DNA of 36,031 bases from an uncultured Thermoplasmatales archaeon (lineage in GTDB: Archaea > Thermoplasmatota > E2 > DHVEG-1), in the NCBI GenBank assembly GCA_964517155.1, contig CAZFAZ010000027.1:1-36031 (forward strand), given 5' to 3'. Made by a program: the position numbers and the translations under genes. This document shows, one piece after another, positions 1 through 36,031 of this stretch. The notes below the pieces were generated by a model. It saw only the letters and a program-made list of their open reading frames with translations, was not told the origin of the DNA and ran no database searches. The stretch's first letter is position 1. Every line of letters begins with the position of its first letter.

Positions 1-242
1 ATGTATCCTACTTCTCGTTTAATTTCAACAATGTTGTCTTCTATGTTTTTACCAAAAATATATGCTTCTCCACTTGTTTTAGTAAGATATCCTAAAAGAG
101 TTCTGATTGTTGTAGTCTTACCTGCACCGTTTGGGCCTAAAAAACCAAAAATCTCGCCTTTTTTAACAGTAAAAGTAAGATCCTCTACACCTTTTATTTT
201 ACCATAAAACTTAGTTAGTTTTTTAGTTTCAATAACATTCAC
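1..242 (-). CDS. ABC transporter ATP-binding protein, N-terminal part (runs off window start)
   Basis: Not in ORF track. Manual minus-strand translation from GTG at 242: VNVIETKKLTKFYGKIKGVEDLTFTVKKGEIFGFLGPNGAGKTTTIRTLLG..., with Walker A GPNGAGKTT of ABC-2/DrrA type. Confidence 0.9.
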   Translation of the reverse strand, partial: MNVIETKKLTKFYGKIKGVEDLTFTVKKGEIFGFLGPNGAGKTTTIRTLLGYLTKTSGEAYIFGKNIEDNIVEIKREVGY

Positions 243-271
243 AGTGCATCAATATATAAATCAAAAATTAT

Positions 272-279
272 TATTTAAA
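272..279 (-). promoter_or_regulatory. putative TATA box of the ABC ATPase gene
   Basis: TTTAAATA on the minus strand about 30 nt upstream of the GTG start; AT-rich context limits certainty. Confidence 0.35.
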
Positions 280-285
280 TACTTG

Positions 286-294
286 CTTAGCCGT
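286..294. repeat. left copy of 9-bp target site duplication CTTAGCCGT
   Basis: Identical 9-mer at 1968-1976; each copy directly abuts a terminal inverted repeat. Confidence 0.9.
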
Positions 295-299
295 GGCTT

Positions 300-357
300 T
301 GTGTAAGAAGTAAGGAAAATCACTGACTTTATACACAGACTGGTTACTTTTTACACA
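300..357. repeat. left-end subterminal repeats (consensus ACTTTTTACACA)
   Basis: TGTGTAAGAAGT at 300-311 (inverted copy), ACTTTATACACA at 326-337, ACTTTTTACACA at 346-357. Confidence 0.8.
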
Positions 358-439
358 GAATATTTAATGGGATAATAATGATTCTGCCACAAGAGGGAGG
401 TTTAAATATTAACAACTCTATCGTGTTTTGAGGGAGAAA

Positions 440-874
440 ATGATAAATTACTATGGTATCGGTTCTTGGTGGAAAAGCAGACCACATCAACATTTTGATG
501 AATTTATCGATAACAGAATAGCATGCATTCATGCATCTTTAGATAAACCAACAAACCGTGAAATCGCTAATAGACAAAGGTTTCAAGATGTATTTCGTGG
601 TATTAAGGAAGGGGATATTGTTTATCTTAAATCATTTATAATTCGTAGAAATGAGGTGAGAATAAGAGCAGTAGGCAAAGTGATTCCAAAATCAAAGGAT
701 TGTCAAAGAAATAACGATATATTCTGCATAAATGTCGATTACAACAAGAATCATAAAATCGAAGGCATTGTTGATTTTTTGAATATCGAAGATGGTGTTT
801 CAAGAGATGAGAGAATTTATCAAGAAACTAATCATAAAATCATCAAGATAATAAATGAATTAATGGAAAAATAG
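440..874 (+). CDS. passenger protein, possible EVE/PUA-like nucleic-acid-binding domain (144 aa)
   Basis: ATG at 440 after SD-like GAGGGAG; aromatic N-terminus and IKEGDIVYLK...IRAVGKV pattern typical of EVE/PUA-like folds. The fold call is pattern recognition only. Confidence 0.6.
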   Translation: MINYYGIGSWWKSRPHQHFDEFIDNRIACIHASLDKPTNREIANRQRFQDVFRGIKEGDIVYLKSFIIRRNEVRIRAVGKVIPKSKDCQRNNDIFCINVDYNKNHKIEGIVDFLNIEDGVSRDERIYQETNHKIIKIINELMEK

Positions 875-881
875 AAAGGCA

Positions 882-1126
882 CTAATTATTTCGCATATGG
901 AAATCGGGTTCAATTCCTAATTCGTGCATTTCTTGGATAATCACGCAGATGTTATGACAAATGATTTTACAGAGAACTTCGTTCACCTGTGCCGTCCAGG
1001 TTTTGCTTCTGACAAAATCGCCGAACTTCGATTTTATCATCTGAACGGTACTTTCTGCATTGCTTCGCTTGTGATAATGTTCCAAGAACTCATCGTTTTT
1101 CAGCATGAACAGATAATACATCTTGT
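882..1126 (-). pseudogene. IS5/IS4-type DDE transposase, C-terminal remnant
   Basis: YHKRSNAESTVQMIKSKFG matches the Y-(2)-R-(3)-E-(6)-K signature, followed by RSKTWTAQVNEV. Only about 80 aa remain; both catalytic Asp residues and the DNA-binding N-terminus are missing. The 5' breakpoint is approximate. Confidence 0.85.
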
Positions 1127-1314
1127 CGCAAACAATATCATTCATATACAAAGAAAAATGCTGATAAATGGATTAAAGAACTCGGTGATGTTAAACAATG
1201 TTATAGACTTAAAAAAATCAACAGATGAAAAGAACTGAAAGTATCCTAAAAATCACAAGGTTTTATTTTCGTCAGTTTTAAATGCCATGAAAGCAAAGGC
1301 TAATTAGCGACCCT

Positions 1315-1821
1315 CTATTTGAAAAATTCTTCCGTGTAAATATCAGTCCCATGAAAAGAGAAAGTAAAACGAGCATCACCTGAGTCGAGTTCTCTGTTTT
1401 TACTACCTTCAATAGAAGGACTTTCAGCTACAACTACTATTTTATATTTATCAACCATATCACGATTACGTAGAATTTGAAAATTAAATGTTGCTGTTCC
1501 AGTATCTCCTGAATCTATATAACCGATTGTTTTTGTCTCGAAATCTTCAGTATACCAAGCCCAATCCGAAGAACCAATACTAAAAAGATACGCTTTTACA
1601 CTGATTGTATCTCCTTTGTCACCAACATTTTTTAAATGAACAGTAACGGTGAAGTTAGGAAGATTTTTATTAATATCTACAGAAGTGATTTTCGTATCTG
1701 CCCCCGATGAAGAGTTACTCAATAAAAGAACACCAGCTACTATAATGGCGAGCAATATTATTACAATAAATGGAATCATTAATTTTTTATTGGATATTGG
1801 CTTGGGTAATTTTTCATTCAT
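1315..1821 (-). CDS. passenger protein: N-terminally membrane-anchored beta-sandwich (CARDB/Ig-like) protein
   Basis: 168 aa; basic N-terminus, hydrophobic helix IPFIVIILLAIIVAGVLLL, then FTVTVHLKNVG...IDSGDTGTATFNF CARDB-like pattern; SD AGGGGT. Confidence 0.65.
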   Translation of the reverse strand: MNEKLPKPISNKKLMIPFIVIILLAIIVAGVLLLSNSSSGADTKITSVDINKNLPNFTVTVHLKNVGDKGDTISVKAYLFSIGSSDWAWYTEDFETKTIGYIDSGDTGTATFNFQILRNRDMVDKYKIVVVAESPSIEGSKNRELDSGDARFTFSFHGTDIYTEEFFK

Positions 1822-1912
1822 TCTGTTTACCCCTTTATCATACGAATAACACTTTTTCCTTTAAAAACTTATCATTTTAATTGTAAAATAAGGAATTTAA
1901 AATGTGTATGAG

Positions 1913-1962
1913 ACTTTTTACACAGAATCCTTACTTTTTACACAAGTGCCACTATTTACACA
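1913..1962. repeat. right-end subterminal repeats (3 direct copies of ACTTTTTACACA)
   Basis: Copies at 1913-1924, 1933-1944 and 1951-1962 (ACTATTTACACA); periods of 20 and 18 bp. Confidence 0.8.
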
Positions 1963-1967
1963 AAGCC

Positions 1968-1976
1968 CTTAGCCGT
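1968..1976. repeat. right copy of 9-bp target site duplication CTTAGCCGT
   Basis: Identical to 286-294. Confidence 0.9.
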
Positions 1977-1981
1977 TTAAT

Positions 1982-2008
1982 AAAAAAAAAGAGAGAGGGG
2001 GGGAGAGA
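1982..2008 (-). terminator. putative pyrimidine-rich/oligo-U archaeal terminator of the receiver gene
   Basis: Minus strand reads a pure C/T tract ending in T9, about 25 nt after the stop at 2033. Confidence 0.45.
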
Positions 2009-2032
2009 TGTGAACCTAACAAAATAATAATT

Positions 2033-2416
2033 TTAACTAGCAACAATATTATTTACATTTGTAACTAGTTGCCTAACATCAAAGGGTTTAGTAATATAAT
2101 CATAAATATACGGCTGAAGACCTTTCAGTTTCTCATGATCTGCGGTTCCTTTTGCAGTAAGAATAGATATTACAACATTTTTTGTAAGTCCCTTATTTTT
2201 AATTTCTTCGATAGTATCCCAACCATCCATAAAAGGCATCATGATATCCATAAGTACTATGCCGCTAAAACCGCGCTCTAACTCTTTAATGCAGTCCATA
2301 CCACTATCAACTGTGAAGACTTCATATCCTTCTCTTTCAAATATTTTCCTGATGCTTATAAGGATATCCGGGTCATCATCCACAATCATAATTTTCTTTT
2401 CCATACCATCAACCAC
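2033..2416 (-). CDS. stand-alone response regulator receiver (CheY-like)
   Basis: IMIVDDDP, phosphoacceptor in LMDIMMP, LTAK and YITKPF motifs; start may be ATG at 2404. Confidence 0.93.
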   Translation of the reverse strand: MVDGMEKKIMIVDDDPDILISIRKIFEREGYEVFTVDSGMDCIKELERGFSGIVLMDIMMPFMDGWDTIEEIKNKGLTKNVVISILTAKGTADHEKLKGLQPYIYDYITKPFDVRQLVTNVNNIVAS

Positions 2417-2499
2417 TAAGTTATACTTTTCACATTTCTAGTATAAATACTTATCGAGGTAAAATTACAATATGGAAAAAAACAAAAAATGCAAAAATA

Positions 2500-3249
2500 T
2501 CACATTTTCTCTTTAAAGACAATATCGCTTAAAAATCCTATTTCTTCAGGAGACAGATTATCAACTCTTTTATCATCAAATAATTTATTATTTAAATACA
2601 AATCATACTTATCTTTTATAATATTTTTAATCTTTTTACGCCTATGTGAAAACAAAACATTTACAAAATTTTTGAAAAACTCTTCATTTTCAACGCAAAA
2701 AGCAGGAATCTTTCTTGGGACAAGCTTAATTACCGCAGAATCAACCTTGGGAACAGGATTAAATACTTTTTTAGAAACAACTTTTAAAAGACTGCATTCT
2801 GCCTTATAATAAATATTTACAGATAACCTAGAATATTTTTTACTGCCATGTTTTGCAATCATTCTTTCGGCAAACTCTTTCTGATAAATCAATACTGCTA
2901 AATCAAAACTATGCTCAAGAAGTTTAAATGTAAAAGGTGAAGATATCTGATAAGGTAAATTTGAAACAACCTTATTAAACCTAGGCAGCTTTTCAAAATC
3001 AAGCTTTAAAATATCATTATTAATCAAAGTTACATTTGACGGCAAAATCTTTTCAAGTGATTCTACAAGATTTTTATCTATTTCAACTGCAATTACTCTT
3101 TTTGCGCTCTTGGCAAGAAACCTTGTAAGAATACCTTTACCAGGTCCTACCTCAAGAACAATATCATTTTTTGATATATCTGCATATTTTACTTCAAGCC
3201 TGGCAATATTTTCATCAATTAAAAAATTCTGACCAAGTTTACTTTTCAT
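2500..3249 (-). CDS. rsmA: 16S rRNA adenine dimethyltransferase RsmA/KsgA/Dim1
   Basis: LGQNFL, VLEVGPGKG, NLPYQISSP, QKEFAERM, PVPKVDS; start moved to MKSKLGQ (ATG 3249). Confidence 0.96.
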   Translation of the reverse strand: MKSKLGQNFLIDENIARLEVKYADISKNDIVLEVGPGKGILTRFLAKSAKRVIAVEIDKNLVESLEKILPSNVTLINNDILKLDFEKLPRFNKVVSNLPYQISSPFTFKLLEHSFDLAVLIYQKEFAERMIAKHGSKKYSRLSVNIYYKAECSLLKVVSKKVFNPVPKVDSAVIKLVPRKIPAFCVENEEFFKNFVNVLFSHRRKKIKNIIKDKYDLYLNNKLFDDKRVDNLSPEEIGFLSDIVFKEKM

Positions 3250-3250
3250 A

Positions 3251-3820
3251 CTAATAATAACCTTTTGCGATAGGAGGTCTTGTAAACAAACGATATTTCT
3301 GCTCAGGGTCAGTAAGCTCAAGCTCTACCCTTTTTGCGATAAGTTTATCAGGAGCTCTAAGAAAATCAATTCTATCACACATCTCTTTAAAACTTTCAAA
3401 AGGTTTTTTCTTGCGCTCATCAAGTATATCATGCATCATTTTTTTACCAAGACCTGGTAAAAGCTCAAGTACATGAAAACGCGTGGAAATTGCTGGGGCT
3501 TCATTAAAAAACTTTAGAAATCTTTCTTTTTGATCATTAACCATATCTAGTAATACATATGGTAATTCGCCATGTGCTGTAGAAGTCATATCATCATAGT
3601 TAATTCTACCTTTGATTTTGGCGATTTTCTTTCTAAGAATAGGATCTTTTCCAACAAATATACGCTCACCAATCGTAAAACTTGCGTCTTTTTTTGGTAC
3701 AAGCTCTAAAAGTGTAAACTGGTTTTCACCAATGCTGTAAACCGTTGGAAACCTTTTATGCGGAGGTAAATCTCCTCTTCCTTTAGGTAGATAATCTAAA
3801 ACGTATACATAATCCTCCAC
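3251..3820 (-). CDS. DUF655 putative RNA-binding protein (OB fold plus HhH)
   Basis: VLDYLP, GENQFTLLEL, HVLELLPGLGKK; conserved position between rpoF and ksgA. Confidence 0.92.
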   Translation of the reverse strand: MEDYVYVLDYLPKGRGDLPPHKRFPTVYSIGENQFTLLELVPKKDASFTIGERIFVGKDPILRKKIAKIKGRINYDDMTSTAHGELPYVLLDMVNDQKERFLKFFNEAPAISTRFHVLELLPGLGKKMMHDILDERKKKPFESFKEMCDRIDFLRAPDKLIAKRVELELTDPEQKYRLFTRPPIAKGYY

Positions 3821-3846
3821 ATTTAAACCCCCTTTTTATCTTCTTT

Positions 3847-4188
3847 TTATTCTATATTATATTTTGCAACTATCTCAAGTATTTTTTTAATTTCATTTCC
3901 TGTTATTGTTATTCTTTCTTTTGCAAATATTGTTCTTACATCATCTTCTGTTTTTGGTAAAATATCTGCTATTTTTACGGCGCTTATCTCGTTTATATCT
4001 TTAACTTCTAATAACTCTTTAATCATATCTTCTGTTTTTTTAACAGGTAATTTTACAAATTTAGTTGCATGCTCAAGAGCAATCTTCTGCTCATAAAGCA
4101 TTTCTTTTCTCTCTTTACTTACTTTTTTAAGAATATGTTTAACTTCTGAAAGTGTAACAGGTTTGATCATTTGATCATTTGATTCCAA
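3847..4188 (-). CDS. rpoF: RNA polymerase subunit F (Rpo4)
   Basis: VTLSEVK, YEQKIALEHA, KIADILPKTEDDVRTIF; TTG start; conserved operon context. Confidence 0.92.
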   Translation of the reverse strand: MESNDQMIKPVTLSEVKHILKKVSKERKEMLYEQKIALEHATKFVKLPVKKTEDMIKELLEVKDINEISAVKIADILPKTEDDVRTIFAKERITITGNEIKKILEIVAKYNIE

Positions 4189-4189
4189 T

Positions 4190-4483
4190 TTACTGCACTC
4201 TCCTTAAATGATCAGGTTTTATGATTAGTATCTTGTGTTTTTTACCATCGTTTATTCCAACAAGATACGATTCTCCTTGTTTGCCTTCCACTTTGCCAGT
4301 ATATCCATGGAAACGAATATGTGGCATGCCTTTGTGAACTGCTGGATCTATTACAATATTTACACTTTCTCCTTCTACAAACTCTTGAAGTGCTCTTGTA
4401 ATTGATTTTAAACCCTTGTTTCTTGGTTTTTTCTTAAGTATCTGTCTACTTTTACTTCTTATTCCCTTGGATCTTTTTACCAA
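4190..4483 (-). CDS. rpl21e: 50S ribosomal protein L21e
   Basis: SKGIRSKSR, IDPAVHKGMPHIRFHGYTG; TTG start. Confidence 0.96.
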   Translation of the reverse strand: MVKRSKGIRSKSRQILKKKPRNKGLKSITRALQEFVEGESVNIVIDPAVHKGMPHIRFHGYTGKVEGKQGESYLVGINDGKKHKILIIKPDHLRRVQ

Positions 4484-4486
4484 TCT

Positions 4487-5716
4487 TTATTCCCCCTTGA
4501 TCTCTATTACGTCAAGTTCAACGACTTTACAGGGTGAACCAATTATCTCTGTGATACTAGGCTTTGTTCTTCCATTATCGCCTGTTACTAGTTCCTTTAT
4601 GTAGGTGCCAGATTCGGTTTCCAATGAAAGTATTGCAATAGTATCTTCTACAGATTCAACTATGCAACTATATATATGCTTTTCTCTAACCATATCAGCT
4701 CGTCTATGAGCCACTCTTAATGGTGTTAATTGGTTAATATTTAAGCCCTGTAATGAAGATGTCACCTTTTTAAGTTTTTCGCTATTTAAAATAGTATCTG
4801 ATTTTATAACAACCCTATATCTTTTTCTAAAACCAGCGTTTTTAATTCTTGCAATTTCATCACGATTTGAAAATTTAAGATTATCAATTTGGATAAAACC
4901 TTTATTTGAACTATTTATTTTCTCTTTTAACTCATCTAAGTTAATACTTCTAATCTTTGGATTTTTGATTTCTAAAACAAAAGGCCGTCCGGTGCCAAGC
5001 ATACGAACATCTACATCTTCTCTACCGGCTCCATGAAATGACTCATCAGTTCCTTTTGTAGCCTTTAATATTTCTTTAGAAACAAGTACTTCAACACTGT
5101 TTTCATATATTTTACCAGTATAATTGCATTTTCTGCAGCCTTTGCCATAACATATTTTACAAAACCATTTTGTCTGAGGCATATCCCTTGTATATTTTTT
5201 GTATCTGCCATAGATAAACAATGATGCAATCTGAAGATTTATTAAATCAAAAGAAGTATCTAAAATAACCATAATATCAGGCTTTTCAAAATCAACAAGT
5301 TTATCTAGTTTTTTTTCTAGTTTTAAACCAATGTTTCTATTAAGTTCATTTTTAATACTCTCAGAATACTCAGATTTTGTAAGAGTGATAAGTTCGTTTT
5401 CTTTTTCAATTATATCTTCATCAATTTTACAGCCAATTAAAAAAGTATTAAACTCATAACCTTTTAAAGAATCTAAAATTAATTTACAGAAATGATCAAC
5501 TTCATCAGATAAACCTTGGCATAATTCGCAATCAGCAGATTTTATTTTTTTATTAAAACCTGCTTTTTTTCTTAGATAACCTCCTATATCTTTGTTTGAA
5601 ACACCTTTTTTTGCCTTTGTAAAAAATCTTCCTAAGCATTTATCGCATAAATCATGCTCTGAAAGTATTTTTTCAGTCGTTTCTAATATGTTTTTGTTAT
5701 CTAATATATCTATCAT
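4487..5716 (-). CDS. pus10: tRNA pseudouridine(54/55) synthase Pus10
   Basis: LCDKCLGR, GRYKK..RDMPQTKW, catalytic FHGAGREDVDVRMLG, GTYIKEL. Confidence 0.96.
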   Translation of the reverse strand: MIDILDNKNILETTEKILSEHDLCDKCLGRFFTKAKKGVSNKDIGGYLRKKAGFNKKIKSADCELCQGLSDEVDHFCKLILDSLKGYEFNTFLIGCKIDEDIIEKENELITLTKSEYSESIKNELNRNIGLKLEKKLDKLVDFEKPDIMVILDTSFDLINLQIASLFIYGRYKKYTRDMPQTKWFCKICYGKGCRKCNYTGKIYENSVEVLVSKEILKATKGTDESFHGAGREDVDVRMLGTGRPFVLEIKNPKIRSINLDELKEKINSSNKGFIQIDNLKFSNRDEIARIKNAGFRKRYRVVIKSDTILNSEKLKKVTSSLQGLNINQLTPLRVAHRRADMVREKHIYSCIVESVEDTIAILSLETESGTYIKELVTGDNGRTKPSITEIIGSPCKVVELDVIEIKGE

Positions 5717-5769
5717 TTTCTAAGAGCAGATAAAAACAGGTCTATTTTAAATATTGTCTTTGAAAAAAG

Positions 5770-5925
5770 TTATTTTTCAATCCATAGCTTATAAACAATA
5801 AAAACTAATGAAATAAATAAGATAACTGTAACAGGCCAAATACTAGGACTTACACCAACTGTATATGTTAAGGATAAAAAGAAAAAAATTGCAACAAACA
5901 ATGTAATAATATCTCTATATTTCAT
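5770..5925 (-). CDS. small 2-TM membrane protein (51 aa), not in ORF track
   Basis: MKYRDIITLFVAIFFFLSLTYTVGVSPSIWPVTVILFISLVFIVYKLWIEK; GTGAT SD-like motif upstream; fills the intergenic gap. Confidence 0.6.
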   Translation of the reverse strand: MKYRDIITLFVAIFFFLSLTYTVGVSPSIWPVTVILFISLVFIVYKLWIEK

Positions 5926-6039
5926 GTATAATCACATAAAAGTATTTGCTTGCCAAATATAAAATGTTTCTTTTTAGTAACTTTTTTAATGCAAAATAGT
6001 ATTCAAGGTAAAAAACCTTTTTGAAGGGAGGTAAAATTT

Positions 6040-7341
6040 ATGGTAGAAGTCTTTCCATTTAATGGTATAACCTACAACAAAGAAAAAATAAAAAAATTAG
6101 ATGATGTAATGTCACCACCATATGATATAATCTCTGAAGAGCAACAAGAAGAGCTGTATAACAAACATTCTAAAAACTATGTAAGATTAATATTAAACAA
6201 AATAAAACAAACTGACGATGATAAAGACAATAGATATACAAGAGCAAAAAAACTTTATGACGAATGGCTTGATGATATAACACTTATAAAATCTGATAAA
6301 CCGGCTATTTTTGCATATAAAATAGATTATGAACTTGAAAAAAGTAAAAAAACAATGAATGGTTTTTTTGTTTTATTAAAAATAGATCCAGAATACAAGC
6401 TTGTTAAAGCACATGAAAAAACACTTTCTAAGCCAAAAGCAGATAGATTAAACCTTATGCGTGCGTGTAAATCAAATCTTGAGCCGATACAGTTATTATA
6501 TATCGATGAAAAAGACAAAATTAGAAAAGCAATTGACAAAACTATAAAGACGCCAATAATTGATGTAAAAGGTTACGATGGATTCAAACATAGACTTTGG
6601 AAGGTAGATGATAAAGAAACAATTTCAGTTATACAAAATCAACTAAAAGATGAAATATTATTTATTGCAGATGGACATCATAGATATCAGACTGCTATAA
6701 ACTATGCAAATGAAATGAAAGAAAAAACAGGTGATAAAAGCAGTTCTGCACCGTTTAATTTTATTATGGTTATTCTTGCAAACATGTTTGATGAAGGTTT
6801 ATCAATTCTGCCGACTCATAGATTTATCAAAAAAAGCAATGTTGATATTAAAGATTCTTTAGACAAACTAAAAAAATATTTTACAGTTGAAGAAAAAACA
6901 GTTGATGCAGAAGAGGTACATGCTGTTAGTAAAAAGATTATGATAGATATTAAAACAAAAGATAAACATAAGTTTGCATTGTATACAAAAGATAAATATT
7001 ATGTTTTAACTTTAAAAGATGAAAAAGTAATGGACGAATTTGCATTTGATAGGTCAAAGACCTGGCGTACGCTTGATGTATCCATTCTTCATAAAATTGT
7101 TTTAGAAGAGATACTGAGTATAACTCAGGATAATCTTGAGGATCATGTAAAGTACACTCGTGTTGATGACGAGGCTGTAAAATTTGTAAACCAAGGAAAA
7201 TATGATTTTTCAGTTTTAATGAATGCAACAAAAATAAATGAGCTTAAAGCTATTGCTGATGCTGGGGAGCATATGCCTCAGAAATCTACTTATTTTCTCC
7301 CTAAGATGCTTTCAGGGCTTGTTTCTTATAAAATGGATTAA
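6040..7341 (+). CDS. DUF1015 family protein (ParB/sulfiredoxin-like)
   Basis: SPPYDII, HEKT, IADGHHRY, MPQKSTYFLPK..SGL; SD GGAGGT. Confidence 0.92.
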   Translation: MVEVFPFNGITYNKEKIKKLDDVMSPPYDIISEEQQEELYNKHSKNYVRLILNKIKQTDDDKDNRYTRAKKLYDEWLDDITLIKSDKPAIFAYKIDYELEKSKKTMNGFFVLLKIDPEYKLVKAHEKTLSKPKADRLNLMRACKSNLEPIQLLYIDEKDKIRKAIDKTIKTPIIDVKGYDGFKHRLWKVDDKETISVIQNQLKDEILFIADGHHRYQTAINYANEMKEKTGDKSSSAPFNFIMVILANMFDEGLSILPTHRFIKKSNVDIKDSLDKLKKYFTVEEKTVDAEEVHAVSKKIMIDIKTKDKHKFALYTKDKYYVLTLKDEKVMDEFAFDRSKTWRTLDVSILHKIVLEEILSITQDNLEDHVKYTRVDDEAVKFVNQGKYDFSVLMNATKINELKAIADAGEHMPQKSTYFLPKMLSGLVSYKMD

Positions 7342-7515
7342 AAATATATTTTTTCCAATTTATTTTATTTATAAAATTTGTTGTATAATTTTAATTATTT
7401 TTTCATTTTGACGTTTTTACTGAAAAGTATTAAATATTAGTAATGACAAATAATAACATGATATAGACTAACTATATCACTGTTAACCTTTTATTATAAA
7501 AGAGGTGAATTAAAA

Positions 7516-7575
7516 ATGTGTGAAAATATTGATCTAAATGTTTTTTCTTCTATGAATGTGGTGGTGAAAAAGTAA
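7516..7575 (+). CDS. 19-aa putative leader peptide
   Basis: MCENIDLNVFSSMNVVVKK preceded by a strong SD, GAGGTGA (7502-7508). Confidence 0.45.
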   Translation: MCENIDLNVFSSMNVVVKK

Positions 7576-7686
7576 ATGTCGGCCATGGTTATTATATTAA
7601 TAGGATTTATGGCTGGTTTAATGACTATGGCTACAGCAAGCGTATATAAATGGGCATTAAAATATTTCAATGAAGGATTCAAATAA
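7576..7686 (+). CDS. 36-aa single-TM hydrophobic peptide
   Basis: MSAMVIILIGFMAGLMTMATASVYKWALKYFNEGFK; ATG directly follows the upstream TAA; SD-like GTGGTGA inside the upstream ORF; basic/aromatic C-terminal tail. Confidence 0.6.
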   Translation: MSAMVIILIGFMAGLMTMATASVYKWALKYFNEGFK

Positions 7687-7747
7687 AAGCCATTAATTAT
7701 TTTATAAAAAGATATAAAGAAAAAAAAGAAAAATTATTTTGTTTTAT

Positions 7748-8176
7748 TTATTTTATTTTTGGAATTACTTTTTCTATATCTTCTGTTTTACCAGCATCCC
7801 AAATTGCTCTTATCGCTAAGAGACCTGCTGCTGGTGCAGCAAATATCGCTAATGTAAATGCAATATTTGCAAAGTATTGTCCAATTACGTCCAAGTTTGC
7901 AAAAGCTTGACCAGTTGCACCTATTCCAACTAATATTAGTGCTGCTATCAAAAATGTTGGGATTCTATCGTGTGTTATATTGCCTATTGCAAAGAACGAC
8001 AGTACTCCTACAACAAAGCCTAGCACAGCTAATGTTATAGATATGTATGTAGGATACATGACTGTTTGTGTTGTTGTATCATACCACATTTGCTGAGCTA
8101 CTAGTCCGACTATTACTGATATTAATATACCTATCAAAAATAGCCAACTTCCTATTTTCCTAAATATTGTTTCCAT
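7748..8176 (-). CDS. 4-TM membrane protein of unknown function (paralog of 22800-23243)
   Basis: Four hydrophobic segments; shares KxG...F..G, GxIT...PxFLIA and AIF..P...LA.+AIWD.GK with 22800-23243. Confidence 0.85.
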   Translation of the reverse strand: METIFRKIGSWLFLIGILISVIVGLVAQQMWYDTTTQTVMYPTYISITLAVLGFVVGVLSFFAIGNITHDRIPTFLIAALILVGIGATGQAFANLDVIGQYFANIAFTLAIFAAPAAGLLAIRAIWDAGKTEDIEKVIPKIK

Positions 8177-8408
8177 TTTTACATCCTCTCTCCTATATTT
8201 TTATTTTTAACATTTAAAACAATTAGATATTATTTAAATATTTAGTGTAAATGAACGTGCAGTTATATATGTAGATACTTACTCCTTTAAAAGATAAACT
8301 CTGTTATTTCGTCAATACGCGTATTTTACCATTTTGTCTTTTTAATAGCATATAGTTAAATACTATAAATGCCAAAAATTAAGATATTATCAGGTTTGGA
8401 GAGAATAA

Positions 8409-8567
8409 ATGTATAAAATAAATTATAAAACAGATGAAAAAAATGAAACAATTGAGATTAACGACTCTTTATTTCATATTGGAATGAGAAAAGGACTCAT
8501 TGAAAAAGATGGCGAAGAATACTTTTTCATAGGTGACTATGAAGAGCTTACAGCTTTTATAAGATAA
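8409..8567 (+). CDS. 52-aa acidic soluble protein, not in ORF track
   Basis: MYKINYKTDEKNETIEINDSLFHIGMRKGLIEKDGEEYFFIGDYEELTAFIR; SD GGAGAG; purine-rich coding-like composition. Confidence 0.7.
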   Translation: MYKINYKTDEKNETIEINDSLFHIGMRKGLIEKDGEEYFFIGDYEELTAFIR

Positions 8568-8589
8568 GATTTACATTGAACAAATAACC

Positions 8590-8665
8590 GTGGAGGGGGT
8601 CAAAGAATTTTAATTCACCTCTTCTTGCATTCATTGACCCTCTCTATTACCCCCTTATTTTTTTA
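8590..8665 (+). ncRNA. putative structured RNA element (hairpin with anti-SD loop) followed by a U-tract
   Basis: 8590-8603 pairs with 8634-8647 (14 bp, 3 G.U), one mismatch, then 8605-8608 with 8629-8632; the 20-nt loop contains UUCACCUC; G.U pairs imply the + strand. Confidence 0.55.
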
Positions 8666-8716
8666 TTAGAAAGATTTAAGTTTAAAATCTATATTTTATA
8701 TTAAAGTTGATGGGAT

Positions 8717-9025
8717 ATGAAAACAGTTATGATTATAGATGATGAATCACACATTTTATCAGATGTTAAATCATATTTAGAAAAAGATTTTCAAGTAATT
8801 ACAGCAGAAAATAACAGAGACGCCCTTGAAATGATTGAAAAACACAACAAAGATCTAGAACTGATACTAATAGATTCAAACATTCCAGATACAGAAATAC
8901 CTGCATTTTTCTCAATGAAACCAGATACTGACAAAAAGATAGACACAACAAAAACAGATGATTTTTTAATGAAACCATTTACACGTACACAACTAGTTGA
9001 TTTTGTAAAAAACAGATTGAAATAA
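8717..9025 (+). CDS. shortened/atypical response regulator receiver domain
   Basis: VMIIDDE, LILIDSNIPD, DDFLMKPF; only 102 aa, with the central alpha3-beta4 region shortened. Confidence 0.8.
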   Translation: MKTVMIIDDESHILSDVKSYLEKDFQVITAENNRDALEMIEKHNKDLELILIDSNIPDTEIPAFFSMKPDTDKKIDTTKTDDFLMKPFTRTQLVDFVKNRLK

Positions 9026-9055
9026 AAAAAATTATTTTTGGAGGGAAATTAAAAA

Positions 9056-9475
9056 ATGCAAAGTACTGAAAAGAAAAACGTTGTTTTTGCCAAACTTTTT
9101 CCAGGCGAAGATGTAAATAAAGAATTAATAGAACTATGCAAAAAACATAACATTGATTCAGGTGTTATCATCTCAGGAATCGGTCAATTTGAAAAAGTAG
9201 AACTAGGTTACTTCAAATGCAAAGGCGATTACTCACATGAAGTTTTTGAAAAACCTCTAGAAGTTTTATCCTTAAATGGCAACATATGCAAAATAGAAAA
9301 TGAATATGTTTTACATATACATGCGGTACTAAGTGACGATAAAAAAAATGCGATTGGTGGACATTTCATAAATGCAATTGTGAGTATAACCGGAGAAATC
9401 GTGATACTTAAAACAAATGTAGCCTTTAAAAGACAAACCGATGAAGAAACAGGACTTAAAAACATGGTTTTTTAA
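9056..9475 (+). CDS. PPC/DUF296 domain protein
   Basis: LFPGEDV, SGIG, LGYF, EVLSLNGNI, HIHAVL, GGH motifs. Confidence 0.92.
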   Translation: MQSTEKKNVVFAKLFPGEDVNKELIELCKKHNIDSGVIISGIGQFEKVELGYFKCKGDYSHEVFEKPLEVLSLNGNICKIENEYVLHIHAVLSDDKKNAIGGHFINAIVSITGEIVILKTNVAFKRQTDEETGLKNMVF

Positions 9476-9541
9476 TGGTAAAACTATTTTAGCCAAAAGA
9501 TGATTACCATATACTAGGCTTAATTTGGAGGAAAAACATCT

Positions 9542-9784
9542 ATGCCAAAAATCACAGATTTAAGCAATAAAATAAAGGCTCTTAAAGATGCGCGAGAAAT
9601 ATTACATGAAGAATATACTAAAACTGATTTTCATAAAAAACGAGAAGCACAACCACAAGAATCAGTCCCTCCTTCACCAGAAGATGAAGAAATACTCAAA
9701 CTTTTAACTGCGATTCATCAGATTGATGTTCATATAAAAAGACTTCAAGATGAGCAATTCTCAATTCTTAAGAAAAACGAATAA
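9542..9784 (+). CDS. hypothetical helical-hairpin/coiled-coil protein (80 aa)
   Basis: SD GGAGG; two amphipathic helices joined by a Pro-rich linker. Confidence 0.75.
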   Translation: MPKITDLSNKIKALKDAREILHEEYTKTDFHKKREAQPQESVPPSPEDEEILKLLTAIHQIDVHIKRLQDEQFSILKKNE

Positions 9785-9793
9785 AGAAATTTT

Positions 9794-11326
9794 TTAAATT
9801 ATATTTCTTTTAATTCCAAATATTGATTTTACAAGCACAATTATTGGAATAATTTCAAGTCTACCAATCCACATATTAAAAATAAGCATAACTTTTGCAG
9901 TAGCAGGCATAGTAATCTCAGTTATACCTGTTGTAAGTCCAACGTTTCCCTGTGCAGAACATACCTCAAAAATGATGTCTCCAAGTGTTCTCCCAGGATA
10001 TATCACACCTATAACCATTATTCCAACAGCAAGAAGTATAACCCATATAAAAGAAATAATTGCTGCTTCATTTATAAGATCTGAAGCATCATCTTTTGAA
10101 AGATATCTGCCACCAAGTTTATGAACAAAAACCCTGCGCGGTGTAGAAATAGCTCTTTTAATTCTCCAGCTGACACCCTTATACAAAAGTATTGCTCGGA
10201 AAAGTTTAATACCACCAGCGGTAGAACCAGCAGCACCACCAATAATCATTGCAAATGCAAGGATTAATTTTGCAATTTCGCTCCAACTCTCAGGATTAAC
10301 ACCACCTATAACATTAACAGATGCAAAACCTGTACAAGTAATAGCTGATGTAAACTGAAAACCAGAAACTTTCAAAGAATGAAAAATATCTCCATTAACA
10401 TAAGGTAACTTTAAATTAACATAAGTAAGGCCAATTACTCCAAGTATTATCAAAGCAATAAGTGCTTTAAACTGAGGATCAGATAAAAACTTTTTAACAC
10501 GTCCTTTAAGCAAATCATAATGCGCAGCAAAAGCAATCGCACCAAAAATCATAAGGATCACCACAGCTATCTGACTGATTACCCCAAAACTAGTGATACT
10601 GTCATCAGTTACAGAAAAACCACCAGTTGCAAGTGCAGTCATAGCGTGATTCAAGGATTGCCATGAATTCATTCCATCAGATGTTACAAAACCAATTATA
10701 GTCAATGCAACAACACCAATTATAGTATAAAGAATAAATATCCACCAGATAGTACGAACCGTTGAAACAATAGATGGATGAGTTTTTTGATCACGTGCCT
10801 CTCCTTTATATAATACAAATGAACCAGTACCAGGACGAGCAAGAATACTTAAAGTCAAAACAATAACTCCAACGCCACCAACCCATTGAATAAGAGAACG
10901 CCAAAACTGTAGAGTATAAGGCAAAAGATTTTCTTTATCAACCATTGTAAGACCTGTTCCAGTCCAACCAGACATTGATTCAAAAAATGCTGAAAGTGCA
11001 TCCATGTGAAGAAGTTCTTCTTTATTATAAGGTATCAAAATTAATGGTATAGCACTTACAATAGATATTGAAAGCCAACTAAGTGCAGCAGTAACCATAG
11101 CACTTTTAAAATTTGTAGGCTCTGCCTTTCGAAAAACATAATAAAAAGGTAGACCAAAACCAAAGAAAACAGAAGAAGTAATCAATAACGGAGCAATACC
11201 ATCAAAACTGCAATTAGAGCCATACTCGCCAAAATATAAAGGTACAACTAATGCAACAAGGGAAACAAACCCTGTCAATATGAATATTCCACCAAGATCC
11301 TTAAGAACAGTTCTTAGATCACTCAT
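9794..11326 (-). CDS. trkH: TrkH family potassium uptake protein
   Basis: Four pore-loop Gly motifs (SGWTGTGLT, LATGGFS, ITCTGF, QGNVGL), QWVGGVG, GSTAGGIK, GRLEI. Confidence 0.95.
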   Translation of the reverse strand: MSDLRTVLKDLGGIFILTGFVSLVALVVPLYFGEYGSNCSFDGIAPLLITSSVFFGFGLPFYYVFRKAEPTNFKSAMVTAALSWLSISIVSAIPLILIPYNKEELLHMDALSAFFESMSGWTGTGLTMVDKENLLPYTLQFWRSLIQWVGGVGVIVLTLSILARPGTGSFVLYKGEARDQKTHPSIVSTVRTIWWIFILYTIIGVVALTIIGFVTSDGMNSWQSLNHAMTALATGGFSVTDDSITSFGVISQIAVVILMIFGAIAFAAHYDLLKGRVKKFLSDPQFKALIALIILGVIGLTYVNLKLPYVNGDIFHSLKVSGFQFTSAITCTGFASVNVIGGVNPESWSEIAKLILAFAMIIGGAAGSTAGGIKLFRAILLYKGVSWRIKRAISTPRRVFVHKLGGRYLSKDDASDLINEAAIISFIWVILLAVGIMVIGVIYPGRTLGDIIFEVCSAQGNVGLTTGITEITMPATAKVMLIFNMWIGRLEIIPIIVLVKSIFGIKRNII

Positions 11327-11402
11327 TTCTTTTTCCTCTTCAAATACTTTATACTTGATATCTATTAATATTACAAAAAATAAATAACTAATACTTATAG
11401 TT

Positions 11403-12287
11403 TTATAGATTCCTAATGTCTTTTATTTTTTTATGTAAATCTTCTTTTAAATCTTTTGATAAATCTCTTTTAGTAAAGGCATCAGCCTTTGCAGCTGTTG
11501 AAATCTTTGAAGCAAAGACTCTTGCAATTTTACCACGTTCAGACCTACCAGATTTATTTATATAAGCATGCTGAAAAATCACTCCATGTTTAGGAGGAAG
11601 ACCACCTTGTTTTTTAAATCTAAACAAAGCTTTCTCAGCACCAAGGATTTGAATAGTTGAAGAAGGAAGCATAGCAAGTCTCTGAAGACTACCAGCATAA
11701 GATATAAGTCTTGCGCCGATAAGAGGACCTACAACACTGCTAATATTTGGAGCAACAACAGCCATATCTTTTTCAATTTGAGTTTGAAGATTTATTATCT
11801 CAGAATTAACAGTTTCATAAGTATTTTTTAAAGGATTAATTCTATCAGTAGATGGACAAAAATCAGACCAACTATCAAGCCTTTCCAAAAGCAAATTAGA
11901 GGTTTGAATAAAATCATCAAGCGTTTTTATCATCTGAACAATTTGAACATCAGGTGAACTAAGTTTTTCACTTGCATTTTCTTGGGATGCAATTAATGAT
12001 GCTTTTTGCAGTAAATCAAATTCAAAACCATAATCTTGGGGCTTTAAAATAAAATTTTTAAAAAAATCATCATCTGGATTATAACTACCAATCTTTTCAA
12101 GTCTTTTTTCAGAAACAAGTACATCTTTTTTCTTTGAAAGCTTTATTTCTTCAGGTAAAACTTGTCCTTTATTTATCGTTAAAAGTTTTTCAGCAAGTTT
12201 TTTTTCATCTTTTGGAAAAAGAATATGCTGTTTGACCCCATCTTTATCGCATAAGAATGTTCCAAACCATTTTGTAATTAGATACAT
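11403..12287 (-). CDS. nop5: C/D box sRNP protein Nop5 (Nop56/58 homolog)
   Basis: APNISSVVGPLIGARLI, LPSSTIQILGAEKALF, PKHGVIFQH, RGKIAR. Confidence 0.93.
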   Translation of the reverse strand: MYLITKWFGTFLCDKDGVKQHILFPKDEKKLAEKLLTINKGQVLPEEIKLSKKKDVLVSEKRLEKIGSYNPDDDFFKNFILKPQDYGFEFDLLQKASLIASQENASEKLSSPDVQIVQMIKTLDDFIQTSNLLLERLDSWSDFCPSTDRINPLKNTYETVNSEIINLQTQIEKDMAVVAPNISSVVGPLIGARLISYAGSLQRLAMLPSSTIQILGAEKALFRFKKQGGLPPKHGVIFQHAYINKSGRSERGKIARVFASKISTAAKADAFTKRDLSKDLKEDLHKKIKDIRNL

Positions 12288-12498
12288 TTAATCTAAACTA
12301 GGAAATGCAATTATCTTATTTATTTTGCGGAAAGAAAATATCTATAAATGTTTGTTATAATATTATTGAAAAAAACTATTGCGTTTTAAAGCTTATATTA
12401 TTATATCTATAACCTATATGTTACTATTCTTTGTAGAATTAAGGAGAACTTTATAAGTAATTAATTGTTTTGAACTAATAGTGCAAGTGAGAAAAAAT

Positions 12499-12633
12499 AT
12501 GAGAAATGATAAAGAAGAAGAAAAATCTAATCTAGAATTGCAAGAGGAAATAAAACAATTAAAGAAAAAAGTAAAAGATTTAGAACGAGAGAGAGACATA
12601 TTATTGGCATTACATAGACGAGAAATCGAATAA
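12499..12633 (+). CDS. 44-aa coiled-coil peptide, not in ORF track
   Basis: MRNDKEEEKSNLELQEEIKQLKKKVKDLERERDILLALHRREIE; heptad pattern; start uncertain. Confidence 0.5.
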   Translation: MRNDKEEEKSNLELQEEIKQLKKKVKDLERERDILLALHRREIE

Positions 12634-12661
12634 GATGAATTTGTAGTCTAAAGGATTAAAA

Positions 12662-13060
12662 ATGGCATCTAAACAAAACCAGGCAATGTTTATTGCCATT
12701 ATTGCCGGTATTTTGCTTTTAATATCTGGTATAAGTGGAGCAGTAACTTGGGAAACAATTAAAGATTTTTTAACCTCACAGTTTCCAGGAAACCAAGTTT
12801 TAGAAATAGTATTTGTAATAATAATATTTATAGCCTCTTTAGGTGGCATCACAGTAATTATCGGTGGTTTACTTATCGGAAAAAACAATGTTAAAACAGG
12901 TAAATTTTTAATTACTTTAGGCGCGGGTATGGGCTTAATTGGTTTGTTAATATCAATAATAATTGCTTTTACTCAAAATAGTTTTACAATAGGCAGCTTC
13001 TTTTCACTTGGTACAATAGGACTTATTTTATCTATTATTGCAAGAATGCTTGCTAAATAA
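12662..13060 (+). CDS. 4-TM membrane protein of unknown function
   Basis: 132 aa, Gly-rich hydrophobic helices. Confidence 0.8.
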   Translation: MASKQNQAMFIAIIAGILLLISGISGAVTWETIKDFLTSQFPGNQVLEIVFVIIIFIASLGGITVIIGGLLIGKNNVKTGKFLITLGAGMGLIGLLISIIIAFTQNSFTIGSFFSLGTIGLILSIIARMLAK

Positions 13061-13196
13061 CTACAGACAGATACAACAAGAAAAAACTCCAAAAATGTTA
13101 AAACAACATAAAGGAATCTTGCTCTTGATATTTTGTAGAAGCATATAAAAGCCAATCTTTTAATAATTGTTTTTACTTTAAGGGTGAGGTGTTAAC

Positions 13197-14105
13197 CTGG
13201 TAGAAATCGCAACAAAAATTGCAAATCTAAGGTTAAAGAATCCTACGATACTTGCATCAGGAATAATGGATGAAGATGCTGGCAGCATGACTCGTATTTT
13301 TAAATCTGGAGCTGGAGCAATTGTTACTAAATCCATTGGATTAAAACCAAGAGAAGGTTACTCTAATCCATCTGCAGTTGAACTAGAATGCGGGATACTT
13401 AATGCAATGGGGCTTCCAAATCCAGGTATCGATGAATTCAAAGACGAACTCGTAAAACTCAAAAAAGCAAAAATTCCAATTATCGGAAGCATATTTGGCT
13501 CAAACAGCAAAGAATTTACAACACTTGCAAATAAAATGCAGGATGCAGGTGCAAATGCTTTGGAGCTTAATATGAGCTGCCCTCATGCAAAAGGATACGG
13601 ACTTGAAATAGGATCTGACCCAAAACTTGTAAAAGAGATAACTTCAAATGTAAAAAAATCTGTATCAATTCCTGTTTTTGTAAAAATTTCACCTAACCTT
13701 ACAGATATATCTAAAATTGCACAATCAGTAGAAAAAGGCGGTGCCGATGCGATAGTCGCAATAAATACTGTAAAAGCAATGAAAATAGACATTGAAACAC
13801 AAAGACCGATATTATCAAATAAAATAGGCGGGTACTCTGGAAAAGCAATTAAACCAATTGGAATAAGATGTGTATATGAAATCTACAAAAAAATTGAGAT
13901 ACCAATAATAGGAGTCGGCGGCATAACAACGGGAGAAGATGCAATAGAATACATAATGGCAGGTGCATCAGCAATCCAAATAGGCTCTGCAGTATACTTT
14001 AGAGGAATCAATGCATTTGATAAAATATGCAAAGAGATGCAAAACTGGATGAAAAACAACAATTATAAAAAAATAAATGAATTAATTGGAGTCGCAAATA
14101 TATGA
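13197..14105 (+). CDS. pyrD: dihydroorotate dehydrogenase B, catalytic subunit (probable CTG start)
   Basis: LKNPTILASG lies upstream of the ORF-track ATG; VTKS, NAMGLPNPG, ELNMSCPH, VKISPN, GGYSG, IIGVGGI. Confidence 0.95.
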   Translation: MVEIATKIANLRLKNPTILASGIMDEDAGSMTRIFKSGAGAIVTKSIGLKPREGYSNPSAVELECGILNAMGLPNPGIDEFKDELVKLKKAKIPIIGSIFGSNSKEFTTLANKMQDAGANALELNMSCPHAKGYGLEIGSDPKLVKEITSNVKKSVSIPVFVKISPNLTDISKIAQSVEKGGADAIVAINTVKAMKIDIETQRPILSNKIGGYSGKAIKPIGIRCVYEIYKKIEIPIIGVGGITTGEDAIEYIMAGASAIQIGSAVYFRGINAFDKICKEMQNWMKNNNYKKINELIGVANI

Positions 14106-14881
14106 ATTATCCGTTTGTTACAAAAATCATAGAAACAAAAACTGAAAATGACTGTATAAAAACAATTAAATTCGAACATAAAGAAAAAATTATTCCTGGT
14201 CAGTTTTATATGATATGGATACCAGGCATTGATGAGATACCTATGAGTGTTTCATATATTGATAACAAAATAAAAGGCATAACTTTTCGAAAAATTGGTG
14301 ATGCAACAAATGCTTTATTCAACCTAAAAAAAAGAGATAAAATAGGCATCCGCGGACCATATGGAAACGGCTTTAAATTAAAGGGTAAAAAAATACTTTT
14401 TGTAGGCGGTGGTACAGGGATTGCAATGCTTGCGCCAGCAGTTGAAGAGGCGGTAAAAAAGAAAATAAAATCAACTGTTATAATTGGTGCAAAAACAAAA
14501 AAAGAGTTATTCTTTGAAAAAAGAATAAAAGAAACTAGTGCAGAATTATATATTACAACTGATGACAGGACACAAGGAACAAAAGGTTTTACAACAGATA
14601 TTGCCAAAAATATCATCAAAGAAAACAAATTTGATCTTATTTTAACCTGCGGACCTGAAATTATGATGAAAAAACTGATGGATATATCAAAGGGTATCTC
14701 TCTTCAAGCATCACTTGAGCGTTATATGAAATGCGGTTTTGGCATATGCGGACAATGCTGTGTTGGAGAAGGTTTAAGAGTATGCACAGAAGGCCCTATT
14801 TTTGATGAAAAAACACTTAAAAAAATACATGATTTCGGTGTTTTTAAAAGAGATGCATCTGGTAAAAAAATAAAATTTTAA
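14102..14881 (+). CDS. pyrK: dihydroorotate dehydrogenase electron transfer subunit
   Basis: PGQFYM, RGPYGNGF, GGGTGIA, CGPE, 2Fe-2S motif CGFGICGQC...C; 4-nt overlap with pyrD. Confidence 0.95.
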   Translation: MNYPFVTKIIETKTENDCIKTIKFEHKEKIIPGQFYMIWIPGIDEIPMSVSYIDNKIKGITFRKIGDATNALFNLKKRDKIGIRGPYGNGFKLKGKKILFVGGGTGIAMLAPAVEEAVKKKIKSTVIIGAKTKKELFFEKRIKETSAELYITTDDRTQGTKGFTTDIAKNIIKENKFDLILTCGPEIMMKKLMDISKGISLQASLERYMKCGFGICGQCCVGEGLRVCTEGPIFDEKTLKKIHDFGVFKRDASGKKIKF

Positions 14882-14890
14882 GTGATAAAA

Positions 14891-15310
14891 ATGAGTGTTT
14901 TTACAGGTGAAATAAAAGTTGATACAAAAGGTGAAGTTGACATTATAGATATCACAGATGATTTACAGCAAGTTGTAAATGACTCAAAAATAACTAATGG
15001 AATTGCCTGTGTTTTTGTCCCAGGTTCAACAGGAACACTTACAAGTATTGAATATGAACCAGGTTTGCAGAAAGATTTTCCAAAAGCCCTTGAAAAAATA
15101 GCACCTAAAAAAGAGCATTATGCTCATCATGAAACCTGGAATGATGACAATGGCCACTCGCATGTACGTGCAAGTCTTATGGGCCCAAGCATTACTTTAC
15201 CTATTTGTAACAAAAAAATTGTTCATGGTACATGGCAGCAAATTGTATTTGTAGAACTTGATACAAGACCTAGAACAAGAAATCTAATAGCCCAGATAAT
15301 AGGTGAATAA
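14891..15310 (+). CDS. yjbQ: YjbQ/UPF0047 family protein
   Basis: GSTG, EYEPGL, NGHSHVRASLMGPS, GTWQQI. Confidence 0.92.
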   Translation: MSVFTGEIKVDTKGEVDIIDITDDLQQVVNDSKITNGIACVFVPGSTGTLTSIEYEPGLQKDFPKALEKIAPKKEHYAHHETWNDDNGHSHVRASLMGPSITLPICNKKIVHGTWQQIVFVELDTRPRTRNLIAQIIGE

Positions 15311-15324
15311 AAAATAGTTTTTTT

Positions 15325-15834
15325 TCACCATTTATTTTCATGAGTTCTGCTTTTTGTTTCTCTTTTAACTTTATCCTGTTTTTCATTTGTATATCCTAAA
15401 GATATAATCGAAAAAGGAACTATATTTTCAGGAAGTTTAAACAGTTCTTTTAGATGTTTTATTCTATCTTCTCTTGGATAAACACCAAGCCAACAGCTAC
15501 CTAAACCTAAGGCATGTGCGGCAAGTAATATGTTTTGTGTTGCAGATGAACAATCAAGTATCCAATACCCTTTATATTTTTCAAGATTTAAATCACCGCA
15601 TACAAGTATTGCTCTTTGAGCTTTTTTAAGCATTTTTGCATTTGGATGAAAATCTGGTATTTTATCAAGTATCTCCCTGTTATCAATTACTATAAAATGC
15701 CATGGTTGCTGATTACCTGCAGAGGGAGCACTTACCGATGCTTCTATTAGTTTTTCTATGATTTCATCAGATACTTTTTGAGTTGTGTATGTCCTAATGC
15801 TTCTTCTTGTAAGAATTGTTTCTAACGCATCCAT
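15325..15834 (-). CDS. nitroreductase family protein
   Basis: RRSIRTY, APSAGNQQPWHF, NILLAAHALGLGSCW. Confidence 0.95.
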   Translation of the reverse strand: MDALETILTRRSIRTYTTQKVSDEIIEKLIEASVSAPSAGNQQPWHFIVIDNREILDKIPDFHPNAKMLKKAQRAILVCGDLNLEKYKGYWILDCSSATQNILLAAHALGLGSCWLGVYPREDRIKHLKELFKLPENIVPFSIISLGYTNEKQDKVKRETKSRTHENKW

Positions 15835-15900
15835 TTTTTTTCACCTGTTTCTTTTTATCTAATTGAAAAAAACCTATTTTAATTTTGGTTTTTTAAAAAT

Positions 15901-16725
15901 TTAGTACTCAAACTCAAACAAAATAATGCTTGATGTTTCAACACCATATAATATATCTATTTGATTTAATAATGAAAAGCTGTATGTTGAAATTTTTATA
16001 GATTTTAAGTTTATCTCTTGATTTATTTCTTCTCTGATTTGTATTTTTTTATTTGTCCATAAATTAAGACTTGTTTTTTCTTCAAAGATTTTTAACACAT
16101 TATCTTTATCATCTATCAACTCAATTTTAATTTCATTTATTTTTGACAATATGTTTTTTTCTAAAAAAAGAGTAATATTGCATACCGATTTAGTTATTGT
16201 AATAGGTTTTTCTAATTGATATAACAGATATTTTTCATCTTTAAGATTTAATAAATTATTTGATTTTATTGTTTCTTTAGAAAATACTGGATTTTCATAT
16301 ACAAGTTTTCCAGAAGTCAGATAAAAAAGATAGTTTTTTGGATATAATGCTATCTCATGAGTATAAGTTGTTATTGTTGAATTGTTATCTGTCACCTGAA
16401 GAGTTACTGTATAAATAACAGGATATTCAATGTCATAATTATCATTTATTTTAAAAATATGATTTACAGTTTCCCCTTCTTTTGAATCATCCATAAAATC
16501 CCAGTAAAATGATGTTATTCTTCCATCAGGATCATATGATTCAGATGCATCAAATCTAATTGTTTCATCAAAATATCCTTTTTCAGGAGAATTCATTACA
16601 ATTTTTGCAGGGATATTTTTAGTTTCTTCAAGTGTATCTAAAGGTATTATTTTTTGTTCTGTGCAACCTGAGAAAAACAATAAAAAGATTATAACTGTTG
16701 TTAACAATAGCATATTTTTATTCAG
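15901..16725 (-). CDS. PKD-domain lipoprotein
   Basis: Lipobox-like FFSGC after a hydrophobic stretch; PKD motif FDASESYDPDG..YWDF..YTVTLQVTDN. Start uncertain (CTG 16725 or ATG 16713). Confidence 0.85.
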   Translation of the reverse strand: MNKNMLLLTTVIIFLLFFSGCTEQKIIPLDTLEETKNIPAKIVMNSPEKGYFDETIRFDASESYDPDGRITSFYWDFMDDSKEGETVNHIFKINDNYDIEYPVIYTVTLQVTDNNSTITTYTHEIALYPKNYLFYLTSGKLVYENPVFSKETIKSNNLLNLKDEKYLLYQLEKPITITKSVCNITLFLEKNILSKINEIKIELIDDKDNVLKIFEEKTSLNLWTNKKIQIREEINQEINLKSIKISTYSFSLLNQIDILYGVETSSIILFEFEY

Positions 16726-16860
16726 ATTACACACCTCGCCTTTTAAAAAAGACAATAATTATAATTATAACTATTATATAAAAATTTTCATACAAAATAT
16801 TATTATATTACTAAAACAACTTATAATTATAGAAAAAAACCTGAATGAAGGGGGAGCCTA

Positions 16861-19800
16861 TTGCTGCTTAAAAAACTAATGCTAGTATCTATAATATTAT
16901 TACTTTTTTTATCAAACATTAGTTTAATCGTTAACGCGCAGCAAGAAGAACCACCAATCTGGAATGCAAATTGGAAATACAGACAAGAAATAATATTGCC
17001 AATTTCAACAGATGACAAATATACAATATCTCAACCTATAGACATAGAAGTTAATTTTAAAAATTCTTGTTGGGGAAAAAGCAACGAACTAAATTCGATA
17101 CGTGTAGTCGTATGGAATGGACAAAATTGGCAGGAAATCGAATCACAAGTATATGACACAGTATTTGAAAAAAATAAAGACATTATAAAAAAATGTGGAT
17201 TGGTTTTTTTAATACCAGCTTTTGCCAATGGTAAAGAAAGATATTTTGTATATTATGACAGCCATGAAAAAGAGGCTGCATCATATACCGATCATGTATC
17301 TATAGAAGATTCATACTATTATTATGAACCAATCTCTAGCATCTCAGCTGAAGGTGATTACTATAAGATAACTGAAGATGGATATGTAGTATTTGGCGTT
17401 GGTCAAAAAGGAAAAGTTCTTTATCGGAGTCTATCAAACAATGTTGTAAAAATGAAACCTGGCTCAAAAGAGTTTGGCATAACAAACTCTGAAAGTACAG
17501 TTTCATTTAGTTTTGCTTATCATAAAGGATTTGAAGATAAAGATGAAATATCATCTGATCAGAAACTTGTTTCAAAAAATATAAACATAGATGGAAATCT
17601 AATGGTTGAATTTGTAATAATAAGTGAATCAGATGATAAAAATCTAAGAACTACAGTTGTTTACAAATACTACTATTGTCCAACTGAGAACAAAAGAATA
17701 AATGCTAATGTCAAACATCAAGTCTTTGAAGAATGTACAGTTAAAGGACTTACAGATGTAGATGGAAGATATGGTGCAATTATCTCTTATCAATCTAAAA
17801 GTGAACGTATAGAAAAAATGCGTTTTGGTGAGATATATCCGTTTTTACATGTATACAGTGAAGAGGGAAGCATAAAAGAATACAATATTAACACCAACCC
17901 GAAGGGAAAAGAAAGAGAATGGATAATATCCTCCAAAGATGAATGCACACTTGGTGAAAACGCCTGGTTTTCATATGATGAAGGAGAAAAAGGACTTGCT
18001 CAAGGAGTTATTTTTTCACAAAATAAAAATATAGTAAAATACCCCGAAAATGAAATAGACGGAATACAAATAAAAGTTGCAGAAAAAGAAATATTAAATG
18101 CAATAGGTACTAAAATGGATTATGCTGCAATAAACTTTGGACGCAATTCTTACAAAAATGGTGTACATGACCTTGTTATACCTGCAGGTTTTACAGTTGA
18201 ATACGATGCAGTATTTTTTACAACCCAAACTGGAGGTTATCCTGAAATAGCAAAGGAAAGCACAATATATCAAACTCTTATAAAACATAGATACAAGCAA
18301 GAATGGGATTCAGATGGACAAGAAGATAGAAATATCTACACACTAAAAGTTATTCCTCGTTTTACTGCAAGGCTTTTTTCACATCCCTTTTTTTCAGAAA
18401 TAACTAATCTAAACCTTTCAGAAATTTATGCTGAACTATACAAAAATGGAGAATACATATGTACAGGTCATACTCAAAAAATATTAATTGGTGCACCAAA
18501 AATTATATTTCCAAAGCTTTCAGAAGGAGAATACTTCATAAAGATTATGAGGAAAAAAAGTAACGATGAATTAAGTTTCATAGGATTTGAAAAAGTCAAT
18601 ATTTCAACTGATAAAGATGTCGATATTTTCTGCACCTGGCCAAGAGATATACAAATTCAGATAACTGATCAAAAAAATCAAAAAATAAAAGATGTACAAC
18701 TTGTGATATATTCAAATAACACAATTATTTGCTCTAATCTTTCAAATGAGGTCGATGAAAATATTTTTACAGTTCCCTTCAAATTTTTTAAAACATATAC
18801 TTTAGAAGGCGTATACAAAGGTTTTAAAGTTATTAATTATGAAATTCCTATATTAAAAAATAAAATAGAGCAATCCTTTGAGGTATATGACTTATCTTTT
18901 GATATACGAGATACATATGGTTTTACGCCGGGAGTAGATGCTAAGATATATCTGATAAGCAATGACATGATTTTACCATTTGAAATATATCCTCAAGAGA
19001 TAGGAAATGGAAAATATTTATTTGAAAAAATACCAGCAGCAGATTATAATCTTTACATATTATATGCAAGTTACTCTCAGGTTTTTCCTATTAAAATACC
19101 ATCTGAAAAAGAAATTTTAGATATTACCTTTGAAGCAATTTATAAACTAGAAACATCTCTTTTTGATTCAAGAGGAAATGCTATTGAGAAAAATGAAAGA
19201 CACCTTGCAATTTACAGAGAATCAATAAAGATAACAGATAATATCTCACCAGACAAAATAATTTCTCTTCCGCCTGGAGAATATAATATTTATGTTTATG
19301 AAAAACAAGATGTAATTGGTTTTAAAAATATTTTTTTAACAAATGATAGAAAAATAAATATTGTTACAAACGTTAAATCTATTATTCCAAATATTATAAC
19401 TGTTTTATCAATTATATTTATAATACAAATTATTGTTTTACTGCTTTTCAAGAAAATCTCTTTGAATTCATTTTTGAAACTATTAACGCTCAGCCTTATA
19501 TTATTATCAATTATGCTGCCCTGGTGGTCGCTATATGCCTCAAATGCTGAAATAAACGCCGAAAAAACAATTGAAATGTTTTTATCGCCTGCTTCAATGA
19601 TTGAAGAAATTAGTTATAAAAACATAGTTTATCGCGATATGGCAAACATACCTGATATCTTTACAAATTTTTTAAATGGACTTGCAGTAATATTATGCGC
19701 AGGTTTTGTTTTAATAAGCCTAAGTTTCATACCAAACATAATTTATAAGAAAAGATTTGCTTTGATTTTGATTGTCGGAAGTATCTTGTTTTTAATTCTT

Positions 19801-20022
19801 TTTGCAGGTGCTTTTATATTTGGTATGTCACAAATAACAGAACTTACACTTGGAAGCCTACAAAATCAAGGTGTTTTAGAAGTTATTTTGCCAGATAAAA
19901 ATATTGCATATATGCAAGCCTCCTGGGGTGTCGGCACAGGTTTTTATTTATCAATAATTGCTGCGTTAACTACCTTAACTGCAGGCATTATAGATTATTT
20001 AAGAAAAATCAAAATGCTATAA
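16861..20022 (+). CDS. large exported beta-rich protein with C-terminal multi-TM anchor (1053 aa)
   Basis: Signal peptide (...IVNA/QQ), WNANWKYRQEI DUF2341-like start, repeated L..G.Y beta-sandwich units, about 5 C-terminal hydrophobic helices; TTG start with SD GGGGAG. Confidence 0.85.
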   Translation: MLLKKLMLVSIILLLFLSNISLIVNAQQEEPPIWNANWKYRQEIILPISTDDKYTISQPIDIEVNFKNSCWGKSNELNSIRVVVWNGQNWQEIESQVYDTVFEKNKDIIKKCGLVFLIPAFANGKERYFVYYDSHEKEAASYTDHVSIEDSYYYYEPISSISAEGDYYKITEDGYVVFGVGQKGKVLYRSLSNNVVKMKPGSKEFGITNSESTVSFSFAYHKGFEDKDEISSDQKLVSKNINIDGNLMVEFVIISESDDKNLRTTVVYKYYYCPTENKRINANVKHQVFEECTVKGLTDVDGRYGAIISYQSKSERIEKMRFGEIYPFLHVYSEEGSIKEYNINTNPKGKEREWIISSKDECTLGENAWFSYDEGEKGLAQGVIFSQNKNIVKYPENEIDGIQIKVAEKEILNAIGTKMDYAAINFGRNSYKNGVHDLVIPAGFTVEYDAVFFTTQTGGYPEIAKESTIYQTLIKHRYKQEWDSDGQEDRNIYTLKVIPRFTARLFSHPFFSEITNLNLSEIYAELYKNGEYICTGHTQKILIGAPKIIFPKLSEGEYFIKIMRKKSNDELSFIGFEKVNISTDKDVDIFCTWPRDIQIQITDQKNQKIKDVQLVIYSNNTIICSNLSNEVDENIFTVPFKFFKTYTLEGVYKGFKVINYEIPILKNKIEQSFEVYDLSFDIRDTYGFTPGVDAKIYLISNDMILPFEIYPQEIGNGKYLFEKIPAADYNLYILYASYSQVFPIKIPSEKEILDITFEAIYKLETSLFDSRGNAIEKNERHLAIYRESIKITDNISPDKIISLPPGEYNIYVYEKQDVIGFKNIFLTNDRKINIVTNVKSIIPNIITVLSIIFIIQIIVLLLFKKISLNSFLKLLTLSLILLSIMLPWWSLYASNAEINAEKTIEMFLSPASMIEEISYKNIVYRDMANIPDIFTNFLNGLAVILCAGFVLISLSFIPNIIYKKRFALILIVGSILFLILFAGAFIFGMSQITELTLGSLQNQGVLEVILPDKNIAYMQASWGVGTGFYLSIIAALTTLTAGIIDYLRKIKML

Positions 20023-20024
20023 AA

Positions 20025-20525
20025 TTAAACATTTAGGTTTTTTATTCTTTTATAACCATCTATTTTTTTGATTATTTGCACACAAGATTTAGGCACAAGA
20101 TGCTCCCAAGATTCATCTTCAGAAATTCTTTTACGTATTTCTTTACCAGAATATTCTTTTTTATTAAAAAGTAGTGTTTCTTTTACTTTAAAACCTTTTT
20201 CTTCAAATAGTTTTTTTGTTAAAAGATTATTTGATATTACAACATCAAAATCATCTGTAATTGATAAAACATGATCAACCCATTTTGGAGGGTTATGTAT
20301 ATCTGGTATCAAAACTATCTTATAGTTTGTAATTTTTTCTTTTTTTAGTGACTCTTTTATCATCAAAACTCGTTCATCAGAAGAAAAAGGGTTATCTAAA
20401 GCATTGCTATACTGAGATGAGCCTATGCCAATTAGTATTTTATCATATGCTTCTGAAAGGTGCTTTATTACTTCTAAATGACCTTTATGAAATGGTTGAA
20501 AACGACCGATAAACAATGCTTTCAT
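20025..20525 (-). CDS. nadM: nicotinamide-nucleotide adenylyltransferase
   Basis: FIGRFQPFHKGH, IGIGSSQ, NPFS..ER, SGKEIR. Confidence 0.94.
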   Translation of the reverse strand: MKALFIGRFQPFHKGHLEVIKHLSEAYDKILIGIGSSQYSNALDNPFSSDERVLMIKESLKKEKITNYKIVLIPDIHNPPKWVDHVLSITDDFDVVISNNLLTKKLFEEKGFKVKETLLFNKKEYSGKEIRKRISEDESWEHLVPKSCVQIIKKIDGYKRIKNLNV

Positions 20526-20594
20526 AGTTTTTTACCTAAAAAACAATATTTGTTGTTTGTTTAAAACGTTAATTAAAAAAGAAGATAAAATGTT

Positions 20595-22655
20595 TTATTT
20601 TGAAGAAACTTGTTCTTTAATCTGAGTTTTTGTCAGTTTTTTCTCGGATTCAAGCTCTATTTTACCTGATATCTGCAGTGGCTTCATCGCTTTAAGTTTC
20701 TTGAGAAGTTGTTCTTTTCCTTTACCAACAAGCGCATGTTCTATTACTTCAGGTAGCGTTTCAACGGGTATTATTTGTATTTTATCCTTGTATTTATCCT
20801 CAATTAATACATCATTAAGGTTTGCTTTTGGAATAATTACTTTTTTAATGCCTGCCTTTGCGGCTGCTTCAATTTTTGCTGTTGCACCACCAATAGGCAA
20901 AACTGTACCACGGATGCTAAGTGAACCAGTCATCGCTACATCCTGAGAAACAGGAATTCCTTCCATAGCTGAAATAACTGCTGTTGTTACAGCAATACTT
21001 GCTGAATCTCCTTCAAGGCCTTCATATGTTCCAATAAACTGGATATGAATATCTTTTTTAGAGATATCATGAGCCATATATTTTTTTATAATAGCAGAAA
21101 TATTTAGAACAGATTCTTTTGCAATTTCACCAAGTTTACCAGTTGCAATAACTTTTCCTTCAGATTGAGAACCTGCAGGTGTTACATCTGCAACAATAGG
21201 TAGGACAAGACCTGAAAATTCACTCATTGAAGGATCTGCTGAATGTACAGCAAGACCATTTACAACACCAATTTCTTGACCGCGTGTTTTAAAAGATCTG
21301 TAATCCTGACGCTGTTCAATTGCACGATCAACTACCTGCTGCTCCAATGATTTAGCAATCTTTTTTGCTTCAAGAACATGACTTTGAGTAACAATTTTAT
21401 CGCCTGATTCATAAGCAATATCTCCTGCTGCACGAACAAGACCGCCAAGCTCACGAAGACGCAAGGAAAGTTTACCTTTTCGGCCAGCACGTCTTTGTGC
21501 TTCATGGATAATTTCACATACAGCATCACGATCAAACGCAGAGATTTTTTCATCTTTTTTTACTTCTTGAGCGACAAAACGAATTAGTTTTTCACGGTTT
21601 TCATTAGTATCATCCATATTACTGTTTAAATACACTTCATATCCATAACCACGTACACGACTGCGAAGAGCAGGATGCATGCCTTTTAATGCATCAAGGT
21701 TACCTGCGGATACAAGAATAAAATCACATGGAACAGGCTCTGTTTTAACCATTGCACCAAAGCTACGCTCAGACTGCCCAGTTATCTGGAATTTTTTTTC
21801 CTGAATTGCCGTCAATAGATGTTGTTGTGATGGTAAACTTAATGTATTTATCTCATCAATATAAAGAACTCCTTTATGCGCACGATGAATGGCGCCGGCT
21901 TCTACAAGCTGATGTGGTGGTGTTTCAAGACCTGCAGACTGAAATGGATCATGACGAACATCACCAAGAAGTGCACCAGAGTGTGCTGCTGTTGCATCAA
22001 TAAACGGTGGTAAATCCTTCTTTTCATGAGCAACTAAAATCTTTGGAACGCCATGTAAATTATTACGTTGCATCAAAGCACCACGTGAAAAAATCAAGAA
22101 AATAAAAAACGCTGCAATAGCTCCAAAGAATAAGTAAGTAAATTCAAATTCTCCTGTGCCATTTAAAACAGGATAAAAAGCAGCTACTGCTGCAAGCATA
22201 AAAATCATAACCGCAACCCAAATTATCATGCTGTTCTGCTGTTCTTTCTTTTTCTTCGCCTCATTCCTTTGAGATTTTACTATCTCATTTGCTTTACCAC
22301 CCGGAACAACACGGATATGCGGAGTATTAGAATCATCGTTATTTGGATACGCAATAATATCTTCAAGCTCTTCTTTAGGCAAAAATGTAGTCATAGCACG
22401 AGCAACCATAGATTTACCAGTGCCAGGATCGCCTATAAGCATAACATGACGTTTCTGCTCTGCTGCTTTATGAACTATATCTACTGCTTTGTCTTGACCT
22501 ATAACTTGATCTAGTAAAATTTCTGGAACTTTTATATCAGCAGTTGTTTTAAAATTCTGATTTTTTATCCATTCATCAATAGGCTGCATCTCTTTTAATT
22601 TTTCAGCATTAATTTGTTTTTTATCATTATTTATATCTGTCAATTTGTCCACCAT
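20595..22655 (-). CDS. lonB: membrane-bound ATP-dependent protease LonB
   Basis: Walker A GDPGTGKS, two TM helices inside the AAA domain, IDEI, catalytic EGDSAS...K; no intein. ATG 22655 preferred over GTG 22688. Confidence 0.96.
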
Positions 22656-22799
22656 ATCTGCAATTTCCTGATGATTCAAAGGAAACACTCATAACAACTT
22701 TTGTAACTGTTGTATAATAGAGCCATATTTCAATTTTTCTTTTATTCAATAGTTATTAGAAATATTTATTTAAGGATATCAGTTTTATACTAAAAAATA

Positions 22800-23243
22800 T
22801 TGGTGGAGGAAAAATATAATATGTTAAAAGATGAAATAATGTCTAAAGTAGGAATGTATTCTTTTATAACAGGAATAATTATAGCTGGTCTTCTAGGAAT
22901 AGTCGAAGCAGTAATGAAGCTTGATGGAAAGGCAGAAACAATTCCCATATTTAGTTCAGATTTATCTGGAATACTTGCTTGGATACTAGTAATACTTGGT
23001 ATCATAATAGGGTTATTAACAGTACTTGGAGAAGGAACAATTACAAAAAAAGAAACACCAGGTTTTTTAATAGCCGGAATAGCACTACTTGTTATGTATG
23101 CAGTATTCAGAGATTTACCAACAAATCTTGGCGGCGTTAAAGAAATACTAGAAAGCATATCATTTACAATTGCAATCTTTGTAGGACCAATTGTTGCATG
23201 TCTTGCATTAAAAGCAATTTGGGATATGGGAAAAGACGTCTAA
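22800..23243 (+). CDS. 4-TM membrane protein of unknown function (paralog of 7748-8176)
   Basis: Four hydrophobic helices; shared motifs with 7748-8176; start may be ATG 22821. Confidence 0.85.
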   Translation: MVEEKYNMLKDEIMSKVGMYSFITGIIIAGLLGIVEAVMKLDGKAETIPIFSSDLSGILAWILVILGIIIGLLTVLGEGTITKKETPGFLIAGIALLVMYAVFRDLPTNLGGVKEILESISFTIAIFVGPIVACLALKAIWDMGKDV

Positions 23244-23263
23244 ACAATCTTTATTCTTTTTTT

Positions 23264-23422
23264 TTATTTTAAATAATACCAAAAAAGCAAAAAAGAGATA
23301 CCAAAAATCATAAAGATTATAAAAAGAATATAAAAAAATTTTATTCTAACAAGCCATTTTGCCTTTTTTTCAGGTGTATCAAAAAACCTTCCAAGTATTG
23401 GGTCTTCTTCTATTTTATTCAT
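23264..23422 (-). CDS. 52-aa single-TM protein coupled to atpD, not in ORF track
   Basis: MNKIEEDPILGRFFDTPEKKAKWLVRIKFFYILFIIFMIFGISFLLFWYYLK; its ATG overlaps the atpD TGA (ATGA). Confidence 0.72.
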   Translation of the reverse strand: MNKIEEDPILGRFFDTPEKKAKWLVRIKFFYILFIIFMIFGISFLLFWYYLK

Positions 23423-24069
23423 TTTTTACTCTTTTTTGCTTCCATTAAAGCTTTAATTCTTTTTCTTCTAAAAAAATCCTCTCTTTCTCTTTCCTCAAGT
23501 TGCATTTCAATATATTTAATTGTTGATTTAAGCTTTGGAATAAGATTGTTTTCAAGTACATTTACCCTTCTCTTGGTTTTTTCTATTTCAACAGCTAGTG
23601 ATTTAATACTTCCTTCTAAATCCGCTAGATCCACAAGTTTTGTTAAAACTTGTTTGAATTCTTGCTGTGCATCATCTAATTTTGAACAAGTATCAATAAA
23701 ACTATAACTAGGCTCAAGCTCTTGTTTAATCTGTGATTTGTTCATCTTTGGTATTTTTACACCCATAATATTGTCTGTTTCAATATCAATTGTGCCAATA
23801 TCTGGTGTCACATGTGAGATTTCATCTACTTTTTTTTCACCAAGTATCATCTGTGACTGGATAAGTGATAAAAAAGCATTTGAAAAATAAGAATCAAGTT
23901 GTTTTATAAGTTCAGTTCTTTTGTGAATTATTCCAAAGAATTTTTCTACAAGAGCATCTCTTTTTTCTTCTAAGAGTTTATGTCCTTTTTCAGCTAATAC
24001 TAATTTTTTACGAATATCAAGTAAATCCATTCTGGTAGGGCTTACACCCTCCATTATCTGCTCTGCCAT
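23419..24069 (-). CDS. atpD: A/V-type ATP synthase subunit D
   Basis: PTRMDL, GHKLLEEKRDAL, EIEKTKRRVNVLE, LEEREREDF. Confidence 0.96.
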   Translation of the reverse strand: MAEQIMEGVSPTRMDLLDIRKKLVLAEKGHKLLEEKRDALVEKFFGIIHKRTELIKQLDSYFSNAFLSLIQSQMILGEKKVDEISHVTPDIGTIDIETDNIMGVKIPKMNKSQIKQELEPSYSFIDTCSKLDDAQQEFKQVLTKLVDLADLEGSIKSLAVEIEKTKRRVNVLENNLIPKLKSTIKYIEMQLEEREREDFFRRKRIKALMEAKKSKK

Positions 24070-24075
24070 ATTATT

Positions 24076-25476
24076 CTACTCTTTCTTTATTTTTTCAGGA
24101 TGATATTTTTTAATGTATTTTTCATCAATTTTCTTAAGTTCTGCTTTTGGCAGCATTGAAAGTAACTTCCAACCAATTGTTAGGGTCTGCTGTATTGTTC
24201 TATCTTCATGTTTATCCTGCTGGACAAATTGTTTTTCAAATTCATCTGCAAAATGCAAGAAACTTTGATCACGCTCAGATAGTGCTTCTTCACCTACAAT
24301 TGCAACAAGATCGCGTAGGTCACATCCTTCAGCATATGCTGCATAAAGCTGGTTTGAAACATCGGCATGATCTTCTCTTGTTCTACCTTCACCTATACCT
24401 CCATCCATCAAACGAGATAGACACGGCAAAACAGCTACTGGTGGATAAATACCTTTTTTGTTAAGACTTCTATCTAAGACGATTTGACCTTCTGTAATGT
24501 AACCCGTGAGATCGGGTATTGGATGGGTTATATCATCATCAGGCATTGTAAGCATAGGAATCTGAGTGATTGAACCCTTTTTACCTTTAATACGTCCTGC
24601 ACGCTCATAAATCATTGAAAGATCGGTATACATATAACCCGGATAACCACGTCTACCAGGAACTTCTTCACGAGCCGCAGCAATTTCACGAAGTGCCTCT
24701 GCATAATTTGTAATATCTGTAAGGATTACTAAGACATGCATATCAAGATCAAATGCAAGATATTCTGCACAAGTAAGAGCCATACGTGGCAAGATTACCC
24801 GCTCAATTGTTGGGTCATCTGCAAGATTTAAAAACATAACAGTACGCTCAAGTGCACCTGTATTTTCAAAATCACGAATAAAAAGATTTGCTTCTTCAGC
24901 AGTTATTCCCATTGCACAAAATACTACTGCAAATTTTTCTTCTTTTCCAAGAACTTTTGCCTGACGAGCGATTTGAGCAGCCATCTCGTTATGTGGGAGT
25001 CCTGCACCTGAAAAAATTGGTAATTTCTGACCACGAACAAGAGTGTTAAGACCATCTACTGTAGATATTCCTGTTTGAATAAACTCTTGTGGATACTGAC
25101 GGGAATAAGGATTAATAGGATTTCCATTAATATCACGACGCTCATCTGGAATTATCTGTGGTGCATCATCTATTGGATTTCCTGTTCCATTAAAGATTCT
25201 GCCAAGCATATCTTTTGACACACCAAGTTTCATGGTCTCTCCAATAAATCTTGCACTAGTTTTATCAGTGTCAAGCCCTTTAGTTCCTTCAAAAACTTGA
25301 ATGACTGCTTTATCAAGAAATGCTTCAAGTACTTGCCCTGTTCGCTCTTCACCAGATGCAAGTTTTATTTTTACAACTTCGTTGTATGCAACATTTTTTA
25401 GCCCATCAACAATCATAAGAGGTCCTGTAACTTCAGTAACAGTTGTATACTCTATGTCTTTGTTGCTCATCGTCAT
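24076..25476 (-). CDS. atpB: A/V-type ATP synthase subunit B
   Basis: [39 protein letters not shown]. Confidence 0.97.
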
Positions 25477-27251
25477 TTACCTCCTTTAATCAAAATCTGA
25501 ATTTCTTTTTCAAGTTCTTTTTCTGTTTCTGCAAATTGTTTTTCAAATTCTTTATTGGAAACATTTTTCATTCTAGCAAGATTTTCACGGCTTTTCATGC
25601 TGATTACATCATCAATATGAACATTTTTTGAAACAGCATCCATTACTAAATCATTGAATTTTAACATAAGGCGAATCATCTCATATTGCTTTTTACCCGG
25701 ACAGTATGTATCTACTTCATGAAACGCACTCTGCTGCAAGAAATCCTCACGAATCATACGAGCTGATTCAAGAGTAGCTCGCTCACGTGCGGGTAGAGCA
25801 TCTGGACCTACTAGTTTTACAATTTCTTGTAGTTCTGATTCTTTTTGAAGCAAAGCCATTGCTTTTGTACGAAGCTTTAACCAATCTTCACCGACTTGTT
25901 TTTTCCACCAGTTCTGAACTTCATCAAGATAAAGTGAATAAGATTTAAGCCAGTTAATCGATGGAAAATGACGACGATCTGCAAGATCTGCATCAAGTGC
26001 CCAAAAAACTTTTACAATACGAAGAGTGTTTTGTGCAACAGGCTCAGAAAAATCCCCGCCAGGAGGACTTACTGCACCCATTACAGATACACTTCCTTCT
26101 TTTTCTTTGGTGGATGTAAGCTTAACTCGTCCTGCACGCTCGTAAAACTCTGCAAGACGACTTGCAAGATACGCAGGATAACCTTCTTCACCGGGCATCT
26201 CCTCAAGACGTCCTGATATTTCACGCATAGCCTCTGCAAGACGACTGGTGCTATCTGCCATAAGTGCTACATCGTATCCCATATCACGATAGTATTCAGC
26301 AATAGTAATACCTGTATAAACACTAGCATCACGAGCAGCAACAGGCATATTACTTGTATTTGCAATAAGAACAGTACGATTCATAAGTGGCTCACCAGTT
26401 TTTGGATCTTTAAGCTCTGGAAACTCACGAAGAACATCAGTCATCTCATTTCCACGCTCACCGCATCCAACATAAACAACAACTTGAGCATCACTCCATT
26501 TTGCCAGCTGGTGTAAAGTTATCGTTTTTCCAGTGCCAAACCCCCCAGGGATTGCCGCAGTTCCACCTTTTGCAATCGGAAAAAAGGTATCAATTACACG
26601 TTGACCCGTTATTAGTGGTATACCCGGATCATATTTCTTTGAAACAGGCCTTGGCATTCTAACAGGCCAGCGTTGCATCATTTTAAGCACAATATCTTCC
26701 TTTTGAGTTGAAACAACACATATTGTATCTTCAACTGTATATTTTCCTTCTTTTTCAATTTCTAAAATTTTACCTTTTATATTTGGAGGGATAATAATTT
26801 TATGAATAATAATGGATGTTTCTTCAACCGTGCCTATTACATCACAACTTTGAACGATATCGCCTGGTTTTACAATGGGTTTAAAATTCCATTTTTTTGT
26901 TCTATCAAGTGCCGGTACTTCGACACCCCTGGTGATAAACTCACCTGTTTTTTTGACAATATCTGGTAGTGGTCTTTGTATTCCATCATAGATGTTTGTC
27001 AGAAGGCCTGGACCTAATTCAACAGAAAGCGGCTCATTTGTAGATATTACTTTTTCACCAGGCATAAGACCATTTGTATCCTCGTAAACTTGGATTATTG
27101 CATTATCTTGATTTAAACGGATTATTTCACCGATTAGATTTTCATCTCCAACTCTTACCACATCGTACATTTTTGTCCCGCGCATTCCATCTGCTTCTAT
27201 GACAGGGCCTGAAATTCGTATTATTCTACCTTGTGTGGCTTCTTTTTTCAT
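25473..27251 (-). CDS. atpA: A/V-type ATP synthase subunit A
   Basis: P-loop [28 protein letters not shown]; no intein. Confidence 0.97.
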
Positions 27252-27272
27252 ATGTTGTTTTCCTCCAAACTT

Positions 27273-27596
27273 TTATTTTATTTTTTCTTTATCTATTTCT
27301 ATTCCAACTGCTTTTTTAATAAGATGACTTACGAAATCGATATGATCTTTTTTCCTTCCTTTCTTATCAGGTATTTCAATTACGATTGGAATGTTATTTA
27401 TTAAACGATAATCTTTAAGATGATTGCCAAGTGTTTTTACTATTTCTTCTGTGATAAAAAGTATTCCAATATCATCTTTTTCTTTAATGTTATTCCAAAG
27501 TGACAGTTCGTTTTTATCTGCTATAAATAACTCTTTTACACCTGCAAGCCTAAGACCTGTTGCTGTATCTTTGTCGCATAAACCTGCAAGTTTCAT
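27273..27596 (-). CDS. atpF: A/V-type ATP synthase subunit F
   Basis: D.DTATGLRLAGV, P.VIEIP, IKKAVGI; operon position. Confidence 0.94.
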   Translation of the reverse strand: MKLAGLCDKDTATGLRLAGVKELFIADKNELSLWNNIKEKDDIGILFITEEIVKTLGNHLKDYRLINNIPIVIEIPDKKGRKKDHIDFVSHLIKKAVGIEIDKEKIK

Positions 27597-28717
27597 GCTG
27601 TATCCTCCAAAACTAAGAATTTTTTAGTAAAATCTTTTGAAAGTCCTTCTGCAGCACCTTTTGCTATAACTTTGAGGTTTTGTATTTCATATTCTTTGAA
27701 AACTAAGAATCTAAGTGTTGGCCCAATTGTGCTGTAGTTTTGAGTTGAGATATCTTTTAGCATTTTTAAAAATAAAGAATCAAGACGATTTTCAAGGATC
27801 TGAACAGTTTTTTCTTTGTTGTATTCTTCGATTGAATTTTTTAATATTTCATAATATGATGTGCCTTCAAGATTTGATATTACTTGTGCAACTCCTTCAA
27901 GCTCTGAGAGTTGTTCATATTTCCATTTAGCTATTTCTCTACCTTCTCCATTAAAATATTTCATACATGTATCTTTTGCAAAACCAAGTTGTTTGCATCT
28001 TAGTACAAACTTTATGTTGTAGATATCAAGATATGTTCTAATGAAATTCTTTTTGCCTTGTTCGCATCTATATGGAACTTTTACTTTAATGAATTTATTT
28101 ATTATGTATTTGTCAACTTCGTTGTCTATTTCCATATAATCTATTTTTTCATTTGCAAGTTCTTTTGCAATGTCTTTATGAAAACCAAAATCTAGTAAAA
28201 GCTGTGAAAGGTTTTCTTTATTTGCTTCTTTGATGTTGTATAATAGTTTTTTTGTAGAAGGCAGAATTGCATTTTCAATGCTTTTTTCATCTACCGTTTC
28301 ATTTTTAAGCTTGTTTCTAAGTTCTTTTTTTACAAGATACATATCTATTTTTTCAAGATATGTATCATAAAAACTATGCATTTTTTTGGAATTATCTTTT
28401 TTCATCATTTCAATAGTTTGATAAAATGTGTCATCTAGTGATTTTTGGATATCATATGTTGTATCTCCTGTGATTTTGTAGTCTTTGGCAGAGTTTATAC
28501 TTTCTTTGAAGTCGATTAGGTTTTTACTTTCAATAAGGCTACTTAGGTTTTTTTCAGTTACATGCGGGTTTCCCATTGCTTCATATTTGGCATTTGGATA
28601 AACAAATTTTACATAAGTGGAGAAAGGTCTAGATAGTATTGCTATAGCCCCAGCTATAACTGCAATTATGAATATCCAGAATAGATATCCTGCGGGGTTA
28701 AACAATTCTTCTAACAT
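27593..28717 (-). CDS. atpC: A/V-type ATP synthase subunit C
   Basis: YPNAK..AM, D.YNIK..LR.K, L.GTSY, KEYEIQNLKVI; extra N-terminal hydrophobic helix. Confidence 0.92.
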   Translation of the reverse strand: MLEELFNPAGYLFWIFIIAVIAGAIAILSRPFSTYVKFVYPNAKYEAMGNPHVTEKNLSSLIESKNLIDFKESINSAKDYKITGDTTYDIQKSLDDTFYQTIEMMKKDNSKKMHSFYDTYLEKIDMYLVKKELRNKLKNETVDEKSIENAILPSTKKLLYNIKEANKENLSQLLLDFGFHKDIAKELANEKIDYMEIDNEVDKYIINKFIKVKVPYRCEQGKKNFIRTYLDIYNIKFVLRCKQLGFAKDTCMKYFNGEGREIAKWKYEQLSELEGVAQVISNLEGTSYYEILKNSIEEYNKEKTVQILENRLDSLFLKMLKDISTQNYSTIGPTLRFLVFKEYEIQNLKVIAKGAAEGLSKDFTKKFLVLEDTA

Positions 28718-28734
28718 CTATACCCTCATATTTT

Positions 28735-29298
28735 TTATTTTGAGAAAAGCAGTTTTCCCACTTTGTTTCTTATTTTGTCTTTATGCCTTTTTAGTATGCC
28801 GTCAAATGTGTAGTCAAGTGTTATTTTTCCATCTTTTGAGACTAGTTTTATCCCTCCAGATGCTTCAATGTTTCCTGATGCTTTTAGACCTAGTTTTTCT
28901 ATTATTTTTTTGTCTTCACTTCTTGATATTAGCACACTGCAATCTTTACCAAGTTTTTTTATTCCTTCTTGTGCATATTTAGATACTGTATCTTCGTATT
29001 CTTTTCCTTTAATTATTGAAAGTTTCTGATGTGCTTTTACAAAACAGTCTTCGATAACTTCTTCTTTTATACTCATGATTTCTCGTTTTATATTCTGGTT
29101 TTCCTTGGAAATAATTATCCTATGCGTGTTTTCAGCTTGTTTTTTGCCGTGTTCAAATATTTTTTCTGCTTCTTCTTTTGCTTGTTTTTCTGCATCAAGT
29201 ATTATCATCTGAGCAGTTTTTTCTGCTTCTTTTTGAATTTGTTTTATTTCTTTTTCTGCATCTTTTTTTATTTGTTCAATGATTTTTTCTGCTGACAT
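28735..29298 (-). CDS. atpE: A/V-type ATP synthase subunit E
   Basis: N-terminal coiled coil, GGIKL...DG..TLDYTFD, C-terminal KLLF. Confidence 0.93.
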   Translation of the reverse strand: MSAEKIIEQIKKDAEKEIKQIQKEAEKTAQMIILDAEKQAKEEAEKIFEHGKKQAENTHRIIISKENQNIKREIMSIKEEVIEDCFVKAHQKLSIIKGKEYEDTVSKYAQEGIKKLGKDCSVLISRSEDKKIIEKLGLKASGNIEASGGIKLVSKDGKITLDYTFDGILKRHKDKIRNKVGKLLFSK

Positions 29299-29318
29299 AT
29301 TCTCAGTGTTCCAATTAT

Positions 29319-29894
29319 CTATAGAAGTCCTAACCCCACCATTAAAAGTATACCTACTAATAAGCCAAAGATTGCAATGGTTTCTGGCATAACAGTAAAT
29401 ATAATTCCTCTTGAGGCAACATCTGGGTTTCTACCAACGGCACTAATTGATGAACTTGCAACCATACCTTGATTTATCGCAGAAGTTCCAGTAAGTCCTA
29501 CGGCAAGACCAATCCATACAGCACCTACGCCCATAAGAGATGTAACTGTTGCATCCGCGCCGCCGAGAAGCCCTGCACCCATCATTAAAAGGATGGCGGT
29601 TAAAAGCCCATATACTGATTGTGTCATTGGTAAAACCTGCAAGATTAAACATTTGCTGAACAGTTCTGGTTTTTCAGCGGTAACCGCTACTGCAGACGAT
29701 CCAGCAAGTGCAAGACCTATTGCAGAGCCTATACCTGCTATTCCTATTGCAAGTGCACAACCAAGTATTACCATTGTTTTATTTTGGTTATTTTCTTCTG
29801 TTGTTATTTCTTCTTGTGCAAGTGCTACTATACTTCCAAATAATAAAAATGCTGTTAGTAGCATTGCAAATATTGCTGCTTTTCTCATTTTCAT
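29319..29894 (-). CDS. atpK: A/V-type ATP synthase subunit K (c), duplicated 4-TM type with N-terminal signal peptide
   Basis: GIGSAIG, LPMTQSVYG, SAINQG, MPETIAIFGLL. Confidence 0.95.
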   Translation of the reverse strand: MKMRKAAIFAMLLTAFLLFGSIVALAQEEITTEENNQNKTMVILGCALAIGIAGIGSAIGLALAGSSAVAVTAEKPELFSKCLILQVLPMTQSVYGLLTAILLMMGAGLLGGADATVTSLMGVGAVWIGLAVGLTGTSAINQGMVASSSISAVGRNPDVASRGIIFTVMPETIAIFGLLVGILLMVGLGLL

Positions 29895-29919
29895 ATATTT
29901 TTTCCTCCATTTTTTATTC

Positions 29920-31929
29920 TTATTTTTCTTCTTTTATTTTTGTATATTTTCTTTGTATTTTAAAAGGCGAAAACTCATGTCCGCCTCCTTCATAGAATCT
30001 GTTGAAAAATTCAACATATTGAAGTCTAAGTGAATGAATTCCTGCGCCAAGTGCTTGAAGCCCGAGATTTACTAAATGTGCAAATATCAAAAGTAATATT
30101 GTGATAATTATGCCGATAAAAGGAATCATTTCTCCAAGAAGCTGTGCTACTACATTAAATGCTAAAGCCATACCGGCTGTTGCAAGTCCTAATGCTAATA
30201 AACGTGCATATGAAAGCCAATCACCTACGTAGCCTGTTATACCAAAGAAACCTATAGGTCCCTCGCTTATAAACAGTTGAATCAATCCAATTATTACAAA
30301 TACTGCACCAATTAAAATAATTGAATCTGAAAACTTAAAATCAAGTATAGAGTATCCAATTAAGATACCTCCTCCAAGTTGAAGAGTTACCCAACAGGAT
30401 TTTTTAGTTAACAATTCTTTATATTTTTTCTGTCTGAATGCTTGAATTATTGCAAGTAAAATTCCTACATTTAGATGGATAAGACCAAAGATTAATGCAA
30501 TTACAAGTATAGTTATTGGATCTTTAATCGGATTTGCAGGTAAATTTATACCAAACAAGTTAATGCTATAAAGCGGAAGATTTGTATCACCATATATAAA
30601 TCGAGGTATGAAATCTCCAAAGAAGCTGTTAGTAAGAAGTCCAGTAATAATTGTTACAACACCCATCCAAATACCTATAAAAGACCAGTTTTTTATCATA
30701 TCACTGTATTTTGCGAATTTAAAATAACCAACTAACGCTAGAGTAAATATAATCAGGCCATATCCTGCATCTCCCAGCATTACTCCAAAAAATAAAACAA
30801 AAAATATACCCATTATAATAGTTGGATTTATCTCGTTGTATTTTGGAGTTGCAAACATTGATACAAGACCTTTAAATCCTTCTGCCCAACGCGGCGTCTT
30901 AATATATGTTGGCGGACTATCTTTTTCTTCAGAAGGTTTTTCAAAGTTACAGATTATATGTTCACTTGTTGATTTTTTAATAAAATCTTCAAATGCTTTC
31001 TCATCTTTTTCTAAAATCCATCCTTTGACCATATATGATGATTTTGTTTTTGCAAAGTTATTTGATATTTCTTTTCTTACTCTTTCAAGCTGTATTTCTT
31101 CACGAAGTGAAAGTAAATCAGATAACTGATTTTTTGCATAAACTCTTAATTCTTCAATTAGTTTTTTTTTGTTTTGATCAATTTCTTGAATTTGTTTATT
31201 AATGATAGACACTGCGTTTTTTGGCGTGCCTGTTGCAATATCAAAAGAAAATTCTGTGAGAGCAGCTTTTGATATCTTTTCGATTTCATCTAGATAATTT
31301 TTATGTGCAACAATTAATACCGCCCATTCTATTTTCTTTTTTGTTCCAAATTGTTTAGAAAACAAGGTTGCAGAGTTTATGCTTTTTATTTGCTCTTTAA
31401 TGAAATCTAAATCTTTTGTTATTCCTACTTTTACAATTAAGTATTCAGATTCACCTATATCTGAAAATTTAAAATCAAAATCAGTTAAGTATTTTATTTT
31501 TTCAAGGTCTTGTGCAAGTTTTTCTTTTTGTTCATTTAAACTTTGTAATTTTTCTTCACGCTCAATGATTTGTTTCTCAGTTTTAGATAAATAACCCTCA
31601 GCAAATGAATATAGTTCATCCAAAGAAGATTCTTCAATTGTTTTTATCTCTGGAAGTTCCGGTGAAAGCATTGATTTAAAGCCCTTTTTTTTTGGCTTTA
31701 TTTTTTTTAAAATATCAATAAGTCTTGTAATTCTGAGTTCATAAAGTGCACATGTTTCTGCTTCAGAATTAATAGATGCTTTTTCATTTTCATTTATTAG
31801 TTCAGGCTCTTTTTTACTTATGTTAATTATTTCGATTAAACCTTCTTGGTGTAATGTTTTTATGAAGTCTTCTAAATAGTTTTGATGAACAACAATTGAA
31901 ACCTTTTTCATTAGAGCTGGAAAAAGTAT
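29920..31929 (-). CDS. atpI: A/V-type ATP synthase subunit I (a); start ATA 31929 or ATG 31911
   Basis: PPT, PKYNEINPT, FFGVMLGDAGYG, DWLSYARLLALGLA, IHSLRLQYVEFF. Confidence 0.96.
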   Translation of the reverse strand: MLFPALMKKVSIVVHQNYLEDFIKTLHQEGLIEIINISKKEPELINENEKASINSEAETCALYELRITRLIDILKKIKPKKKGFKSMLSPELPEIKTIEESSLDELYSFAEGYLSKTEKQIIEREEKLQSLNEQKEKLAQDLEKIKYLTDFDFKFSDIGESEYLIVKVGITKDLDFIKEQIKSINSATLFSKQFGTKKKIEWAVLIVAHKNYLDEIEKISKAALTEFSFDIATGTPKNAVSIINKQIQEIDQNKKKLIEELRVYAKNQLSDLLSLREEIQLERVRKEISNNFAKTKSSYMVKGWILEKDEKAFEDFIKKSTSEHIICNFEKPSEEKDSPPTYIKTPRWAEGFKGLVSMFATPKYNEINPTIIMGIFFVLFFGVMLGDAGYGLIIFTLALVGYFKFAKYSDMIKNWSFIGIWMGVVTIITGLLTNSFFGDFIPRFIYGDTNLPLYSINLFGINLPANPIKDPITILVIALIFGLIHLNVGILLAIIQAFRQKKYKELLTKKSCWVTLQLGGGILIGYSILDFKFSDSIILIGAVFVIIGLIQLFISEGPIGFFGITGYVGDWLSYARLLALGLATAGMALAFNVVAQLLGEMIPFIGIIITILLLIFAHLVNLGLQALGAGIHSLRLQYVEFFNRFYEGGGHEFSPFKIQRKYTKIKEEK

Positions 31930-31932
31930 TTC

Positions 31933-32250
31933 TTATTCCTCCTCTTCTATCTCATTAAGTATTATATCAACTGCTTTTGAAATATTTTTTTCAGAGTCTT
32001 TTTTTATAGCCGATATTTCTTTTTTGCTGTCTTGTTTTATCTTTTGTGTTTCATCTTTTGCTTTTTCTTCTGTTTTTTTTATTTGTTCTGCAGCTTTATT
32101 TTTTGCATCTTGAATCATCTTTTGTTTTTGTTTTTCAGCAGTTTTTTTTGCGTTTTCAAGTATTGTTTCTGCGTCTTTTTTTGCCATCTGAATTTTTTCA
32201 ACTGCTTTTTGTTCTTCATTTTTTATTGTTTTTAAAGAATCCTGAGCCAT
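31933..32250 (-). CDS. atpH: A-type ATP synthase subunit H (V-type G homolog, peripheral stalk)
   Basis: Lys/Glu/Ala-rich coiled coil, first gene of the operon; start moved to MAQDSLK (ATG 32250). Confidence 0.88.
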   Translation of the reverse strand: MAQDSLKTIKNEEQKAVEKIQMAKKDAETILENAKKTAEKQKQKMIQDAKNKAAEQIKKTEEKAKDETQKIKQDSKKEISAIKKDSEKNISKAVDIILNEIEEEE

Positions 32251-32344
32251 TGGATACCCCGAAATATAAAGTTCTTTATTATGTTTTTTATAACTAATAG
32301 AATAGTGTTTCAATAATATGAATATTTTTCAAAAAAATTTGTTT

Positions 32345-34111
32345 TTACATGCCCCAGAATTTATCTGTTTTTCTTTTAATTTCAAATATTTTGTTTAAAA
32401 CATCTTTTTCATCCAGATTTAGCACATCCATATCTCGTAGTTTTTTTGCATCACTTGCGGGGATATCTGTAAAAAGTATGTCTTCTCCTTTTATCTGCCG
32501 TCCGACTGTTACTCCTTCAATTGATATTGCTACTTCTTGACCTTGTATTGCTTCTTCAACAGCTTTGTTTTCTGATTGTATACCTTTTATTGTTCCCACA
32601 GATTTTCCGTCATCTTTCATGAGACGCATTCCTGTTTTTATTCGTCCTGAAAGTATTCTTACCCCTATTACTGCAGGATGACTTACTCTAAAAACATATT
32701 CTGGCAAAAATCTTACCATCCCCGGATGCTTAAAATCCTGTCTTCTAGATTTTTCAATTTCTGATTTTTTAAGTTCAAGCCATTCATCGTAATCTTCCAT
32801 GATAGTATAGATTACATCTTTGTTAAACATTTTAATGTCTGTGTTTGCTAGTTCTTCTTTTGCTTCAGGTAGTATTTTTACATTAAACGAAAAAATTACT
32901 TTGTTTAAAGGGTCAAGTGTTGCAGCTGCTTCCGTTATATCCCGTTTTGAAACGTTTCCAATTTCTGCTTTTCTAATTTTTATTCCTTTTTCACGTGATT
33001 CTTTTATTATTGCTTCAAGTGATCCGATTGTATCTGCTTTTACAAGTATTCCTTGTTCATCAAGCTCAAAATCAATTTTTGTTTGTTTTTTTATTTCATC
33101 AATTATTTCATCTAGTTTTTCTGTTGCAACACGTATTGGTGCACCAGGTATCACTTCTTCTAAATCTGGTGAGTTGATTTTTATTCCGCATGCTGCATGT
33201 ACTTCTTTTACACTGTCAAATCTTTCACGAGGGTCACGTATTTCATCAAGTGGTTTAGGTTTTAAAAGTGCTTTTATTCTTGTAACGACAGGCTCACCTG
33301 TTGTACCTATCACGATTTTATCATTATTTTTAATTGTTCCATTATAAATTATTGCATCTATTGTTTTTCCCAGCCCTATTTCTTCTTTTACTTCAAGAAC
33401 AGTTCCTTTTCCAGGGCCTGATTCAATTTGTAGTTTTTCTTCTAAAAATCTTTGTGCAAGACCTACAAGTATCATTAAAAGCTCTGATATTCCTTCACCT
33501 GTTTTTGCAGAAATAGGAATAATTCCTATTGTTTTTCTAAAGTCAGATATATTATAGTAAAGATCAGAGTTTAGCTTGTTTTCAGATATTGTACCAATGA
33601 TTTCATATATTTTTTCTTCAAAAATGTTTTTTACATTAATTCTTTGATTGTTAATTCGATTTTTAGCAGAGCCTTGAGTTTTCTGCCAACCAGATATTGC
33701 ATCTATTTTGTTTACTACAACAATAAATGGTGTTTTGTATTGTTTTAAAATTCTTAAAGATTCATAAGTTTGAGGTTTAAATCCTTCAGTTATATCAACT
33801 ATTAGAATTGCGATATCTGCAAGGCTTCCGCCACGAGTACGAAGTGTTGTAAATGCATGATGGCCAGGTGTGTCGATAAATAACAGACCAGGTAGTGTAA
33901 ATTTCTTTCCTTTTAACAGATCTCCACATACATTATAAATAGCATCTATTGGAACCTCTGTTGCACCTATATGTTGAGTAATAGCACCAGATTCACGGGC
34001 TGCAACAGTCGAACCTCTAATATAATCTAGTAAACTAGTTTTGCCGTGGTCTACATGACCTAAAACGCTTACTATTGGCTGGCGAATATAACTTTTTGAA
34101 GTAGTAGGCAT
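32345..34111 (-). CDS. infB: translation initiation factor IF-2 (aIF5B)
   Basis: RQPIVSVLGHVDHGKT, ITQHIGA, DTPGH, NKID, ISAKTGEG; no intein. Confidence 0.97.
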   Translation of the reverse strand: MPTTSKSYIRQPIVSVLGHVDHGKTSLLDYIRGSTVAARESGAITQHIGATEVPIDAIYNVCGDLLKGKKFTLPGLLFIDTPGHHAFTTLRTRGGSLADIAILIVDITEGFKPQTYESLRILKQYKTPFIVVVNKIDAISGWQKTQGSAKNRINNQRINVKNIFEEKIYEIIGTISENKLNSDLYYNISDFRKTIGIIPISAKTGEGISELLMILVGLAQRFLEEKLQIESGPGKGTVLEVKEEIGLGKTIDAIIYNGTIKNNDKIVIGTTGEPVVTRIKALLKPKPLDEIRDPRERFDSVKEVHAACGIKINSPDLEEVIPGAPIRVATEKLDEIIDEIKKQTKIDFELDEQGILVKADTIGSLEAIIKESREKGIKIRKAEIGNVSKRDITEAAATLDPLNKVIFSFNVKILPEAKEELANTDIKMFNKDVIYTIMEDYDEWLELKKSEIEKSRRQDFKHPGMVRFLPEYVFRVSHPAVIGVRILSGRIKTGMRLMKDDGKSVGTIKGIQSENKAVEEAIQGQEVAISIEGVTVGRQIKGEDILFTDIPASDAKKLRDMDVLNLDEKDVLNKIFEIKRKTDKFWGM

Positions 34112-34112
34112 A

Positions 34113-34137
34113 AATACTCACTCAGGCGAGGAGTATT
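34113..34137. promoter_or_regulatory. inverted repeat/hairpin immediately upstream of the infB start codon
   Basis: AATACTC-A-CTC-AGGC-GAG-GAGTATT: a 10-bp stem with one bulge and a 4-nt loop, ending 1 nt before the ATG. Confidence 0.45.
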
Positions 34138-34156
34138 AAACCTTACTTTAAAATAT

Positions 34157-34297
34157 TTATTGATGGTATTTAAAAAAATTTGTTTCTCTTTTACAAAAAA
34201 CAATATCGCCTAGTTTACTTCTTTTTTCAGCATATATCGGATTTTGAGTAATTATTTTTCCATTTGTGCTTTGTATTGTAAATTTCCATACAAACAT
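34157..34297 (-). CDS. 46-aa small protein, not in ORF track
   Basis: MFVWKFTIQSTNGKIITQNPIYAEKRSKLGDIVFCKRETNFFKYHQ; strong SD GAGGTG upstream. Confidence 0.6.
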   Translation of the reverse strand: MFVWKFTIQSTNGKIITQNPIYAEKRSKLGDIVFCKRETNFFKYHQ

Positions 34298-34392
34298 GTT
34301 CTTTTTACACCTCAATACAATATTTTTAGAAAAGACAAATATTCTTTATAAATCTAAAAATGAGGTGACTGAAAGTATTAAAAAAGATAAAA

Positions 34393-35796
34393 CTAAGCTA
34401 ATAAACCATTTGATTTAAACATATGATTGATAAATATTTTAGCACATCCAAACGCGATGATTGATCCTAATAAATTTGCTAAAACTATACCCCACCAAAT
34501 TCCAATTAACCCTAATGAAAAGAAACAGCAGAACACTATTGCTATTAAAGGAATTAAAATAATTGTTCTAATTGCTGTGATAATTAATGCATAGTTTCCT
34601 TTACCCGCCCCTTGAAACATTGCAGAGGATGCAATTCCAAATGCTGCGCCCGGATAAAACAAAACAGATATTCTTATAAATGTTTCAAGATCTGATGCTA
34701 TCTCTGCTGAACCTTGCCCGGTTGTAAACATCATTGTTATAAACGGTGCAATTAAAAAAATTAAAACTGCAAGCATTGACTCTATTAACAAGCCAAATTT
34801 TAAAGAATAAACAAAACCTTCGTTAAGTTTTTTATATTCTTTTGCACCATATGCTGCACCTGTAACAGAAGTTACTGCTGTTGCAAGCCCTAAAAGTGGA
34901 AGTATAGCAATACTTACAACACGCCAACCAGTTGAATAAACTGCAACACCAGCGTCACCTGCTACTGCTATGTTTACTATTATGAAATTCATCACTATCA
35001 TCATAACAGACATTGTAAGCTGTTGGAAAGATGCAGGTAACCCAACTTTAAATATATCAAATAAAATGTTTCGTTTGAATTTAAAATGTTTAAGATTAAA
35101 CGTAATATATGTATTTTTTCTGAAAAATAACCAGTATGCCAAAAGCAAAGAAGATATTGCCATCGATAAAACAGTTGCATAAGCTGCACCTGCGATGCCA
35201 AGTCCAAATACAAATATAAAGATTGGATCAAGAACTATATTTAATACTGAACCTGCAATAATTGCATACATTGCTTTTTTTACATCTCCTTCACCTCGCA
35301 GTAATGCTATTGCCATGTTTATAAAAAATATAATTAAACTTCCTGCAAATATTATCTTTCCATAGGTTATTGCAAGATCAAATGATTCGCTAGCACCCAT
35401 AATTTTGAGTAAAAATTCTGCACCAAAAAACAAAAATACTGTAAAAAGAACACCCAAAACGACAACAAGTATTATCGAATGATCCGCAACATTATCTGCT
35501 CCTTCTTTGTCTTTTGCACCTATTTTTCGGGACACTGCTGATGAACTGCCAACACCAATTCCAGTTGATATTGCTATTGCCATCATGAAAAATGGCAAAA
35601 TAAAACCTACTGCTGCTAATTGATTTGCTCCTAATAAAGAAACCCAAAAAGCATCTGCAAAATTATATACTGTCTGAACTGACATTGCAATAATCATTGG
35701 AATAGCAAGTTTGATTATTGCTTTCTTTGGATCTCCAAGTAATGTTTTTACTCCTTTAGTTTGAATATCTTTATTAGAAAAAGATTCTTCAGTCAC
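34393..35796 (-). CDS. MATE family efflux transporter
   Basis: About 12 TM; LAIPMII, YNFAD.FWV, LRGEGD, NIVLDPIFIF..GLGIAGAAYAT. Confidence 0.95.
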   Translation of the reverse strand: MTEESFSNKDIQTKGVKTLLGDPKKAIIKLAIPMIIAMSVQTVYNFADAFWVSLLGANQLAAVGFILPFFMMAIAISTGIGVGSSSAVSRKIGAKDKEGADNVADHSIILVVVLGVLFTVFLFFGAEFLLKIMGASESFDLAITYGKIIFAGSLIIFFINMAIALLRGEGDVKKAMYAIIAGSVLNIVLDPIFIFVFGLGIAGAAYATVLSMAISSLLLAYWLFFRKNTYITFNLKHFKFKRNILFDIFKVGLPASFQQLTMSVMMIVMNFIIVNIAVAGDAGVAVYSTGWRVVSIAILPLLGLATAVTSVTGAAYGAKEYKKLNEGFVYSLKFGLLIESMLAVLIFLIAPFITMMFTTGQGSAEIASDLETFIRISVLFYPGAAFGIASSAMFQGAGKGNYALIITAIRTIILIPLIAIVFCCFFSLGLIGIWWGIVLANLLGSIIAFGCAKIFINHMFKSNGLLA

Positions 35797-35864
35797 AAAA
35801 TCAGGAATAGCAAAATTTATTTGAAGTTTGTGCTTTCATAAAAGATAGTTGGGAGAATAATTAA

Positions 35865-35996
35865 ATGGTTGATAAAAAGTTAAAAGAAGGAGAGATTGCG
35901 CCTGATTTTTGTTTAAAAAATCAAGATGAAAAAAATGTTTGTTTAAAAGATTACAAAGGTAAAAACGTGATTTTATATTTTTATCCAAAGTATTAG
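35865..35996 (+). pseudogene. bcp: truncated peroxiredoxin (Bcp/PrxQ) N-terminus
   Basis: MVDKKLKEGEIAPDFCLKNQDEKNVCLKDYKGKNVILYFYPK then Y-stop; the expected D.TPGC motif is absent from the remaining 41 nt. Confidence 0.8.
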
Positions 35997-36031
35997 AACC
36001 GTATTAAGTTTTTAGTAAAATTAGGGTTTTT

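Follow-up and report, generated by a model that had tools for sequence, protein, structure and literature searches.

Targets are known for few archaeal small RNAs, and we know of none for a small RNA from the uncultured Thermoplasmatota-type lineages considered here. The closest described systems are scattered over bacteria and archaea. In the hok/mok/sok system, Sok is encoded antisense to its target, which it overlaps, and mok overlaps hok. RsaE of the Gram-positive genus Staphylococcus carries C/U-rich seed loops that pair with Shine-Dalgarno (SD) sequences. Small RNAs derived from 3' untranslated regions (3' UTRs) in enterobacteria depend on Hfq and RNase E. The bacterial RNAs of this type include one released from the glutamine synthetase mRNA (PMC9731577). 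sRNA162 of Methanosarcina mazei base-pairs in trans with an mRNA via a single-stranded region and masks the predicted ribosome-binding site (RBS), and it reaches a second target through a different part of the molecule (PMC3510493).

The window analyzed here is a stretch of 36,031 nt from an uncultured Thermoplasmatales archaeon (contig CAZFAZ010000027.1), and it contains a hairpin whose loop is complementary to RBSs. The likeness to sRNA162 is that of an archaeal RNA with a single-stranded region predicted to mask an mRNA RBS; sRNA162 pairs by a linker and does not lie at an mRNA 3' end, whereas here the pairing region is a hairpin loop at such an end. sRNA162 belongs to a different phylum-level lineage, and bench experiments have tested its target (PMC3510493), whereas the target proposed here is deduced by comparison. 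The two RNAs have no sequence relation (Rfam search negative). With the bacterial 3' UTR-derived RNAs the locus shares the terminator-proximal mRNA 3' end that would double as a pairing regulator, and a regulatory part that can outdo the ORF in conservation (PMC9731577); unlike them, it belongs to an archaeon, and in many relatives the ORF is lost and the RNA stands alone. The likeness to hok/mok/sok consists of a short leader ORF before a small hydrophobic peptide and, in one genome, an RNA complementary to the leader RBS. Unlike Sok, however, the RNA is on the same strand, 1.1 kb downstream and past a 142-aa gene; unlike in the mok/hok overlap, the leader stop abuts the ATG of a peptide with its own SD; and the complementarity, 16 nt here, is not kept (3-7 nt in 20 of 25 loci), the peptide being syntenic and family-wide. 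RsaE is similar in its unpaired pyrimidine-rich loop motif and in a second C-run in an unpaired tail, both complementary to purine-rich RBSs, but it is unrelated in sequence and lineage, and the seed here continues 3' into a gene-specific stretch, which co-varies with a single target.

Our main conclusion, to which we assign a probability of about 0.6, is that the hairpin at 8590-8647 together with the C-run and T-tract that follow it forms the core of a conserved 3' UTR small RNA, whose loop has the RBS of a DUF6015 gene as its selected partner and would mask it. This putative small RNA is previously undescribed and belongs to a family of uncultured archaea. The conclusion draws on sequence, structure, covariation, distribution and complementarity, which were established directly.

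Results

Structure and conservation of the hairpin

The hairpin and its parts are located as follows.

8590 to 8647, + strand: small-RNA hairpin, with 5' arm 8590-8607, loop 8608-8629 and 3' arm 8630-8647 (covariance model and covariation)
8613 to 8627, + strand: most conserved loop core ATTCACCTCTTCTTG (alignment of 78 matches)
8617 to 8631, + strand: ACCTCTTCTTGCATT, exact complement of AATGCAAGAAGAGGT (sequence; compensatory changes in relatives)
8649 to 8667, + strand: unpaired C-run (ACCCCC, 8649-8654) followed by a T-rich stretch (8655-8667), both conserved, likely 3' end and termination signal

The + strand folds into a hairpin of 14+4 bp with a 20-nt loop (8609-8628) and a minimum free energy (MFE) of -23.0 kcal/mol. 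The z-score of this fold is -2.72, with 3 of 200 shuffled sequences equally good, compared with -0.50 and 55 of 200 for the - strand. Covariance-model matches are present in 78 of 108 family genomes (30 of the 40 genera and 33 of the 42 high-quality genomes), usually one in each, where the 78 include the five weakest matches (G009, G077, G078, G115 and G015), which are without the loop motif and considered doubtful. An order-wide search with the model found the hairpin in 0 of 8 and 0 of 2 genomes of two sister families. All 18 stem pairs show double compensatory changes, i.e., changes on both sides; 83.8% of the cells are paired, compared with 54-60% in slid controls, and none of 500 shuffles reaches the observed value. 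In the 78 aligned matches, G.U and U.G combinations number 116 versus 40 for A.C and C.A. We consider the hairpin a real + strand RNA structure on account of its covariation, its G.U pairs and the poor folding of the - strand, which bears out the G.U-containing + strand hairpin proposed in a preliminary description of this DNA. When RNAalifold was applied to a plain MAFFT alignment, it missed the main stem and paired the 5' arm with the loop instead; structure-guided alignments back the long hairpin over this proposal, beside which an alternative fold may exist. Rfam searches (E <=10) gave no match on the hairpin or the leader element, and the four weak matches within 7000-9200 lie elsewhere and far under the gathering scores.

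Within the loop, CCTCTTC is found in 72 of the 78 aligned matches, CCTCTTCTTG in 64 and the full 15-mer ATTCACCTCTTCTTG in 27. The loop sequence TCACCTC matches the 3' end of 16S rRNA (GGAUCACCUCCU, from the 16S of a family genome) and resembles its anti-SD end. The conserved loop is unpaired in the MFE fold and constitutes a conserved single-stranded seed. Downstream of the stem, 52 of the 78 matches have a C-run of at least 4 and 54 a T-run of at least 4 near the 3' end; oligo-T terminates archaeal transcription. A terminator and promoter scan reported no terminator-like site, but its rules are limited to loops of 3-8 nt and bacterial promoters, and the scan is consequently uninformative here. 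The C-run tail pairs with the leader RBS of the window at -5.2 kcal/mol, approximately the background median.

Pairing of the loop with the DUF6015 ribosome-binding site

The complement AATGCAAGAAGAGGT is located on another contig (C43, 16895-16909), 8-22 nt upstream of a DUF6015 ATG (16918). In the whole genome this 15-mer, and even the 10-mer CAAGAAGAGG, occurs only at this site and the loop. The loop/DUF6015 duplex (-24.2 kcal/mol) is the best in comparison with 1523 crude RBS windows, a background of ORF-based start calls from the own genome only. Among 63 genomes, GAAGAGG with at most one mismatch stands 7-13 nt before the DUF6015 ATG in 38, from 21 genera, which form a set selected by presence of the core motif. 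Duplexes between a genome's own loop and its own DUF6015 site reach -16.1 kcal/mol or lower in 39 of 62 cases, the threshold being the 1st percentile of the own-genome background, and their mean of -17.67 compares with -16.59 kcal/mol for permuted pairs (none of 20000 permutations attains this mean).

The pairing extends 6 nt past the anti-SD-like core. At six flanking positions, 198 of 228 cells are paired versus 187.8 in permutations (p = 0.00085 with Watson-Crick and G.U pairs, 0.00025 with Watson-Crick pairs only); with one genome per genus this covariation is weaker, the median p being 0.012 and the worst resample 0.20. Where a loop C or U faces a target G or A, there are 19 C-G, 10 U-A and 5 U.G combinations and 4 mismatches (Fisher 0.0008). 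Individual cases can be followed as well: two loop bases and the two facing bases of the DUF6015 site are both altered in G002, and G051 and G052, which belong to one genus, have U-A versus C-G at the loop/DUF6015 pairing. The near-invariant 3' half of the loop is thus probably explained by the DUF6015 RBS on the other contig rather than by the leader next door.

The best DUF6015 orthologue is without the motif in 25 of the 63 genomes, including the whole genus g18, with the loop unchanged there, so that the RNA must have other or additional targets. In g18, a search for a shared extra target via the 12-mer AAGAAGAGGTGA found none, the extra matches being heterogeneous and mostly inside ORFs. 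Nor does the 15-nt core ATTCACCTCTTCTTG have a perfect trans target in its own genome, where the best candidate has 2 mismatches; the actual DUF6015 partner is offset 4 nt from this core. The core motif was looked for in DUF6015 paralogues and is missing. G-run RBSs were seen in these paralogues.

Pairing of the loop with the leader ribosome-binding site

The following features make up the locus upstream of the hairpin.

7404 to 7436, + strand: promoter-like region of the leader/peptide operon, CATTTTGAC (7404-7412) and then BRE/TATA-like GAAAAGTATTAAATA (7422-7436), kept in relatives, which we take to be an archaeal promoter
7457 to 7482, + strand: predicted 5'-leader hairpin, GATATAG (7460-7466) with CTATATC (7472-7478), just 3' of the initiator-like ATAACATG (sequence; kept in the loci of relatives)
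7500 to 7515, + strand: 16-mer AAGAGGTGAATTAAAA, comprising the leader ORF's SD and spacer; the 5' part of the hairpin loop is complementary to it
7516 to 7575, + strand: leader ORF, 19 codons and TAA, MCENIDLNVFSSMNVVVKK
7576 to 7686, + strand: 36-aa hydrophobic peptide gene, MSAMVIILIGFMAGLMTMATASVYKWALKYFNEGFK (ORF; tblastn homologues)

The preliminary description regarded the loop as an antisense regulator of the leader RBS, and the sequence relations on which it relied are correct. The exact reverse complement of AAGAGGTGAATTAAAA is at 8608-8623, 15 of its 16 nt fall within the 20-nt loop of the + strand fold, the 16-mer ends right before the ATG of the 19-codon ORF, the 36-aa hydrophobic ORF follows, and the 16-mer and its reverse complement are the sole two copies in the whole 1,585,476-base assembly with up to one mismatch allowed. 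Exact inverted pairs of at least 16 nt at most 1.5 kb apart number 9 in the genome, while our base-composition estimate of the chance expectation is ~4 genome-wide and ~0.1 per 36-kb window. AAGAGGTGA, which comprises 9 of the 16 nt, occurs 14 times in the genome, and the odds of the other 7 A/T bases matching too are estimated at roughly 1-5%. The match is, on these grounds, unusual yet not beyond chance. Conservation is the decisive test, and the match failed it.

In energy the leader is the second-best partner among the RBSs of the genome (-20.8 kcal/mol; 1523+1 windows, crude starts), but the duplex is degraded to -11.3 and -8.4 kcal/mol in G001 and G002 of the same genus. Of the 25 loci scored, 20 have a longest Watson-Crick run of 3-7 nt between loop and leader, and the mean for own pairs, -12.15 kcal/mol, hardly differs from the permuted -12.11 (p = 0.45, n = 24), so that covariation between loop and leader RBS is not seen. 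The leader RBSs vary across relatives while the loop is constant, and the bases that pair with the leader only, UUUUAAU, are in the variable part of the loop. The leader RBS duplex reaches -16.1 kcal/mol or lower in 6 of 24 genomes compared with ~1% of background RBSs, which together with the second rank makes a real secondary interaction possible. G049, of another genus, has an 11-nt exact match between loop and leader, extended by hand through a G.U pair. We propose that, if the leader is a target at all, it is a secondary one particular to a lineage.

The leader and the peptide appear to form a unit of their own. The architecture of CATTTTGAC plus TATA was considered as evidence of co-regulation and rejected, because it recurs at 10 or more other loci of the genome and is generic. 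GGTGGTGA (7560-7567), in the last codons of the leader, is the SD of the 36-aa ORF, whose ATG (7576) abuts the leader TAA. An ATG ORF of 12-24 codons was scored at the leader position in 24 of 28 syntenic loci, with exactly 19 codons in 18 of the 24, and ACG occupies the start position in two more; the gap between leader end and peptide ATG is 0-1 nt in all 24 scored loci but one (9 nt). The conserved SD GGTGGTG is the peptide ORF's own, so that the arrangement combines a conserved leader and a stop abutting the peptide ATG, which would suggest coupling, with a separate SD for the peptide. Of 32 hairpin loci searched by tblastn, 28 have a peptide homologue on the hairpin's strand, 0.26-1.2 kb upstream of it (0.68-1.2 kb in 27 of the 28). 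Wherever it was seen, the peptide gene is present in one copy; it is syntenic across genera, and the peptide has no family match in Pfam or NCBIfam, toxin families included. This distribution, and the pairing that is not kept, speak against the toxin-antitoxin-like system suggested earlier; we regard the leader ORF and the 36-aa peptide as what is probably a separate conserved, translationally coupled small-membrane-protein operon.

The 52-aa gene unit and neighboring genes

Four further features surround the hairpin.

7748 to 8176, - strand: gene for a 142-aa membrane protein, separating the two units (ORF; kept in relatives)
8330 to 8362, + strand: promoter-like region of the 52-aa gene/small RNA unit, CATTTTGTC and then TAGTTAAATA, a presumed promoter
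8409 to 8567, + strand: 52-aa ORF, shortened relative to other members of its small conserved protein family (52-88 aa, containing LFEIALRKGLIEKTDDGYVFVGDYEELLAFK; ORF and homologues)
8669 to 9025, + strand: promoter-like GAAAGATTTAAGTTTA (8669-8684) and single-domain response-regulator gene (8717-9025; Response_reg, E 1.4e-9)

The 52-aa stop codon is 23 nt from the stem in this genome. Immediately before the hairpin, 13 of 32 loci encode a homologue of the 52-aa protein, whose ORF ends 4-43 nt before the start of the model, and the hairpin is without the ORF in the other 19, the ORF being missing in the same-genus G001 and G002; genomes without it have the same promoter-like element 40-60 nt upstream of the hairpin. 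The earlier proposal that the regulator derives from the 3' UTR of this gene is upheld as to the position at the 3' end of the unit, and co-transcription is its predicted part. Neither the 52-aa family nor the 142-aa membrane protein has a real match in Pfam or NCBIfam; three longer homologues of the former gave none above cut-off in Pfam, and a comparison of the 52-aa protein with the DUF6015 protein found no similarity. Two metatranscriptome contig sets compared across 7350-9050 cover, identically, 7841-8145 only, inside the 142-aa gene. The response-regulator gene comes next after the hairpin in many relatives; since at least 6 of 32 loci have another gene there, it lies outside the conserved unit.

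Discussion

Proposed mechanism

According to the mechanism that we propose, the 52-aa gene's transcription unit would give rise to the small RNA, on the + strand, with predicted start and end points and presumed processing. The RNA would be the 3' end of the 52-aa mRNA in this genome and a stand-alone RNA of ~130 nt in relatives without the ORF. The apical loop of 20-22 nt would mimic the 16S anti-SD end and carry a specific 3' extension, CUUCUUGCA. A duplex of 14-15 bp on the DUF6015 RBS would cover the SD and most likely block translation initiation, repression being the expected outcome. The 16-nt leader match would use the other half of the loop, i.e., the U-run and the anti-SD core, against an A-rich spacer and a strong SD; being particular to this genome, it is best seen as a by-product or a recent secondary target. 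Of the regulatory module envisaged in the preliminary description, the RNA with an RBS-complementary loop thus remains, the leader gives way, and DUF6015 becomes the probable conserved partner. A more elaborate version, which we find quite unlikely, is a dual-function transcript with two seeds in one loop, where the constant 3' half holds DUF6015, the variable 5' U-run captures new targets lineage by lineage (here the leader ORF gating the membrane peptide) and the G-run RBSs of DUF6015 paralogues could be read by a third seed, the C-run tail.

Alternative interpretations

The loop might instead pair with the leader RBS at 7500-7515 and control the leader and the coupled 36-aa peptide, either as a small RNA module or as a type I toxin-antitoxin-like system. 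The perfect and genome-unique 16-nt complement, its second rank in duplex energy, the 11-nt match in G049, the 6 of 24 strongly pairing leader RBSs and the leader stop abutting the peptide ATG, which fits coupling, are what such control would lead one to expect. The location of hairpin and peptide within ~0.3-1.2 kb in 28 of 32 loci agrees with it too, although the neighborhood is syntenic throughout and this linkage says little alone. Nevertheless, we consider control of the leader unlikely: the complementarity is gone in G001 and G002 and reduced to short runs in most loci, covariation is absent, the constant part of the loop is explained by DUF6015, and a peptide whose gene, where seen, has a single copy and is conserved between genera is unlike typical type I toxins.

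The hairpin could also be a 3'-end terminator or mRNA-stabilizing structure of the 52-aa gene with a protein-bound loop, whose RBS complementarity is a side effect of the 16S 3'-end likeness; its place right after the stop codon and before the T-tract would fit, as would the loop resemblance itself and the 25 of 63 genomes where the loop is unchanged without a complementary DUF6015 RBS. But the hairpin outlives the ORF (19 of 32 loci), a protein-binding site would not be expected to show compensatory changes in trans with the DUF6015 RBS, and the pairing continues 6 nt beyond the part that resembles the anti-SD, which makes this decidedly unlikely. Less probable still is that the hairpin acts in cis as a leader or attenuator for the response-regulator gene at 8717-9025. 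The hairpin is 70 nt upstream of that gene and adjacent to it in many relatives, but a conserved BRE/TATA-like element (8669-8684) lies between them, the following gene differs in at least 6 of 32 loci, and no conserved pairing with the regulator RBS is apparent by eye.

Implications

Comparative genomics alone has provided an RNA family, its structure and strand, and a candidate target with trans compensatory changes, and this result makes a precise and cheap bench test possible. The leader is a warning case, in which a perfect, genome-unique 16-nt complement next door is not a conserved interaction. The candidate target also gives functional work on DUF6015, a family of unknown function, a first point of entry; the term DUF6015 occurs in no paper of the literature collection searched. 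DUF6015 is present in 105 of the 108 family genomes, and its protein, encoded beside RNA polymerase genes, may be a winged-helix regulator.

A hairpin at the predicted 3' end of a small transcription unit

The analysis concerns the following features of the window:

7500-7515, + strand, 16-mer AAGAGGTGAATTAAAA before the leader ORF
7516-7575, + strand, leader ORF of 19 codons
7576-7686, + strand, ORF of a 36-aa hydrophobic peptide
7748-8176, - strand, gene for a 142-aa membrane protein
8330-8362, promoter-like element (CATTTTGAC-type motif and TATA) upstream of the 52-aa ORF
8409-8567, + strand, 52-aa gene
8590-8647, + strand, hairpin
8608-8623, exact reverse complement of the 16-mer, within the hairpin loop

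The view that the hairpin is a genuine + strand RNA structure is well supported. The + strand fold (14+4 bp, a 20-nt loop, -23.0 kcal/mol) has a z of -2.72, versus -0.50 for the - strand, which folds no better than shuffles, and in DNA comparison with relatives the segment 8570-8720 is 73-85% conserved, above the flanking 52-aa ORF. One covariance model was built from three close sequences and a second from 32 aligned hits. The second matches 78 of 108 family genomes, nearly always once per genome, among them 33 of the 42 high-quality ones, and covers 30 of 40 genera; the loop motif is missing from its five weakest hits, which are judged doubtful. In an order-wide search the hairpin was absent from two sister families (0/8 and 0/2), and no Rfam family matches it. 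Changes on both sides occur at 18 of 18 stem pairs in the 78-sequence alignment, and 83.8% of cells are paired, as against 54-60% with the partner slid, a value equalled by none of 500 shuffles. Stem cells with G.U or U.G number 116 versus 40 with A.C or C.A, a count biased somewhat toward the + strand by the fitting of the alignment to the + strand model; this excess and the folds point to the + strand as that of the hairpin. The stem sequence is variable and the loop constant (CCTCTTC in 72/78 hits, CCTCTTCTTG in 64/78), and the loop's TCACCTC is identical to the core sequence at the 16S 3' end, GGAUCACCUCCU, the 16S sequence being taken from one family genome. The stem is followed by an unpaired C-run and then a T-tract. 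RNAalifold offers an alternative within 8590-8626, where the 5' arm GGAGGGG pairs with CCUCUUC of the loop, and a fold switch between three CU-rich segments and one G-rich arm is conceivable.

The proposed origin of the regulator in the 3' UTR of the 52-aa gene gains support from the relatives. Of 32 loci, 13 have a homologue of 52-88 aa that stops 4-43 nt short of the model start; the ORF is lost in the other 19, both same-genus genomes among them, and there a conserved promoter-like element, the counterpart of that at 8330-8362, precedes the hairpin by 40-60 nt. Because the ORF precedes the hairpin in the former loci and the element is kept in the latter, the hairpin appears to form part of this unit's 3' end and to have outlived the ORF. 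The gene 3' of the hairpin varies (many loci have a response regulator there, at least six some other gene), and a promoter-like element stands between the two. We infer all transcript starts and ends. Assembled metatranscriptome contigs match 7841-8145 alone; these stretches, part of the 142-aa gene, are identical in two contig sets of one study, which places the organism, or a strain nearly identical to it, in an RNA library.

The 52-aa ORF is shortened in the window (8556-8585). Homologues of other genera continue to ..SFEWLD and a TGA stop 4-9 nt before the model start, shortly 5' of the stem, and the window retains GAT TTA CAT TGA at that site, 3' of its own earlier TAA.

Proposed pairing of the loop with the leader RBS

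The preliminary description proposed the leader RBS as the target of the loop on account of a perfect 16-nt complementarity. The match is exact, with one copy ending immediately 5' of the leader ATG, and the 1,585,476-base assembly holds only these two copies when up to one mismatch is allowed. Exact inverted pairs of at least 16 nt spaced within 1.5 kb number nine genome-wide, the chance expectation estimated from base composition being about four. Such a match is unusual, though chance could produce it, which makes conservation the deciding test, and the proposed link fails it. Leader RBSs vary among genomes (GAGGGGAAT, AAGGGGAG, GAGGCTCAC, GAAGGAAAA and others) and the loop is unchanged. 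Scored in 25 loci, the longest Watson-Crick run between a loop and its own leader RBS reaches 16 nt in the window's genome, 11, 11, 9 and 8 nt in four others, and 3-7 nt in the 20 that remain, and the duplex weakens from -20.8 kcal/mol here to -11.3 and -8.4 in the same-genus genomes. Loop and leader do not covary in relatives, own pairs averaging -12.15 versus -12.11 for permuted ones (p 0.45, n=24). Two points count against this reading: the leader is the second-best partner among 1523 crude RBS windows of its own genome, behind a DUF6015 gene, and 6 of 24 leader RBSs, those whose Shine-Dalgarno sequence is strong and of the AAGAGGTG type, have duplex energies no higher than the 1st percentile of the own-genome RBS background.

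Predicted pairing of the loop with the DUF6015 RBS

The loop appears to have co-evolved with the RBS of the DUF6015 gene, its best partner in the own genome (contig C43; PF19479, E 3.7e-23). There AATGCAAGAAGAGGT, located 8-22 nt 5' of the ATG, is complementary to 8617-8631 over its whole length (duplex -24.2 kcal/mol), and neither this 15-mer nor the 10-mer CAAGAAGAGG occurs elsewhere in the genome. Of the 108 genomes, 105 carry the gene, with 81-92% identity in the 29 best-matching relatives, from many genera. Both the loop motif and a DUF6015 orthologue RBS are available for 63 genomes, and in 38 of these, from 21 genera, GAAGAGG (at most one mismatch) lies 7-13 nt before the ATG. In these 38, selected by presence of the core motif, 198 of 228 cells at the six positions beside the core pair, versus 187.8 with permuted genomes (p 0.00085), or 175 versus 159.9 when only Watson-Crick pairs count (p 0.00025). 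The relatives in these tests are not independent; taking a single genome from each genus gives a median p of 0.012, and 0.20 in the worst resample. The most variable position holds C-G in 19 genomes, U-A in 10, U.G in five and mismatches in four (Fisher 0.0008). Two loop bases have changed together with the two facing target bases in the same-genus genome G002, and two genomes of one genus (G051 and G052) have U-A versus C-G at a loop/target pair. Duplex energy is -17.67 for own versus -16.59 for permuted pairs, own being better in 20000 of 20000 permutations (n=62). In 25 of the 63 genomes, including all of the genus g18, the motif is missing from the orthologue and the loop is unchanged, from which we infer that further targets must exist; no obvious substitute was seen among DUF6015 paralogues or extra 12-mer hits.

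The conserved, unpaired C-run ACCCCC 3' of the stem (8649-8654) may be a second seed. Among 20 DUF6015 paralogues of other genomes, 13 have a G-run of at least 5 in the RBS region (L228-L247, counted by eye), as against 56 of 1523 own-genome RBS windows; the own genome has one DUF6015 gene only. That gene is flanked by apparent RNA polymerase subunit genes on one side and an S-adenosylmethionine-synthetase-like gene on the other (C43:12214-18605), neighbours that we take, by eye from translations, to be a 1124-aa rpoB-like ORF, an 87-aa ORF and the synthetase-like one. A weak Pfam TFIIE-alpha-like match (E 0.025) hints at a winged-helix fold. Two weak model hits in one genus, L151 (G009:C1:401787-401930) and L153 (G077:C74:14038-14181), form a hairpin with another CU-rich loop (..ACATCTCTCCTCACC..) about 250 nt upstream of the DUF6015 gene, in divergent orientation, and the leader of that gene contains GAGAGAT, complementary to the loop; this may be a diverged relative of the small RNA, or chance.

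The leader and peptide operon

The leader's TAA adjoins the ATG of the 36-aa ORF, and neither ORF matches a known family. In 28 of 32 loci a homologue of the peptide is encoded on the hairpin's strand, 0.26-1.2 kb upstream of it (0.68-1.2 kb in 27 of the 28). A leader ATG ORF of 12-24 codons was scored in 24 of these, with exactly 19 codons in 18 and a stop 0-1 nt 5' of the peptide ATG in 23 (the remaining gap is 9 nt); two further loci have ACG at the start position. By this comparison the pair is a conserved two-ORF operon. The leader sequence varies freely up to its end (..VV.K), the last five codons, which contain GGTGGTG, the Shine-Dalgarno sequence of the peptide ORF, and translation of the two is probably coupled. 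Length kept while sequence is free suggests, across loci L007-L044, a constraint on distance or ribosome position and not on the peptide that the leader encodes.

Proposed mechanism and comparison with known systems

The loop can be read as three modules: a U-run facing the A-rich RBS spacer, UCACCUC facing the Shine-Dalgarno sequence, and CUUCUUGCA facing gene-specific bases upstream of it. The DUF6015 mRNA would pair with the second and third, the constant ones, and the window's leader with the first and second, the U-run side being variable among genomes. A duplex covering the Shine-Dalgarno sequence should block initiation. Such a block was shown for sRNA162 of Methanosarcina mazei (PMC3510493); for the hairpin RNA, repression is predicted. 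The hairpin RNA seems to work like a trans-acting, RBS-masking small RNA from an mRNA 3' end, and would be a new example of this kind in a lineage without cultured representatives. A limited literature search found the term DUF6015 in no paper; a description in a subscription journal is possible. The type I toxin-antitoxin reading of the preliminary description, after hok/sok, is not supported: unlike there, the RNA is not cis-antisense, its pairing with the leader is not conserved, and the peptide is a syntenic family-wide gene.

A recurrent promoter-like architecture

A T-rich tract, CATTTTGAC, about 10 nt, a TATA-like TTTAAATA and, some 20 nt downstream, ATAACATG recur at these sites:

Window: 7400-7482; 8330-8395
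Own genome: C78:8492, C74:4693, C77:18171, C38:2344, C36:14319, C41:26469, C1:19294, C32:24705, C68:2262, C55:3046

Very small ORFs often follow this architecture, which could be a general upstream element or a global-factor site, and a short 5' hairpin is expected at the start of several predicted transcripts.
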